A DNA stretch of 64,000 bases from Bacteroidota bacterium (GCA_029564465.1 JAKQPY010000075.1:5814-69813), one strand, 5' to 3'; shown: positions 1 to 64,000, counted from the stretch's first letter. Made by a program: numbers and translations. The notes: generated by a model not told the origin, from the letters alone.

Positions 1-1
1 A

Positions 2-934
2 CAATGGGTTGTTATATATGGCTCTGCTGGATTTAACCCAACTACCGAAGGTACTCAGGTAACTGTTGATGTTACAACAACAACTTTAACTGGATTAGAT
101 GATAATACCGACTATGACGTTTATGTTCAGGCAGTTTGCGGTGCTGAAACCAGTGGTTGGGCCGGTCCAGCCGAATTTACAACTCTACTTCATTGCGATG
201 CAGTGGCTACTTTACCTTTTAGCGAAGATTTTGAAAGTGGTGTTTTCCCTCCTACTTGTTGGAATGTAATAAATACCCACACAGATGCTAACTCTAACTG
301 GCATGAAGCAGCAGCTCAAGAAGGCTTTGGTGCCGAGGTTCAATATACAGATGCTGTAATGATGGACGAATGGCTAATTAGCCCAACATTGGATCTCTCA
401 GCTGCTTCAGGTGATTTGCATATTTCATTCGATTTCATGTGTAGTTATTATTGGATGGTTGATCCATATGATGGAGCTGATTTAATGTTGAAAGCTTCTA
501 CAGACGGTGGTGCAACCTGGACTGAATTATGGAACGAAGAAAACTATGGAACTTTTGAAAACTATACATATTATTCTGTCCTTCTTCCTTTCACTGCTTA
601 TGCTGGTGAAGCCAATGTTAAAATTGCTTTCCAATTCTATGGTAACGATGGTGCTCAAACAATAGTTGATAATATAGTAATTGATTTAGGTACTAATATT
701 GAAAACGAAACTATTAATACGGTTTCTGTTTACCCAAATCCATCAAATGGTTTAGTTAATATCAACGTTACTGAAAATTCTGTAATTTCTGTTATTGATA
801 TTGCTGGCAGAACCGTTAAATCTTTCAATGTTAAAGCTAATGAAGAAGTAAACTTCTCACAATCTGCAGGACTTTATATTATTAAGGTCGAAAGCAATGG
901 TAAAGTTTCTACTCATAAATTGGTTATTCAATAA
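2..934 (+). CDS. Secreted T9SS cargo protein, 5'-truncated by the window edge (FN3-like repeat, choice-of-anchor-J/MAM-like domain, T9SS C-terminal sorting domain)
   Basis: The frame is open from nt 2 (QWVVIYGSAGFNPTTEGTQV...VCGAETSGWAGPAEFTT), so the listed GTG at 203 is internal. It has an 'LPFSEDFESGVFPPTCW' domain. The C-terminus 'VSVYPNPSNGLVNINV...GLYIIKVESNGKVSTHKLVIQ' is a typical Por/T9SS CTD. Confidence 0.8.
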   Translation, partial: QWVVIYGSAGFNPTTEGTQVTVDVTTTTLTGLDDNTDYDVYVQAVCGAETSGWAGPAEFTTLLHCDAVATLPFSEDFESGVFPPTCWNVINTHTDANSNWHEAAAQEGFGAEVQYTDAVMMDEWLISPTLDLSAASGDLHISFDFMCSYYWMVDPYDGADLMLKASTDGGATWTELWNEENYGTFENYTYYSVLLPFTAYAGEANVKIAFQFYGNDGAQTIVDNIVIDLGTNIENETINTVSVYPNPSNGLVNINVTENSVISVIDIAGRTVKSFNVKANEEVNFSQSAGLYIIKVESNGKVSTHKLVIQ

Positions 935-953
935 TTAGTTTAATAGTTTTAAA

Positions 954-979
954 AGAGGTCCTCGTGACCTCTTTTTTTT
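954..979 (+). terminator. Rho-independent terminator after the T9SS cargo gene
   Basis: Stem agaggtc (954-960) pairs with gacctct (966-972), with a 5-nt loop and a T7 run at 973-979. Confidence 0.6.
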
Positions 980-1100
980 ATCTATATGTAGGAAATTTAT
1001 TTGGGGGAATCGCATCCTCTCATTTGACCCCGTTGTTCTTGATTGGATATTCGCGTTTCAAGCTAGAATTCCCTTGTAACAATTCAATTTCACTATAATT

Positions 1101-2177
1101 CTAAACTTTTGCCTTACGGCTCCTGGCTACCCAACGTGGAGCGATAACCGCACCCAACAATAAATAAGGATAATAGGTTACAAAACGCCAAAGTAAGGCC
1201 ATCATCGAAACAAAGCCAACCACTGGCATAAAATCGGCCATGTAGGTGGTAAAAACAGCTTCAACAAAACCACTTCCTCCGGGAGTTGGCATTACCAACA
1301 TCATGATCCACATTACCAACTGTTTTGCGAAAATCAGAAAATGATCACCTGCCGAAAACAACGAACCGGCATCAAGTCCGGGAATGCCAAAAGCAAGGGC
1401 CAGAATTAAAAAATTCAGAACCCAGTATCGCGCTGTCCACGAAAAAAATGTAGCCAAAAAAGCATTAATCCAGAATGTAAACTGTTTTGTTTTAAGTTCA
1501 GCTGATGCCAGTACAATATCTTGTCCAGCCTGATTGGCCGCCTGTCGCCATTTCTTCAGTAATCTAAAACGAAAAACGAACTCAATAAGTTTTTTAACAA
1601 TCTGAGGTCGGATAAAAAGGGCAAAGGCCATAAGTAAAACCCAGAACAATTTAACTCCGTACCCAATCACAGCAAAGTAGAAGAAGCTACTGTTAAACCC
1701 GTCGGCCAGGGTAAACAAACCGGTTTTCGAGAATATCAGAAATAGTACCGGGAACATAAGTGTAAAATACAATTCATCAAGAAAGGAAGTAGCCATCACA
1801 ATAGCTGCCGACTTACCGGCCGAAAATCCCTCTTTCCACAAAAAGTATGTTGCAATGGTGGTTCCACCTACTGCCGAAGGGGTTACCGATGAAGCAAACT
1901 CCCATAACATAATTACATTGAATCCTTGCCTCCAGGTGAGTTTACCATCGGAAAGCACCCTGATACGGACAATGTATCCAAAATCCCTAACCACCATCAT
2001 GCAAAATGCAAAAAACAACATAATTCCGACTCCTGCAGTAAATTGAAGCGCCGAAAACATGCCCGGCTTGTAGTCGCGGATGATAAAATAAACCACCACA
2101 GCCAGACCAATAAGCATAGGCAAAATTATCCTTCCCGGCCTAATCTGCTTCAGTGCTTTGTCGTTTTGCTCAGTCAT
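1101..2177 (-). CDS. Flippase-like / lysylphosphatidylglycerol-synthase transmembrane-domain protein (UPF0104 family)
   Basis: 358-aa polytopic membrane protein. The N-terminus 'KALKQIRPGRIILPMLIGLAVVVYFI' and overall architecture resemble the LPG_synthase_TM family. Confidence 0.6.
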   Translation of the reverse strand: MTEQNDKALKQIRPGRIILPMLIGLAVVVYFIIRDYKPGMFSALQFTAGVGIMLFFAFCMMVVRDFGYIVRIRVLSDGKLTWRQGFNVIMLWEFASSVTPSAVGGTTIATYFLWKEGFSAGKSAAIVMATSFLDELYFTLMFPVLFLIFSKTGLFTLADGFNSSFFYFAVIGYGVKLFWVLLMAFALFIRPQIVKKLIEFVFRFRLLKKWRQAANQAGQDIVLASAELKTKQFTFWINAFLATFFSWTARYWVLNFLILALAFGIPGLDAGSLFSAGDHFLIFAKQLVMWIMMLVMPTPGGSGFVEAVFTTYMADFMPVVGFVSMMALLWRFVTYYPYLLLGAVIAPRWVARSRKAKV

Positions 2178-2249
2178 ATGGAATAAATAACGGAAACATA
2201 ATCTTCAATTGTTAAAAATATGTATTTTTATTGCAAATAATAACATTAA

Positions 2250-2999
2250 ATGAAGTTTATTGCAATAGTACCTGCACGCTATGGCAGCAAACGCTTCCCG
2301 GGCAAGCCTTTAGCAGTGATTAACGGAAAGATTATGGTTCAGCGCGTGTTCGAACAGGCTTCGAATGTGTTCGATATGGTATATGTTGCCACCGAAGACC
2401 AGCGCATTTATGATGCAGTTTTAGGTTTTGGCGGCAAGGTGGTGATGACTTCGAAAAAACACCGGAGTGGAACAGACCGTTGCGCCGAGGCAGTTCAGAC
2501 CATCAGCAACCAAACCGGGGAGTCGTTCGAGATTGTAGTAAATATTCAGGGAGACGAACCGTTTATTCAGGTTGAACAATTGCAGGAGATAAAAAAATGT
2601 TTTCGCAGCAAAAGTGTTCAAATTGCTACCTTGATTAAACCCATCAACAATCAGGAAGATGTATTCAATCCCAATAAACCCAAGGTAGTGATAAACCGTA
2701 AAAACGAAGCCGTATATTTCAGCCGCTCTCCCATTCCATACCTGCAAGGAGTGCGTGAAGCCCGCTGGGTTACCGGGCATCAATACTTTAAACATATTGG
2801 TTTATATGCCTACCGGACCGATGTATTGCAGGAACTTACCCGACTGAAACCCTCAAGCCTCGAAATGGCTGAATCGCTGGAACAATTGCGGTGGATAGAA
2901 AATGGTTACAAAATCCGGGTTGCCTTCACCGAACACGAAAGCATTTCGGTTGATACTCCAAAAGACCTCGAAAAAATCCGTCAAATAGGACTTATCTGA
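2250..2999 (+). CDS. kdsB: 3-deoxy-manno-octulosonate cytidylyltransferase (CMP-KDO synthetase)
   Basis: 'MKFIAIVPARYGSKRFPGKPLAVINGKIMVQRV', 'NIQGDEPFI' and 'HIGLYAYR' are hallmark KdsB motifs. Confidence 0.92.
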   Translation: MKFIAIVPARYGSKRFPGKPLAVINGKIMVQRVFEQASNVFDMVYVATEDQRIYDAVLGFGGKVVMTSKKHRSGTDRCAEAVQTISNQTGESFEIVVNIQGDEPFIQVEQLQEIKKCFRSKSVQIATLIKPINNQEDVFNPNKPKVVINRKNEAVYFSRSPIPYLQGVREARWVTGHQYFKHIGLYAYRTDVLQELTRLKPSSLEMAESLEQLRWIENGYKIRVAFTEHESISVDTPKDLEKIRQIGLI

Positions 3000-4123
3000 T
3001 GAATATTGCCATAAATACCCGCCTGGTTTTAAAAAACCGGCTCGAAGGTATCGGCTGGTTTACTTACGAAACGGTAGGCCGCATGGCCCGCAATCATCCT
3101 GAGCACAACTTCATTTTTATTTTCGACAGACCGGTCGACCCCGGTTTTGTTTTCTCCGATAATGTAAAAACTGTAGTTGCCGGTCCACCAACGCGCCACC
3201 CTGTGTTATGGTATATCTGGTTCGAATGGGTAATTCCCCGTATACTCCGAAAGCACAAGGCCGATTTGTTCATTTCGCCCGACGGATATGCATCGCTGCG
3301 CACCCGGGTGCCAACCATCACTGTGATTCATGATTTAAATTATGTGTATCACCCCGAATACCTGCCCAAGCTGGCTGCCCGCTATTTCAACTACTTCATT
3401 CCTCGCTACGCATCCAGGTCGAAAAGAATAGGGACGGTGTCGGAATATTCACGTCAGGATATTGCAGCGGTTTATCAGATAAATCCCGATATTATCGATG
3501 TATATTATAATGGTGCCAATGATTTGTATCAACCGGTAAGTGAAACAATTAAATCCGAAATACGGACGAACTACACACAGGGGAAAGACTATTTTATTTT
3601 TGTTGGGGCACTGAGCCCCCGCAAAAACATCCCCGGTCTGCTCAAGGCCTATGATATTTACCGTGTAAATGGAGGCACCAGGCTCTTGCTGATCGTTGGC
3701 GATGCCATGCATAAAACAGGGGAAATAGATCTGTGTATGCAACAGATGCAATTTGCAGGGGATGTGCTGTTCAGCGGACGGCTACGCGTTGAAGAGCTGA
3801 GCCGGGTAATGGCTTCGGCCAGTGCACTGGTTATGGTACCTTTCTTCGAAGGGTTTGGAATCCCCCTGGTCGAAGCCATGTATTGCGATGTTCCGGTAAT
3901 TTGCAGCAACACCACATCATTGCCCGAAGTTGTGGGCGATGCTGCGCTCATGTGTGACCCAAACGACCACGAAAGCATTGCTTCAAATATGGGTAAGCTG
4001 GAATCAGACGAAACTTTGCGTATGCAACTGATTGCAAATGGCCGGATTCAACGTACCCGTTTCTCCTGGGATAAATCGGCAGAGCGTTTGTGGATGTCGG
4101 TCGAAAAAGTATTGTCACTATAA
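2999..4123 (+). CDS. Glycosyltransferase family 4 (GT-B fold)
   Basis: The C-terminal 'FEGFGIPLVEAMYCDVPVICSNTTSLPEVVGDAAL' is the E-x7-E region of GT4 enzymes. Its start overlaps the kdsB stop (ATGA). Confidence 0.85.
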   Translation: MNIAINTRLVLKNRLEGIGWFTYETVGRMARNHPEHNFIFIFDRPVDPGFVFSDNVKTVVAGPPTRHPVLWYIWFEWVIPRILRKHKADLFISPDGYASLRTRVPTITVIHDLNYVYHPEYLPKLAARYFNYFIPRYASRSKRIGTVSEYSRQDIAAVYQINPDIIDVYYNGANDLYQPVSETIKSEIRTNYTQGKDYFIFVGALSPRKNIPGLLKAYDIYRVNGGTRLLLIVGDAMHKTGEIDLCMQQMQFAGDVLFSGRLRVEELSRVMASASALVMVPFFEGFGIPLVEAMYCDVPVICSNTTSLPEVVGDAALMCDPNDHESIASNMGKLESDETLRMQLIANGRIQRTRFSWDKSAERLWMSVEKVLSL

Positions 4124-4125
4124 GT

Positions 4126-4725
4126 ATGTTGTTGCCCTTCAAAAACAACGATGTAACAGAGGCCGGTTGCGATGAAGCAGGACGGGGCTGTCTGGCCGGC
4201 CCGGTGTTTGCCGCTGCTGTAATATTACCACAGAATTTCTGCAACGAAATGCTCAACGACTCCAAAAAGCTTAATCTCCGCCAGCGCACAGAGCTTCGCC
4301 GCATTATCGAAAACGAAGCCCTGAGCTTTGCAGTAGCCGAAGTGTCGAATCTGAGAATCGACGAGATTAACATTCTAAATGCTTCCATCGAAGCCATGCA
4401 CATAGCTCTAAATAAGCTTAAGCTGCTACCCGGGCACATCCTTGTCGATGGAAACCGTTTTAAAAAATACAAGGATATACCTCACACCTGCGTGGTAAAA
4501 GGCGATGGCATGTATATGTCGATTGCAGCAGCTTCGGTACTCGCAAAAACATACCGCGACGATTTCATGGAAAAGCTGCACGAAGAATTTCCTCATTACT
4601 GTTGGAACCGCAACAAAGGCTACCCCACCGCCGATCACCGCCGTGCCATCGAAAAAATCGGACCCACTCACTGGCACCGCCTGAGCTTCAAACTCACCGA
4701 ACCACAACTGAAATTTGATTTCTGA
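4126..4725 (+). CDS. rnhB: Ribonuclease HII
   Basis: 'AGCDEAGRGCLAGPVFAAAVIL', 'DSKKL' and 'ASVLAK' motifs. I chose the ATG at 4126, 3 nt after the GT4 stop, over the overlapping 4090 start. Confidence 0.92.
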   Translation: MLLPFKNNDVTEAGCDEAGRGCLAGPVFAAAVILPQNFCNEMLNDSKKLNLRQRTELRRIIENEALSFAVAEVSNLRIDEINILNASIEAMHIALNKLKLLPGHILVDGNRFKKYKDIPHTCVVKGDGMYMSIAAASVLAKTYRDDFMEKLHEEFPHYCWNRNKGYPTADHRRAIEKIGPTHWHRLSFKLTEPQLKFDF

Positions 4726-4880
4726 CGAAAATTGATTTAATATCAGTAAGCCAGTCATCCAGCGGGTCATCGATCGAAGTCGTGATGCAGCCGCAACACA
4801 AGACTGGTATTAATCATAAGCTGCCCCCGACACCAAAACCCAAACTGCCCGCTTTTACTATCTTTGCAAAAACAACAACC

Positions 4881-5732
4881 ATGACCCGTCGTCAGCTTTT
4901 CCGGCAATTCACTCAGGCACTCAGCCAGCTTTATCCTGCTCCCGAGGCCGAATCGCTGGCTGGTCTTGCCCTCAGGCACGCTGCCCAAACCGATACCTTG
5001 CAATGGCATCTCGGCTACGATCAGGATCCCGGCGAGGCCGAACAGATACGTGCCAACCAAATCCTTCAACGACTGCTGCAACACGAGCCATTACAGTATA
5101 TCACCGGTGAAACATGGTTTTGTGGATTGCGTTTTTCGGTCAACCCTTCGGTGCTTATCCCACGCCCCGAAACCGAGATGCTCACCGACCGTATTATCAG
5201 CGAAAACAAAAATACCCCCAATCTGGTGATTGCCGATATTGGCACCGGTTCAGGCTGCATCGCCATCAGCATGGCAAAACTACTTACCCAAAGCCGGGTA
5301 CATGCCTTCGACCTGTCGGAGGCTGCCCTGAGCACCGCCCGTTCCAATGCCATCGCACAGGGTGTCGAAGTAAATTTTTATACTTTGGATATTCTTCGCG
5401 ATTCACTCTCGAAGCACCTGTCCACTGCCGGCATCATCGTCAGTAACCCGCCTTATGTTCTTGAGTCCGATAAACCTGCCATGCTGCCCAACGTACTCAG
5501 CTACGAACCCCATGAGGCACTCTTTGTCCCCGACAACAACCCATTGCTTTTCTACCACGCCATTGCCAGCCAGGCATTCCAAATCCTCCGCTCCGGTGGC
5601 CGCCTCTATTTCGAAATACACGAAACACAAGGCCAAAACTTAATCGAAATGCTACACCAAATGGGCTACACCAACATTCTCCTTTCTCCCGACTTCAACA
5701 ACAAACACCGCTTCATCTCCGCCTCAAAATAG
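4881..5732 (+). CDS. prmC: Release-factor glutamine N5-methyltransferase (HemK/PrmC)
   Basis: 'LIPRPETE', the 'DIGTGSGCIAI' SAM motif and the 'IVSNPPY' catalytic motif. The N-terminal 33 residues of the listed ORF are proline-rich and non-homologous, so the ATG at 4881 is preferred. Confidence 0.88.
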   Translation: MTRRQLFRQFTQALSQLYPAPEAESLAGLALRHAAQTDTLQWHLGYDQDPGEAEQIRANQILQRLLQHEPLQYITGETWFCGLRFSVNPSVLIPRPETEMLTDRIISENKNTPNLVIADIGTGSGCIAISMAKLLTQSRVHAFDLSEAALSTARSNAIAQGVEVNFYTLDILRDSLSKHLSTAGIIVSNPPYVLESDKPAMLPNVLSYEPHEALFVPDNNPLLFYHAIASQAFQILRSGGRLYFEIHETQGQNLIEMLHQMGYTNILLSPDFNNKHRFISASK

Positions 5733-5857
5733 CCCTGCACCCGCTTTCCCAAACTTCCCGGCTTTGTAAAAGCTAATCCCTTAAAACTTTTACTTTTCTG
5801 CCACCCCCCGCTCGCGCGGATTTGCAATCTGAGCGCAAACAATTGACACACTTTTTT

Positions 5858-6126
5858 GAACATTCTCGTCTTAGCGCTGAACATTCTTGCTTTAGCACTG
5901 AACATTCTTGCTTTAGCATCGAACATTCTCGTCTTAGCGTAGAACATTCTCGTCATAGCGCTGAACATTCTCGCCTTAGCGCTGAACATTCTTGCTTTAG
6001 CACTGAACATTCTTGCTTTAGCGCTGAACATTCTTGCTTTAGCGTCGAATATTCTTGCTTTAGCACTGAACATTCTTGCTTTAGCGTCGAACATTCTCGT
6101 TTTAGCGCTGAACATTCTTGCTTTAG
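5858..6126. repeat. Tandem array of a 21-bp unit (12 full copies plus one 17-nt partial), consensus GAACATTCTTGCTTTAGCGCT
   Basis: Direct reading shows units starting at 5858, 5879, 5900 ... 6110 with an exact 21-nt phase. The copies are degenerate (cgtc/tgct, gcact/gcgct/gcgtc). Confidence 0.95.
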
Positions 6127-6158
6127 AATTTACCACCACCGTCATGGCGTTCGTTTTT

Positions 6159-6189
6159 TTTGAACCAGCCATCAAAAAGACTATATTTG
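6159..6189 (+). promoter_or_regulatory. Candidate Bacteroidota sigma-A promoter (-33 TTTG, -7 TATATTTG) for the lipoprotein gene at 6215
   Basis: TTTG at 6159-6162 and TATATTTG at 6182-6189 are separated by 19 nt, and the box ends 25 nt before the ATG. This matches the TTTG / TAnnTTTG consensus known for Bacteroides promoters. Confidence 0.4.
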
Positions 6190-6214
6190 TACAAGCAACA
6201 AAACCCCTGACAAA

Positions 6215-6907
6215 ATGAAAAGACACCATTTCATCCCAGTTATTCTCCTCATCGCTTTCCTCAGTGCCCTCACCGCCTGCGAAACCGAAAGCCAGCAGGA
6301 CGTTAATCAAGACCGCATTTATGTGTACTACGAGCTATACTACAATGCCGATCAGGACATAACCTACGCCAAAGCCTCCTTCCGGTTTGGCAGCATCACC
6401 GGCACCATACTTCAGCTCTCAGGCCACAGCTACGTGAAATTCAACGATGCCTACCTTACCTACAAGCCGGTGTTGGCTTACTACGAAGCCACTTTTCCCG
6501 GCCTTGTCACCGAAGGCGACTTCCGCTATATCGACCTCGACAGCACCATATTCGTCAACCACGCCACGCTCCACCCGGTCGATCTGGCCGAAACACTCGA
6601 CACCATCCACAAAGGCCATGTATACGAACTGCCTTTCGATGGCGATTCAATCCGTGCCGACGAAACCGTCACAGCCTTCATCAACTCCACGCTTGGCACC
6701 GATCTCCAGACCTTCTCCCAATCGAACCTGCTTACCGTTAGCGTACTCATGCCCGCCGACCGCACACTGGAAATCACCCCGGGCATAAACACCATCTATG
6801 TACGCCGCAATTACCTGAACCCGGTAGCGCAAGCCAGTTCTGCCGGTGCCGAAATTCATTCCATCTATCAGTCGCACGCCCGTCAGATATACGTAAAATC
6901 CGAGTAA
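6215..6907 (+). CDS. Hypothetical lipoprotein
   Basis: Signal peptide plus lipobox 'LLIAFLSALTAC'. I recognise no other motif. Confidence 0.6.
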   Translation: MKRHHFIPVILLIAFLSALTACETESQQDVNQDRIYVYYELYYNADQDITYAKASFRFGSITGTILQLSGHSYVKFNDAYLTYKPVLAYYEATFPGLVTEGDFRYIDLDSTIFVNHATLHPVDLAETLDTIHKGHVYELPFDGDSIRADETVTAFINSTLGTDLQTFSQSNLLTVSVLMPADRTLEITPGINTIYVRRNYLNPVAQASSAGAEIHSIYQSHARQIYVKSE

Positions 6908-6997
6908 GCCCATTTTTGCCAAAAGATGTTAACACCTGCCAAAAATCACGGCAGAAAAAACTATTTTTAAGCCGCATTTAAAAACAGGTGATTCCCA

Positions 6998-9604
6998 ATG
7001 GCGCAAACCGACGAAACCCCGTTGATGAAGCAGTACTACAGCATCAAGGCCAAACACCCCGATGCCATTCTGCTCTTTAGAGTCGGCGATTTCTACGAAA
7101 CTTTCGAAGAAGATGCCCGGCGCGCTTCGTCAATCCTTGGGATCACACTCACCAAACGAGCCAATGGGGCCGCTTCTTATGTCGATTTGGCAGGCTTTCC
7201 CTACCACGCCCTCGACACCTACCTGCCCAAACTCGTAAGAGCCGGCATGCGTGTGGCCATCTGCGAGCAACTCGAAGACCCCAAACAGACAAAAACCATT
7301 GTCCGTCGTGGTATCACCGAACTCGTTACACCCGGTGTGGCCCTCAACGATCAGATACTCGAAAACAAGGAAAATAACTTCCTTGCCAGCGTCTATATCG
7401 ATAAAAAGAATATCGGTGTCGCTTTTCTCGACATATCAACCGGCGAATTCCTTCTATCGCAGGGCGAACCCGAATATATTGACAAGCTGCTTCAAAGTTT
7501 CCGACCCAAGGAAGTCCTTTACGAAAGGCAATACAAAGAACAATTCCTTCAGCACTTCGGGACACGACACACCATTTTCCCCCTCGACGACTGGGTTTTC
7601 ACCGAGGAAAATGCCAACGAACGCCTGCTTAACCATTTCAGGGTAAAAAACCTGAAAGGCTTTGGCGTTCACGAAATGATCCACGGGGTAGTGGCTGCCG
7701 GAGCCATTCTCAACTATCTCCTTATCACCGAGCACCGTAATATTGGCCACATTAATGGCTTGTCGCGCATCGACCGTGACCAGTACGTATGGCTCGATAA
7801 GTTCACCGTTCGCAATCTCGAATTGCTGAATAGCATGAGCGAAGGCGGCAAGTCGCTCCTCGACATTCTCGATCGTACTACCAGTCCCATGGGAGGCCGT
7901 CTGCTGCGACGCTGGATAAGCCTTCCGCTGGTAAATCGCGCCAAAATCAACGACCGCCTCGATGTGGTGGAATTTCTGCTGCTCAACAAGCCGGTTGCCG
8001 AAGAGCTTAAAGCGGGCATTTCGAATGTGGGCGATCTCGAACGACTCATCTCCAAAGTGGCAGCCATACGGGTGAATCCCCGCGAGATGGTGCAGCTCAA
8101 GCACTCGCTTCATGCAGTAGCACGCGTAAAAGAAAGCGCTGCAATGGCCGGTAATGCCATTCTAACCCGGGTAGCCGACCAGTTAAACCCCTGTGCCGAT
8201 ATTTGCCGTCGCCTCGAAGCCGAACTCATCGAAGACGCTCCCAACCTTATAGCCAAAGGCAACGTTATTGCGCCCGGCGTTTCCGCTGAGCTCGACGAAC
8301 TTCGTCACATCACCGGTTCCGGAAAAGAATACCTCATCGAAATGCAACAGCGTGAAATCGAAAACACGGGTATCTCTTCGCTACGCATCGGTTTCAACAA
8401 TGTGTTCGGTTATTACTTCGAAGTGCGCAACACGCACAAAGACAAAGTTCCCGAAACATGGATCCGCAAGCAGACGCTCGTCAGTGCCGAACGATACATC
8501 ACCGAAGAACTTAAAGAATACGAAAGTAAAATTTTAGGTGCCGAAGAAAAAATTTCCGTAATCGAGCAACGCCTTTTCAACGACCTTGTACTGAGCATGG
8601 GCGATTATATCAGCACCATTCAGCTCAATGCCAATCATATAGCGTTAATCGACTGTCTGTTGTCGTTTGCTCAGGTTGCCGGACAAAACAACTACATCAA
8701 ACCCGGAATCGACGAATCTCGCATCATCGACATTCGTGATGGCCGCCATCCCGTCATCGAAAAACAACTTGCTCCGGGGGATGCCTACATCACCAACGAT
8801 GTCTATCTCGACCCCGATGAGCAGCAAATTATGATGATTACCGGCCCCAACATGTCGGGAAAATCTGCATTACTCAGGCAATCGGCTCTGATTTGCCTTA
8901 TGGCACAAATGGGCAGCTTCGTGCCCGCAGCTTCGGCTAATCTAGGCATTGTCGATAAAATATTTACACGCGTAGGTGCATCCGACAATATTTCGATGGG
9001 AGAATCAACCTTTATGGTCGAAATGAACGAAGCAGCAAGCATCCTCAACAACCTGTCGGACCGCAGTCTCGTACTCCTCGACGAAATAGGGCGCGGCACC
9101 AGCACTTACGATGGGGTGAGCATTGCCTGGGCTATTGCCGAATACCTGCACGAAAACCCTAAAGCCCGCGCCAAAACACTGTTTGCTACCCACTACCATG
9201 AGCTCAATGAGATGGAAAAAACCTTTCGTCGCATCAAAAACTTTAACGTTTCGGTAAAAGAAACCGGCGACAAGGTAATCTTTATGCGTAAACTAAAACC
9301 CGGGGGCAGCAACCACAGCTTTGGTATTCATGTGGCTGAAATGGCGGGAATGCCACCATCGGTTATCGACAGGGCAAGGCAGATATTATCGCAACTCGAA
9401 GGCAGCCGCGATCAAAGCCAGTTGAGCAAACCCACCGAAAAAATCGCAAAAACACGCGAAGGCTATCAGCTTAGCTTCTTCCAACTCGAAGACCCAGTGC
9501 TCAAACAAATCCGCGACGAAATTAAAAATCTCGACATCAACGCCCTCACACCCCTCGAAGCCCTCAACAAACTCAACGAGATTAAAAAACTGAGTGGGTT
9601 ATAG
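6998..9604 (+). CDS. mutS: DNA mismatch repair protein MutS
   Basis: '[30 protein letters not shown]', Walker A '[15 protein letters not shown]', and 'STFMVEMNE...[14 protein letters not shown]'. Confidence 0.97.
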
Positions 9605-9630
9605 ATTTTATTGGCGTATTACCAATTCTT

Positions 9631-10431
9631 TTATTTCAAGAACTCCAGCATCTCCTTCACTACCAGTTCGGGTTGCTCGGCATGCATCCAGTGGCCTGCT
9701 TCGGCAATATCGCGAACGCTCACATTTCCAAAGATAAAACGAATGAGCTTTTCGTCGCTGTGGGGCAGATAATCGGATTTTGTTCCCCTCAGAAATAATG
9801 TAGGGACATTAATCTTATGATCAATAAAATCATCCGGATTAAGCCCGCTGCCAATTTCGGGCAGGTTATTCATCAGGGCTTCAAGGTTTATACGCCACTG
9901 CAATTTGCCATGTTGCTTTTCCACATTTTTCAGCATAAACTGCACCAGACGCCGGCTTTCGATTCCCCGGCTCAGAATCGCTTCGGCTTCCAGCAGGTTT
10001 GTGGCCTGCTCAATGCCCGAATTTATCAGAAAACTCATCAGGTTTAAATGAAACAACGAATGTTCCGACACATCGGTAAGTTGGTGATAGCTGCGCGGGG
10101 AAATGTCGAGTACAATCAGTTTTTCGAGCCTTTCGGGAAATCGCGAAGCAAAAAACATAGCGGTTTTACCTCCCATCGAATGACCTGCCAGCGAAAAGCT
10201 TTCGATATGCTCCTTATTGGCATATTCCAGCAAATCGTCCGTCATTGCCCTGTAACTATGATCGTAGTGATGCGCCGACTTTCCGTGATTGCGCTGGTCG
10301 GGCAGATGCACTGTAAATTCCGACGACAATGCCGAGGCAATACTCAACCAGTTATCGCCACTACCATATAAACCATGCAGTACAATCAGGTGCCGCGATG
10401 CATTGCCCTTTTTTCTGGCATATAGCTCCAT
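9631..10431 (-). CDS. Alpha/beta-fold hydrolase
   Basis: 'LIVLHGLYGSGDNW', the nucleophile elbow 'GHSMGG' and a C-terminal 'AGHWMHAEQPE'. Confidence 0.8.
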   Translation of the reverse strand: MELYARKKGNASRHLIVLHGLYGSGDNWLSIASALSSEFTVHLPDQRNHGKSAHHYDHSYRAMTDDLLEYANKEHIESFSLAGHSMGGKTAMFFASRFPERLEKLIVLDISPRSYHQLTDVSEHSLFHLNLMSFLINSGIEQATNLLEAEAILSRGIESRRLVQFMLKNVEKQHGKLQWRINLEALMNNLPEIGSGLNPDDFIDHKINVPTLFLRGTKSDYLPHSDEKLIRFIFGNVSVRDIAEAGHWMHAEQPELVVKEMLEFLK

Positions 10432-10435
10432 GTTG

Positions 10436-11260
10436 CTATTTTAAGTCTTCGTAGCTGATCATCAACTTACGGCGCTGTTCAAATTTCGGTGTTTCGCTCT
10501 TGTCGTACAGTGGTTTTTCCCATCCGCCATAGGTGGGATTGGGGATAATTACATAGCGTGTTCCAAACAGTGATGCATTGGCATCGACAGCTCCTTTGGC
10601 ATAGTCGGTTTTTCTATCGTCGAAATCGTTGCTGAAATCTGCCAGGTTATCGCCAATAAAAAGAACTACCGAGTAATTCTGCATAATTGAATCGCGGCGC
10701 ATTTTTTTGTCGCTGGTGGTGGTTTTCAGATAAAAACGTTCGGCAGGAATTTCGGGAAAACCCAGAGCTTTCATATTGTTGAGCGTCCATTGCAGTTCAC
10801 TGTCAAGGCGGTTTGAAACATAAAATACTTCCACGTTGTTTTCGAGTGCAAACCTGATAAAATCAACGGCACCGGGCAACGCCACTGCCTTCTCCATCTT
10901 ACTCCATTCCTCCCACAATTCAGGGCTGAATTCGTTGTGATTTATGCTCATTTCGGCCATAAACGGACTGTTATCAAGCAATGTTTCGTCGATATCGAGA
11001 ATTACAGCTTTTTTCAGCGGCGACTTGTCGGCTTTTACATTGGCAACAAGCGCTGTTTTGGCCAGATTGAATGCCTGATAGGAACAAGCCTGCATTTCGC
11101 CCGATAGTTGATACCACAACACCGCCTGATGCAAATAATCGCCGGCATGATTTTCGACCACGGGTTTTTCGCTTTCAGTTTTGGGCTTTTCGCAGCACGA
11201 TTGCAACAAAATACTTCCACTAACCAGAGTGGCAACAGCTAATAAATGAACGAGTTTCAT
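10436..11260 (-). CDS. Class B/C acid phosphatase, 5'-nucleotidase lipoprotein e(P4)-like (HAD superfamily)
   Basis: Lipoprotein signal '...ILLQSC', the HAD motif I 'ILDIDETLLDNSPF', and 'GDNLADF'. Confidence 0.8.
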   Translation of the reverse strand: MKLVHLLAVATLVSGSILLQSCCEKPKTESEKPVVENHAGDYLHQAVLWYQLSGEMQACSYQAFNLAKTALVANVKADKSPLKKAVILDIDETLLDNSPFMAEMSINHNEFSPELWEEWSKMEKAVALPGAVDFIRFALENNVEVFYVSNRLDSELQWTLNNMKALGFPEIPAERFYLKTTTSDKKMRRDSIMQNYSVVLFIGDNLADFSNDFDDRKTDYAKGAVDANASLFGTRYVIIPNPTYGGWEKPLYDKSETPKFEQRRKLMISYEDLK

Positions 11261-11293
11261 AGTAATATAAATTTAATGAGACAAATTCGGTTT

Positions 11294-12511
11294 TTACATG
11301 GCAGCCAGCAACAGGTCGATATCGCGTGAGAACATGCCCAGTTTTTTGCCTATCGACTCGTTGGTGAGGATTCCGCTGAAAACATACACCCCGTTGCGCA
11401 TACCCGGATACGACTTCAGAAAGCGGTTGATTGATCCGGAAGTGTGGAATTCCAGTAACTTCGGGGCCATCAGGTTGCTCAGGGCATACGATGCTGTGCG
11501 GGCTACCCTCGAGGGGATATTGGGCACGCAATAATGAATAACGCCATGCTTTTTGAACACGGGGTTTTTGTGGTTGGTTAGCTTACTCGATTCGAAACAA
11601 CCACCCTGATCGATACTGATATCTATGATTATGGAGTTTTTTTTCATTTTCATTACCATTTCTTCGGTAACAAGCATCATGTTGGTGTCGTTGGTAATGC
11701 GCATGGCACCAATTACCACGTCGGCATTTTTCAGTGCATTTTCGAGTACCGATGGTTGGATGGTGCTGGTGAAAACCTGCATGCCGAGTTGTTGCTGCAT
11801 ACGGTCGAGGCGATACACCGAATGGTCGAACACGGTGACGTGAGCCCCCAGGCCCATGGCAGTTATCGCGGCAAATGTTCCGGCTGTTCCGGCACCCAGA
11901 ATCACTACTTCCGATGGAAGAACACCTGTGATGCCCCCCAGCATCTCGCCTTTGCCTTTATGCACATTGCTCAGATATTCCGATGCAATCAGTATCGACG
12001 AACGCCCTGCAATTTCGCTCATCGAACGAACAATCGGGTATCGGGCATACCGGTCCTGAATATTCTCGAAAGCTATTGCAGTCATTTTTTTCTGCATCAG
12101 CGTATGGAAGTAATCGTCGGGTTGCGAGGCAGCGTGCAGCGATGTAATCAGCATCTGGTTGCCACGAAGCATCTTACATTCCTCCACTGTCAGCGGGGCT
12201 ACTTTCATCACGATGTCACAATTGAAAATCAGTGAGCTATCGTGAGTAATCATAGCTCCGTGGTTCGCATACGACACATCCGTAAAATTTGCATTACGGC
12301 CTGCATCTGTCCCAATTATTATCTCAAACCCATTGTTAACCAACTGCTCAACAGCCAGCGGCGCAAGAGGAATTCTTCCTTCCATACCCGACTCGTCAGC
12401 CGGAATGCCAATAGTGAACTTCTTGTCGATGGTGCTTACTTCCAGCATTTCTTCCTGTGGCATCAGCGAGTAATTGCTCAGCAAATGATGGGGACGGTCG
12501 TGAGTTGACAT
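11294..12511 (-). CDS. Alanine dehydrogenase / PNT-family NAD-dependent dehydrogenase
   Basis: 'IGIPADESGMEGRIPLAPLAVEQLVNNGFEIII' and the Rossmann motif 'VVILGAGTAGTFAA'. The start is uncertain: 12511 is preferred, and 12559 is the longest ORF. Confidence 0.78.
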   Translation of the reverse strand: MSTHDRPHHLLSNYSLMPQEEMLEVSTIDKKFTIGIPADESGMEGRIPLAPLAVEQLVNNGFEIIIGTDAGRNANFTDVSYANHGAMITHDSSLIFNCDIVMKVAPLTVEECKMLRGNQMLITSLHAASQPDDYFHTLMQKKMTAIAFENIQDRYARYPIVRSMSEIAGRSSILIASEYLSNVHKGKGEMLGGITGVLPSEVVILGAGTAGTFAAITAMGLGAHVTVFDHSVYRLDRMQQQLGMQVFTSTIQPSVLENALKNADVVIGAMRITNDTNMMLVTEEMVMKMKKNSIIIDISIDQGGCFESSKLTNHKNPVFKKHGVIHYCVPNIPSRVARTASYALSNLMAPKLLEFHTSGSINRFLKSYPGMRNGVYVFSGILTNESIGKKLGMFSRDIDLLLAAM

Positions 12512-12598
12512 ACCTGATTGTTTTTCTAATCTGATAAAAATACGATTTTTTTTGTTCAACCCGAAAACAAAATTACCGACTTATTGACCACCGGGGGT

Positions 12599-14782
12599 TT
12601 ATTTGTTTCGTTTTTTATTTCCACGGTACGGCACATTTACCTCCTCCTGATTTTCGGACACAAGCTCCATGTCGATTTGTTTCTTCGAGATATTTACTTT
12701 AACCACCTCCACCTTTACCTTATCGCCGAGCACAAACTTACGCTGTGTTGTTTTGCCGATAATGCAGTAGTTGTCTTCATCAAAATAGTAGAAGTCGTCG
12801 AGCAGGGTTTTTATATGCACCAGTCCTTCGCACTTATTTTCGACCAGCTCCACAAAAAATCCCCAATCGGTTACACCCGAAATAACCCCTTCGAAAACCT
12901 GTCCGATTTTGTCGCTCAGAAATTCTGCCTGCTTATATTTTACCGAAGCCCTTTCGGCCTGCGCTGCACGCTGTTCCATGTCGCTGCTGTGTTTGCACTG
13001 CCATTCGTAATTAACACTGTCGGTTTCGCGGTTTTTTGTAAGATATTTTTCGAGTAGCCGGTGAACCATCATATCGGGGTAGCGGCGTATTGGCGAAGTA
13101 AAATGAGTGTAAAATTCAAATGCAAGGCCATAGTGACCAATGTTTTCGGTGGTATATTCTGCCTTGGCCATTGCCCTGATTGCAAGACTTTCGATTACAT
13201 TTTGTTCGGGTTTCCCCTGTACATTGGCTATCAGGCTGTTTATCGATTTCGACAGATTCCGGCTGCTGTTTGCATCGATTGAATATCCAAATTTCTTAAC
13301 AAAGCCTGAGAAATTGCCGATTTTTTCTGGATTTGGTTCATCGTGAACCCGATAAACCGATTTTTGTCCGCTTTTGCTCAGCAATTGCGCTACCTTACGG
13401 TTAGCCAGCAACATAAATTCCTCGATAAGGTGATTGCTCTCTTTTGCCGTTTTAAAATATACACCAATGGGTTTTCCTGCCTCATCGAGTCTGAACTTTA
13501 CTTCGGTGCTTTCGAAATTGAAGGCGCCCTTTTTAAACCGTGCCGAACGCAGTCCTGTTGCCAGTTTATGTACATGCAAGATTTCGGTAGCCAGTTCGCC
13601 ATCGCCTGTTTCGATAATTGTTTGTACTTCTTCGTAGTTGAAGCGCCGGTTGCTGTTTATAATGGTTTTGCCAAACCATTCATTGAGTATTTCAGCGTTT
13701 TCGTTCATTTCGAACACTGCCGAAAAACAAAGTTTATCTTTAAGCGGCTGCAGCGAGCAAATTTCGTTCGACAGACGTTCGGGGAGCATGGGCACAACAC
13801 GGTCGACCAGATATACCGAAGTGGCACGTTCCTGTGCCTCTTCTTCAAGTACTGATCCGGGTTTTACATAGTGTGTAACATCGGCAATGTGCACGCCAAT
13901 CTCGGTATTCCCGTTTTCGAGAATCCGAAACGAAATGGCATCATCAAAATCTTTGGCATCTTCAGGGTCGATAGTGAAAGTAAGTATGTTTCTGAAATCA
14001 CGGCGTTTTTTAATTTCGTTTTCAGCGATTTTCTCAGCAATCGACTCGGCATCTTTCAGTACATCATTTCCAAACTCGTAAGGCAGCCCGAATTCAACCA
14101 TAATGGCATGCATTTCGGTTTCGTTTTCACCGGGTTTACCAAGAATTCTGATTACTTCACCGGTGGGGTTTTTGCTGTCGGGATTCCACTCGGTAATGCT
14201 TACAATTACTTTGTCTCCCGATCGGGCACCATTCAGGTTACTCAAAGGAATGAAAATATCATAGGGTATTCGCAGGTCGTCGGGCATGAAAAATGCAAAC
14301 TTGCGGTTCCGCTCAATAATTCCGGCAAAGCTGGTGCGCGCGCGTTTCAGTATTTGAATGACTTCTCCCTCGTTTTGACGGCTTTTCCGGGATGCGTAAA
14401 GTTGTATTTTTACGGTATCGCCATGCAGGGCATTGTGCAAATTTCGCGGTGAAATAAACACAGGTTCACTACTTTCGTCGCTCAGCACATAGGCATAGCC
14501 GCGACGCGAAACATCCACCTTGCCCGTGATGTAAGTCTTTGTGCTGAGTATTTTATATTTTCCCTGATATTGCTCTTTAATAAGGTTTTCCTGCGACAAA
14601 TAAATCAGCGACTGCCGCACCAGTTCCCGCTGCGCGGCCTCCGATATTTTCAGGGCCGAAGCAATCTGCTTATAGTTATACAGTTTCGTTGGGTTTTTCG
14701 AGAAAATTTGTAAAATCTTGTCCGATAAAATTTTAATCGAGGGGTTGTTGTTTTGATTGTTTTTCGTATTTTTGTTCTTCAT
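12599..14782 (-). CDS. rnr: Ribonuclease R
   Basis: RNB domain motifs 'TIDPEDAKDFDDAIS' and 'HYGLAFEFYTHFTSPIRRYPDMMVHR', plus a C-terminal S1 domain 'GVISGVTDWGFFVEL'. Confidence 0.95.
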   Translation of the reverse strand: MKNKNTKNNQNNNPSIKILSDKILQIFSKNPTKLYNYKQIASALKISEAAQRELVRQSLIYLSQENLIKEQYQGKYKILSTKTYITGKVDVSRRGYAYVLSDESSEPVFISPRNLHNALHGDTVKIQLYASRKSRQNEGEVIQILKRARTSFAGIIERNRKFAFFMPDDLRIPYDIFIPLSNLNGARSGDKVIVSITEWNPDSKNPTGEVIRILGKPGENETEMHAIMVEFGLPYEFGNDVLKDAESIAEKIAENEIKKRRDFRNILTFTIDPEDAKDFDDAISFRILENGNTEIGVHIADVTHYVKPGSVLEEEAQERATSVYLVDRVVPMLPERLSNEICSLQPLKDKLCFSAVFEMNENAEILNEWFGKTIINSNRRFNYEEVQTIIETGDGELATEILHVHKLATGLRSARFKKGAFNFESTEVKFRLDEAGKPIGVYFKTAKESNHLIEEFMLLANRKVAQLLSKSGQKSVYRVHDEPNPEKIGNFSGFVKKFGYSIDANSSRNLSKSINSLIANVQGKPEQNVIESLAIRAMAKAEYTTENIGHYGLAFEFYTHFTSPIRRYPDMMVHRLLEKYLTKNRETDSVNYEWQCKHSSDMEQRAAQAERASVKYKQAEFLSDKIGQVFEGVISGVTDWGFFVELVENKCEGLVHIKTLLDDFYYFDEDNYCIIGKTTQRKFVLGDKVKVEVVKVNISKKQIDMELVSENQEEVNVPYRGNKKRNK

Positions 14783-14884
14783 CTTGATTTGGCATTATAA
14801 TTGCAAAAAAGGTGTTCAATTAAAAGAATGAATAATTAACCGTAATAATAAAATTAACCAATTACAAACTTAACAACTTAGATT

Positions 14885-15475
14885 ATGAAAACAACTACAA
14901 TGATTAAAACTTTTGCTGTGATAGCTTTCGTTGGAACAGCATTGGTATTCTCGGGCTGCAAAGGCAAAGAAAAAGCCGAAAACCCCGGTAAAGGCGCAAA
15001 AGAAGTAGTAATTCCCTGCAAAAACGAAGGCCGTTCCGATAAAGAATTCTTCCGTGCCGACAATTCATCGACCTCGCAGGACATGAGCCTTTCGCGCGAA
15101 AAAGCCCTCACCCTGGCAAAACAACGTCTCGCCAGCCTGATCAACACCAAAATCAAATCGGTTACCGATCGTTATGTTAACGAAACCGAAGTTGGCAAAA
15201 ATTCAGATTTTGAACAGAAATTCGAAAACCTGACCCGTGAAGTGGTGAATCAGACCCTTACCGATGTTGCTATTATCTGCGAAAAAACTTTCCAGGAAGC
15301 CGACGGTAAATACACCACCTACATTGCTATCGAAGTAAATAAAGACGCTTTGTTGAACGGAGTAAACAATAAACTTTCGAAAGATGACAAACTCCGCGTT
15401 GATTACGACAAGATGAAGTACGAAAAAATCTTCAACGAAGAAATGGAAAAACTCGAAAAAGAAGGTGGATATTAA
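14885..15475 (+). CDS. Hypothetical lipoprotein (possibly LPP20-like)
   Basis: Signal peptide plus lipobox 'ALVFSGC', and a charged helical C-terminus. The family assignment is tentative. Confidence 0.55.
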   Translation: MKTTTMIKTFAVIAFVGTALVFSGCKGKEKAENPGKGAKEVVIPCKNEGRSDKEFFRADNSSTSQDMSLSREKALTLAKQRLASLINTKIKSVTDRYVNETEVGKNSDFEQKFENLTREVVNQTLTDVAIICEKTFQEADGKYTTYIAIEVNKDALLNGVNNKLSKDDKLRVDYDKMKYEKIFNEEMEKLEKEGGY

Positions 15476-15498
15476 TAGCTGTCTTTCTCTAAAACAAA

Positions 15499-15527
15499 AA
15501 GCCATCGGATAACCGGTGGCTTTTTTT
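15499..15527 (+). terminator. Rho-independent terminator
   Basis: gccatcgg (15501-08) pairs with ccggtggc (15513-20) including one G:U pair, with a 4-nt loop and a T7 run. Confidence 0.6.
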
Positions 15528-15672
15528 GTTTTAGCTTTTTTGGAATAATCCCTCAGTTTTCAGTCCTTAAAGGCGAAAGAATAAAATATGGTTTAATGAT
15601 GCTTTTCGAATACTGCCGTGCAAACTTGCTTTCGGGCAGACACCAAGCTATCTATAGCTAATTTATTGCCTC

Positions 15673-16896
15673 TTAACGATGAATAAAAATAAACTCGCCA
15701 CCCTCGTCTCCGGTGTTTTGAATAATTCCATATTGAGGCTCGGTTTGAGAGTTATTCAGAACTGCCTGACGAAAACTGGAAAACAACATATCGGATGAAA
15801 TATATTTTTCGGTATTCTCAACAAGTCTTTTTATTAGGAATGTTACAAAAACGCTTTCGTCGGGAACGGTTTTCATATTACCACTTGTCATCGCTTTTCG
15901 ACTAGGCAGTTCATATAGCCTGTTTATTGCCGGTTGAGCGTCGTTAAATGCTACTCTTGTTTTAAAGATACTACCGCTAAAACAGGCGTCAGCAATAAGC
16001 AAGGTATGTTGAGAATTTGTAGCCTTCAAATAATCGCTGATGCGGCTGTTTGGAATCCAAAAAGCCGTGCTGTTGTTCTGAGCATCAACAGGCAACCAAT
16101 AACCCAGTTTCTTTGCTTCGTCCCAATGCCCATGACCCGCGTAAAAAATTAACAGATTATCGTTGGGTGTAATTTTATTACTTAGTTCGTCAAAAGCATT
16201 TATCATTTGAACATAGGTTGCATTTTTGAGGAAAGTGATGTTTTCGGGTTTAAAAACATAGCTGTCGGTAAGCACTTCATACAGTTTGGTTGCATCTTTA
16301 ATCGGGTTACTCAAGGTTGGAACTTCAGGGTCCAGATACACTTCGTTACCGATAATTAAAGCATAATAATTTGATTCAGGAATCAGTGTTGCTTTTTCGG
16401 TAACAACGGGTTCTTTCTTCTCGGTGATTTGCTGGTCAGAAACCCGCTCAATTGTAAACTCCTTTACAGCAGTATTTCTCTTAATATCGGTTGCTTCAAC
16501 GGTAATTGTGTTTAGCCCGATTGCTAACAAAATATTTATTGAAAAATTACCATCGGCATTCAAGTAAGCATCCTGTCCATTAACCAATACTTCGAGAATA
16601 CCGCCTGCATCAGTAACTTTACCTTCGATAAAAAACTCTTTTTCTTTAACAACGGGTTTGAAACCACGGGCAGGATCGATTGAGGTAATTACTATTTCAG
16701 GCGGTGTTTTGTCTTCGGGAGGTAAGCCGATTTTAAAATTTAACATTCCCGATCTGGCTGTGTCAGTAGCAGGTTGTGTGCCAATTGAAAATTCGAAGGT
16801 ACCACTGCTACTCTTTGAGGTTGGGGTCTTGTTGTTTTGTGCAAACAACACCCCGGTTACCAAAACTAGAAAAAAAATGAGTATTGTTTTTTTCAT
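15673..16896 (-). CDS. Exported caspase-family (peptidase C14, orthocaspase-like) protease with an N-terminal Ig-like domain
   Basis: Signal peptide 'MKKTILIFFLVLVTGVLFAQ'. The caspase core is 'YALIIGNEVY', with His-Gly in 'LLIFYAGHGHW' and Cys in 'LLIADACFSGSIF', so the dyad is intact. The ATG at 16896 was chosen because the signal peptide starts there. Confidence 0.85.
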   Translation of the reverse strand: MKKTILIFFLVLVTGVLFAQNNKTPTSKSSSGTFEFSIGTQPATDTARSGMLNFKIGLPPEDKTPPEIVITSIDPARGFKPVVKEKEFFIEGKVTDAGGILEVLVNGQDAYLNADGNFSINILLAIGLNTITVEATDIKRNTAVKEFTIERVSDQQITEKKEPVVTEKATLIPESNYYALIIGNEVYLDPEVPTLSNPIKDATKLYEVLTDSYVFKPENITFLKNATYVQMINAFDELSNKITPNDNLLIFYAGHGHWDEAKKLGYWLPVDAQNNSTAFWIPNSRISDYLKATNSQHTLLIADACFSGSIFKTRVAFNDAQPAINRLYELPSRKAMTSGNMKTVPDESVFVTFLIKRLVENTEKYISSDMLFSSFRQAVLNNSQTEPQYGIIQNTGDEGGEFIFIHR

Positions 16897-16912
16897 GATT
16901 GTGAGTGTTATG

Positions 16913-17803
16913 TTAGAAACGCCAGCCGATTCCGGCAAAAGGTCTCAACTCAGAAAATTTATCAATAAAGAAGTCAAAATTCAAATATAAATGTCCCACG
17001 CTTGCATCGGTACCTATCCCAATGGCGTAAGACGGCTGCTTCTCTTCCCAATACTCATCAACCCACATGTCGTAAAAATAACCCGAGTTGTAATCGTAAT
17101 ATGTTACATAATGCCCATAACCGGACCTGGTAGCGGTCGTATATCCAAAAACCGGATATATACTCCACTGGAAATTGCGTTTTCTTATCAGACTTTTCGA
17201 CACATCAGCCAAAAGTGTAAATTCGCCCCACCAACTTAAATCCTGTCCTGCAAGTAAACCAAAGCCCCACTTCCCACGATATCCGCCTTTTAATCCCCAG
17301 GTTTCGACTGCAGCAAACCATTGTCCCTTGTTCTCTTTATCGTATCTGAAAATGCTGAACTTCTGATCGGATACGGTTTTGCTTTCTTTAACAACAACCG
17401 GTTTTTCTTCTTTTACCTTTTCGGGTTTTTCTTCTTTTTTAGGCTTTTCGACCACGCTGTTGTCTTTAGTAAGGCTGGCCACCACAGCGAACTCGGCATT
17501 GACAAGCCAGTCAACATCTTTTTTGACATCCCACACGGCCTGATAGGTGCTTTTGCCGCCTATAACACCTTCACCCACATCGCCGGTTACGCTTTTTAGA
17601 ACAAAATTACTGCCAGAGCCTGTATTTACCAATATTTTAACATAGTACAGCTGATTTACATTCGAGTTTAAGATTTCGTAATTGATGTAAATTTTATCGG
17701 CTTTTTGCTCCGCTGATATAAGATTGACATCATATTCAATTTGTGAATAAGCTATTGTATTTGTAAGAGCAAAAAAAATCAAGAATACTAGAAAATTTTT
17801 CAT
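16913..17803 (-). CDS. Hypothetical exported protein: N-terminal beta-sandwich, Lys/Glu-rich linker, C-terminal putative small outer-membrane beta-barrel
   Basis: Signal peptide 'MKNFLVFLIFFALTNTIAYSQ' and linker 'KPKKEEKPEKVKEEKPVVVKE'. The C-terminal 150 aa are aromatic/Gly-rich with an alternating pattern and end in 'FAGIGWRF', an OMP-like terminal Phe. Confidence 0.5.
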   Translation of the reverse strand: MKNFLVFLIFFALTNTIAYSQIEYDVNLISAEQKADKIYINYEILNSNVNQLYYVKILVNTGSGSNFVLKSVTGDVGEGVIGGKSTYQAVWDVKKDVDWLVNAEFAVVASLTKDNSVVEKPKKEEKPEKVKEEKPVVVKESKTVSDQKFSIFRYDKENKGQWFAAVETWGLKGGYRGKWGFGLLAGQDLSWWGEFTLLADVSKSLIRKRNFQWSIYPVFGYTTATRSGYGHYVTYYDYNSGYFYDMWVDEYWEEKQPSYAIGIGTDASVGHLYLNFDFFIDKFSELRPFAGIGWRF

Positions 17804-17899
17804 TCTATGGTGATTTATATTATGGTTAGATGTTCTCAATTATTTGATACAAAAATATTAAATGAAAGTAAAAAAACAAATATTAATATTTAAAAAGCA

Positions 17900-19423
17900 T
17901 CAGGGCATTGTAGTGATAATCAAGCGTTGTTCGGCCTGCATCAGGCCTGCATCAGCGCGTTTGATTCCCCTTGTTTTGTGTATTACCTCGCCCAAGGGTT
18001 CAGTAATAAACTGATACCCATCAACTTTTTCGATGGCCAGCGGGGCAAACTTCTCGGTGCTGGCATTCAGTTGTAACACCTCTACTCCAAATGGTTCAGC
18101 GCAAACAAAATCATGGGGTAGTTCATAAACCATATTTACCTTGTCGGAGTTTACAAAGTAATTGTCGAGAAGCATCACAATATTACCATCGGCAAGGTGG
18201 TAAATAAAGCGCAGGTAACATTCCTTATTCACCCTTACATACAAACGAAGACTATCGCCTTCCGAAAAAATCAGATTTTCGTCGCCTTGGTTGGTCCATA
18301 CCTCAACAAGAAGGTCGCCATGTATCACTTCATCCTGCTTGAACACTTTCATTCTCGAATAGGCTTCCTCGAAGTTTTCGGGTTTCACCTGAATATTCAG
18401 CGAATCGAGTAGTTGCTTTGCAATTTTGCTTTCCGAAGAGGCCAGGGCTTTGCCATTCATGTCGCGCATTACCGACAATATTTTAATAAAATCGCCCTCT
18501 TCCCAGTAGGTACCACTAATATTGTAATCGACCCTTTGATTCATTCCCTGCTCATTCTTTCCGTATCTGACAATACCATAATTTGCTTCCGAGATCAAGG
18601 TCTGTTCGAATTTGCGTAGAAATACTTGCGAAAATGGACTGCTCATTTTGGTCTCCTGATAAGTAAAGGCAGTAAGACTTACACTGCCATCAATGATCCC
18701 AGTTTGTAACTGATAGGCCTGAGCCATTAAGTAGCAGGCATCTTCGATGTTCAGTTTTTTTGAGTTATTGATGCCGAATATTCCATTTTCTACAATGCTC
18801 TTTAAATCAGAAAGTTTGTTGATTTCAGCGGCATCGTCGTTTAGGTTTTGCTTCAAAGCAAGAAAAACAGTCTGTGCTTCTTCGGCCTCACGAAACATAC
18901 TTTGGGTCTGATAATAGATTTTTAGCGCGCCGGCTTTGTCGCCATTGCTTTCAAGTTGTTTTGCCATTTCGATTTTTTGCGCAATGGCAATTGCTTTGTC
19001 ATCTATGGTCTTTTTATAAAGTGCCGATACTTCCTCTTTTTTTGCATAAACCAACACATAGGCTGTTTTGGTCTTTTTATCGTAATACTGCTCGGTTTTC
19101 GAACCAGAAAGGACAATATTACTATTCGAAACACAATTTTTTCGCACGTATTCTTCTACTTCTTTATTGGTCTCAGTCATATTTATATCAACCAAACTAC
19201 TGATAATCACCAAAATAGATTCGCTTAAGCGTGATTTGGCAAAACCTTCTAATTTTGTAAGCAATTCGGTCTCGCCTACCAATTTGTTTTGTTCCGATGC
19301 ATAACCTGTCAGATAAAGGGCATCGGGATATTGGGCTTTTCGCCATTGGGCATCAATCCATTTGGGTTGCGACATCAACTGAAGGCTGAGTAATATCAAC
19401 AGACTTGATAGAAGTAATTTCAT
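17900..19423 (-). CDS. Hypothetical exported multidomain protein (LPP20-like N-terminus, FlgO/LpoB-like middle, DUF4384-like C-terminus)
   Basis: Signal peptide 'MKLLLSSLLILLSLQLMSQ'. The C-terminal 'LLVEVWTNQGDENLIFSEGDSLRLYVRVNKECYLRFIYHLADGNIVMLL' resembles DUF4384, a domain often fused to caspases. Domain calls were made by eye only. Confidence 0.5.
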   Translation of the reverse strand: MKLLLSSLLILLSLQLMSQPKWIDAQWRKAQYPDALYLTGYASEQNKLVGETELLTKLEGFAKSRLSESILVIISSLVDINMTETNKEVEEYVRKNCVSNSNIVLSGSKTEQYYDKKTKTAYVLVYAKKEEVSALYKKTIDDKAIAIAQKIEMAKQLESNGDKAGALKIYYQTQSMFREAEEAQTVFLALKQNLNDDAAEINKLSDLKSIVENGIFGINNSKKLNIEDACYLMAQAYQLQTGIIDGSVSLTAFTYQETKMSSPFSQVFLRKFEQTLISEANYGIVRYGKNEQGMNQRVDYNISGTYWEEGDFIKILSVMRDMNGKALASSESKIAKQLLDSLNIQVKPENFEEAYSRMKVFKQDEVIHGDLLVEVWTNQGDENLIFSEGDSLRLYVRVNKECYLRFIYHLADGNIVMLLDNYFVNSDKVNMVYELPHDFVCAEPFGVEVLQLNASTEKFAPLAIEKVDGYQFITEPLGEVIHKTRGIKRADAGLMQAEQRLIITTMP

Positions 19424-19566
19424 AGTTTCGACGAATTTGTTTTCATTATATGAAAGTCTAAAAATACACAATCTTTGCCAAATTGTAAAATCATAAAAAA
19501 AAGAATTATTATTTTGGACTGTTGCAGAATAGCAATGCAATATTCTATTATTACTACTTTTGCCTC

Positions 19567-20505
19567 ATGCAGATTATTCTTACACAGATAGCAATGCTTG
19601 CGCTGATGGCTACAATTGGTGCGGTAGCCTATCTGACCCGGCTAATTAAAGAAGATACTGCCAATGGCATGGTAAAACTGGTTACAAAAATCACCCTGCC
19701 TTTATTGATTTTCACCACTTTTGCCGGCAACGATACCAGTCCCGAAATTCTTAAAAACAGTGCCATTGTGATTGCATTAAGCATGGGTAGTGTTGTACTT
19801 TTCTTTTTGTTTGCCGGAGTTTCGGCGCGAATACTCAGGTTAAGTGCTGACAATACTGCCCTGCATAGGGTAAGTGCCATGTTCGGGAATGTTGTGTTTC
19901 TGGGATTCCCCATCATCAATGCCTTGTATCCGGGTGGTGAGGGTTTGATTTATGCTACCATGTTCCACCTTGGACAAAATGCCCTGATCTGGACCTGGGG
20001 CGTATATATTCTGTACAGTTCGCGCAACCGCAGCGGGGGTAAATCGTGGAAGAACCTGTTGAATCCGGTTACCATTGCTTTTGCAGCGGGAATTACTTTT
20101 ATGTTTCTTCCCTTTACCATCCCGGATATCATAATGAGTCCGCTATCGCAAATCGGAAAAACCACCACCTACATATCGATGGTCTATGTTGGAACGGTGC
20201 TGGCTATGGTGAACCCACTGCGTGTTTTTTCTAACATCCGATCGTATCTCGTCAGCTTCAACAAACTATTGTTGGTACCTGTGATACTACTGCTGTTGCT
20301 GAAATATGCCGGCTTGGCCGAACTACTTCACATGAACAGCACGGCCGTTGGAGTGGTTGTGCTGCTGGCCGGAATGCCTTGTATGATACTGATATCGGTA
20401 TTGGTGAGGGATCTTGACCTCGATTACAAGCAATCTGTCGGCAATATTTTTCTGAGCACAATATTATCTTTTGCAACCATCAGTTTTCTGTTCTGGCTGT
20501 TGTAG
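19567..20505 (+). CDS. AEC (auxin efflux carrier) family transporter
   Basis: About 10 TM helices. The 'MQIILTQIAMLALMATIGAVAYL' start and overall pattern are typical of AEC permeases. Confidence 0.78.
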   Translation: MQIILTQIAMLALMATIGAVAYLTRLIKEDTANGMVKLVTKITLPLLIFTTFAGNDTSPEILKNSAIVIALSMGSVVLFFLFAGVSARILRLSADNTALHRVSAMFGNVVFLGFPIINALYPGGEGLIYATMFHLGQNALIWTWGVYILYSSRNRSGGKSWKNLLNPVTIAFAAGITFMFLPFTIPDIIMSPLSQIGKTTTYISMVYVGTVLAMVNPLRVFSNIRSYLVSFNKLLLVPVILLLLLKYAGLAELLHMNSTAVGVVVLLAGMPCMILISVLVRDLDLDYKQSVGNIFLSTILSFATISFLFWLL

Positions 20506-20519
20506 ACAAACATCAGTTT

Positions 20520-21329
20520 TTATTTAATGACTAACTTTTCTAAATCTTCGGTTTTTCCGTTGAACACATCCACATCAACCTTGCTATTAATTCCATTTAC
20601 AATTCCACCATGGCTGAATTGCCAGAATTTCCATTCAGGGGCAACGTCTGCGGCATCGCCGGTTATGCGCAGGTACGAAATCCAAACCGTATATTTATTG
20701 AATCGGACATCGTTGCGAAAAAGGCTTTTGTACATACTGGGGAATGTATAGAGTATAGGTGTAACTCCGTAGTGTTTTTCGACGGTTTCGAGCCAGTTGA
20801 GCAGGCCGGTTTTCAGGCTGCTTGTATTCTGCACACGGCTGTAGGCTTCAATATCGAGCACAGGAGGCAGATCGCCGGGTAGTAAACTTACGGTTTTTAT
20901 AAAATTCTCAGCCTGAACTGCGGAGTTTTCGTCGGGGCGATAATAATGGTAAGCTCCCCGAATCAAGTCGTTACGACCAGCGGCATACCAATTGGTCACA
21001 AAATTCCGGTCAACACGGTCTTTCCCTGCGGTTGCCCTGATAAATACGAATTTCATTCCTTTTTCGGCAGCTACCTTTTTCCAGTCGATATTTTTCTGAT
21101 ACTCTGACACGTCGATGCCAAAAACGGTGTATTTCGAAAAGTGGGTAACGTACGATTGGAAACTATTGTCGCCCTTATATGGGTTTTCGACTGCGACAGG
21201 TGCCGTTACCTTTGCGAAAAATTTCAGATAAATAAGTCCTGCCGCAATAAATACAATGAGTGCAACAAAAACATAAAACAGGCTTTTGCCCTTTCCTTTT
21301 GTTTTGCGTGATCTACGACGGCGGGCCAT
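20520..21329 (-). CDS. Membrane-anchored glycoside hydrolase family 25 muramidase (lysozyme)
   Basis: N-terminal basic stretch plus a TM helix, then the GH25 signature 'GIDVSEYQKNIDWKKV...KFVFIRAT'. Confidence 0.83.
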   Translation of the reverse strand: MARRRRSRKTKGKGKSLFYVFVALIVFIAAGLIYLKFFAKVTAPVAVENPYKGDNSFQSYVTHFSKYTVFGIDVSEYQKNIDWKKVAAEKGMKFVFIRATAGKDRVDRNFVTNWYAAGRNDLIRGAYHYYRPDENSAVQAENFIKTVSLLPGDLPPVLDIEAYSRVQNTSSLKTGLLNWLETVEKHYGVTPILYTFPSMYKSLFRNDVRFNKYTVWISYLRITGDAADVAPEWKFWQFSHGGIVNGINSKVDVDVFNGKTEDLEKLVIK

Positions 21330-21333
21330 AGTA

Positions 21334-22314
21334 TTACCTGTTAATCAGGTATTCTGCAATTTGTACCGCATTGGTGGCTGCGCCTTTACGCAGGTTGTCC
21401 GACACTATCCACAGGTTTATGGCATTACAATTTGACAGGTCAGCCCTTATACGTCCTACAAAAACCTCATCTTTGTCTTCGGCATACAGAGGCATGGGAT
21501 AGAGATTTTCTGCAGGCTTATCCTGAACAATAATACCCGCTGTTTTTGATAATATTTCGCGAATGTTTGCCACATCGGGCTTATTTATGAATTCGATGTT
21601 TACACTTTCGGAATGTCCTCCTGCCACAGGAACGCGCACAACGGTTCCACTCAGTGCTAAATCGGGAATCCCCATTATTTTCCGGCTTTCGTTAAGGAGC
21701 TTCATTTCTTCGTCGGTATAATCGTTGGCCAGAAAATTTCCCCCATGCGGAATGCAGTTCATAAATATCTGATGAGGGTATGCGCAGCGGTTTTCGATGC
21801 CATTCCGCTCGTCGTTTATTTGTTTTACGCCTTTGTAGCCCGAGCCACTCACCGATTGGTAGGTTGAAACAATTACCCGTTTCAGCCCGAAGGCCAGATG
21901 CAGGGGATACAATACAGCCACCAGTTGTATGGTTGAGCAATTGGGGTTGGCAATAATCTGGGGGTCAAGGCTTAAGGTATGCCCATTGATTTCGGGTACA
22001 ACCAGCGGGATGTTTTCGTGCATCCGCCATGCCGATGAATTATCGATAACGGTACATCCCACATCAACAAAAGCCTGTGCCCATGCCAGTGAAATATCTT
22101 TTCCTGCCGAGAACAGGGCAATTTGAGGTTTACGGCTTAATGCCTCGGTAAAACCACACACGGTATAGTCCTTGCCGCAGAATTTTACGTTTTTCCCTTC
22201 CGAGCGCTCCGAAGCCACCGGAATAAGTTCGCTTACCGGAAATTTATGTTCTTCGAGAACCCTGAGCATTTTTTGCCCCACAAGGCCGGTGGCACCCACA
22301 ACAGCTACTTTCAT
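21334..22314 (-). CDS. asd: Aspartate-semialdehyde dehydrogenase
   Basis: 'MKVAVVGATGLVGQKM', the active-site region 'IANPNCSTIQLV', and 'VSTYQSVSGSG'. Confidence 0.93.
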   Translation of the reverse strand: MKVAVVGATGLVGQKMLRVLEEHKFPVSELIPVASERSEGKNVKFCGKDYTVCGFTEALSRKPQIALFSAGKDISLAWAQAFVDVGCTVIDNSSAWRMHENIPLVVPEINGHTLSLDPQIIANPNCSTIQLVAVLYPLHLAFGLKRVIVSTYQSVSGSGYKGVKQINDERNGIENRCAYPHQIFMNCIPHGGNFLANDYTDEEMKLLNESRKIMGIPDLALSGTVVRVPVAGGHSESVNIEFINKPDVANIREILSKTAGIIVQDKPAENLYPMPLYAEDKDEVFVGRIRADLSNCNAINLWIVSDNLRKGAATNAVQIAEYLINR

Positions 22315-22468
22315 TGGTTTATTGTTCAATAATTGTTTTATTAATCGCAAAAATAATCCGTTTAAATAATGCCGAAAGATACAAACAGAAATACTATGAA
22401 TGCAAAAATCAGAATGAAATTATTGACATCCGATTGTGATTGAAAAACTGAGATGCCTGAATCCGATT

Positions 22469-23083
22469 TTAGAACAGGCCGTGAAGTTCTGCATCAATTT
22501 TATTGATTACACCTCGCAAATCTTCCTGGACTCGGGTGAAGTCGGTATTGTCGACATCAACAATCAGCAACTTTCCATCCTTGTAATTGTTTACCCAGGC
22601 TTCGTAACGTTCGTTGAGGCGTTGCAGGTAATCGAGACGTATTGAGTTTTCGTATTTACGCCCGCGTTGCTGAATCTGCTGAACCAGTGTGGGGACCGAT
22701 GCCCTGAGATAAATGAGCAGATCGGGGGGTTGCACCAGCGAACTCATCAGGTTGAAGAGCGTAAAATAGTTATCGAAATCACGGGTGGTCATCAAACCCA
22801 TCGCGTGGAGGTTGGGAGCAAAAATAAATGCATCCTCGTATATCGTGCGGTCCTGAATTACCGTTTTCCCCGATTTGCGAATATCGAGTATCTGACTGAA
22901 ACGACTGTTGAGAAAATATATCTGCAGGTTGAACGACCATCGCTGCATATCTTCATAAAAATCGGTGAGATACGGATTGTCGTCAACTTCTTCGAAATGA
23001 GGCTGCCACGAATAGTGTTTTGCCAGTAATGTTGTCAGGGTAGTTTTTCCCGAACCGATATTTCCTGCTATAGCAATATGCAT
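22469..23083 (-). CDS. Deoxynucleoside kinase
   Basis: P-loop 'IAIAGNIGSGKTTL', 'QDRTIYED' and 'YLRASVPTLVQQIQQRGRKYE'. Confidence 0.9.
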   Translation of the reverse strand: MHIAIAGNIGSGKTTLTTLLAKHYSWQPHFEEVDDNPYLTDFYEDMQRWSFNLQIYFLNSRFSQILDIRKSGKTVIQDRTIYEDAFIFAPNLHAMGLMTTRDFDNYFTLFNLMSSLVQPPDLLIYLRASVPTLVQQIQQRGRKYENSIRLDYLQRLNERYEAWVNNYKDGKLLIVDVDNTDFTRVQEDLRGVINKIDAELHGLF

Positions 23084-23141
23084 ATCAATAGTTATTTTCT
23101 GAGTGTACTAAAATAGAATTTTTCGCCGGAACAACAATGCA

Positions 23142-23939
23142 TTAGTTTTCAACCACCGAATATATTTTTAAAATATTGTTGATAACTAAAAAAAGTCGAC
23201 TCCCGTTATATACTGCCTGTGAAAAGCCATTTTCTGGTAAATCAACTTGGCGCATAGTGCGATTTTTTAGATTGTAAATCACAAATTGTGCAGGAGTTAC
23301 CATATAGATATTTTCGCCGGAGGCATACATTGAATAAACTTCCGTAACAGGTAACGAAACCAAAAAACCCGCAAATTTATCGAAAACGAAAACATCGTTT
23401 TGCTCAAAATTCAGAAGCAGGTAATCGGTAAACTCCGATAAAATCACCCTTTTATCACTTAGCTTTTTCAATTCGATACTATTGCTTTCGCTGACTTTTT
23501 GAAGATTGCTGTCAAAATATTTTATCCGCCGGTCAGCGTTATCGTATACCCAAAAACCACCCTGTTGTGAACTGCAAACAGCCTGAACATCGGTGAGCCG
23601 TAAATCGGCCAATGAAACCGGGTCGCGCAGGGGTGTAAGTTTATTGTCGATAAAGACCACAAAGTCGAAGTCATCGTAAAAAACAGTTATTTTCAATGGA
23701 TTACTTACATCTGCCGAAGTAATGCCGCCCAGGTTGATATTGCTGTAAGAACTTTGTACCTGGTTCTTATTATTGATTTTGTACAGGGTAACACCATCAA
23801 TCAGGTATCGGGTTCCCAGTATATCGGTAACTACCCGGCCTTCTCTTATCATGCAGGTATCTTCGAGCTTCCACTGGGCAAAAACCGGCAAACCGCTAGC
23901 CCAAAGAAATAGTATAAAAATCAGATGTTTCATTCGCAA
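23142..23939 (-). CDS. Hypothetical exported protein
   Basis: Signal peptide 'MKHLIFILFLWASGLPVFAQ'. No recognisable motif. Confidence 0.55.
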   Translation of the reverse strand: MRMKHLIFILFLWASGLPVFAQWKLEDTCMIREGRVVTDILGTRYLIDGVTLYKINNKNQVQSSYSNINLGGITSADVSNPLKITVFYDDFDFVVFIDNKLTPLRDPVSLADLRLTDVQAVCSSQQGGFWVYDNADRRIKYFDSNLQKVSESNSIELKKLSDKRVILSEFTDYLLLNFEQNDVFVFDKFAGFLVSLPVTEVYSMYASGENIYMVTPAQFVIYNLKNRTMRQVDLPENGFSQAVYNGSRLFLVINNILKIYSVVEN

Positions 23940-24020
23940 TCAGCTTCAAAAACCAGTCCAACCTGAACCGTATGTGCAAAAGTAGCATTTTGATGGCCAA
24001 AAACAAATCAGAATTTCACA

Positions 24021-24062
24021 TAAAAAACCCCGGAACTGCTGAATCCCGGGGTAATTTTTTTT
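24021..24062 (-). terminator. Bidirectional-looking rho-independent terminator downstream of the Spy/CpxP-like gene
   Basis: ccccgg (24027-32) pairs with ccgggg (24045-50). It is flanked by A6 on one side and a T-run on the other. Confidence 0.6.
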
Positions 24063-24075
24063 TAAATATTGAACT

Positions 24076-24546
24076 TTATTTGGAATCTCCGTGTTTGCAG
24101 GGCTGTCCTTGCTTCGGCATATCGCCTTTATCTTTCTTATCGCAATGCTTTTTCATGTCTTTCTTCGAATCAAACTGCAAACGCTGTTCCGGAGTCAGCA
24201 GTTCCCTGATGCGCATATCGCCATGGGTTTTGTTTTTCATAATCTGCATTTTCAATGCCCCGATTTCTTCGATCTTTTTATCCACTTCTTTTTCGACGGG
24301 TTTATCTGCCAGCAGCAATTTGTCGAGCTCGGCCTTTTTGATTTCAAGGTCAGCTTTCAATTGCAGGTTTTGCTGTTTAACCTCGTTTCTTACTTTTTTT
24401 ATAGCACCCTGCTGATCAGGTGTTAATCCCTCGATGCGACATTCATGGGCCGGTTTCATGGCTTTGCCGCATTGTTCATGTTGTTGAGCCATCAACGAAG
24501 AGCTCAGCACTATCGCCATCATTAAAACAATCCATCTGATTTTCAT
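24076..24546 (-). CDS. Periplasmic Spy/CpxP-family chaperone / heavy-metal-sensor-like protein
   Basis: Signal peptide, two 'LTP(D/E)Q' motifs ('LTPDQQGAIKK', 'LTPEQRLQF'), and a charged helical protein. Confidence 0.7.
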   Translation of the reverse strand: MKIRWIVLMMAIVLSSSLMAQQHEQCGKAMKPAHECRIEGLTPDQQGAIKKVRNEVKQQNLQLKADLEIKKAELDKLLLADKPVEKEVDKKIEEIGALKMQIMKNKTHGDMRIRELLTPEQRLQFDSKKDMKKHCDKKDKGDMPKQGQPCKHGDSK

Positions 24547-24615
24547 TTTTCTTTACATTTTGGTTACATGCTTCTGACAGTTTCGGATTTAGTTAGTTTA
24601 ATCGGACTAAAAAAT

Positions 24616-24623
24616 TAATTTTG
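24616..24623 (+). promoter_or_regulatory. Candidate -7 box (TAATTTTG) for the antiporter gene
   Basis: Matches TAnnTTTG and ends 23 nt upstream of the ATG at 24647. Confidence 0.35.
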
Positions 24624-24646
24624 TTTGATTTGAAAAACACGGGACT

Positions 24647-25981
24647 ATGAATACAATTATTTATGCGGTGTTACTTATGGGCTTGCTTATTTTTTGTGCC
24701 CATTTGTTTAATGCTTTGTTTGCTAAAACTAAGATTCCCAATGTACTCTTATTGCTGATTATTGGAATTGCAGCCGGATTTTTTGTCAACCAGAAACAAT
24801 TTTTTGGTGAACTTGGCCGGGTTTTTACCACCATAACTCTGGTAGTGATAATCTTCGAAAGCGGGGTAAATCTGAAGTTCTCCGACCTGCGAAAAGCTAT
24901 TGGGCCTGCAAGCATGGTTACCTTGTTTAATTTTATTGCCAGCCTGATAATTGTTTCAACAATTACACATTTCTTCATGAATTTCGATTGGACATCGGCA
25001 ATTTTTATGGGGGCAGTGCTGGGCGGAACCTCATCGGCGGTGGTAATACCCATGCTGAAGCAAATGAAAATGAAGGAAAAAAGTAATAATGTGCTGTTGT
25101 TGGAGTCGGCGCTCAGCGATGTATTATGTCTGGTGGTTGGACTTGCAGCACTCGATGGTATGAAGGCAGGCTCGCTCGATGTTGGAAGCATTTTTAATTC
25201 GATGTGGCAATCGTTTGTTTTTGCAGCACTTATTGGAATCGCTGCCGGGTTTATCTGGACATTACTGCTGGGATTTGTCAGAAGTGCAAAAAATTCTATG
25301 TTTACCAGCCTGGCCTATTTATTTATTGTGTATGCAATTGTTGAACTGCTCGGGTGGAATGGTGGTATTGCCGCCCTTACACTTGGAATTATACTGGGTA
25401 ACTCCGGAACTTTCAGCGAATCGCGTGTAATCACAAAATACCTCAAAATACCGGTGGCAACTTTACGCGAAAACGAACTTTCTTTTTTCTCGGAGATTGT
25501 CTTTGTGCTACAAACCTATTTTTTCGTTTATGTAGGTATCAGCATTCAATTCAGTAGTTTTTCGACTTACCTGTATGGTTTATTGCTTGTAGCCCTGATT
25601 ATTCTGGTGCGACCTCTAGGAATTAAACTTTTTGCCAGTAAGGGTGTTGAGCGCAAAGAGAGAAGAATTATGTCGGTTATGACTCCCAAAGGTCTGGTGG
25701 CGGCAGTGCTTGCATCATTGCCATTGCAGGCCGGCTTGTCGGTCGGGGGAATAATTCAGGATCTGGGTTATGCCATCGTTTTGTTGAGCATTATTATCTG
25801 CAGCATTCTGGTAATGATTGCAGGCAGCCGTCCCGAAGTTATTTTCGGTGTCCTGGGCGATAGAATGCACCACCACAGATCATCCGGGGATGAACCCGCT
25901 ACCAGCGAAAACCCTTTGTTGGTTGATGAAAATATGACGGAAGAAGAAAATGAACCACAAATGAAATCGAATGAAAACTAA
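24647..25981 (+). CDS. Cation:proton antiporter (Na+/H+ exchanger family)
   Basis: 444-aa polytopic protein with CPA1-like motifs ('VVIIFESGVNL', 'LLLESALSDVL') and an acidic C-terminal tail. Confidence 0.83.
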   Translation: MNTIIYAVLLMGLLIFCAHLFNALFAKTKIPNVLLLLIIGIAAGFFVNQKQFFGELGRVFTTITLVVIIFESGVNLKFSDLRKAIGPASMVTLFNFIASLIIVSTITHFFMNFDWTSAIFMGAVLGGTSSAVVIPMLKQMKMKEKSNNVLLLESALSDVLCLVVGLAALDGMKAGSLDVGSIFNSMWQSFVFAALIGIAAGFIWTLLLGFVRSAKNSMFTSLAYLFIVYAIVELLGWNGGIAALTLGIILGNSGTFSESRVITKYLKIPVATLRENELSFFSEIVFVLQTYFFVYVGISIQFSSFSTYLYGLLLVALIILVRPLGIKLFASKGVERKERRIMSVMTPKGLVAAVLASLPLQAGLSVGGIIQDLGYAIVLLSIIICSILVMIAGSRPEVIFGVLGDRMHHHRSSGDEPATSENPLLVDENMTEEENEPQMKSNEN

Positions 25982-26411
25982 CACCTCCATTGTTTCTCTG
26001 GAAATAATCCCGCTCGAAAATGGTCTGCACATTGCAGTTAAATGTAAAGTGGTTCGCTACAATGCCTTGATGCTCATTGATACAGGGGCAAGTCAATCGG
26101 TTTTCGACATGGGTCATAAAGCATTTGCAAAACTCAATCTCACGAGAATTTCGGAACCGGTAAAATCGTCAGGGATAAACTCCGAGATCCACGACCTATT
26201 TACAGGTAATATCGACAGCTTTAGAATTGGTGAAATTCGAATCAGGAATATGCAGGCTTTGTTTATGCCGTTCAATCATATTAATTCGATGTATAAAGCA
26301 TTGAAATTAGAACCATTGGCAGGCATTCTCGGAGGTGATTTTCTGGAGTTTTATGAGGCTGAAATCAGCTATCGCAACAGCGAAATACACCTTAAGTTAA
26401 ATAAAGACTGA
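25971..26411 (+). CDS. Retropepsin-like (single-lobe) aspartic protease
   Basis: Catalytic 'MLIDTGASQSVF' (D-T-G-A), later 'GILGGDFL', 146 aa. Overlaps the antiporter stop by 11 nt. Confidence 0.65.
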   Translation: MKTNTSIVSLEIIPLENGLHIAVKCKVVRYNALMLIDTGASQSVFDMGHKAFAKLNLTRISEPVKSSGINSEIHDLFTGNIDSFRIGEIRIRNMQALFMPFNHINSMYKALKLEPLAGILGGDFLEFYEAEISYRNSEIHLKLNKD

Positions 26412-26438
26412 TGTTTGGGTATTTTTTAAAAAAAAGTC

Positions 26439-26446
26439 TATATTTG
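26439..26446 (+). promoter_or_regulatory. Candidate -7 box (TATATTTG) for secDF
   Basis: Matches TAnnTTTG, 48 nt upstream of the ATG at 26495. Confidence 0.35.
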
Positions 26447-26494
26447 CAGGCTAATAAAAAAAAGAAGTATTTAACGTTTTAAAAATTAAAAGAA

Positions 26495-29400
26495 ATGCGT
26501 AATAAAGGTGCAATTATTCTTGTTGCAGTATTGCTGTCGCTGGTTTGTCTCTATTATCTGTCTTTCAGTATCAGGTCGAATCAGATTTCAAATAAGGCAA
26601 CCAAGTATGCTGAGGCTAAGTTCAACGCCATGAATCTTAAGGTGGATGACCTGGAAAAATCGCATATCCTCGATTCTATCAAAAAGAGTTATCTGGATTC
26701 GCTGTCAGGCGAGAAGGTTTTCTGGATGTTTAAATCGTACACCTACAGCGAACTTCGCGAGCGCGAAATGGCATTGGGTCTTGACCTTAAAGGCGGGATG
26801 AACGTTACCATCGAGGTATCGGCGTCCGATATTATCAAAGCCCTGTCGAACAACAAAAACGATTCGCTGATGAATCAGGCCATTCAGATTGCCATTCAGC
26901 AACAGGTAGCCAGCAACGAAGGTTTTGTTAACCTGTTTGCCAAAGCCTACGCCGATGTTTCGAAAGGGAAATCGTTAGCCAATCTGTTTATCACAGCCGA
27001 CAATAAAGACAAAATTACGATTCAGTCGAGCAACGAGGAGGTGATTGCCTACCTTCGCGAAGAATACAGTGCAGCCATTGGCAATGCCAGCGAAGTTCTC
27101 CGCAAGCGTATCGACCATTTTGGCGTTGTTCAGCCCAATATTCAGGAAGATTTTGCCATAAAAGGCAGGTTCCACATCGAATTGCCCGGTATTAAAGATC
27201 CGGAACGTGTTCGAAAACTGCTGCAGGGAACCGCTTTGCTCGAATTCTGGGAAACCTTCGAGAACAAAGAGGTAGCTCCAAAACTTGAGCAAATCAACAA
27301 TTTGCTGAAGAAAACCAATATAGTTGCCGACCTCGATACCCTTGCAAAAACAACGGGAAGCGATACGGCAAAACCGGCAAATCAAAACCTGATTGTTGAT
27401 GAAAACATTATTGCTGACACCAACGCGAAACCGGCTCAGGCTGATACTGCAGCCAAAACTCCGGCAGTAGCTGAAGAAAATCCCCTCTTCGAACGTTTAA
27501 TTCCCAATGTGACCCAACAGGGAGAATTATTGCCGGGTCCGGTGGTTGGACGTGCACATATTAAGGATACAGCTAAGGTAAATGCTATATTTAATAACGA
27601 AAAGGTACACGAAATTCTGGGTGACGAAATTGTATTGTCATGGGCATTTAAACCTATGGAAAACTCTCCGGATTATTATGAACTTATCGCGCTGAAGCGT
27701 GATAGCAGAACCGGTGAGGCTGCCCTTGGCGGAGATGTGATTACCAATGCCCGTGAAGAATTTGGGCAGGGAAGTGCATACGCCGAAGTAACCATGTCGA
27801 TGGACAGCCGTGGTAGCAACGAATGGGCACGTATTACCCGTGTAAATAAAGGCAGAAGTATTGCCATTGTACTCGATGGATATGTATATTCTTATCCTAC
27901 TGTTCAAAACGAGATTAAAGGTGGAAGAAGTTCTATAACCGGAAACTTTACCATCAACGAGGCAAAAGACCTTGCTAACGTGCTGAAATCTGGTAAAATG
28001 CCGGCACCGGCTCATATTCTTTCCGAAGAAATTGTGGGTCCGTCCTTAGGTCAAAAAGCTGTAACATCAGGGCTGAACTCATTTATCATTGCATTTATTA
28101 TTGTGATGTTGTATATGATTGTTTATTACGGACGTCCCGGAATCACCGCCGACTTTGCCCTGCTTGCCAACCTGTTCTTTATTTTTGGTGTACTGGCTTC
28201 GTTTGGTGCGGTTCTTACCCTTCCGGGTATTGCGGGGGTAGTTCTAACTATTGGTATGTCAGTCGATGCGAACATCCTGATTTTTGAACGTATCCGGGAG
28301 GAACTCCGGGCCGGAAAGGCCTTGTCGCTGGCAGTAAAGGATGGTTACAAGAACGCGTATTCTGCAATTATCGATGCAAACATAACCACATTACTTATAG
28401 GTATTATCCTCTTCAATTTCGGGGTTGGTCCCATACAGGGTTTTGCTACTACGCTTATCATAGGTATTCTGGCCTCCTTGTTCTCGGCAATTTTTATCAC
28501 GCGTCTCATATTCGACAGCAAGGTGAAACGTGGTAAAAATATTGTTTTCGAAACAGGTCTCAGCAGAAATGCATTTAAAAACGTAAACATCCAATTCATT
28601 GCGAAGCGGAAAATATTCTATGTTATTTCAGGCATTCTGATTGTTATCTCTCTGGTTTCGCTGGCTACCCATGGTCTGAACCCCGGTATCGACTTTGCCG
28701 GTGGGCGTAATTATGTGGTGAAATTCGATAAAGCTGTTTCATCTGAAGAAATTGCCACAGCCTTAAAGCCTGTATTTAATGGAGAAACACCCGTGGTAAA
28801 AACTTTTGGAGGCAGCAATCAGGTTAAAATTTCAACTAAATATTTAGATCGAAAATCTGATGAATTGGTTGATTCGCTGCTTTACACAGGTCTTAAACCC
28901 ATGCTTCCTGCAGGCACCGATTTGCAGACATTCCTTGCCGACTATAAAATGAGTTCGCAGAAAGTGGGACCCGCCGTTGCCGACGACATCAAATCGAAAT
29001 CTGTTATTGCCATTGTACTGGCTCTGATAGTTATTTTCATCTATATCCTAATCCGATTTAAAAAATATCAATATTCGGTTGGTGCCGTTGCTTCATTGGT
29101 TCACGACGTGATAATTGTTCTTGGGGCATATTCGTTGTTCTATTCCATAATGCCATTCTCGCTTGAGATTGACCAGGCATTTATAGCGGCTATACTTACC
29201 GTGGTGGGATATTCAATCAACGATACGGTGGTTGTATTCGACCGCCTAAGGGAATATCTGGCTGAGTTCAAAAAACGTGACCGCAAAGAAGTAATGAACA
29301 CTGCCATCAACAGCACATTGAGCCGTACCATCGGGACCTCACTGACCACCCTGCTGGTGTTGCTTGCTATCTTTATCTTTGGTGGTGAAGTTATCCGGGG

Positions 29401-29530
29401 CTTTATATTTGCAATTTTGTTGGGTATTTTTGTGGGGACCTACTCCTCAATTTTCATTGCAACGCCCATTACTTATGAATTGATGAAAAGGAAGTCGAAA
29501 AGAGAAAAAAGACTTGAAGAAAAACAATAG
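26495..29530 (+). CDS. secDF: Protein translocase subunit SecDF (fused SecD-SecF)
   Basis: 1011 aa with 'LGLDLKGGMNVTIEV', 'GPSLGQ', two 6-TM bundles, and 'GYSINDTVVVFDRLRE'. Confidence 0.95.
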   Translation: MRNKGAIILVAVLLSLVCLYYLSFSIRSNQISNKATKYAEAKFNAMNLKVDDLEKSHILDSIKKSYLDSLSGEKVFWMFKSYTYSELREREMALGLDLKGGMNVTIEVSASDIIKALSNNKNDSLMNQAIQIAIQQQVASNEGFVNLFAKAYADVSKGKSLANLFITADNKDKITIQSSNEEVIAYLREEYSAAIGNASEVLRKRIDHFGVVQPNIQEDFAIKGRFHIELPGIKDPERVRKLLQGTALLEFWETFENKEVAPKLEQINNLLKKTNIVADLDTLAKTTGSDTAKPANQNLIVDENIIADTNAKPAQADTAAKTPAVAEENPLFERLIPNVTQQGELLPGPVVGRAHIKDTAKVNAIFNNEKVHEILGDEIVLSWAFKPMENSPDYYELIALKRDSRTGEAALGGDVITNAREEFGQGSAYAEVTMSMDSRGSNEWARITRVNKGRSIAIVLDGYVYSYPTVQNEIKGGRSSITGNFTINEAKDLANVLKSGKMPAPAHILSEEIVGPSLGQKAVTSGLNSFIIAFIIVMLYMIVYYGRPGITADFALLANLFFIFGVLASFGAVLTLPGIAGVVLTIGMSVDANILIFERIREELRAGKALSLAVKDGYKNAYSAIIDANITTLLIGIILFNFGVGPIQGFATTLIIGILASLFSAIFITRLIFDSKVKRGKNIVFETGLSRNAFKNVNIQFIAKRKIFYVISGILIVISLVSLATHGLNPGIDFAGGRNYVVKFDKAVSSEEIATALKPVFNGETPVVKTFGGSNQVKISTKYLDRKSDELVDSLLYTGLKPMLPAGTDLQTFLADYKMSSQKVGPAVADDIKSKSVIAIVLALIVIFIYILIRFKKYQYSVGAVASLVHDVIIVLGAYSLFYSIMPFSLEIDQAFIAAILTVVGYSINDTVVVFDRLREYLAEFKKRDRKEVMNTAINSTLSRTIGTSLTTLLVLLAIFIFGGEVIRGFIFAILLGIFVGTYSSIFIATPITYELMKRKSKREKRLEEKQ

Positions 29531-29536
29531 TTAAAG

Positions 29537-29560
29537 GAGGCCGTAAGGCCTCTTTTTTTT
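29537..29560 (+). terminator. Rho-independent terminator after secDF
   Basis: gaggcc (29537-42) pairs with ggcctc (29547-52), with loop gtaa and a T8 run. It overlaps the uvrC stop. Confidence 0.6.
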
Positions 29561-31364
29561 ACCTGTTGGCGAAGTATTCGGTTAATATTTTTGCCTTCGG
29601 TTTGCCAATTGCTTTTTCCAATTCAAGTATGTCGAGTTTTTGAATTTTATCAACAGAACTGAATTTTTTCAGAAGTATAGCAATTGTTTTTTCTCCGATA
29701 CCCGGTATTTGCTCCAGTTCGCTTCTGAGAAAGTCCGAAGAGCGCTTGTCTCTGTGAAACCCGATGGCAAACCGGTGGGCTTCATCGCGCAGGTGACGGA
29801 TTATTTTGAGTGATTCTGAGTTTTTATCGAGATACAGTGGAATTGAGTCACCGGGGAAATATATTTCTTCGAGACGTTTGGCTATACCCATAATGGCGAT
29901 TTTATCCTCGAGCCCTAGCTTTGTAAGGCTGGCAACAGCAGCATTTAACTGACCCTTACCACCGTCGATTACAATCAGCTTGGGAAGTTCTGCTTTTTCT
30001 GCCAGGAGCCGGCTGTAGCGCCGGTTTATCAATTCTTCCATAGAGGCAAAATCATCGGCTCCAACCACAGTTTTTATATTGAAATGCCGGTAATCTTTTT
30101 TCGAAGGTCTGGCATTTTTAAAAACCACACACGACGCTACCGGGTGTGTACCCTGCAAGTTCGAATTATCGAAACATTCAATAACATCGGGCAGTACACT
30201 GAGGCGTAAATCTTTCTTCAATGTATTCAGTTTCCGGTCTATGGCTTTATCCGGGTCTTTCTTTTCGATTATCTTTTGTTTTTCGAGCATAAAAAACCGC
30301 GCATTTCGTTGCGCCAGATTCAGAAGCTCAAGTTTGTCGCCTTTTTGCGGAACCGTCCATTTAAGTCCTTCAATGATAAATTCCGGATAAAAGGGTACAA
30401 TGGCTTCGGGAGCATCTCTTCCAGTGCTTGTCCACATTTCGTAAGCCACCTGAAGCAACAGGTCTTCACACGATTCGTTGAGTAATCGTTTTAATTCGGT
30501 GTTAAAGGAATGAATAATGGCTCCGTCGAGTACTTTCAGATAGGATATATACACGGTCGATATATCATCAACAAGGCCGTAAACATCCACATTTTTAATG
30601 GTATTGCTTACTACGGTTGACTTAGCCCTATAATTTTCGACTATGGCGATTTTCTCCTTTACCTGTTGTGCCTTTTCGAATTGCAGCTGATTGGCATAAT
30701 GCTGCATTTCGTTATGCAGATAGGCAATGGCTTCGGTTAGTTTTCCGCGGATAATTACCCGGGCAGCTTCGATGGCAGTGGCATACTCACTGCGACTTTG
30801 TAGTCCGACACAGGGAGCCTTGCAATTGCCAATGTGATATTCGAGACAGACGTCAAATTTACCGGCTGCAATCTTGCTTTCGCTTAAAGCCAGCCGGCAT
30901 GTACGGGGCCGGTAGAGTACCCTGAGCAGCGAAATCAGGGTTTTAATAGTATATAACGAAGTATATGGACCGTAAAAATCGCCTTCGAAGTCGCTTTTGT
31001 TGCGTGTGTATAAAATTCTGGGGAATTCCTCGCGCGTAACACAAATCCAGGGGTAGGTCTTGTCGTCTTTCAGCAGTACATTGTAACGGGGCTGCCATTG
31101 CTTTATCAGGTTATTCTCGAGCAATAAAGCATCGCTTTCTGATGCGACCACCATGTGTTCGATTCGGAATATTTTTTTTACCAGAACACGGGTTTTGTTG
31201 TTTTCGTGGTTTTTTGTGAAATATGAACTGACGCGTTTTTTTAAGTTTTTTGCTTTCCCAATGTAAATAATAACACCTTCTGAATTAAAAAATTTATAAA
31301 TACCCGGATTTGAAGGCAGGGCTTCAACCTGAGATTTTATGTCGTTGCTGAATGCTGCCTGCAT
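29559..31364 (-). CDS. uvrC: Excinuclease ABC subunit C
   Basis: GIY-YIG 'GIYKFFNSEGVIIYIGKAKNLKKRV', the UVR domain, the endonuclease V-like domain, and a C-terminal (HhH)2 'IPGIGEKT'. Confidence 0.95.
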   Translation of the reverse strand: MQAAFSNDIKSQVEALPSNPGIYKFFNSEGVIIYIGKAKNLKKRVSSYFTKNHENNKTRVLVKKIFRIEHMVVASESDALLLENNLIKQWQPRYNVLLKDDKTYPWICVTREEFPRILYTRNKSDFEGDFYGPYTSLYTIKTLISLLRVLYRPRTCRLALSESKIAAGKFDVCLEYHIGNCKAPCVGLQSRSEYATAIEAARVIIRGKLTEAIAYLHNEMQHYANQLQFEKAQQVKEKIAIVENYRAKSTVVSNTIKNVDVYGLVDDISTVYISYLKVLDGAIIHSFNTELKRLLNESCEDLLLQVAYEMWTSTGRDAPEAIVPFYPEFIIEGLKWTVPQKGDKLELLNLAQRNARFFMLEKQKIIEKKDPDKAIDRKLNTLKKDLRLSVLPDVIECFDNSNLQGTHPVASCVVFKNARPSKKDYRHFNIKTVVGADDFASMEELINRRYSRLLAEKAELPKLIVIDGGKGQLNAAVASLTKLGLEDKIAIMGIAKRLEEIYFPGDSIPLYLDKNSESLKIIRHLRDEAHRFAIGFHRDKRSSDFLRSELEQIPGIGEKTIAILLKKFSSVDKIQKLDILELEKAIGKPKAKILTEYFANR

Positions 31365-31369
31365 GATAT

Positions 31370-31894
31370 TTATCCCTGAATGATTGCTTCAATTCTGCAT
31401 AACGCCAGCGAACCGGAATATCCGTAAACGGTACAAGCCAATAAAACGGATTTTCGGGCGATGCCCAGCAAACCCAGTCCAGCATTTTTACTGGTTTCAA
31501 CCGATACCTGCAAAACCCCATGATATGCTGAAGTCACCTCATTATTATTCATTAATGCAATTTTTTGTATCCTTTCCGAAAGTGCAAAAGCATCATCGGT
31601 TGGCAGTAAATTCTCGGTAATCAACCGAAAGGTTTTATGGGTCAGCGAAAACCGGATTTCCAACAGGTTCTTGTCGCTATGTTCCGCGATTCCATGTTGC
31701 AGCATATTACTGATTAACTCGTTCGAAACCCATACTATTTTCCGCAACAGCAACTTACTGCATCTGCTGAGTTCCTTCGAACCGGAGAGCTGCGCCAGCA
31801 AGGTGGAATGATTTACTTCAACCGAATCTCCGGAGTAATGTATCAGCACCACTTCGTCTGCCGGAGTCTGGATGGGTTTCTTTAGGTTCATCAA
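31370..31894 (-). CDS. Small HATPase-like protein (SiaB-family kinase / DUF6272-like), tentative
   Basis: 174 aa. 'NELISNMLQHG' is N-box-like and 'NAGLGLLGIARKS' is G-box-like. The stop is 5 nt before the uvrC start. Confidence 0.4.
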   Translation of the reverse strand: MMNLKKPIQTPADEVVLIHYSGDSVEVNHSTLLAQLSGSKELSRCSKLLLRKIVWVSNELISNMLQHGIAEHSDKNLLEIRFSLTHKTFRLITENLLPTDDAFALSERIQKIALMNNNEVTSAYHGVLQVSVETSKNAGLGLLGIARKSVLLACTVYGYSGSLALCRIEAIIQG

Positions 31895-31950
31895 TTACTC
31901 GATTCTCCGGTAAAAGTATGAATTTTTTGGGGAAATCAGAATACAGGAGT

Positions 31951-32081
31951 CAGAATATAGAATTCAGAAGGGGCGACTGGCAATGTTATAGCATTCTTAT
32001 CTGACTGGAATTTTCCAAATCTCTAGAAACAACAGGATAATATCGTCCAACAAAATGTCCCCTTCTGTATTCTGAATTCTG
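31951..32081. repeat. Imperfect 23-nt inverted repeat (20/23) separated by 85 nt, built from CAGAATA-like heptamers
   Basis: The left arm cagaatatagaattcagaagggg (31951-73) matches the reverse complement of ccccttctgtattctgaattctg (32059-81). Confidence 0.6.
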
Positions 32082-32148
32082 TATTCCAGAATCTTCATAA
32101 TCAAATATTGCTTTTATGGCCACAAATATTTACCATCAGACCAATGCT

Positions 32149-32835
32149 CTACCATTCTTTTTGCACCCGCACCCTCTGCACCCTGGCTTTTTCTTTCTGC
32201 AGCTTTTCCTGAAGGTCTTTTTCGTCCTGTTCCATGGCATTCAGGATACGTTCGGCATCTTCTTTCGAAACCTGATCCTGCTGTTGTTGCTGCTGCTGAT
32301 TTTGTTTGTCCTGATTTTTATCGTTTTGCTGCTGCTGTTGTTGTTGCTGCTGGTTGTTGTTCTGACCCTGACCACCGCTGCCACCGCCCGATTGCTGCTT
32401 TGCCTGCATGTATTGGGCTACGCTCAGATTATAACGTGCATCGTTATTATCGGGGTTCAGGATTATGGCTTTCTGCAATGCATCGATGCTTCTGGCATAA
32501 TCGCCGGCCTGCAGCAGCGAGGTACCCAGATTATACCATGCGGTCGATTGTTCCTTGCCCGAGCGGGCTGCCAGCATATATCCCGAGTATGAATTCGATG
32601 CATCTTCATATTTCTGCTGGCGGAACGAAGCAGCACCCATGTTATTTCGCACCTGATACTGATCGGGTTGCATTTCGGAGGCTTTTTTAAAGGCAATTTC
32701 GGCATCAGCAAATTCCTTTTTTTCGTAGTGACGATTCCCTTCCCGGATATACCTGCGTTCGGCCTGTGCCGATACATTCAGTTGCAACAGACTGAAGCAT
32801 GTAACAATCGCAATGGTTTGAAAAGACTTAAGCAT
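32149..32835 (-). CDS. batC: BatC-like TPR protein with a C-terminal poly-Gln/charged tail
   Basis: Signal peptide 'MLKSFQTIAIVTCFSLLQLNVSAQ', TPR repeats ('AEIAFKKASE', 'AWYNLGTSLLQAGDYARSIDALQKAI'), and its position after BatB. Confidence 0.7.
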   Translation of the reverse strand: MLKSFQTIAIVTCFSLLQLNVSAQAERRYIREGNRHYEKKEFADAEIAFKKASEMQPDQYQVRNNMGAASFRQQKYEDASNSYSGYMLAARSGKEQSTAWYNLGTSLLQAGDYARSIDALQKAIILNPDNNDARYNLSVAQYMQAKQQSGGGSGGQGQNNNQQQQQQQQQNDKNQDKQNQQQQQQQDQVSKEDAERILNAMEQDEKDLQEKLQKEKARVQRVRVQKEW

Positions 32836-32836
32836 A

Positions 32837-33865
32837 TCAGTTTCCAACTTTAAAAATATCAATTCTCGATTTTTTTCGTGTTATGCGATCCGAAATAAAC
32901 AGTTCTGCCAACAACAACAGCAGCGCCAATGCAGCCGGGTAGGCAAATTTTTCGTCGTAATCGGAATATTGCTGCGATGTAGTTGTGGTTTGCTGCATTT
33001 TGCCAATTTCTTCGCTGATTAATTCAATCCCTGAATTACTGCTTCCTGTGCGAACATAAATGCCATTTCCTGCAAGGGCAATGTTTTTAAGTCCCGCTTC
33101 GTCGAGTTTCGACATAACGACATTGCCGCTGTTATCTTTCAGAAATCCGTTCCCATCCGGTGCAGGGACAGGTTGACCGTTTGGAAGCCCCATTCCAACG
33201 GTGTGTATCACAATTCCTTTTTCGGCTGCGGTTTTTGCCGACGACACAGGGTCATCTTCATGATTTTCGCCATCAGTAAAGATTACAAGTACTTTACTGG
33301 TTTGATTTTCGGAAGTGAACGAGCGGACAGCCATGTCGATAGCCGAACCTATGGCTGTACCCTGTTTGGGAACCATCGCCGGGTTTATCGTACTTAAAAA
33401 CATCTTGGCGGATGCGTAATCGTTGGTTACCGGTAACTGCACATAAGCATCTCCGGCAAAAACAATCAAGCCAATTTTATCGTTCTGAAGTTCAGAAATC
33501 AATTTTTCCACCGATTTTTTAGCCCTTTCAAGACGATTGGGTTTCACATCGCGGGTGAGCATACTATTAGACACATCAATAGCAACAATCATCTCAATGC
33601 CGTTTCGCTTAACTTCCATCAGGCTGCTCCCGAAGCGTGGCCTTGCAATGGCAATTACGATGAGACCAAAAGCCGACAGCAATAGAATAACTTTCAACCG
33701 CCTCAGGCTTTTCGAGACTTCCGGCATCAAACCGGCCACAACCTGCGGGTCGCCAAACTGTCGGATTTTTTTCTTCCTGTTACGCCTCGATACCCACCAC
33801 AACAGAACAAAGCCCGGTATCAGCAACAGCAACCACAAAAATTCTTCGTTATGAAACTGGAACAT
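32837..33865 (-). CDS. batB: VWA-domain aerotolerance protein BatB
   Basis: N-terminal TM helices, then the VWA MIDAS motif 'IVAIDVSNSM' and 'VLVIFTDGENHED'. Confidence 0.85.
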   Translation of the reverse strand: MFQFHNEEFLWLLLLIPGFVLLWWVSRRNRKKKIRQFGDPQVVAGLMPEVSKSLRRLKVILLLSAFGLIVIAIARPRFGSSLMEVKRNGIEMIVAIDVSNSMLTRDVKPNRLERAKKSVEKLISELQNDKIGLIVFAGDAYVQLPVTNDYASAKMFLSTINPAMVPKQGTAIGSAIDMAVRSFTSENQTSKVLVIFTDGENHEDDPVSSAKTAAEKGIVIHTVGMGLPNGQPVPAPDGNGFLKDNSGNVVMSKLDEAGLKNIALAGNGIYVRTGSSNSGIELISEEIGKMQQTTTTSQQYSDYDEKFAYPAALALLLLLAELFISDRITRKKSRIDIFKVGN

Positions 33866-33877
33866 ATCTTGTACCTC

Positions 33878-34873
33878 CTATGGCATGGGTTTGTAAATGG
33901 TCAATCGCAACAATAACTCGAGCAGTAAGGCTAACAAGGCAATTAACGCAAACCAGAAAAACCGCTCTTCGGGCTTGCTGTAGTCGGTAACCTGCAGTTT
34001 TATCTTCTCGAGCTGATCTATTTCGCTATACACAGCCTTCAGTGCTTCCTTATCTTCGGCGCGGTAGTATTTCCCACCGGTGATGTCAGCAATCTGTTTG
34101 AGCACTTCTTCGTCGATTTTCACTTCCATATCGCGGTATTGGGTACCGAATGCTGTTTGCACCGGATAGGGTGCCATTCCCTGTCGGCCAACGCCTATGG
34201 TGTAAACCCTGATTCCAAAAGTGCGCGAAATTTCGGCGGCAGTCAGCGGTGCTACCGACCCACGGTTATTTACACCATCGGTGAGGAGTATAATCACCTT
34301 ACTCACCGCATTGCTTTCTTTCAGCCGGTTTACCGAAGTGGCCAGTCCGGAGCCAATGGCGGTGCCATCCGAAAGCAGATCGCTTCTGATATCTTTAAAC
34401 AGGTTTATCAATACCGCATGATCGGTGGTCAGCGGACACTGCGTAAAGCTTTCACCGGCAAATATCACCAGTCCGATACGGTCGCTGCGTCGGTTCGAAA
34501 TAAACTCAATCGCCACATCTTTGGCAGCCTCCAGCCGGTTGGGTTTAAAATCTTCTGCCAGCATACTGCCACTGATATCCATAGCCAGCATTATGTCGAT
34601 TCCTTCGGTGGAGCTGGTCTGCCAGGTGTTTTTACTCTGAGGACGGGCAATGATTACCACAATACATGCCACTACAATCATGCGCAGCACAAAAACGGAA
34701 TGCCGCAACTTTACGCGCAGATCACTGCCAATTGCCCGAAAAGCCTGCGATGACGAAAAATGCAGTGCGGGGTGCATTTTCTTCAGACGATAAATATACC
34801 AAACCGTCAGTGGTACAATAATTAGCAGAAACCAGAGGTATTCCTTATGTGAGAATGTAATATCGCTAAACAT
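33878..34873 (-). CDS. batA: VWA-domain aerotolerance protein BatA
   Basis: 'IMLAMDISGSM' MIDAS motif, 'IILLTDGVNN', and a C-terminal TM helix. The ATG at 34873 overlaps the upstream gene's stop by 8 nt. Confidence 0.85.
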   Translation of the reverse strand: MFSDITFSHKEYLWFLLIIVPLTVWYIYRLKKMHPALHFSSSQAFRAIGSDLRVKLRHSVFVLRMIVVACIVVIIARPQSKNTWQTSSTEGIDIMLAMDISGSMLAEDFKPNRLEAAKDVAIEFISNRRSDRIGLVIFAGESFTQCPLTTDHAVLINLFKDIRSDLLSDGTAIGSGLATSVNRLKESNAVSKVIILLTDGVNNRGSVAPLTAAEISRTFGIRVYTIGVGRQGMAPYPVQTAFGTQYRDMEVKIDEEVLKQIADITGGKYYRAEDKEALKAVYSEIDQLEKIKLQVTDYSKPEERFFWFALIALLALLLELLLRLTIYKPMP

Positions 34874-36266
34874 GGCTCTTGTCCTCCTCAGTGTTTTCCG
34901 GTTCAACTTCAATAAGCGCTTCTACCTGCTTTCCGGCTTCCGGGTCGGGTAACTCGATGGTTTCTTCAACTATTGTAAATGCATTTTTCAAACAACTGTC
35001 GTTCTCGTGGAACATCGGCTCTGCCTTCGCAAATTTTACTGCATCGGCAATATTAAGTATTTGCCTGAGTAAGTCGAGGTGCCGTTGCGAAAAGCTGCTG
35101 TTGCCGGCCATGTGTTGCATTATTTCATCGGTTGTCATTTCCATGGCACTTACCCCAAACCGGCCTTCGAAATATTTACGAAGGGTTTCGGTGAGTTCAC
35201 TATAGAAATCAAGCAGCTTGCCAGATTGCCATTTCTTCTCGTCGCGGATTCTCGAAAGCTCGCGCAGTGCAACAATATGCGGTGGTTCGGGCGGTGGAAC
35301 CTTACGGAATAACTGACGGATATTTTTCTTACGGAAGAACAGATAATACAGCACACCAACCACTGCAGCCAGAATCAAAAGTAGCCACCACCAATTGTCT
35401 TTAATAAACTTCCAGAACCGCCACCAGAATTCGGCCCAGGTAAGCGGTGTATTGAACAATTCGTCGTCGATGTCTTTTATCTGAATGGTAACAAACAGGT
35501 TCTGACCTTTCGCAACCGTGTCGTATTCCTGAACAAAAACCGTATCATTGGCTCCGGGTATCCGGTAGGTCTCCATAATCTCGTTGTTGGCAAGAATAAA
35601 CAGTGATTGTTTTGCTCCGGCAGCTATCAGACTCAGGGCATCGTCGTTCCGGAAACCTATGCTACGGTATAATTCTGAGGCAAATTGCTGAATCATAAGA
35701 TTTCTCACCGAGTCCTGCATCTTTTTCAGATTTTCGGGACTCATACCCTGAGTTACAGAATCGGGAATTGCCTGTGCTACTTCTTCCTGAAAGTTGTTCC
35801 TGCCGAAAACCACAATTCCGGCATTCTGTGCTTTCACCGTATCGCGGGGAACTGTATCCATATCGAGATATGGCAATACATTCAGACTTACGCTGTCGGT
35901 GTAATAAAAAAGGGTGTCCTTCCCGAAAATTACTTTTATTTGCTGACCGGGAATTACTACCTGACCCGTGTCGAACGATGTCAGCCTCAGGTTTCGCACA
36001 TACAGGGGCTCGCCTGCTTTTTTACTTTTCACCGGATCTTCCGCCTTTATAATGTACACGTTGCGTGCAATAGTATCGGTATATTCCGGAAAGATTATTT
36101 CGTTGGGTTCGCTGCCATCATACTGCAGTGCGTAATGCAGGGGCTGCCCCATGATAATGCTGTCGTTTTCGACAACAACCCGTACGCTGTTTTGCTGGGC
36201 AAACAAACCGCCGGTTGCGGCAAGGCAGCAAACCAACCAAAGGGGTATTTTCATCCATTGCTGCAT
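34866..36266 (-). CDS. Membrane protein at the DUF4381 position of the Bat operon, with a long BatD-like periplasmic N-terminal extension (tentative)
   Basis: Signal peptide, 'VRVVVENDSIIMGQPLHYALQY', the single TM helix 'WWWLLLILAAVVGVLYYLFF', then 'PPPEPPHIVALRELSRI', which is typical of DUF4381. Confidence 0.55.
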   Translation of the reverse strand: MQQWMKIPLWLVCCLAATGGLFAQQNSVRVVVENDSIIMGQPLHYALQYDGSEPNEIIFPEYTDTIARNVYIIKAEDPVKSKKAGEPLYVRNLRLTSFDTGQVVIPGQQIKVIFGKDTLFYYTDSVSLNVLPYLDMDTVPRDTVKAQNAGIVVFGRNNFQEEVAQAIPDSVTQGMSPENLKKMQDSVRNLMIQQFASELYRSIGFRNDDALSLIAAGAKQSLFILANNEIMETYRIPGANDTVFVQEYDTVAKGQNLFVTIQIKDIDDELFNTPLTWAEFWWRFWKFIKDNWWWLLLILAAVVGVLYYLFFRKKNIRQLFRKVPPPEPPHIVALRELSRIRDEKKWQSGKLLDFYSELTETLRKYFEGRFGVSAMEMTTDEIMQHMAGNSSFSQRHLDLLRQILNIADAVKFAKAEPMFHENDSCLKNAFTIVEETIELPDPEAGKQVEALIEVEPENTEEDKSHV

Positions 36267-36268
36267 AA

Positions 36269-37132
36269 CTATCTTTTTTTAAACAAACCGATTAAAGGTT
36301 TTATATAATCTTCGCCGGTGGCAATGTTTACATAATCGACTCCGCATTTGGCAAATGTTTCGCGGCATGCCTTGTCGTGTTGCAGCCACCACTTATTGTA
36401 CTGCTCCCGTGCTTTTCGCGATGAGGTGTTTACCCAGTGAATTGCCCCGGTTTCGTTGTCAACCACCTGCACCAGTCCCATGTCGCTGAGCTCAGCCTCC
36501 CTTTTGTCGTAGAGCCTGAGAGCCACCACATCGTGTTTGCGGGCAGCTATTTTAAGGGCATCCGAATAGTCGGGCGACATAAAATCGGACATCACAAAAA
36601 CGGTGGAACGCTTTTTAATGGCATTGGTTAAAAACCGCAGCGATTCGGCGATGTCGGTTTTTTTGCTTTGTGGTTCAAAATTGAGGAGTTCCCTGATGAT
36701 ATGCAAAATGTGTTTGCGGCCTTTTTTTGGTGGAATGAACTTCTCGATTTTGTCGCTGAAAAGCACCACCCCGATTTTATCGTTGTTTTGAATGGCTGAG
36801 AACGACAAAACGGCAGCAATTTCGGCAGCGAGAAACTGCTTCATCTGGGATTGGGTTCCAAACTGCCCCGACCCGCTCACATCAATCAGTAAGACCACCG
36901 TGAGTTCGCGTTCTTCTTCGAACACTTTCACAAATGGGTGGTTAAAGCGGGCCGTTACATGCCAGTCGATATGTTTTATCGGGTCACCGTAAAAGTATTC
37001 GCGCACTTCGCTGAAAGCCATACCCTTCCCTTTGAAGGCGCTGTGGTATTCGCCGGCAAATATCTGATTCGACAAGCCCTTGGTCTTGATCTCGATTCTT
37101 CGTACCTTTTTTAGCAGTTCAGCAGTTTCCAT
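36269..37132 (-). CDS. DUF58 domain protein (MoxR-associated VWA-like)
   Basis: 'GEYHSAFKGKGMAFSEVREYFYGDPIKHIDW' and 'LLIDVSGS', located directly downstream of MoxR. Confidence 0.85.
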   Translation of the reverse strand: METAELLKKVRRIEIKTKGLSNQIFAGEYHSAFKGKGMAFSEVREYFYGDPIKHIDWHVTARFNHPFVKVFEEERELTVVLLIDVSGSGQFGTQSQMKQFLAAEIAAVLSFSAIQNNDKIGVVLFSDKIEKFIPPKKGRKHILHIIRELLNFEPQSKKTDIAESLRFLTNAIKKRSTVFVMSDFMSPDYSDALKIAARKHDVVALRLYDKREAELSDMGLVQVVDNETGAIHWVNTSSRKAREQYNKWWLQHDKACRETFAKCGVDYVNIATGEDYIKPLIGLFKKR

Positions 37133-37192
37133 CGTTTTCTACTTAGTTTACTACACAATCAAACCTGTTACCATAATGCGGTAAGATTCCTG

Positions 37193-38188
37193 TTAGGGAA
37201 CTTCAACCGTATTCAGTATTTCGCTGATGATTTCTTCGGTGGTGATATTTTCGGCTTCAGCTTCGTAGGTAAGGCCAATGCGGTGACGCAGTACATCGTG
37301 GCAAACTGCCCTGACGTCTTCGGGAATAACAAATCCGCGTCGTTTTATAAAGGCATAGGCCTTCGAAGCCATGGCCAGGTTGATGCTGGCACGCGGTGAC
37401 CCACCGTACTCAATCAGTGGTTTGAATTTTTCGAGTTTATACTGATCGGGATAACGCGATGCAAATACAATGTCGAGGATATAGTTTTCGATTTTTTCGC
37501 TGAGATAAACTTCTCTAACAATCTTGCGTGCTTTCACAATATCCGCGGGTTTTACCACGGCTGCAGCTTTCGGGAAATCGTGGGCCAGATTTTCGCGCAT
37601 AATCAGTCTTTCGTCCTCGAAACGCGGATAGTCAATTACCACTTTGAGCATAAACCGGTCGAGTTGCGCTTCGGGCAGAGGATAGGTTCCCTCTTGCTCA
37701 ATGGGGTTCATGGTAGCCATTACCAAAAACGGGTCGGCCAACGGATAGGTTTTGTCACCCAGGGTAACCTGACGCTCCTGCATGGCTTCGAGCAAAGCCG
37801 ACTGAACTTTTGCAGGGGCACGGTTTACTTCGTCGGCCAGAATAAAGTTGCTGAAAATAGGTCCCTTTTTCACAATAAACTCTTCCTGCTTCTGACTGTA
37901 GATCATAGTCCCCAGCAAGTCGGCCGGCAAAAGGTCGGGTGTGAACTGAATCCTCTTGAATTGAGCATCAATGCTGGTAGCCAGTGTGTTGATAGCCAGG
38001 GTTTTTGCCAGACCGGGAACACCTTCGAGCAAAATATGGCCATCGCTCAATAAGCCAATCATCAGGCCTTCGAGAAGGTGCTTCTGACCAACAATCACTT
38101 TCTGCAATTCGAAGTTGATGATGTCAACAAATGAACTCTCCTGACGGATTCGTTCGTTCAACTCGGTTACATTCAATGTCTGTGTCAT
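37193..38188 (-). CDS. MoxR-family AAA+ ATPase
   Basis: Walker A 'LLEGVPGLAKT', Walker B 'ILADEVNRAPAKVQSALLEAMQE', and 'ATMNPIEQEGTYPLPEAQLDRF'. Confidence 0.93.
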   Translation of the reverse strand: MTQTLNVTELNERIRQESSFVDIINFELQKVIVGQKHLLEGLMIGLLSDGHILLEGVPGLAKTLAINTLATSIDAQFKRIQFTPDLLPADLLGTMIYSQKQEEFIVKKGPIFSNFILADEVNRAPAKVQSALLEAMQERQVTLGDKTYPLADPFLVMATMNPIEQEGTYPLPEAQLDRFMLKVVIDYPRFEDERLIMRENLAHDFPKAAAVVKPADIVKARKIVREVYLSEKIENYILDIVFASRYPDQYKLEKFKPLIEYGGSPRASINLAMASKAYAFIKRRGFVIPEDVRAVCHDVLRHRIGLTYEAEAENITTEEIISEILNTVEVP

Positions 38189-38445
38189 AATATCAAACTT
38201 GTTTGTTTTTGTTTTTACAATGCGACAACGAAAATAGAAACATAATGTTTTGTTTGCAAGTGTTCAACGCAAGCTTATGCTTAGATATTTGTTAAAGCCC
38301 GTTAAAGTTGTGTTAAAAAGCGCTTGTTGGTGAAAATTATCCAGTAAAATGCGATTTGAGGTGATGGTAATGATGGGTTTCGAAGCGTGGCAATCTCATC
38401 TGGCATTAGGTATTGAGTTGCATACCCGTTAAATAAATATTCAAA

Positions 38446-40599
38446 TCATTTTATTAGAATTTTTAAAACCTGTTCCCTGCCGTCGTCAATAAATAGTTTT
38501 ATCATGTATAACCCGGGGGCTGTCCCTTTGATATTGATAATTGCTTCACCGTTTGCCGATGTCCCGGTGTAAACCAATTCCCCGAAAATATTATACACTT
38601 CTAATATATAATTAACTCCCGTTTCGGTTGAATTCAACCTGAATAGTCCGTCGTTCGGATTAGGATAGGCGTTTACCGGCGCTGTTCCGTTTTTCAGCTC
38701 AAGACTGTCGCAGCACTCTTTATATATATTAAAGAAGACCCTGTTTGTTTCTCCTATCGAATCGGTAAACGCCATACTGCATAATTCATAATTGTAGTTA
38801 CATACCGGGAAAATAACTACCGGATTACGAGTGCTCTGACCTGACAATATTTGAGCGGGAGAAGGGAAATACCATGAATAGGAAAAAATATTAGCAGTAT
38901 CAGAATCCATTCCATTAAATATTAATGTGTCACCAATTTCAGGGATACATTCAAATGTAAAATAGCCTAAAGTGTCTTCTGTTATTGTACGTGTGTATGT
39001 TGATTGTTTGCCCGCCTCATTACCAAATACATTTTCGTCGCAATCAACTGGCTCGATGTAAGCCGTAAAATCCACTCCGGTGCCGGTGCCGAATCCGGGT
39101 AACAATTCTATGTTCTCACCCGCCCGGTATTCAACAGCCTGGGCCTGGGTAGTGATTACCTGTTCCGATCGAATAGAACACATAGCAATATAGCTCTCAG
39201 GTGCAGTAACATTTCCGGTAAGATACGGGTGGTGGTAGTTTTTATAAGCAGGTGAAATACCGGGATTTTGTATGCGATATAAATTGTAAAGCAACATATA
39301 ATCCAACCCGTTGTACATACCTAAGAAATTAACATCTCCTTCTTGCTGTATTTTTTTTTCATGCCAAAACTTTGCACTACATGCCCAACCGTTTCCGGAA
39401 AAAACAGTAGCTGACTCTGCATATGGTCCTTTACACGGAGCTGCATTCAACTGGTCACGAACTTTCTGCATATCTAAACGATTAGTTGTTTCACCTTGTA
39501 AGATTTCCCACAATAACAAATAAAAGGTATCCCAGTTGTGCTGATCCGCGCATACTTTTATGTTGAGAGTATTTGCTGGAACCCTTATACTCCCCCAAAA
39601 CAAAGCAATATTTATTGCCCAGTTATTGCTTATTGCAGCCAAACTGCTTGTCATGTGAGCCACATCTGTTCTTAAAGGGGCAACCGTGTATGGTATCGCA
39701 TCCCAGACCAGTAGCATAGGTGGAAGTGTAATTCCATTATAAGAACCCCTAAAGTATTTGTCTGTACCTCTGAAACCATGTTGAAAAGCTGTAGCATCGT
39801 TCCCGATATTCGGATTGACACCATCTGGAGAATAAAACACCCAATTAAATGGATTATTCCCATAAGGGCAATATTGTATAAAATTAATAATCTTACTTGC
39901 AATTTCTATTGAGACATCATTGTAGTCGAAATTGTGATATACACCTGTTTCATTGTAAAAACCTGAATTAGGAACCAGTTTTTTTACCAAAGCTAAATTT
40001 CGCAACAAAAATATTGCTTCATCCTGACTCATTATTTCTATATATGGATTGCTACACATATTACTTGTTACTGAACTCGCCCAACCGGGATCCCCACCTG
40101 AGTGGTTTGTCCCAGGTTGTATGTTTTTGTTTAACTCCGGATGTGTATAAATAAAATCGTTTGGCACATTGTTTCGCATAAAAAAACCATCGTATTGGTC
40201 GCTCATATATAAATCCTCCCATGGAAATTCCGATTCACACATATCCATGTTTTCGATATAGGTTTGCAATGCATAATACAATTCTCTCAAAGTTTGATTT
40301 ACATCTTGCCCATTATTATTTAACAGGTAATACTCTGTTGCCAGTACTCCTATGTAATCACCCAAATAAGCAGATTGCTGCCCAAAGTGCAAATTCTCTT
40401 CATTCTGATGATTACGAACGCCGGCTACCTGACAAGCCCCAATTCCAGCTCCATGAACCATAAAATATTGTAAACGATTACGGTAATACCAGTATTTCAC
40501 TAGATTTTCCTCTTCTTGGGTCATATTGGTTTGTGCTTGAGTAAAATAAGAGAAGAGTGTTACAAGTATTAATGTAAATGATGTAGTATATAATTTCAT
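38446..40599 (-). CDS. Hypothetical secreted protein with a T9SS C-terminal sorting domain
   Basis: Signal peptide 'MKLYTTSFTLILVTLFSYFTQAQ' and CTD 'NAYPNPNDGLFRLNS...GLYMIKLFIDDGREQVLKILIK'. The 600-aa body is unrecognised. Confidence 0.7.
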   Translation of the reverse strand: MKLYTTSFTLILVTLFSYFTQAQTNMTQEEENLVKYWYYRNRLQYFMVHGAGIGACQVAGVRNHQNEENLHFGQQSAYLGDYIGVLATEYYLLNNNGQDVNQTLRELYYALQTYIENMDMCESEFPWEDLYMSDQYDGFFMRNNVPNDFIYTHPELNKNIQPGTNHSGGDPGWASSVTSNMCSNPYIEIMSQDEAIFLLRNLALVKKLVPNSGFYNETGVYHNFDYNDVSIEIASKIINFIQYCPYGNNPFNWVFYSPDGVNPNIGNDATAFQHGFRGTDKYFRGSYNGITLPPMLLVWDAIPYTVAPLRTDVAHMTSSLAAISNNWAINIALFWGSIRVPANTLNIKVCADQHNWDTFYLLLWEILQGETTNRLDMQKVRDQLNAAPCKGPYAESATVFSGNGWACSAKFWHEKKIQQEGDVNFLGMYNGLDYMLLYNLYRIQNPGISPAYKNYHHPYLTGNVTAPESYIAMCSIRSEQVITTQAQAVEYRAGENIELLPGFGTGTGVDFTAYIEPVDCDENVFGNEAGKQSTYTRTITEDTLGYFTFECIPEIGDTLIFNGMDSDTANIFSYSWYFPSPAQILSGQSTRNPVVIFPVCNYNYELCSMAFTDSIGETNRVFFNIYKECCDSLELKNGTAPVNAYPNPNDGLFRLNSTETGVNYILEVYNIFGELVYTGTSANGEAIINIKGTAPGLYMIKLFIDDGREQVLKILIK

Positions 40600-40603
40600 T
40601 TTA

Positions 40604-41104
40604 TTAAAGCTTTTTTAATTTGAGATAAAACGTAGTATTTTCAGGATAACCCCAATAAATAATATAATTCTCAGGTTTCATCCACAAATGCATTTCATCG
40701 TTTGTTAGCCGTAAAATATCCCATGAACCCCACCTACCAATAGGTCCGATGGGATTTGGGTGAACATCGCTTGAAAAATCTATAGTAAGTTCATTTTTAA
40801 TATTATTATAAAAACACCATGCTCCTTTGCGGATTGTATCATCCGTGCAGTTTTTTAAATTTAATATATATTTATATTGTAAACCAGGAAATAATTCATC
40901 GGTAAACTCCCACTCGCAGGCAATTTGCTGGCGATACAGTTCAGTAGAATCCAGATCGGTTATTAGTAGTTTTTCTACCTGCCAGGTGCCAAGTACGCGG
41001 TTTTTTGCAGACCGGAAACTGATGCACGGCCCGTCTTCGTAGCGGGAACATCCCAAAAGAAAAACCAGTAGGATTATTGCGGTAAGTATGAATGTTTTTT
41101 TCAT
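40604..41104 (-). CDS. Small lipoprotein, lipocalin-like
   Basis: Lipobox 'VFLLGC'. 'GTWQVEKLL' and 'WDILRLTNDEMHL' resemble the lipocalin-like domain of Bacteroidota lipoproteins. Confidence 0.55.
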   Translation of the reverse strand: MKKTFILTAIILLVFLLGCSRYEDGPCISFRSAKNRVLGTWQVEKLLITDLDSTELYRQQIACEWEFTDELFPGLQYKYILNLKNCTDDTIRKGAWCFYNNIKNELTIDFSSDVHPNPIGPIGRWGSWDILRLTNDEMHLWMKPENYIIYWGYPENTTFYLKLKKL

Positions 41105-41115
41105 GGCTATCGGGT

Positions 41116-42513
41116 TTATTTATTATGTTCGACTTCGATAATTTTCTTTTCCAGTTCGATAATATACAATGTAAGTTCTTCGATTTTTTGAAGCAATATT
41201 TTATCCATTTCAGCCACATCAACGCCATTTTCGGTAACCTCAGATTTACTTGGCACCCCGGGCAAATGTTTATGCACCGCAATGTAGTTTTCCACTTCAT
41301 TAATACTCATCAACGGGTAACCGCTTTCGAAAACAAAGTCAGACCATGTGTCAAGGTTTACGGTTACTTTACGTGCCTTTACTTCCCCATTGTTGTTAAC
41401 ATGGAAGTTAATTACGCGATTGCCTGAATCGTCATTGAAAATATAGAATTGTTTGGCTTCAATAAACGATTCACTCACTAAAGTGCCGTTACATAATATC
41501 CTTAATTTAGAATCGCCATCCACAATGCTTTCGAGCGCATAGATATATCCTGCATCAGCTGCCGAAGGTGTATTAACCAAGACAGCTCTGTTCCATTGTG
41601 CATATCCATTTGTATTTATATCTAAACCACCGTAATTATTAAATTTTATATGATCGATACCGTCCATATTCCAGTAAATACTTCCACCTTCACTGTACCA
41701 TAATGTAGTTCGGTGAGTGCCGCCATTATTTAAGGATATCAGGTTTTGGCTGCCACTGGTAGGGCTAATATCAAGAACGGCATTTCCAAACGATTCCGTA
41801 TTGCCACCAATGCAGATTCTGTTTTTTGTAAAAAGTCTTCCGTCGGTATAAATCCTACTGTATGGAATTGAGCTGAGTTGTACTTCAAAGGCAATTTCTC
41901 CTGCTGAGCTGTTGCGAATTGTAATGCCTTTTTCCCCTGTAAAACCTTCCTGATGTATGATAACCGGTCCTGTGCCTAACTTTTGATAATTGGTCCCATC
42001 AGCAATGTTTAATAAACTGCTCCCGCTTCCAATAAATGAACCTAGACTAGAGTTATACCCAATAATATGCCTTGTATAGTCATCAAAAATAGTACTTATT
42101 AGTCCGCCGCATACGATATTTATATTGCCATCGCTATTAAGCTCAAACCCGGTGTTTTTCGCAATAACATCCCCTTTTTGCAATAATTTAATACTTCCTG
42201 TTTCATAATTCTCAATGGTAGCATGTATATCAATGTACCTAATTTGAAATCCATCGCCGCTGGTAATTCCCGATATATCATTCGAAAACCTAAGGTCACA
42301 CTCGGGCCTGGGTCGTTTGGCTCCTTTGAGAGTTTCTTCAGCTCTGTCATCATACAGATGGAGTGTCGCAATTGGGGTTACAATTCCAATGCCGACAAAC
42401 CCGTCGAAATTTGTATTATGTATATTACCATGGTTAAATACCCACGGGTCTAACCCTGCTTGGGATTTTACCTCTTTTGTAAAAACATGATAAAAACCGC
42501 AATGGCAGTACAT
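41116..42513 (-). CDS. Fibre-like beta-rich protein with a conserved C-terminal 'SDFVFE...HLPGVPS...KIEELTLY' module and coiled coil; the N-terminus is probably frameshifted
   Basis: Gly/Asn/Ser-rich repetitive body. The C-terminal 70 aa match a module I recognise from Bacteroidota proteins often annotated as tail-fibre-domain proteins. A signal-peptide-like mini-ORF (42468-42539) lies in another frame. Confidence 0.55.
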   Translation of the reverse strand: MYCHCGFYHVFTKEVKSQAGLDPWVFNHGNIHNTNFDGFVGIGIVTPIATLHLYDDRAEETLKGAKRPRPECDLRFSNDISGITSGDGFQIRYIDIHATIENYETGSIKLLQKGDVIAKNTGFELNSDGNINIVCGGLISTIFDDYTRHIIGYNSSLGSFIGSGSSLLNIADGTNYQKLGTGPVIIHQEGFTGEKGITIRNSSAGEIAFEVQLSSIPYSRIYTDGRLFTKNRICIGGNTESFGNAVLDISPTSGSQNLISLNNGGTHRTTLWYSEGGSIYWNMDGIDHIKFNNYGGLDINTNGYAQWNRAVLVNTPSAADAGYIYALESIVDGDSKLRILCNGTLVSESFIEAKQFYIFNDDSGNRVINFHVNNNGEVKARKVTVNLDTWSDFVFESGYPLMSINEVENYIAVHKHLPGVPSKSEVTENGVDVAEMDKILLQKIEELTLYIIELEKKIIEVEHNK

Positions 42514-42652
42514 ACTACGAAAAAATTTGATTTGAGCATAATATTTGGTTTTTGGTTAAATTCTCGTATTCAAATATACACTATTCTAATTATTAAAAAA
42601 AACAGTTTTGCATTATATGTAAAAAAAATCAACTTATTTGATTATTTTTACA

Positions 42653-43744
42653 TTAAGTACATGACAAAAATTTGCAACAGGTTTGAAATTCTTCAAGATC
42701 GTTGCGGAACAGTATGTTAGCGATGTAAACAAGGCCATATTTAAATGTACTTTTTGCTTTTCTCCCATGTGTTTTAATTTTAATAGGGCAAATTGATTCA
42801 AGAAAAATGCCTGCTTTATAAGCCCAGACAAAAGCGACCAAAACCAAAGCAAACAGTTTGTCAATACGCTCAATATCGGTTAAATGAGTATCTTCAATAT
42901 TAAACCCACTCGATTTGAGAGCCTTAAAAGCAGACTCGATTTGCCAGCGTTCTTTATAAAGAGTTTGCGCCTGATTGGGTTTATTGAACGAAACAATAAT
43001 TTGGAGTTCAGGTATCCCCTGCTTGTTTCTTACTTTTGAGGCTGAGAGATAGCAATATTGCCCATTAATTGACACAATTCTGCGATAAAAGTCTGATTGA
43101 TTAATTTTAATGTAGCTGAATAACCAACTCGCTTTAACCCTATGCCCATTTTTAGGAATATCGACCCAGAAATTTTCCCGAATTCGAATATGGTACCTGA
43201 TAGTGTTGCAGTTGAGATATTTTAACCAGTGTTCCCCAACAAACTCCCTATCGGCCAACAAACAATCTATGCTTTCGACCCCAAAGAGATTTATGTATCG
43301 CTGCATGAGTTCAATCCGTTCATTGGTTGATGAGTTCCCAAACTTTGGCATTAACCGAAATAATACTGGAAATGCAACCCCATGGTAAACAACAGCAAGA
43401 ACAAGTATGTTAATGTTGACGGTTCCAAACTTCCAGTTTGTCCTATCCATGGCCAATCGGTATGGTGGCTGGTGAGGTAGTAAAGCAAAAATCAAACGGG
43501 CTATTAAATTGGTATCAAGCGCATAGCCTGCCATAAAGTTTTGTATCCTGCGCAAGGATGAATCAACCAGCACATCGGTGTCAAAACTGGCTGCTATTTT
43601 CTCGAAACAAACTGTTTGGACTTTACAAAGTCCGCAAATAAATAAGCCAAAGAACTTTATTCGGGCCAAATTCATCTCTTTCCCGAAAGTTTGAAACAAT
43701 GTTTCAATTAAAATGCTATTTTTACTCTCTACTCTGGTGTCCAT
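42653..43744 (-). CDS. IS4-family DDE transposase
   Basis: 363 aa with 'YRLAMDRTNWKFG' (first D), 'LLADREF' (second D) and 'YKERWQIESAFKALK' (YREK/E region). The stop codon (tta, 42653-55) is the outermost triplet of the IS. Confidence 0.85.
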   Translation of the reverse strand: MDTRVESKNSILIETLFQTFGKEMNLARIKFFGLFICGLCKVQTVCFEKIAASFDTDVLVDSSLRRIQNFMAGYALDTNLIARLIFALLPHQPPYRLAMDRTNWKFGTVNINILVLAVVYHGVAFPVLFRLMPKFGNSSTNERIELMQRYINLFGVESIDCLLADREFVGEHWLKYLNCNTIRYHIRIRENFWVDIPKNGHRVKASWLFSYIKINQSDFYRRIVSINGQYCYLSASKVRNKQGIPELQIIVSFNKPNQAQTLYKERWQIESAFKALKSSGFNIEDTHLTDIERIDKLFALVLVAFVWAYKAGIFLESICPIKIKTHGRKAKSTFKYGLVYIANILFRNDLEEFQTCCKFLSCT

Positions 43745-43890
43745 GTATCTTAGTTTTAGACGTGGAAATTTATTATCTAAGATACTGAATGCCAGGGTTT
43801 TATGTTATATTTTTGAGTAAAAGTTATTATTGAGTTATTAACATATTTGTCTGATTATTAACGCATTATGATTTTTTGTCATGTACTAAA
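42653..43890 (-). mobile_element. Intact IS4-family insertion sequence (1238 bp) with 18-bp terminal inverted repeats and a 9-bp target-site duplication
   Basis: Ends ttaagtacatgacaaaaa (42653-70) and the reverse complement of tttttgtcatgtactaaa (43873-90) match 17/18. The direct repeats atttttaca at 42644-52 and 43891-99 abut the ends. Confidence 0.85.
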
Positions 43891-43917
43891 ATTTTTACAT
43901 ATAAATTTATTCGTGCA

Positions 43918-45726
43918 ATGAAATATGTTGTTCCTGTATTATTGTTGCTGCTGATTGCAAAACAACAATTTGCACAAGAAAATCCCTCGGATGTAACTAT
44001 CTGGTCCGACGATTTTTCAAATTCCTACTGGTGGTCGGCGCATCAAAGCGAAGATCTTTTCCCATGTGGGTTATGGACGATTTCGGCAAACGGACCTACC
44101 GGCGAATTTTCGCACTTTATGGGTAAAATCATTTCGGAAAGCAGCAACAACGGATTTGCAATTTTTGATTCTGAAGCGGTTGGAACACCCAATTATCCAC
44201 AGGATTCCTGGATTGAATATAACTATAGCTTCGACTGTTTCGGTTCGGAGAGAGTGATCTTATATTTTCAAAGCTACTATCAACATAAAAACGGGTCTTG
44301 TTTTTTGGAGGTATCAAACAACAGCGGTTATACATGGACCAGCTATCCGGTGCACGAGGATATGTTCTACAGCGAATGTTCATATAATCCTTCGTATGTT
44401 GGCGTTGATATTTCGACGGTAGCCGCGAACAAGCACACAGTAAAGATCAGGTTCAGGTATCAGGGCATGCCGGGTTTTGCATGGATGGTTGATGATGTTG
44501 AAGTGCATGGACAACCAAATCACGATCTGAAACTTGTGGACGGTAGAATTAATTATTTTAATTTCCCACATTTTTACAACATCTATTATCCGTGGTCGGA
44601 ATACTATCATTATAGTGGTTTCTATGGCCAAATACCGATTGACCAAATGGAGTCTCCCCTGGCCGGACTTGTTTTTGATGCGATAATCAGGAACAATGGC
44701 ACGGAACCGGTAAAACCGCAGGTACACGTCATCATTGAATCACCCGAAGGGTTTTACGAATATGACAATGTTTTTGTAGCTGACGATTCTATTATGCCCA
44801 ATACACAGGATACGCTGTTCGTTTGCGACGAAGTTTTTTACTTTAGCAAACCCGTTCCGGGAAAATATGTTTTTTCGTATCAGGTGACTGAAAATAGTAT
44901 TGACGACGATTTTCCACAGGACAACTGGTATTATGATACGATTGAATTGACCACCAACCGGTTGAGCAGATGTAAAAACAATATCAGTGCTGTTTTTGAG
45001 GAAAACGATCTGCCATTGTTGGGCTATAATTATAGTCCTGTATATATATTTGAATTTACCCGATCAACTTATATCGAAGGATTTGAACTCTATTACCCCC
45101 AGAACGATATCATCTCTACCAGTGTTATTGCAAAATTCTATAAAATCGAAGACCCGTTTTGGCCCTATTTAATGGATCAAGATAAAATAGGCTCCACGAG
45201 TTGTTTCTACCCAGAGGGAACCGACTGGATGAACGATTGGTTTTTTGTGAGTATGATACAGCAACCTAATGATGAATTTATTTATATTGAGGTGGAAAAT
45301 CAACCTGTGAGAATTGCTGTTGAAGTAAGCGCAGAAACAAAATTAGCAATTGATTATACAGTGCATTCCGAAGGCAGGGAGTTCGGATCAAGATACGGGA
45401 GTGGGATACTCTTTTTTACCCGTGAATTGCGATTTGCGCCCCTGTTCAGGTTAATTACCGGCGATGGACAGGTTGGCAACAATACTTCAGCTGCTTTATG
45501 CGAGAATATTAGGTTCAACAATCCTGCTTCTGAGTTGCTGAACATCTCATTCTCAAATGGATTGATAAATAGTAACCTCAAAATATTTGACATAACAGGG
45601 AAGTGTTTTTTATCGCAGATGATTGGTAATCAACGTGAAATCTTAAACATTGGATACCTGAAACCGGGAATATATTTTCTGCAAGTAGAAAACACCGCCA
45701 TTAATAAGAAGCTGGTAGTTGAATGA
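43918..45726 (+). CDS. Hypothetical secreted protein with a MAM/choice-of-anchor-like N-domain and a T9SS C-terminal sorting domain
   Basis: Signal peptide 'MKYVVPVLLLLLIAKQQFAQ' at the 43918 ATG. CTD 'NPASELLNISFS...LKIFDITGKCFL...GIYFLQVENTAINKKLVVE'. Confidence 0.75.
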   Translation: MKYVVPVLLLLLIAKQQFAQENPSDVTIWSDDFSNSYWWSAHQSEDLFPCGLWTISANGPTGEFSHFMGKIISESSNNGFAIFDSEAVGTPNYPQDSWIEYNYSFDCFGSERVILYFQSYYQHKNGSCFLEVSNNSGYTWTSYPVHEDMFYSECSYNPSYVGVDISTVAANKHTVKIRFRYQGMPGFAWMVDDVEVHGQPNHDLKLVDGRINYFNFPHFYNIYYPWSEYYHYSGFYGQIPIDQMESPLAGLVFDAIIRNNGTEPVKPQVHVIIESPEGFYEYDNVFVADDSIMPNTQDTLFVCDEVFYFSKPVPGKYVFSYQVTENSIDDDFPQDNWYYDTIELTTNRLSRCKNNISAVFEENDLPLLGYNYSPVYIFEFTRSTYIEGFELYYPQNDIISTSVIAKFYKIEDPFWPYLMDQDKIGSTSCFYPEGTDWMNDWFFVSMIQQPNDEFIYIEVENQPVRIAVEVSAETKLAIDYTVHSEGREFGSRYGSGILFFTRELRFAPLFRLITGDGQVGNNTSAALCENIRFNNPASELLNISFSNGLINSNLKIFDITGKCFLSQMIGNQREILNIGYLKPGIYFLQVENTAINKKLVVE

Positions 45727-45869
45727 ACCGGATGGAAAAAGTTGCTCTACTGTTCAGTAGTAAAAGTGTTCTTATTTTGCAAACATAGTACTTTAGCGCA
45801 GTTTTAAATGTGCTAAACGACCGACTTGAGAATGACGCACATTAAAAAATGGGGGGCTATGTCATGTCT

Positions 45870-46037
45870 CAGTGTTTTTATAGTTAGCACACGAACTGTC
45901 GTTTTCGTGGGGTTACTAATGCATTGTGCGTTACCTCCCGCACAGAAAGTCAGTGTATCGGTATCGGCTATGTTGGTTTCGTTTCCTACGATATTTCGCG
46001 ATTGCCTTCGGACACATAGAAAAATGAGCCGGTGGCA
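45870..46037 (-). pseudogene. Truncated, frameshifted copy of the 3' half of the cupin gene at 47434-47745
   Basis: About 130 nt (45910-46037) align by eye at high identity with 47475-47604. Translation gives 'VGNETNIADTDTLTFCAGGNAQCISNP' against 'VGNETQIADTETLTFCAGGNAHCISNP'. A 1-nt deletion puts the upstream 'IATGSFFYVSEGNREI' in another frame, and the stop codon is lost. Confidence 0.78.
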
Positions 46038-46112
46038 AAAAAATTTGTTTTTAAATTGAAAATGCATCATATTTGTGGACAAATTAGGCACACAACTACT
46101 CAATATGTCCAC

Positions 46113-47294
46113 ATGCAAGAAAAATCATTGATTAACAGGCATATAGCGGGGCAAATTTCGGTGGCTTCGAAATTCTATCATGCAATTACCCTTACCGGCC
46201 CGCGACAATCAGGAAAAACAACCCTTGTCAGGAACTTCTTTCCGGAACTCCCTTATGTGAATTTTGAGGATATACCAACCCGAATGGAAGCAATGAACGA
46301 TATTAAGGCTTTTATCCGACGTTTCCCAAAAGGGCTGATCATAGATGAGGCTCACAATTACCCTGACATTTTTTCCGCCATACAGGTCGAAATTGACGAA
46401 GATATCTTTAACAGAAAAAAAGAGCGCTTGTTTATTGTTACCGGCAGCAGTAATTTTTCGCTCCTCGAAAAAGTAACACAATCCATGGCGGGTCGAACTG
46501 CAGTCCTTTCGTTGCTTCCTTTGTCGCTAAAAGAACTCGGGCAACAAGTAAAAAATGTTTCGACGGACACACTGATTCTTAATGGAGGATATCCGGCTAT
46601 TTGGGCAAACGATATTCCACGAACGATGCTATTCAGCGATTATTATTCCACCTATGTTGAACGTGATGCCCGTCAGGTGGTTAATCTGAAAGAAATTAAT
46701 GCTTTTCATCATTTCATCAGATTGTGTGCCGGAAGAATTGGATCGGAGTTTAATGCGTCTGCCTTATCGTCAGAGACCGGAGCAACAACCAGAACTATTA
46801 ATAACTGGCTCAACATTTTGGGAGCGTCTTACATTGTTTATCTTCTGCCCCCATACCATGAAAACATCGGTAAAAGGCTTACTAAAACACCTAAGTTGTA
46901 TTTTTACGATACGGGACTGGCAGCATATTTGCTAGGGATAGCAAACGAAAACCAACTGCAAACCCATCCATTACGAGGTTCATTGTTCGAAAATTTTGTT
47001 ATTAACGAAATGCTGAAAGAACGTTACAACCATGGCCTTGATAATAATTTCTGCTTTTATCGCGACAAATCGCATCGCGAAGTGGATGTTATACAAGTGA
47101 ATGGTCTCAGTCTTAACGCATACGAAATTAAATCTTCGATGACCTATAAACCTGATTTTTTCAATAATATCAATTATTTTAAATCACTGTTAAACGAGAA
47201 AATTGTCCGCACAGCAGTAATTTACGATGGCGAAAACGAAAACCACAACCCTGAATATGCGCTCTATAATTTTAGAAATTTTAGTCTGGAGTAA
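46113..47294 (+). CDS. AAA-family ATPase with a C-terminal DUF4143 (AAA_14 + DUF4143 architecture)
   Basis: Walker A 'LTGPRQSGKTTL', Walker B 'GLIIDEAH', 'PKLYFYDTGL', and C-terminal 'HREVDVIQ'. The ATG at 46113 is preferred, because the earlier 27 codons run into the pseudogene. Confidence 0.85.
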   Translation: MQEKSLINRHIAGQISVASKFYHAITLTGPRQSGKTTLVRNFFPELPYVNFEDIPTRMEAMNDIKAFIRRFPKGLIIDEAHNYPDIFSAIQVEIDEDIFNRKKERLFIVTGSSNFSLLEKVTQSMAGRTAVLSLLPLSLKELGQQVKNVSTDTLILNGGYPAIWANDIPRTMLFSDYYSTYVERDARQVVNLKEINAFHHFIRLCAGRIGSEFNASALSSETGATTRTINNWLNILGASYIVYLLPPYHENIGKRLTKTPKLYFYDTGLAAYLLGIANENQLQTHPLRGSLFENFVINEMLKERYNHGLDNNFCFYRDKSHREVDVIQVNGLSLNAYEIKSSMTYKPDFFNNINYFKSLLNEKIVRTAVIYDGENENHNPEYALYNFRNFSLE

Positions 47295-47433
47295 ATTTCT
47301 CCTTAGATTATCCTTTTTCTGTGTGGCCTCATACCCATACGAGCCATTCACAGAGAGCCCAGATTCACCTGAAATTTTGTACTGAAATAATTACAGCACT
47401 TAGTTTTAAATATAAGGTTCAAAGGGCGTAAAG

Positions 47434-47745
47434 TCAAAGCTTCTTAACAATCAGTATCCGAGCAGTTTTATCACCCGGGTTACTGATGCAGTGCGCGTTA
47501 CCTCCCGCACAGAAAGTCAGTGTTTCGGTATCGGCTATTTGGGTTTCGTTGCCTACGCTAATTTCGGGATTGCCTTCGAGCACATAGAAAAATGCATCGG
47601 TGGCAATGGTGACTTTACTCAGCATTTTACCCGGCTCCAGTTGCAGGTGCAGAATGTCTAAGTCGTTGCGGTTGAAAAGCACCCTTACGTCGGCGTTGAA
47701 CGGATTCGGTCGTAACGGTGCATTCCCGTAATGAATGGTCTCCAT
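47434..47745 (-). CDS. Cupin-domain protein
   Basis: 103-aa single cupin barrel ('FFYVLEGNPEISVGNE...LTFCAGGNAHCISN'). Confidence 0.78.
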   Translation of the reverse strand: METIHYGNAPLRPNPFNADVRVLFNRNDLDILHLQLEPGKMLSKVTIATDAFFYVLEGNPEISVGNETQIADTETLTFCAGGNAHCISNPGDKTARILIVKKL

Positions 47746-47749
47746 GTGC

Positions 47750-48079
47750 TCAGGCTTTTATCATGGTAAGCAACATCTTAAACTGCTCGTTGGCAACAAC
47801 GGCATGCGGAATATTGGCCGGCATGATAATGGTTTTACCTTCGTTAACGCTGTAGCTTACGCCATCGATAATTACTTCGGCGGTACCGTCTAACACCTGA
47901 ATCATGGCATCAAACGGGGCTGTGTGTTCGCTCAGCGATTCACCTTTGTCGAATGCAAAAAGACTGAGGTTGCCCTGCGGTTTCTTAATAATCGTGCGGC
48001 TCACAATAGCCCCGGTCTGATACGAAACCATGTCGGCCAGATTCATTACACTGGCTTTTGGGAAATCCTGATTTTCCAT
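47750..48079 (-). CDS. Cupin-domain protein
   Basis: 'LSEHTAPFDAMIQVLDGTAEVIIDGVSYSVNEGKTIIMPANIPHAV' contains the cupin motifs. The ATG at 48079 is preferred over 48136, which would overlap the upstream small ORF. Confidence 0.75.
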   Translation of the reverse strand: MENQDFPKASVMNLADMVSYQTGAIVSRTIIKKPQGNLSLFAFDKGESLSEHTAPFDAMIQVLDGTAEVIIDGVSYSVNEGKTIIMPANIPHAVVANEQFKMLLTMIKA

Positions 48080-48086
48080 AGTGTTT

Positions 48087-48266
48087 TTATTTTCTGAATT
48101 TCTTAAGTATTTCTTCAATATCTTCGATGCAACCACCGCAAACGGTTCCTGCTTCGGTTTTCTCCTGAATTTTTTCGACGGTGTCGCAGTTGTCGTTCAG
48201 AATTGCATCTTCAATTTGTTGTTCGGTTACCTGATTGCAGGTGCAGATAATTTTGTTGCTTCCCAT
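48087..48266 (-). CDS. BFD-like [2Fe-2S]-binding domain protein (59 aa), below the ORF-track length cutoff
   Basis: My own translation is MGSNKIICTCNQVTEQQIEDAILNDNCDTVEKIQEKTEAGTVCGGCIEDIEEILKKFRK. The C-x-C ... C-x-x-C spacing and 'GTVCGGC' are typical of the Bfd / NifU-N-like 2Fe-2S domain. The ORF is 180 nt with ATG at 48266 and TAA at 48087-89. Confidence 0.7.
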   Translation of the reverse strand: MGSNKIICTCNQVTEQQIEDAILNDNCDTVEKIQEKTEAGTVCGGCIEDIEEILKKFRK

Positions 48267-48282
48267 AATAATTTTGTTTTAA

Positions 48283-48310
48283 ACAGGAACGGCGTAAAAG
48301 CCGTTCCTGT
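48283..48310 (-). terminator. Strong hairpin between hcp and the BFD-like ORF (attenuator or partial terminator)
   Basis: acaggaacggc (48283-93) pairs with gccgttcctgt (48300-10) as an 11-bp perfect stem. The downstream U-tract on the minus strand is weak. Confidence 0.4.
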
Positions 48311-48337
48311 AAGGTTAATTTTTCAAATATAACAAAA

Positions 48338-49987
48338 TTATGCTGTCATTGCTGCAATGTCAGCGTCAACTTCGGTGATTCCGGCAATTCCAAAATTTTG
48401 CACCAGTACGTTGGCTACAGCCGGCGAAAGGAATCCGGGCAATGTGGGGCCGAGATGGATGTTTTTCACTCCAAGATACAACAGCGCCAGCAACACGATT
48501 ACGGCTTTCTGTTCGTACCATGCAATGTTGTACACAATGGGAAGTTCGTTGATGTCTTTCAGTCCGAACACTTCCTTCAGGGTGAGTGCGATTACGGCCA
48601 GAGAGTAGCTGTCGTTGCACTGTCCTGCATCGAGTACACGGGGAATACCTCCGATGTTACCCAGTTCCAGTTTGTTGTAGCGGTATTTTGCACAGCCTGC
48701 GGTAAGAATTACGGTATCGGCAGGCAATTTAGCAGCAAATTCGGTGTAATAATCGCGCGATTTCATACGTCCGTCGCATCCTGCCATTACAAAGAATTTA
48801 CGGATGGCGCCCGATTTTACGGCATCAACCACCTTGTCGGCGAGTTGCAATACCTGATTGTGGGCAAATCCACCAATGATGGTTCCGTTTTCGATGGCTA
48901 CCGGTGGCTGACATTTTTTGGCATGCTCAATAATTTCGGTGAAATCTTTAGTCTGGCCTTTCGGAGGATTTGGAATGTGTTTGGCTCCTTCTAATCCGGC
49001 AGCACCGGTGGTATAAATTTTACCGAGGTAACCTGCGTCTTTCTTCGGCGGTACAATACAGTTGGTGGTGAAAAGGATGGGCCCGTTGAAGGTTTCGAAT
49101 TCTTCGCGTTGTTTCCACCATGCGTTTCCGTAGTTACCCACGAAATGTTTGTATTTTTTGAAAGCGGGATAATAATTGGCCGGAAGCATTTCGCTGTGGG
49201 TGTAAACGTCAACGCCGGTTCCTTCGGTCTGATTCAGCAACTGCTCCATATCATTCAAATCGTGACCGCTGATGAGGATACCGGGACGGGTTCCCACACC
49301 AATGTTTACCTCAGTAATTTCGGGGTTTCCGAATCTTTCGGTATTGGCTTTATCGAGCAAGGCCATTACATCGACACCATATTTTCCGCATTCCATTACA
49401 AGGTCAATCAGTTCGGGAACGGTCTTTTCTTCGGTGGTGGCAGCCAGACCTTTTTGCATGAATGCGAAAATCTGGTTGTTCTGATAACCCAGATTAAATG
49501 CGTGTTCAGCGTAGGCAGCCATACCTTTAATTCCGTAGGTAAGCAGTTCTTTCAGCGAGCGGATGTCTTCGTTTTCGATCGAAAGCACACCAATGAGGCG
49601 GCTCTTGGCTTCCATTTCGGCCAAATCGTTGCTGAACCAGCGGGTACTGGAGTGCATTTTTTCGGGAAGACTGATTCCTGCCCTTTCAATTTCTTTTTTT
49701 ATCAGATCGCGTACTTCGAAACCCTGCCTGATTTTTTTCACGATGGCATCGTGATCGAAATTTGCATTGGTAATGGTAACAAACATGGCGTCGAAAACAA
49801 ATTTGTTGACTTCGTCGTTCTCGATACCCTTTTCGCGGGCGATGTTAGCCAGAATAGATACTCCCTTGGTTACATAAACCAGCAGGTCCTGCATAATGGC
49901 TACATCTTCGGTTTTACCGCATACTCCGGCAATGGTGCACCCTGTGCCCTTTGCTGTTTCCTGACATTGATAACAAAACATACTCAT
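48338..49987 (-). CDS. hcp: Hybrid cluster protein / hydroxylamine reductase
   Basis: '[23 protein letters not shown]' N-terminal Cys cluster, 549 aa, 'AGCDGR', and '[11 protein letters not shown]'. Confidence 0.96.
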
Positions 49988-50024
49988 AATTTTAAAATTT
50001 TTAGTTATTGGTTTTGGTGTTTAT

Positions 50025-50954
50025 TTAAATCCAGTTATTACTGATAATATTTCCGTCGATGCCGACCACGATTTCCTTTACGGGAACTTTCGATCCGGTT
50101 TCTTCGATGGCGCGTTTTACGATTTGTACCAGCGAGAAGCAGCAGGGCACTTCCATTCGCATCACGGTAATGGTGTTGATATGCGCACCTGTTATGAGTG
50201 CTTTAATTTTATTGAGATATACATCGAGACCCTGATCGAGTTTCGGACAGGCAATCACCAGTTTACGGCCTTTCAGGTAATCCTGATGGAAGTTTCCCAT
50301 GCTGAAAGCGGTGCAATCGGCGGCAATCAGCAAGTCAGCTCCGTTGAAGTGTGGTGTAGAAGGGTTAATCAGATGCAGCTGAATAGGCCATTGGGTGAGT
50401 TCCGATTGCAACGAGCCTGTGCTTACCTGTGCGGCCGGTTTCTGAAAACTGCGCGCAGCCGAACCCGGACATCCTCCGCCATGATTATGACCATGTGCAT
50501 GATGCACAGGCTCTTCAAACTCTTCATCGTGATCGTGGCCACCACAACCACACGACGAAGCCTGCTGTTTGCTGCGTAAGCCTTCAACTACCTCCTCGAT
50601 GCGGAAAGCCAATTCCTCCTTGTGGTCGAACAAATACGTAATGCCCTGTTTGAAAAATACTTCCTGCTGATGGTCGAGCAGATGCTTCAGATGCGCAATA
50701 ATGGTGTTTTTACCTTTGGGAATCATTCCCTTGATTACTTCCACCTCGTTGTATTCCTCAGCCTCGCGCTCCTCGATACTGATGGCTCCTTCGGGACAAT
50801 GGCCCAGACAGGCTCCGAGTCCGTCACACATCAGGTCGCTGATAAGGCGTGCTTTTCCGTCAATAATTTGCAGGGCTCCTTCGTGGCAATTCGGTACACA
50901 ATTACCACAACCATTACACAAATCTTCGTCAATTTTTATAATGCTTCTTTTCAT
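50025..50954 (-). CDS. 4Fe-4S dicluster-domain protein with a His/Cys-rich linker (hcp-associated)
   Basis: 'CNGCGNCVPNCHEGA' and 'CDGLGACLGHCPEGA' ferredoxin motifs, linker 'CGCGGHDHDEEFEEPVHHAHGHNHGGGC', and C-terminal 'LIAADCTAF...VIACPKLD'. Confidence 0.8.
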   Translation of the reverse strand: MKRSIIKIDEDLCNGCGNCVPNCHEGALQIIDGKARLISDLMCDGLGACLGHCPEGAISIEEREAEEYNEVEVIKGMIPKGKNTIIAHLKHLLDHQQEVFFKQGITYLFDHKEELAFRIEEVVEGLRSKQQASSCGCGGHDHDEEFEEPVHHAHGHNHGGGCPGSAARSFQKPAAQVSTGSLQSELTQWPIQLHLINPSTPHFNGADLLIAADCTAFSMGNFHQDYLKGRKLVIACPKLDQGLDVYLNKIKALITGAHINTITVMRMEVPCCFSLVQIVKRAIEETGSKVPVKEIVVGIDGNIISNNWI

Positions 50955-51008
50955 GTTGCTTTTGTTTTAAATTATGTCACAAAAATCGTTTGAAAATCCG
51001 AATGAAAA

Positions 51009-51024
51009 TGTAACATTTGTTACA
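51009..51024. promoter_or_regulatory. Perfect palindrome TGTAAC-ATTT-GTTACA, a candidate Crp/Fnr (HcpR-type) operator in the divergent hcp-operon/regulator intergenic region
   Basis: Read directly from the sequence. The 5-N4-5 geometry is the same as FNR/CRP boxes. The centre lies about 62 nt upstream of the 50954 start and about 29 nt upstream of the 51045 start. Confidence 0.6.
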
Positions 51025-51044
51025 AAATTGAAAAAAAGCTTTAT

Positions 51045-51725
51045 ATGCCGGAAATAAATTTATTTAAAGTACTAACATCAGGGGCTGTTTTTGCAGGCCT
51101 CGATGAAGCAGCGGTAATGAAAATTCTTGCAGGAGTGCACTATCAGGTAAAGGCATACGAAAAAGACGGGATGGTAGCTACAAAGGGAGAGCCCTGCGAA
51201 TGGCTGCAGGTGGTAATTTCGGGCACAGTGCGCGGCGAAATGACCGATACCGAAGGTAAGGTGTTGAAAATCGAAAATGTGGGAGCCGGACAGACAATTG
51301 CCATTGCTTTTTTGTACGGGCGAAATGCGCGGTATCCGGTGAATGTTATTGCCAACAGCGACTGCAGCATATTCAGAATTTCGAAAACCGATATGATAAA
51401 AGTAATGCAGCAGTTTCCTCAGGTACTCGAGAACATGCTGATTATGGTTTCCGAAAAAGCACAATTTTTATCGGGAAGGATACATTTTCTCACCCTTAAA
51501 ACAATCAAGGAAAAAATTGCTGCATATATAATAAGTAGGTTGCGACCAAACACCATTTCGTTGGAACTCGACAAAAACCAGGGAGAACTGGCTGAATATT
51601 TCGGTGTGACACGCCCGGCCCTGGCCCGTGCGCTGAAACAGCTCGAAGATGAAAAGCTTATCGGGGTAAAAGGGAGAACCATTCAGGTTTTCAACAGGGA
51701 AGGTTTGCTCCGTTTATCAATGTAA
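51045..51725 (+). CDS. Crp/Fnr-family transcriptional regulator (HcpR-like by context)
   Basis: cNMP-binding-like beta-barrel N-domain and C-terminal HTH 'NQGELAEYFGVTRPALARALKQLEDEKLI'. It is divergent from the hcp operon. Confidence 0.8.
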   Translation: MPEINLFKVLTSGAVFAGLDEAAVMKILAGVHYQVKAYEKDGMVATKGEPCEWLQVVISGTVRGEMTDTEGKVLKIENVGAGQTIAIAFLYGRNARYPVNVIANSDCSIFRISKTDMIKVMQQFPQVLENMLIMVSEKAQFLSGRIHFLTLKTIKEKIAAYIISRLRPNTISLELDKNQGELAEYFGVTRPALARALKQLEDEKLIGVKGRTIQVFNREGLLRLSM

Positions 51726-51841
51726 ATGGGGCTGGCACACATATTGAGTCAGTGATTGCCACACGTATTGATTAAAATTTAAAATCATTCGTAATTTTTA
51801 AGTATTTTATTTATTTTAGCAACCAAACAAAAAGTATAATT

Positions 51842-53407
51842 ATGAAAAAGCTCATTTTGTCGGTCGTGTTTGCTCTCTGTATTGCAGCATCAGTGCTTTC
51901 GCAACCTTTGGCAGTAAATTTCGGAGGAGGTCTCGACTACACAATGCCGAAGAATAACGACATGGTTCGGCTTATTGGTGGCGATTCACGAAGTATGTTT
52001 GCCATCAGAATCGACGATAAAGACCAGTTATATCTCGATCAGTTCGATGCCAACTCGATGATGCAGTCTTCAACCAGTCCGCTGACTATTCCTTCGGTCG
52101 ATGGTATCCAGGGCAAATTTGTGGATTTGTTTTTTATCGATGGAAAATTGATTCTTTTCACCGAAGTGCTGAACAATACCCGAAAAGAAAAAACCCTGTA
52201 TGCTCAGTTTATTGATGACAGGGGTAAAATTATGGGTGAAACCGAACCCATTGGCCGTTTGCTGGAGCAAAACACAGCGGTTGATTTTAATGTGGAACTC
52301 AGCAGCGATGGTGAATATATTTTCGTGTATTACAATCAACCTTTTGTGAAGTACAACGAAGAGTTATTTTATCTCAAAGTTTTCGGTTCAGACCTTGAAG
52401 AAAAATATGATGTTGACGTAAAACTTCCGATGAACAATCTGGTTTTCTCCGTTGTTCAGTACGAAACCAACAAACTGGGGCTGGTGTATATGATTGCCGA
52501 GATTACCCCCGAAAAGCGTAACAAACGCAGTAATGTATCGGCAGCCAGTCAGTTTAAACTGATAGTTTACGATGTGAAAGCCGACAAAGCTGAAGCCTAC
52601 GATATCAAAGCAGAAAAATACGAACTTGCCAACCTGATTATGGGTACCGATTTGTCGGGTAATGTTGACATTTATGGATTAATGACCCGTAAAGGAAAAG
52701 TTGAAACGGAAGGAATTTTCCATAAAAAATTCGATATTACGACCCGTAAATTTATTTCGGCTGATGCCAAAAAAGGGTATTATATTTTCAAACGTGAGGA
52801 ATTACCGGAATTCCGGAACCCCAGGGTTTCAGAACGCATTGATCAGGTGTATAACTATGCATTGAAAAACGTATTGTACCTGGCCAACGGTAGTTCAGTT
52901 GTTGTAATGGAGCATCAGAACTACTGGATGGATTCGATGCCCGACCCGCAGACAAAACAAACCACCTATCAGGAGTACCTTAAGTTTAACGATATTCTGA
53001 TTGCCTGCACCGATGCACAAAACAACATGATTTGGATGAAGCGCATTCCCAAAAGCCAGAAAAGCTACAACGACTATGGCAAATATTCATCATTTTACGC
53101 TACGGTTAACCTCGATTGGGTGATGCTATTTTATAACGATAACCCCAAGAACATAAAGAACCTGAGTAAAAAGATTCTCGATGGGACCAAATACTCTTCC
53201 TGCTTTTTACCCGACCGTACGGGCAATCCCGTTGTGGTGAGTGTATTTGCTGATGGCGACATCATTGGGTATCCGATGTTCGAAAAGAAACAGAAGAAAA
53301 ATATCATTGTTCCGTCGATGATTACCCGCTATGGCGACACCTATATGGCATACACCCAGAAAGGGGTAAAGTATAAATTTGGGACTTTCACCATTTCGCT
53401 TCGATAG
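51842..53407 (+). CDS. Hypothetical exported protein
   Basis: Signal peptide 'MKKLILSVVFALCIAASVLSQ', 521 aa, no recognised motif. Confidence 0.6.
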   Translation: MKKLILSVVFALCIAASVLSQPLAVNFGGGLDYTMPKNNDMVRLIGGDSRSMFAIRIDDKDQLYLDQFDANSMMQSSTSPLTIPSVDGIQGKFVDLFFIDGKLILFTEVLNNTRKEKTLYAQFIDDRGKIMGETEPIGRLLEQNTAVDFNVELSSDGEYIFVYYNQPFVKYNEELFYLKVFGSDLEEKYDVDVKLPMNNLVFSVVQYETNKLGLVYMIAEITPEKRNKRSNVSAASQFKLIVYDVKADKAEAYDIKAEKYELANLIMGTDLSGNVDIYGLMTRKGKVETEGIFHKKFDITTRKFISADAKKGYYIFKREELPEFRNPRVSERIDQVYNYALKNVLYLANGSSVVVMEHQNYWMDSMPDPQTKQTTYQEYLKFNDILIACTDAQNNMIWMKRIPKSQKSYNDYGKYSSFYATVNLDWVMLFYNDNPKNIKNLSKKILDGTKYSSCFLPDRTGNPVVVSVFADGDIIGYPMFEKKQKKNIIVPSMITRYGDTYMAYTQKGVKYKFGTFTISLR

Positions 53408-53432
53408 AAATTAAAAAGAGTTGATATAAAAA

Positions 53433-53457
53433 GCGCAGAGAAATTCTGCGTTTTTTG
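53433..53457 (+). terminator. Rho-independent terminator
   Basis: cgcag (53434-38) pairs with ctgcg (53446-50), followed by a T6 run. Confidence 0.5.
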
Positions 53458-53529
53458 TTTTACAATTCAGTGAGTTGCAATTTTATCGTTACCTTGCACC
53501 GGACAAATCATCTGAACTCAGGCTCTGAT

Positions 53530-54273
53530 ATGGCGAAGGCCTTTAAAATATTACTGATTTTGTGCGTTGCTTTTGTATCGTCTCACTTTACTAAGGGACA
53601 ACAGGTGCAGCAGGCTCCCGATTTTACCATTACCGACACGGATGGAAACACGGTAAACCTGTATAGCATTCTTGATGAAGGAAAAACTGTGCTGCTGTTT
53701 TTTTTCAATATCGACTGCGGACATTGCCACTTACAGGCCCCCGATGTTGACTCGGTATGGCAGGCAACAGGTTTTGGAGCAGGGAATGTCGTGGTTTGGG
53801 GCTTCGAGACATCAACACTCCAGGAGGTTTACAACGAAGATGTTGTATTATTTAAAACCGAAACCGGCATTGGGTTTCCTTGTTTCTCGAATTATAATCA
53901 GGAACCGGTGCATCAATATTTCAATGTAAGCTATACTCCACAGATTCACATTATCTGTCCCGATAAACGCCGTTCGGAAATATCGTTTTACGAGATGCTC
54001 GAAAGCATTGCCGGATGCGGGCCAAACATTATTACCAATCTGCCCGCAATAAACCCGCTAACAGCCATAATAACAGACAAGCATCTTCTCATCGAAAATG
54101 CGGGTAGAGAAAGAATTAAAATTCAGGTGTTTAATATGTTGGGAGTTTGTGTTTTTTCGGGTGAAGTAGAAGCAGAAAGCCAGATTTTGGTTGCTTTACC
54201 CGAAAATGCTGATGTGTTTTTACTGCGATCGGTTTCTGGCGGAATGGCTCATGTTTTGAAAATAGTGAGATAG
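53530..54273 (+). CDS. TlpA-like thioredoxin-fold protein with a probable T9SS-type C-terminal domain
   Basis: Signal peptide 'MAKAFKILLILCVAFVSSHF', redox motif 'FFNIDCGHCHLQAP' (CxxC), and a C-terminal beta-rich 'IKIQVFNMLGVCVFSGEV...VFLLRSVSGGMAHVLKIVR'. Confidence 0.68.
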   Translation: MAKAFKILLILCVAFVSSHFTKGQQVQQAPDFTITDTDGNTVNLYSILDEGKTVLLFFFNIDCGHCHLQAPDVDSVWQATGFGAGNVVVWGFETSTLQEVYNEDVVLFKTETGIGFPCFSNYNQEPVHQYFNVSYTPQIHIICPDKRRSEISFYEMLESIAGCGPNIITNLPAINPLTAIITDKHLLIENAGRERIKIQVFNMLGVCVFSGEVEAESQILVALPENADVFLLRSVSGGMAHVLKIVR

Positions 54274-54274
54274 T

Positions 54275-54637
54275 ATGATAAAACGGATTTTCTTTTTTTT
54301 CGTTGCGGCAATTGTTTGCATGCAGGCTTGCGAAACAATCTATAATTACGATTTAAGTTTTACGATGACACCGGGAGGTCAATCGGTGCGTAATGCTCTG
54401 GCAGATTTTATTCCCGAATCGGTGAACGCTCGTAAAGGAAGTATTTCGAACGATATCGAAATTATGTTTCAGCAGATTGATGCCAGTCAGCAGACCATAA
54501 TTGATTCGTTGCGCAACGATTTGCGACCAACATCCGACACTACGGTGGTTTTTTCGCTTGATGTTTCGGCTCTTGACCCCGACAACAAAGTAACTACCCG
54601 AAACTACACACGTAATTTTTCGCTACCGGCGTGGTAA
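54275..54637 (+). CDS. Small hypothetical lipoprotein
   Basis: 'FFFVAAIVCMQAC' signal/lipobox. It starts 1 nt after the preceding stop. Confidence 0.5.
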   Translation: MIKRIFFFFVAAIVCMQACETIYNYDLSFTMTPGGQSVRNALADFIPESVNARKGSISNDIEIMFQQIDASQQTIIDSLRNDLRPTSDTTVVFSLDVSALDPDNKVTTRNYTRNFSLPAW

Positions 54638-54685
54638 TTCATTGCTAAAATACGTAACTTTACTTGCTTATTTAATTGCTTGACT

Positions 54686-55636
54686 ATGAAAAAAGTCCTA
54701 GTGCTCGATTCGGTTCATCCGGTGATGTGTGAAATACTTCAGGCTGCCGGTTACGAAACAGTGGTAAACACCAAGATGTCGCGATACGAGTTGATACTCG
54801 AAATAATCAACTATTCAGGTATCATTCTGCGTAGCCGCATTACCATGGATAAAGAAATTATTGATCGTGCGAGAAAGCTGGAGTTTATTGGCCGGGTTGG
54901 AGCCGGAATGGAAAGTATCGATGTGGAATATGCTGCTTCAAAAGGGATTGTTTGCTTCAATTCGCCCGAAGGCAACCGCGATGCAGTAGCCGAACATGCT
55001 CTCGGTATGCTGCTGGCTATCGAAAATAATCTATTTCATGCCAGTTTGCAGGTGAAAAGCGGCAAATGGATTCGCGAAGAGAATCGGGGGGTCGAACTGA
55101 AGGGCAAAACCATTGGTATTATTGGTTATGGAAATATGGGCAGTGCATTTGCCCGGCGGCTGAGCGGATTTGGGTGCAGGGTACTGGCTTACGATAAGTA
55201 CAAATCAGGGTATTCCGATCAGTTTGCAACGGAGTGCGACATGCAGACGATATTTGAGGAAACCGATGTATTAAGCCTGCATGTTCCATTGACAGCAGAA
55301 ACACAGTATTTGTTTTGCACAGGCTATATTTCTAATTTCAGGAAAAACATTGTTTTAATAAACACTGCCCGTGGGCCCGTGGTAAAAACGGCCGATCTGG
55401 TCGATGGAATGAAAAGGGGAAAGATTGTTGCAGCAGCCCTTGATGTGATTGAATATGAGGAAACATCGTTTGAGCAAACATCCGACCTGCTGCAACATGC
55501 GGAATTTCGCTATCTGGCAGCATCAGACAAGGTAATTCTTACACCACATATTGCCGGATGGACAGTAGAATCGAAATACAAATTGTCGGAAGTGCTGGCA
55601 AATAAAATTGTTTCACATTTCAGGAATAAATCCTAA
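54686..55636 (+). CDS. D-isomer-specific 2-hydroxyacid dehydrogenase (phosphoglycerate dehydrogenase-like)
   Basis: NAD motif 'GIIGYGNMGSAFA', 'LINTARGPVV', and 'LTPHIAGWT'. Confidence 0.88.
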   Translation: MKKVLVLDSVHPVMCEILQAAGYETVVNTKMSRYELILEIINYSGIILRSRITMDKEIIDRARKLEFIGRVGAGMESIDVEYAASKGIVCFNSPEGNRDAVAEHALGMLLAIENNLFHASLQVKSGKWIREENRGVELKGKTIGIIGYGNMGSAFARRLSGFGCRVLAYDKYKSGYSDQFATECDMQTIFEETDVLSLHVPLTAETQYLFCTGYISNFRKNIVLINTARGPVVKTADLVDGMKRGKIVAAALDVIEYEETSFEQTSDLLQHAEFRYLAASDKVILTPHIAGWTVESKYKLSEVLANKIVSHFRNKS

Positions 55637-55641
55637 CAGGT

Positions 55642-56181
55642 ATGAGCATTATCAACGAAAATCAACTGGTGCACGATAGCCTGCATCGCGTTGCCGGACT
55701 GATGGCTGTGGCAGCCAGAACCGCGCCAAAAGCCAGGGGAATTGGCAATATTACCGTGTGCATTGTGGTAGGTGAAGAAATTCAGCACCTTGCTGAAAAA
55801 ATGAAACAGCTCTCGGTTGAATGGCAAATGCCCTTTTATAACCGCGATGCAGCCAACATCGGACAATGCCCGCTTGTTTTGCTGATTGGCACAAGAATCA
55901 ATCCGATCGGACTGAACCATTGCGGTTTGTGCGGTCACGAAAACTGCGATACAAAGCGCCGGTTTCCCGATGTACCCTGTGCTTTCAATACGGGTGATTT
56001 GGGTATTGCCATTGGTTCGGCTGTTTCGGTAGCAGCAAACCACCGTGTCGATTGCCGGGTTATGTTTTCGGCCGGTAAGGCTGCAAAAGCATTGAATCTG
56101 ATGGGTGATGAAACAAAAATAGTGTATGCTATACCTCTGAGCGTAAGTTCGAAAAGCCCGTTTTTCGACAGGCAGCAGTAG
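55642..56181 (+). CDS. DUF2148-like ferredoxin-domain protein
   Basis: 'AARTAPKARGI' and 'CGLCGHENC' resemble DUF2148 family proteins. This is by memory only. Confidence 0.55.
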   Translation: MSIINENQLVHDSLHRVAGLMAVAARTAPKARGIGNITVCIVVGEEIQHLAEKMKQLSVEWQMPFYNRDAANIGQCPLVLLIGTRINPIGLNHCGLCGHENCDTKRRFPDVPCAFNTGDLGIAIGSAVSVAANHRVDCRVMFSAGKAAKALNLMGDETKIVYAIPLSVSSKSPFFDRQQ

Positions 56182-56183
56182 TT

Positions 56184-56675
56184 TTAATCAATTTTGCCCA
56201 ACACTACCACATAGTTTTTTCCGTACTTTTTTGCGCACTTGGGGCAGGTGGTGTACCACATATACCACTTCGAAATGTTGTAACCCGATGCCCGGGCTTC
56301 GTTTTCAAAATCGATGCACCATTTTTTTGTATCACGGAAATCACCTTCGTACACCCGGCTATAAATCTTACCACTGATAGTAACGTTGTCAGCATTGGGA
56401 ACCATACGGTCTGTCGCCACGTAAATATCCATGTTCCATTTGGAAGTATGATCCGATAAGCCCAACCAGTCGGGAGAGGTAGCTCCGGCGGCTTCCATTT
56501 TTGCCATCAGGCGTGTGATAACTTCCCCGAAATTCATGGGAGCATGTAATATGGTGCGCACATGGTCTTTTACAAACATTTTATTGTCCCACACATGTAC
56601 CTGATTGTGCCAGTTTGATGGCTCAAACGGAGGACAACACTCCTGAAATTTGGTATTTTCGGTTGTCATGCTCAA
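56184..56675 (-). CDS. Conserved hypothetical protein (C-terminal CPKC motif)
   Basis: 163-aa ORF overlapping the rpiB stop by 4 nt (ATGA-type coupling). No family recognised. Confidence 0.55.
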   Translation of the reverse strand: MSMTTENTKFQECCPPFEPSNWHNQVHVWDNKMFVKDHVRTILHAPMNFGEVITRLMAKMEAAGATSPDWLGLSDHTSKWNMDIYVATDRMVPNADNVTISGKIYSRVYEGDFRDTKKWCIDFENEARASGYNISKWYMWYTTCPKCAKKYGKNYVVVLGKID

Positions 56676-57118
56676 TTGTTTTTATAAGGTATTTTGTCGA
56701 TACGCCGTTGATGTCGCCCGCCTTCGAATCCGGTATTCAGAAAAGCATCGATAATATCGGCAGCTTCCATCACGTTGACAAAGCGTGCCGGCAGCGAGCA
56801 AACATTGGCGTTGTTATGCAGGCGTGCCAGCGAAGCAATTTCGGGATTCCAGCACAGGGCAGCCCTTATACCGGCATGTTTATTCAGCGTCATACTGATG
56901 CCATTACCGCTTCCACATATTGCAATTCCCAAATCACAATCACCTCTTTCGATGGCCAGGGCCAGGGTATGGGCAAAATCGGGGTAATCGCAGCTTTCTT
57001 CGCTGTGGCAACCAAAATCGGTGCATTCATGTCCGGCTCCTTCAACATACCCAAACAAAAACTCCTTTGTCTGGAATCCTGCATGATCGCAGGCAAATCC
57101 TATTTTAAGTTTTTCCAT
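56672..57118 (-). CDS. rpiB: Ribose-5-phosphate isomerase B
   Basis: 'KIGFACDHAGFQTKE', 'AICGSGNGISMTLNK', and 'NANVCSLPARF'. Confidence 0.92.
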   Translation of the reverse strand: MEKLKIGFACDHAGFQTKEFLFGYVEGAGHECTDFGCHSEESCDYPDFAHTLALAIERGDCDLGIAICGSGNGISMTLNKHAGIRAALCWNPEIASLARLHNNANVCSLPARFVNVMEAADIIDAFLNTGFEGGRHQRRIDKIPYKNN

Positions 57119-57128
57119 TATGCACTAT

Positions 57129-58154
57129 TTAATATATGGTGGAGAATTGTTTTAAAAATCGGAGGTCGTTTTCGAAATACAGCCTGATGTCGTTTACACC
57201 AAATTTCAGCATTGCCATACGTTCAACGCCAATACCAAAGGCAAATCCCGTGTATTTATCAGGATCGATACCTGTGGCTGCCAGCACGTTAGGGTCAACC
57301 ATGCCACATCCAAGAACTTCGAGCCAGCCGGTGTTTTTGCAAACACGACATCCCTTTCCCCCGCATAAAGTACAGCTCACATCCATTTCGGCCGAAGGCT
57401 CGGTGAATGGGAAATACGACGGGCGAAGCCTGATCTGTGTTTGTTCCCCAAACATTTCTTTGGCAAAGTACAACAGCGTTTGTTTCAAATCGGCGAACGA
57501 AACATTCTCGTCGATATATAAGCCTTCCACCTGATGAAACTGACAATGCGAACGTGCCGAAATTGCCTCGTTACGGTATACACGTCCGGGTGAAATGGTA
57601 CGGATGGGTGGTTTCAGTGTCTGCATTTCCCGTGTTTGCACCGACGAAGTGTGGGTGCGCAGCAAAATGTTCAGGTCGGGCGTAACGAAGAATGTGTCCT
57701 GCATATCGCGGGCAGGATGATCCGGGGCAAAATTCAGGAGGGCAAAATTGTGCTCGTCGTCTTCAATCTCAGGCCCATAGCTCAAGGTATATCCTATACG
57801 GGTAAACACCCCGCAAATTTCGTTAATCAACAGCGAAACCGGGTGACGGCTGCCTATATCGATGTTGTCGGCAGGCAGTGTAAGGTCAATTTGCTTTTCG
57901 GTTTTTTTACTTCCGGTAAAACTTGCAGTAAGCATCTCGAATTTTTCGGTTGCCAGATTCTTCAGATTGTTAATGAGCTGACCTGCTTCGCGTTTATGCT
58001 CAGCCGGCAAGTCTCTGAAAGCATCAAACAATGCACTGATTTCGCCTTTTTTCGATAGATATTTAAGACGGAAATTTTCAACATCGTTTTGACCGGAAGC
58101 CACGAAAGCATGTATCTCGGCCATTAGTTTTTCGATTTTCTCTTTCATCAACAC
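57129..58154 (-). CDS. pheS: Phenylalanine--tRNA ligase alpha subunit
   Basis: 'HPARDMQDTFF', 'LLRTHTSSVQ', 'FHQVEGL', and 'GFAFGIGVERMAMLKFGVNDIR'. Confidence 0.96.
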   Translation of the reverse strand: MLMKEKIEKLMAEIHAFVASGQNDVENFRLKYLSKKGEISALFDAFRDLPAEHKREAGQLINNLKNLATEKFEMLTASFTGSKKTEKQIDLTLPADNIDIGSRHPVSLLINEICGVFTRIGYTLSYGPEIEDDEHNFALLNFAPDHPARDMQDTFFVTPDLNILLRTHTSSVQTREMQTLKPPIRTISPGRVYRNEAISARSHCQFHQVEGLYIDENVSFADLKQTLLYFAKEMFGEQTQIRLRPSYFPFTEPSAEMDVSCTLCGGKGCRVCKNTGWLEVLGCGMVDPNVLAATGIDPDKYTGFAFGIGVERMAMLKFGVNDIRLYFENDLRFLKQFSTIY

Positions 58155-58183
58155 AATTTTAGATGCAAAAATAACAGGGATAC

Positions 58184-59071
58184 TTATTCGTGGTGCTCTT
58201 TAAGGAAGTTTTTCCATTCTTTTTTCGTCATCACCCGGGTCGAAAGTATATATATATCCTTGCGTGGGCGGGAGTGGAGGCCTGTGTTTACCTTCGTCAT
58301 GGCTTCTACTTTATCGAGTCCGAAAACAACACGGCCAAAAACAGTATAACTCCCGTCCATATCGGGTAGCCCTCCGTTAGTGGCATAAATTTTTTGCTGT
58401 TTTTCCGATAATGCGTAGAGGTTCACCCCATCTTTTTCCATCCGTGGCTTTACAATGGCCATAGCTTCGATATACAATCGCCGGTAATCATCGTTTTTCC
58501 TGTATTGTTTGTAATAGGCCAGACTGTCGCGAAGTATTTCGTGTCCGGGCTCAGCAAGCATCAGGTCGATATATTGCTTGTACACCGGGGCATTTTTCAT
58601 ATTTATAAGTTTGTTGAACTCCGCTTCGTCGAATTTGTCCCCATATACAATGTAAAAAACTGAAGTATGTGACTTCTTTTCCGGATTCATTGCATCAGGT
58701 GCTTTCATGGCTCCTACGGCACCGCGGGCATTGATGCGTGCGGGGTGTATTTCTGCCGGAATCGAGGTGTCGGTTAGATTAAGCCCTATTACGTCGGCAG
58801 GCGCTGCTTTTTTTGAAGCCGGATCCCCCGTTACCAATATACCTGAGGGTGTGGCTTTATGAACAAGCAGGCTGTCGTAGAAATTATTGTTGCATTTTTC
58901 GATGAAATTGTCGCGATGCAGTGGTGTTGATTCATACAGACCAATTACAATATCGCCCATCGAGGTTTTTACTTCAACGTAATTTTTAATGGTTAAATGC
59001 CTTCCACCTGAGCTACAGGCAGCGAGAAAAGCAAAAAAAATCATACTAAAACCGATATTCAACTTCTGCAT
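58184..59071 (-). CDS. Cyclophilin-type peptidyl-prolyl isomerase lipoprotein
   Basis: Lipobox 'AFLAAC', 'HRDNFIEK', and 'YTVFGRVVFGLDKVEAM'. Confidence 0.87.
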   Translation of the reverse strand: MQKLNIGFSMIFFAFLAACSSGGRHLTIKNYVEVKTSMGDIVIGLYESTPLHRDNFIEKCNNNFYDSLLVHKATPSGILVTGDPASKKAAPADVIGLNLTDTSIPAEIHPARINARGAVGAMKAPDAMNPEKKSHTSVFYIVYGDKFDEAEFNKLINMKNAPVYKQYIDLMLAEPGHEILRDSLAYYKQYRKNDDYRRLYIEAMAIVKPRMEKDGVNLYALSEKQQKIYATNGGLPDMDGSYTVFGRVVFGLDKVEAMTKVNTGLHSRPRKDIYILSTRVMTKKEWKNFLKEHHE

Positions 59072-59143
59072 TGCAATTAAATTTTGAAATATTTAAAATA
59101 GTTCGTATAATTGTGGGTTACAAAGTTAAAAATTTTATCGAGA

Positions 59144-59557
59144 ATGAATAAAACTATCTACACCCTTATTGCAGCAAGCCTCGTAGCAAGCTTGTTTTTT
59201 GTTGCCTTTTCGTGTAAGGAACCTGTGCCCCCCAAGGCAATTGTTATTGTGGAAGACGAAGACGGACTTCCCGTTGAAGGCGCTATGGTAATTGTCAAGG
59301 CTGCTTCTTCCGACAGTTCTCATACCGTTGTGTATCTGGCAAGTGGTCCAAAACTGGTTGCCGACACTTCGTGGACAGGCGAAGACGGGCGGGTAAGCTA
59401 TGATTTCAGGTACACTTCGATTTACAAGGTTGAGGTTACCAAAGGCACCGACCGCGATCATCCGTTTGTTCGCAGGGGTATGGGTGTGCTTATGCTCGAA
59501 AACGATAAAACCTACACTGAAACGATTACCATCAACGAGCAGACTGTTTTCGAATAG
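59144..59557 (+). CDS. Small hypothetical lipoprotein (carboxypeptidase-regulatory-like beta-sandwich?)
   Basis: 'LFFVAFSC' lipobox. 'VEDEDGLPVEGAMVIV' resembles CarboxypepD_reg-like folds. Confidence 0.5.
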   Translation: MNKTIYTLIAASLVASLFFVAFSCKEPVPPKAIVIVEDEDGLPVEGAMVIVKAASSDSSHTVVYLASGPKLVADTSWTGEDGRVSYDFRYTSIYKVEVTKGTDRDHPFVRRGMGVLMLENDKTYTETITINEQTVFE

Positions 59558-59600
59558 TCCGTTATCATAGGTGATTATTTATTAAAAAATAACCTGAATC

Positions 59601-60755
59601 ATGAAAAGATTTTTTCTGTTTACCGCCTTGTGCATTAGTGGCTTGTACCTTCAGGCCCAGGTAGTTTATAATCGTCCGGACTTTGCTCATGTTGGCGATG
59701 AAATACCGGTTGCCATTTACTCAAATACCGATGGTGAAACGGGTATGGATATGTCGGCATTTGGTACCGAAGACAATATGTTGTTTTCGAATTTTACATT
59801 TGAGCAATGCATTTACGATACGATGCGTTTTAAGCCATCCTCAGAATATGACCCAGCCGGCACCTTTCCCGGAGCAACACTGGCGTTTATTAACGAAAAT
59901 GGCTTTACCGTTTTCCTTAAAATCAGTTGGGACGATGCCCGAGTAATTGGTATGATGGGCGAAATACCCATGGTTGGAGGTCAGGCAAGCCTGAAGTCAA
60001 CCGACTCTTTGACAGTTATGGAGTTTCCTTGTTCGGCAACCCATGAATTTGAAGATAACGGCAGTTTTGAGCAAAAAATGCCTATCAGTGCATTTCACGA
60101 CATCATACCCGCCGATTATTATCAGATTGTGGCATCGATGTATGACACCATAAAATTTCAAGTAAATCTGTATCAAAATTCAAGTTTCGATTACAACACT
60201 GCCATTACCATTGACGACACAATTTCATACAACGCAACCCGTGAAGTGATCCGCGAAATGCGAGAAGAAATTCAAATGACCAATGTGTTTATCCGTTCCA
60301 CCTTTGGAGCCTACTATCAGCTTGATGAAGCACCACTTATCGGAGATCAGATACCCATTGAGTTACCCATGCTCGACAGTACTTACAGTATTAATTTCTG
60401 GGCATACAGCCTTGGAATACCCGTAGTTTCGATTCAGGTAACCCCCGACAGGCAAACCGCAAAAACGGTCAGATTATATAATGGAGAAAGCCTTGCAATT
60501 AACCCTGTTCAGAATATGTCGTGGTCGGTATTTCCTAATCCGGCAAATGATGTCGTAACATTTCGCAGTAATTCGTCGCAGCCATCAAATATAAAAATTT
60601 ACAGTGTCGACGGAAAAATTGTTTTAAATGATGATTTTTGTTCAGATATTTATATCTTTGACGCCCTGAAAATACCTCAGGGATTGTACCTGTACCAAAT
60701 CAGCAATAACTCCGACAGTGTTGTTGAAACAGGCCGACTCGAGGTAATCAGATAG
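59601..60755 (+). CDS. Hypothetical secreted protein with a T9SS C-terminal sorting domain
   Basis: Signal peptide 'MKRFFLFTALCISGLYLQAQ' and CTD 'WSVFPNPANDVVTFRS...IKIYSVDGKIV...GLYLYQISNNSDSVVETGRLEVIR'. Confidence 0.72.
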   Translation: MKRFFLFTALCISGLYLQAQVVYNRPDFAHVGDEIPVAIYSNTDGETGMDMSAFGTEDNMLFSNFTFEQCIYDTMRFKPSSEYDPAGTFPGATLAFINENGFTVFLKISWDDARVIGMMGEIPMVGGQASLKSTDSLTVMEFPCSATHEFEDNGSFEQKMPISAFHDIIPADYYQIVASMYDTIKFQVNLYQNSSFDYNTAITIDDTISYNATREVIREMREEIQMTNVFIRSTFGAYYQLDEAPLIGDQIPIELPMLDSTYSINFWAYSLGIPVVSIQVTPDRQTAKTVRLYNGESLAINPVQNMSWSVFPNPANDVVTFRSNSSQPSNIKIYSVDGKIVLNDDFCSDIYIFDALKIPQGLYLYQISNNSDSVVETGRLEVIR

Positions 60756-60769
60756 TTCTTCAAAATACC

Positions 60770-60843
60770 GGGGCATTAGCTCAGTTGGCTAGAGCGCGTG
60801 ACTGGCAGTCACGAGGTCAGCGGTTCGACCCCGCTATGCTCCA
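60770..60843 (+). tRNA. tRNA-Ala (anticodon GGC)
   Basis: Hand-folded cloverleaf: acceptor ggggcat/atgctcc with G3:U70, D-arm gctc/gagc, anticodon stem cgtga/tcacg with loop ctGGCag, T-arm agcgg/ccgct with loop ttcgacc, and discriminator A. CCA is not encoded. Confidence 0.93.
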
Positions 60844-60856
60844 CAGTATAAATCGA

Positions 60857-60882
60857 AAGGAGTTCATGATGAACTCCTTTTT
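60857..60882 (+). terminator. Rho-independent terminator after tRNA-Ala
   Basis: aaggagttcat (60857-67) pairs with atgaactcctt (69-79) as a perfect 11-bp stem, followed by a T-run. Confidence 0.65.
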
Positions 60883-60899
60883 AGTTTAATTTAAATGTT

Positions 60900-62081
60900 A
60901 TGGATACATCAAAAAAAGGCTTTAACACCAAACTTATCCATGCCGGCGACGTGGAAGACAATTACGGAAGTGCAGTAACGCCCATTTATCAAACTTCAAC
61001 TTTTAAGTTTAAAAATGCTCAGCATGGGGCTGATTGTTTTGCAGGGAAGGACCCGGGTTACATCTACACCCGCATTGGAAACCCCACCATCAATGCCCTC
61101 GAAGACAAAATTAATGCCCTGGAAGGGGGAGTGGGATGCATAGCTCTGGCATCGGGTATGGCTGCTGTTTCTACAGTTTATATGGCGCTGCTGGGTAAAG
61201 ATTCACACATGATTGGCACCAGCGCTATTTATGGTCCAAGCCGGGGTGTGATGGAGCGTGACTTCTCTCGTTTCGGTGTAAGTTTCGATTTTATCGACAC
61301 CTCCGATATTGAAAACATCGGTAAGTTTATCAGGCCTAACACAAAATTGTTGTACCTCGAAACGCCGGCCAACCCAACCATGCAACTCACCGATATCCGA
61401 AAAGCATGCGAGCTGGCACACAAACATAACATCCTGGTGTGTGTTGACAATACTTTTAGTTCTCCGTATCTGCAGCGCCCAATCGAACTGGGAGCCGACA
61501 TTGTGTTGCATTCACTGACGAAATTTATCAATGGTCACGCCGATATCGTAGGAGGTGCACTGGTAGCTGCCAACCATGATATTCACAAAAAACTAAGACA
61601 AACCATGGTGTATATGGGTGGAAATATGGATCCCCATCAGGCATATCTTGTTGCACGTGGTCTGAAAACACTGTCGCTTCGAATGGATCGTTCACAACAA
61701 TCAGCGCAGGTAATTGCCGAATACCTCGAAAAGCACCCCAAAGTTGAATGGGTGAAATACCCGGGATTACCATCTCATCCGCAATATGAACTGGCTAAAC
61801 AGCAAATGCATGGCTTTGGCTCGATGATCAGTTTCGAGCTGAAAGGGGGTATAAAAGCGGGAGAACAACTGATGAATAATGTGCATCTTGCCATTCTCGC
61901 AGTGTCGCTTGGAGGTGTCGAAACGCTGATTCAACACCCGGCCTCGATGACACATGCCGGGATGAGCCGCGAAAACAGACTGGCTGCCGGTATCTCCGAT
62001 GGGCTTGTTCGATATTCGGTTGGCATCGAAGACGTTGAAGATTTAATCGACGACCTCGATAATGCATTTAAAACTGTGTAA
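60900..62081 (+). CDS. Cys/Met-metabolism PLP-dependent enzyme (methionine gamma-lyase / O-acetylhomoserine sulfhydrylase family)
   Basis: 'GFNTKLIHAG', 'TPIYQTSTFKF', the PLP-lysine motif 'HSLTKFINGHADIVGG', and 'IRYSVGIEDVEDLIDDL'. Confidence 0.9.
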   Translation: MDTSKKGFNTKLIHAGDVEDNYGSAVTPIYQTSTFKFKNAQHGADCFAGKDPGYIYTRIGNPTINALEDKINALEGGVGCIALASGMAAVSTVYMALLGKDSHMIGTSAIYGPSRGVMERDFSRFGVSFDFIDTSDIENIGKFIRPNTKLLYLETPANPTMQLTDIRKACELAHKHNILVCVDNTFSSPYLQRPIELGADIVLHSLTKFINGHADIVGGALVAANHDIHKKLRQTMVYMGGNMDPHQAYLVARGLKTLSLRMDRSQQSAQVIAEYLEKHPKVEWVKYPGLPSHPQYELAKQQMHGFGSMISFELKGGIKAGEQLMNNVHLAILAVSLGGVETLIQHPASMTHAGMSRENRLAAGISDGLVRYSVGIEDVEDLIDDLDNAFKTV

Positions 62082-62119
62082 CAGGGCAATATTTTTTTGC
62101 ATAAACCGTATTAAATAGC

Positions 62120-62953
62120 ATGAGTAAAAACCGGCACAAAATAAAACGATGGTTTGGACGAAAGTTCCGTCTGGTTTTATATTTGTCGGAAAGTCTTGAG
62201 GCAAAAGCAAGCTTTAGATTTTCTCGTTTGGGAATTATTCTGCTGAATCTGGCTTTGCTGATATTGCTTTTTTGGGGGTTCTGGATGTTGATAAGCCGGA
62301 CTTCGTTGAAAGAAGAAATACCGGGTTTTCCAACAAACGAAGCTATCGAACACATGTACACCAACAAAGTCAGAATCGACAGCCTCGAAGAGGAATTGCG
62401 CCTGCGCGACCAATACCTGAATGCAATCAGGAATATGCTGCTGGGAATAGACTCAATTGACAACAACTTTTTATATACAGCCCAGGGAACTCCTGCCGAT
62501 AGCTTAATGCAGGTGACAAACGAACAAAACAAAGGAGGTATCTGGGTAAATCAGGCATTTAAAAACCCATTTCCCAATAGGGCAGTTATACATTTATTTC
62601 CGCCATTACAAGGCATGATAACCAATAAATTTAACCCGGGAATGGGCCATTTTGGCACTGATATCGTTGCACAGACCGATGTTGTGGTAAAAGCAGCCCG
62701 TCAGGGAACTGTTATTGCAGCCAATTTTACAGTTGAAACCGGATATACCCTTATTATACAGCATGATATGGGAATTATTACCATTTACAGGCATAATCAA
62801 AGTATTATGGTAAAAACCGGTGAAAAGGTTGTGGCCGGTCAACCGGTAGCTGTAATGGGTAATACAGGGGAATACAGTACCGGAGAACACCTGCATTTTG
62901 AGGTTTGGATCGAAGGTAAACCGGTAAACCCCGAAGATTATACGGCTTTCTGA
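62120..62953 (+). CDS. M23-family metallopeptidase (membrane-anchored)
   Basis: N-terminal TM helix, 'HFGTDI', 'VAVMGNTGEYSTGEHLHFEVW', and 'PVNPEDY'. Confidence 0.88.
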   Translation: MSKNRHKIKRWFGRKFRLVLYLSESLEAKASFRFSRLGIILLNLALLILLFWGFWMLISRTSLKEEIPGFPTNEAIEHMYTNKVRIDSLEEELRLRDQYLNAIRNMLLGIDSIDNNFLYTAQGTPADSLMQVTNEQNKGGIWVNQAFKNPFPNRAVIHLFPPLQGMITNKFNPGMGHFGTDIVAQTDVVVKAARQGTVIAANFTVETGYTLIIQHDMGIITIYRHNQSIMVKTGEKVVAGQPVAVMGNTGEYSTGEHLHFEVWIEGKPVNPEDYTAF

Positions 62954-62954
62954 T

Positions 62955-64000
62955 ATGGCGAAAAAACGAATAGCAATACTCGGATCAACTGGTTCAATTG
63001 GTACACAGGCTATTGATGTAATCCTGAAAAACGCTGATAGATTTTCGGCAGAAGTATTGGTAGCGCTAAGTAATAGTAAGCTGCTGATTGAGCAGGCAAA
63101 ACTACTGGAACCCAATATGGTGGTTATTGCCGATGAAACAAAATATCCGGAAGTAAAAACTGCGTTGGCTGAATATCCCATAAAGGTATTTAGCGGTGCC
63201 GAATCGGTGAAATATGCAGCATCGTGTGGTTCTGTCGATATTGTACTTACTGCCATGGTAGGCTTTGCAGGACTAGAACCGACTATTGCAGCCATCGAAG
63301 CCGGGAAAGTGATTGCTCTTGCCAATAAGGAAACCCTGGTGGTTGCCGGTGATTTGATTACCCGCCTTTCTAAAATGTATAAGTCACCGATCATACCTGT
63401 CGATTCGGAACACTCAGCCATTTTTCAATGTATTGTGGGTGAAAAATATCGTTCAGTTGAAAAGCTGATTCTAACCGCATCGGGTGGACCATTCAGGGGT
63501 ATGAAAACTGAAGCATTGAAGAAAGTAAGCGCAGCAGAGGCATTGCAACACCCTAAATGGAACATGGGCCCCAAGGTCACCATCGATTCGGCCAGCCTCA
63601 TGAACAAAGGCCTCGAGGTAATTGAAGCACACTGGCTTTTCGGAATAACACCTGATAATATCGAAGTGGTAATTCACCCGCAGTCGATAGTGCATTCCAT
63701 GGTGCAATTTAACGATGGGTCAATAAAAGCGCAACTCAGTCTGCCTGATATGAAGATGCCCATTCATTATGCTTTTTCGTTTCCTGAGCGCATTGCTTCC
63801 GACGTACCCAGACTTGACTTTGCATCCGGATTGACCCTCAATTTCGAAAAACCCGATACCGACACGTTCAGCAATCTGAAATTGGCTTACGAGGCACTAA
63901 AGCAAGGCGGCAATATACCCTGCGCTATGAATGCAGCCAACGAAGTAGCCGTTAGCAGTTTCCTCGAAGGTAGGATTGACTTTACACAAATATCCGAAAT
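62955..64000 (+). CDS. dxr: 1-deoxy-D-xylulose-5-phosphate reductoisomerase, 3'-truncated by the window edge
   Basis: My own translation from the ATG at 62955 is MAKKRIAILGSTGSIGTQAIDVI..., then 'ANKETLVVAG', 'DSEHSAIFQC', 'LTASGGPFRG' and 'HPKWNMGPKVTIDSASLMNKGLEVIEAHWLF'. It is absent from the ORF track because there is no stop in the window. Confidence 0.94.
   Translation, partial: MAKKRIAILGSTGSIGTQAIDVILKNADRFSAEVLVALSNSKLLIEQAKLLEPNMVVIADETKYPEVKTALAEYPIKVFSGAESVKYAASCGSVDIVLTAMVGFAGLEPTIAAIEAGKVIALANKETLVVAGDLITRLSKMYKSPIIPVDSEHSAIFQCIVGEKYRSVEKLILTASGGPFRGMKTEALKKVSAAEALQHPKWNMGPKVTIDSASLMNKGLEVIEAHWLFGITPDNIEVVIHPQSIVHSMVQFNDGSIKAQLSLPDMKMPIHYAFSFPERIASDVPRLDFASGLTLNFEKPDTDTFSNLKLAYEALKQGGNIPCAMNAANEVAVSSFLEGRIDFTQISE

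Follow-up and report, generated by a model that had tools for sequence, protein, structure and literature searches.

In a 64,000-nt stretch of DNA from a Bacteroidota bacterium (hereafter, the window), we identified a gene module whose conserved core is a pair of adjacent genes, B and C, encoding a putative outer membrane (OM) barrel protein and a predicted exported caspase-like protease, respectively, while the genes A and D are more loosely associated with it. Taken as a whole, the data are best explained by a periplasmic protease of the Arg/Lys type that is tethered to the OM and works with targeting or regulatory partners varying between strains, a reading to which we give roughly even chances. 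The features of the locus, with the sources of evidence, are as follows.

14885..15475, plus strand: gene D, convergent lipoprotein of 196 aa with the lipobox VFSG↓C (ORF, phmmer)
15496..15525, no strand assigned: candidate bidirectional terminator (terminator scan, sequence)
15673..16896, minus strand: gene C, predicted exported orthocaspase-type protease of 407 aa; signal peptide 1-20, conserved N-terminal mature segment 21-65 (SSGxFxFSI), Ig-like domain 66-150, C14 domain 178-407 (ORF, Pfam, NCBIfam)
16913..17803, minus strand: gene B, predicted exported protein of 296 aa; signal peptide 1-20, BN beta-sandwich ~21-115, linker 116-155, barrel-like domain 156-296 (ORF, AlphaFold2 model)
17900..19423, minus strand: gene A, predicted exported protein of 507 aa from an ATG; signal peptide 1-19, LPP20-like alpha/beta domain ~20-128, helical hairpins 129-241, LpoB-C/TolB-N-like domain ~242-345, DUF4384 beta-sandwich 373-507 (ORF, Pfam, AlphaFold2)
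19424..19521, no strand assigned: divergent intergenic region upstream of A (sequence, blastn)

An ORF check located A, B, and C in a Bacteroidales operon exactly where an earlier note, written from the sequence, had placed them, all in one direction on the minus strand with gaps of 96 nt (A-B) and 16 nt (B-C), and every peptide string quoted in that note was found in the translations. The start codons are supported because the gene calls in relatives are nearly equal in length (508, 299, and 406 aa, against 507, 296, and 407 aa here). Each of the three N-termini carries a putative Sec signal peptide, consisting of a basic n-region, a hydrophobic core of 12-15 residues, and an Ala or Ser just ahead of a Gln, with cleavage sites read from the sequence as LMS↓Q, AYS↓Q, and LFA↓Q; an N-terminal helix was modelled for A and B by AlphaFold2. 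These signal peptides, which were present on all of the partner caspases as well, are in agreement with the proposal that the three products are extracytoplasmic. The block had also been described as markedly AT-rich. The two spot G+C counts given for this (18/60 and 29/60) are exact, but the AT-richness is marginal, because the G+C content of the block (39.4%) lies only at the 12th percentile of same-size windows (window mean 43.3%, sd 3.1%). Between the convergent stop codons of D and C, a 13-bp GC-rich hairpin with an A-run and a T-run on its sides (15496..15525) is a candidate for closing both transcription units. Housekeeping genes flank the module in the window.

Gene C matched Peptidase_C14 (PF00656; 1e-14, 55.2 bits, cutoff 21.4) and the Ig-like Glucodextran_B domain (2e-11) in Pfam. 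His255 (FYAGHGHW) and Cys305 (IADACFSG) align with the catalytic dyad of MALT1, as expected from the initial description of an Ig-like domain followed by a caspase fold with an intact dyad. The motifs FYAGHG.W and (I/V)ADACFSG were invariant in 21 B-adjacent caspases, and the dyad was also invariant in alignment A5. The closest solved structures are metacaspases and MALT1, and the family profile of C matched the metacaspases Yca1 (1.6e-10) and AtMC4. An acidic S1 pocket, formed in TbMC2 by Asp95 and Asp211, confers Arg/Lys specificity (PMC6426788). Asp303 of C, located two residues ahead of Cys305, is invariant and coincides with the position of Asp211 (PMC6426788), and Asp201 (PIKDA), likewise invariant, is a candidate equivalent of Asp95. 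As judged from these sequence features, the product of gene C is an exported orthocaspase of Ig-plus-C14 architecture, with the His/Cys dyad intact and with the Asp that marks Arg/Lys-specific metacaspases. The best NCBIfam match of the catalytic domain was NF047832, the EACC1-associated caspase (78.5 bits, cutoff 140); membership in this family was rejected, as the score is below the cutoff and neither EACC1 nor an NTPase is encoded in the operon. Among PADLOC models, C matched only the generic "caspase" and A, B, and D matched none, and the module was not assigned to a catalogued PADLOC anti-phage system. The T9SS C-terminal domain (Por_Secre_tail) was absent from C in Pfam even at E<=1, the C-terminus belonging to the caspase domain. 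C was thus rejected as T9SS cargo, B also lacking a PorP/SprF match, and, having no such domain, probably does not get to the cell surface.

Neither B nor 30 of its relatives matched any Pfam model, and B had no match in NCBIfam or, by sequence, in the PDB. The B family comprises 1233 clusters at 50% identity. The AlphaFold2 model of B, of moderate confidence (pLDDT 69), consists of a beta-sandwich (BN, with the motif GDVG..V.GGK..Y...WDV.KD), a disordered Lys/Glu/Pro-rich linker that is not conserved, and an all-beta C-terminal domain with 10 strands over aa 161-295. The last is rich in Gly and aromatic residues (13% Gly and 24% FWY in the barrel region) and terminates in GIGWRF. The top 14 Foldseek matches were all small OM barrels, albeit with TMt <=0.61 and weak E values (1e-3 to 1e-2), and the top fold matches in the PDB were OmpA-TM, OprF, OmpX, Ail, NspA, and PagP. 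Furthermore, BN occurs together with a Pfam OM barrel (OMP_b-brl_2; PF13568/PF13505) in the relative P0228. The G.G.RF terminus is kept in 19 of 21 B homologues, which argues for the suggestion that GWRF is an OMP beta-signal. These predictions support the proposed architecture of a beta-sandwich, a linker, and an OMP-like C-terminus, and the prediction for B is an OM-barrel protein rather than a soluble one; its strand count and topology are uncertain because aa 225-254, inside the putative barrel, are polar. Other relatives link BN to lectin-like domains (Fib_succ_major, FGE-sulfatase). Giant adhesin-like proteins contain it in tandem repeats as well, and it is therefore not specific to caspases.

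A full-length B homologue was found directly upstream of an Ig-C14 caspase, on the same strand, in 17 of 17 diverse Bacteroidota loci, with gaps mostly of 2-90 nt. Only the B and C families are common to these loci, the other neighbours being unrelated, and a genome scan revealed an A-family gene within 8 kb in none of the 17. The B and C distance matrices are correlated (r = 0.74; 0 of 2000 permutations as high), the sister-strain contig L008 contains a tandem duplication of the whole pair, and two proteins, P0367 and P0368, are fusions of BN, Ig, and C14. The modules are split otherwise in one locus (L116), where a BN-Fib_succ_major protein is followed by the caspase and this in turn by a protein that has only the barrel. 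One lipoprotein-PEGA caspase, which has an anchor of its own, lacks a neighbouring B gene. The module has B-C as its conserved core, with A and D more loosely attached. B belongs to an unnamed family, predicted to provide an OM partner that accompanies Ig-C14 caspases across the phylum, and is the conserved partner of the caspase in the genetic sense. Of the three-gene operon originally proposed as a unit, the synteny of A, B, and C in related genomes was borne out, but the tightly conserved unit is B-C. Similarly, the Rosetta-stone argument, made for DUF4384 and caspases, finds its strongest fusions between BN and the caspase, and the DUF4384-caspase link comes from neighbourhood enrichment instead.

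This enrichment was observed around gene A. A C14 gene lies within 8 kb of A in 22 of 42 non-redundant A loci, and within 500 nt in 7, against a background of at most 1 per ~300 kb, corresponding to at least tenfold enrichment. The partners include exported WD40-C14 giants with signal peptides, and the C-terminal half of A is also fused to a Ser/Thr kinase whose gene adjoins a caspase gene. The A, BN, C, and D families are clustered together in three deeply divergent lineages. The C-terminus of A matched DUF4384 (PF14326; 2e-7, 31.4 bits, cutoff 27, aa 386-457), as had been predicted, so that both this domain and the C14 fold are detected by profile; most of the 94 full-length A homologues in Bacteroidota are annotated with DUF4384. 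The model of A (pLDDT 83.5, pTM 0.77) gave Foldseek matches to HP1454, LpoB, Tip-alpha, GNA1162, and Lpp20. Its N-terminal domain resembles Lpp20 (5ok8; TMt 0.61, E 0.04) and HP1454, and aa ~242-345 resemble the LpoB C-domain (4q6l/4q6z; TMt 0.61-0.63). The LPP20- and LpoB-type modules suggested for A were hence recovered by fold but not by profile, as neither LPP20 (PF02169) nor LpoB was detected in A by Pfam. A was rejected as LpoB proper, the PBP1B-activating OM lipoprotein, since the likeness is of fold only and both the lipobox and LpoB sequence similarity are absent. D had no Pfam match, LPP20 included, whereas its homologue in locus L073 scored 24.7 bits against LPP20, just below the cutoff of 25.9. 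Lipoproteins of ~195 aa like D adjoin A homologues in 10 distant loci by phmmer (e.g., 3e-37 in L063), and the suspected membership of D in the module is supported for this reason. A and D look like envelope proteins of the LPP20/LpoB type and are recurrent but non-obligatory companions of exported caspases; A is not an obligate subunit, because it is missing from the majority of B-C pairs and roughly half of the A-family genes have no caspase nearby.

The locus is hypervariable between otherwise near-identical strains of one species. The flanks are 98.7% identical in nucleotide sequence between the window and contig L008, whereas the identities of A, B, and C are 48%, 82%, and 96%, respectively, and L008 carries an additional B-C pair. 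In blastn, the 98.7% identity extended over window positions 25856-19519 and was followed by no alignment through A, the break falling exactly in the intergenic region upstream of A. In a second syntenic set, B is 37-44% identical, against 72-87% for the flanking proteins. In the relative L001, an integrase/helicase island lies directly beside the module. A constant protease with fast-evolving, strain-variable partners suggests that the partners set the recognition target or the firing time.

In the OM-tethered protease model, the C-terminal barrel of B (8-10 strands) would insert in the outer membrane and BN would hang into the periplasm on the flexible linker. BN would dock the caspase, probably via the conserved N-terminal segment or the Ig domain of the latter, which would yield an OM-tethered periplasmic endopeptidase cutting after basic residues. 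A, aided by the OM lipoprotein D, may act as a scaffold, gate, or substrate adaptor via DUF4384, a domain that other proteins carry in fusion with proteases or with the sensor end of Ser/Thr kinases. The physiological target could be the cell's own envelope proteins or incoming foreign proteins. The genetic B-C linkage fits equally well a role of BN as an inhibitor or zymogen-keeper, in which BN would be a trans-acting prodomain keeping the exported caspase latent, as in staphostatin-staphopain or an N-terminal propeptide, with the barrel merely localising the inhibitor. BN is N-terminal to the protease in the fusions, like propeptides, B is always strictly adjacent and upstream, and an Arg/Lys-specific protease could plausibly cleave B in its Lys-rich linker. 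This linker, however, is not conserved, and the occurrence of BN with Fib_succ_major or FGE-sulfatase, or repeated in giant proteins, is more like that of a binding or adaptor module; we regard the inhibitor role as quite unlikely. That the genes are adjacent by chance and have no function in common is hardly credible. A-family genes are indeed frequent without B or C, but the 17 of 17 adjacency amid unrelated flanks already contradicts chance for B-C, as do the duplication of the pair and the BN-caspase fusions, and the enrichment of C14 around A genes speaks against it too.

The strain variation raises the question of extracytoplasmic conflict or surveillance, in which hypervariable A and B would serve as receptors that recognise foreign proteins arriving at the envelope (phage components, interbacterial toxins) and would release or activate the caspase; the caspase would then destroy the intruder or, in the manner of abortive infection, cleave envelope proteins of the cell itself. 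The divergence of A and B, the extra B-C pair, the second syntenic set, and the island in L001 are all in its favor, as is a constant caspase domain occurring under many N-terminal or partner modules, lectin-like ones included; the best NCBIfam match of C, moreover, is to a conflict-system caspase type. On the other hand, that score is well under the cutoff and the EACC1/NTPase partner is lacking, PADLOC gave nothing beyond its generic caspase model, no relatives were found in the viral contigs searched, the module sits among housekeeping genes, and surface exposure alone can also produce hypervariability. We consider surveillance unlikely. A more specific form, in which strain-specific A/B alleles and a variable number of B-C cassettes make up a receptor repertoire that triggers a constant Arg/Lys-specific caspase upon sensing foreign proteins that come into the periplasm or make contact with the outer membrane (phage proteins, interbacterial toxins), seems rather improbable; if true, such a recognition module would be an envelope-side counterpart of cytoplasmic caspase-linked immune systems. 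Finally, the Ig-C14 enzymes could be digestive, degrading imported or surface-bound proteins in a gingipain-like manner, with B, A, and D as co-expressed envelope proteins. Bacteroidota have a great many exported Ig-C14 paralogues whose N-terminal modules bind carbohydrate or protein, and the Arg/Lys-specific gingipains of clan CD are a precedent. Nutritional use is nevertheless very unlikely, given that C has no T9SS C-terminal domain, that no SusC/SusD-type or peptide-transport genes are linked, and that strict pairing with one small partner is unexpected for bulk digestion.

Gingipains and the PorU-PorV attachment complex of Bacteroidota are clan CD C25 enzymes held at the outer membrane by a barrel protein, and gingipains are Arg/Lys-specific, caspase-fold cysteine peptidases with Ig-like domains. 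The predicted properties of C and B resemble these in the caspase fold, the Ig-like domain, and the OM location with a beta-barrel partner, but C belongs to C14 instead of C25, has no T9SS domain, and is predicted to be periplasmic, not on the surface. PorV (14-stranded) is unrelated to the small barrel of B (about 8-10 strands), and B matches neither the PorV nor the PorP/SprF family because it has no NCBIfam match at all. With orthocaspases and metacaspases (MEROPS C14; Microcystis MaOC1, Yca1 4f6o, AtMC4 6w8s, TbMC2), C shares the C14 fold, the His/Cys dyad, the typical modular N- or C-terminal accessory domains, and the Asp two residues before the Cys, which would imply Arg/Lys specificity (PMC6426788). 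Unlike them, C is predicted to be Sec-exported, has an Ig-like domain in front, and stands in a fixed genetic pairing with a predicted OM-barrel partner; no characterised orthocaspase is known to have a partner like B, and orthocaspase surveys noted only possible extracellular localisation and OmpA-domain neighbours (PMC3501461).

The domains of A superpose on Helicobacter pylori HP1454, Lpp20, and Tip-alpha and on the C-domain of E. coli LpoB, and D is an LPP20-like lipoprotein; these proteins, with the HP1454, Lpp20/HP1456, HP1457 cluster, represent small envelope-associated scaffold or regulator folds. In contrast to Lpp20 and LpoB, which have no known caspase association in Helicobacter or E. 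coli, A is a non-lipoprotein that combines both folds with DUF4384, and significant sequence similarity is absent. The EACC1-associated caspases (NF047832) share with the module the logic of a constant effector and variable partners, although they act in cytoplasmic systems together with EACC1 and an NTPase, neither of which is present in this predicted extracytoplasmic module. In Psychroflexus torquis, clusters of WD40-metacaspase genes with signal peptides have been described near sensory and unknown genes (PMC3914696). That report contains no partner analysis, B family, or DUF4384, and the caspase of the window is a short Ig-C14 protein; what the two have in common are exported Bacteroidota caspase homologues, and the same WD40-C14 architecture was found beside A homologues.

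The three minus-strand open reading frames that the earlier note had read as one operon are real, with the coordinates claimed there confirmed by an ORF check, and the start codons of A, B, and C match the gene calls of relatives (508, 299, and 406 aa, respectively). The features of the locus are as follows.

17900-19423, minus strand, gene A, 507 aa from ATG
16913-17803, minus strand, gene B, 296 aa
15673-16896, minus strand, gene C, 407 aa
15496-15525, 13-bp GC-rich hairpin with A and T runs at its sides, between the convergent stops of C and D
14885-15475, plus strand, gene D, lipoprotein gene convergent with C

The intergenic spacing is 96 nt between A and B and 16 nt between B and C. A typical Sec signal was read from the sequence at the N-terminus of each of the three products, with Ala or Ser directly preceding Gln at its end (LMS, AYS, and LFA before Q in A, B, and C, respectively), which is the usual signal-peptidase-I pattern in Bacteroidota, and the AlphaFold2 models of A and B have an N-terminal helix. 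The hairpin between C and D looks like a bidirectional terminator. The spot GC counts of the earlier note were exact on recounting; the block as a whole, with a GC content of 39.4% where the window averages 43.3% (sd 3.1% for same-size windows), lies at the 12th percentile and is thus only mildly AT-rich, so that “markedly” is marginal. An inference of horizontal transfer from AT-richness is weak for the same reason. No RNA elements in or near the block came out of Rfam and tRNA scans of the window; the sole RNA gene detected, a tRNA-Ala (GGC) at 60770-60844, is unconnected with the module. A sigma-70 promoter scan, which does not represent Bacteroidota promoters, gave fewer sites than shuffled sequence and was set aside.

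The product of C matched Peptidase_C14 (C14) in Pfam (1e-14, 55 bits, cutoff 21), preceded by an Ig-like Glucodextran_B domain (2e-11), and is by this match a member of family C14; its score fell under the cutoff of the EACC1-associated caspase model, which rules out that subfamily. His255 (FYAGHGHW) and Cys305 (IADACFSG) fall on the MALT1 catalytic dyad when aligned, and a family profile retrieved the metacaspases Yca1 and AtMC4. These data show C to be a predicted exported caspase with an intact, active-looking dyad. An Asp two residues ahead of the catalytic Cys is invariant and corresponds to Asp211 of the TbMC2 S1 pocket, which accommodates basic residues (PMC6426788), so that Arg/Lys specificity of C is likely. 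A Pfam search found no type IX secretion system (T9SS) C-terminal domain in C, and T9SS secretion was ruled out for lack of this sorting domain. Among proteins P0006-P0120, much the same Ig-C14 catalytic unit (50-66% identity) stands behind very different exported N-terminal modules, namely lipoprotein-PEGA, Laminin_G_3, CarboxypepD_reg, cadherin-like, TPR, and several unnamed ones, a diversity that points to a large combinatorial family of predicted Ig-C14 proteins in Bacteroidota.

No Pfam, NCBIfam, or PDB-sequence match was obtained for B, 30 relatives of B were likewise blank in profile searches, and PDB sequence-profile searches with the A and B families gave nothing significant. The family is nevertheless large, if unannotated, with 1233 clusters at 50% identity in a profile search. 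The model of B (pLDDT 69) consists of a beta-sandwich (aa 26-114; hereafter BN), a disordered Lys/Glu/Pro linker, and ten strands (aa 161-295). Its best PDB fold matches are all small outer membrane barrels (OmpA-TM, OprF, OmpX, Ail, NspA, and PagP), and Gly and aromatic residues make up 13% and 24% of the barrel region, respectively; the model and its matches thus show a C-terminal domain predicted to be barrel-like. A Tyr/Asp-rich hairpin at aa 225-254 has the appearance of a surface loop. A two-partner or autotransporter-type translocator was ruled out on the small size of the barrel, and a profile-profile comparison of the B and A families showed no relation of BN to DUF4384. Elsewhere, BN is found with an outer membrane barrel recognized by Pfam (relative P0228), joined to lectin-like FGE-sulfatase or Fib_succ_major domains (P0347 and P0359), and as 7-13 tandem repeats in giant, almost annotation-free proteins (P0348, of 3982 aa, P0351, and P0364), whose repeats appear to form an unnamed Ig-like family. 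Given these repeats, BN is a sandwich module of general use, not one confined to caspases.

A genome scan with a B alignment yielded 24 loci, which were then searched with purpose-built HMMs; a full-length B homologue and room downstream were present at 17 of them. The Ig-C14 caspase was the next same-strand gene after B in all 17, which came from Bacteroidales, Rikenellaceae, Bacteroidaceae, and other Bacteroidota MAGs; at some loci B was doubled, giving the order B-B-C. All-against-all clustering of the neighboring genes returned B and C as the only shared families. The dyad motifs and signal peptide were kept in 21/21 partner caspases, which have in common a conserved N-terminal mature segment, SG...F.IS.KK, and nearly all B homologues end in G.G.RF. 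Median pairwise identity was 49% for C and 31% for B, and the distance matrices of the two were correlated (r = 0.74). Two relatives, P0367 and P0368, carry BN, Ig, and C14 on one polypeptide; at locus L116 a BN-Fib_succ_major protein is followed by a caspase and then by a protein with similarity to the barrel half of B alone; and the lipoprotein-PEGA caspase, which has its own anchor, has no B-like neighbor. Such fusions and domain rearrangements, with those of P0228, P0347, and P0359, are, at the level of predicted domains, independent support for the B-C pairing, and may also point to which parts of the module touch. By gene order, these data show the BN protein to be an obligate genetic partner of the caspase. 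One contig, L021 (JBLNAO010000002.1), is labelled a Chloroflexota MAG; its B-C pair and flanks have 75-98% protein identity to the Bacteroidales loci L016 and L020, and it is probably mis-binned.

The product of A matched DUF4384 at aa 386-457 (31.4 bits, cutoff 27) and no other Pfam family. Its model (pLDDT 83.5, pTM 0.77) comprises an a/b domain (aa 25-128), helical hairpins, a second a/b domain (aa 247-341), and the DUF4384 beta-sandwich. In Foldseek, the a/b domains matched HP1454, Lpp20, Tip-alpha, GNA1162, and the LpoB C-domain (TMt 0.61-0.63 in the case of Lpp20 and LpoB), so the LPP20/LpoB character proposed for A in the earlier note holds by fold and not by sequence. D has a lipobox and is homologous to lipoproteins of ~195 aa, one of them just short of the Pfam LPP20 cutoff; in NCBIfam it matched BamJ, an accessory protein of beta-barrel assembly, very weakly and far under cutoff (E = 0.21), a match that is probably not meaningful.

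The A family occurs full-length across Bacteroidota, and the exact A-B-C triad only in close relatives (L001-3, L008/9, L012, and L036); at all 17 B-C loci of the genome scan, the surrounding 8 kb was free of A-family genes. Of the 80 A loci from a metagenome scan, the 42 non-redundant ones of at least 10 kb were counted. A C14 gene lay within 8 kb of A at 22 of the 42 and within 500 nt at seven, a BN protein was present at five, and a D homologue at six (10 loci overall). In 339 kb of control sequence only one of 21 C14 ORFs was not B-linked, and the enrichment of C14 around A is therefore at least tenfold. The caspases adjoining A are often 1000-1160 aa long and combine a signal peptide, WD40 repeats, and C14. 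Clusters of all four families, A, BN protein, C, and D-like, were seen in three lineages that diverged deeply (the window group, L073/L078, and L077/L087). These data show A and D to be enriched near exported caspases, of which they are thus recurrent, non-obligate companions. At L111 (2-4121) and L112 (proteins P0220 and P0221), the C-terminal half of the A family, comprising the LpoB-like domain and DUF4384, forms one protein with a Hanks-type Ser/Thr kinase, and an exported 679-aa C14 protein is encoded 8 nt downstream, suggesting that DUF4384 is an extracytoplasmic sensor module. In Flexithrix and related contigs (L005 7001-13911, L045, and L046), the A homologue is followed by four genes, encoding a CsgG-family protein, a 599-aa A-like paralogue without DUF4384, a weak D-like lipoprotein, and a weak DUF4384 protein, with no caspase within 8 kb, which appears to be a different, caspase-free setting for the A family.

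Variation between strains was examined by comparing window 15424-19519 with 6338-12721 of L008, a contig of the same species with 98.7% nucleotide identity over 6.3 kb and flanking proteins 98.8-100% identical. The near-identity breaks off at precisely the upstream intergenic region of A, around window position 19519. The two A alleles are 48% identical (40-58% in each domain), B is 82% identical (BN 77%, barrel 92%), and C is 96% identical (Ig and C14 100%, N-terminal segment 84%); L008 also has an extra B'-C' pair. BN and the caspase N-terminal segment thus diverge more than the barrel lying between them on the DNA, a pattern that would fit a co-varying interface, if on small numbers. The same trend was seen in a second syntenic set (flanking proteins 72-87% identical, C 50-70%, and B 37-44%). 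The module is a replacement hotspot within one species, and the comparisons show strain-level turnover of A and B.

Taken together, these data support the interpretation of the earlier note, an exported caspase acting with an outer membrane barrel and an LPP20/DUF4384-like protein, refined on three points: the core of the module is B-C, the place of A and D is an accessory one, and the AT-richness is no more than marginal. The barrel of B would serve as an anchor in the outer membrane, BN would dock the caspase in the periplasm, and A and D may scaffold, gate, or target the enzyme. The allelic turnover suggests selection on recognition, and a surveillance or conflict system with A and B as receptors is a possible, if doubtful, alternative; PADLOC returned only a generic caspase match for the module and no system. 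A trans-acting role of BN as inhibitor or prodomain is unlikely, and it is quite improbable that the Ig-C14 enzymes are digestive proteases. That A, B, and C are neighbors by chance is very improbable indeed, and is contradicted for B-C. The locus is a compact, genetically defined system of a predicted exported, active-looking caspase, its obligate B/BN partner family, and two recurrent accessory proteins; if selection on recognition holds, it would link caspase-fold proteases to envelope-level self/non-self or stress sensing, and it would give DUF4384 and the LPP20/LpoB-like folds a first functional context in Bacteroidota.

Caspase homologues abound in bacteria, and to our knowledge hardly any of them has been assigned a substrate, partner, or role. 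Our literature search for a caspase-outer membrane barrel pair or a periplasmic C14 system returned surveys only, and neither the B family nor the B-caspase pair was found described. Bacteroidetes account for ~12% of the true orthocaspases known (PMC6426788). Published surveys touch on three related points only: metacaspases that may be extracellular, along with OmpA-domain neighbors (PMC3501461); WD40-metacaspase clusters with signal peptides in Psychroflexus (PMC3914696); and DUF4384 fused to proteases and kinases (PMC6426788; bioRxiv 10.1101/2022.08.17.504292). The module does not match the pattern of T9SS cargo. Our scans found no relatives of A or B in viral contigs, and a phage-borne cassette is therefore unlikely.

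At L001 (9372-17221; also L002, L003, L012, and L036), whose caspase is 75% identical, A-B-C is followed by a second caspase of 486 aa with PEGA, Ig, and C14 domains. Past it lie tyrosine integrase, M23 peptidase, AAA/LPD1, and helicase genes, a set resembling an inserted island of the mobile or defence kind; the counterpart of this position in the window is occupied by lipoprotein D and RNase R.
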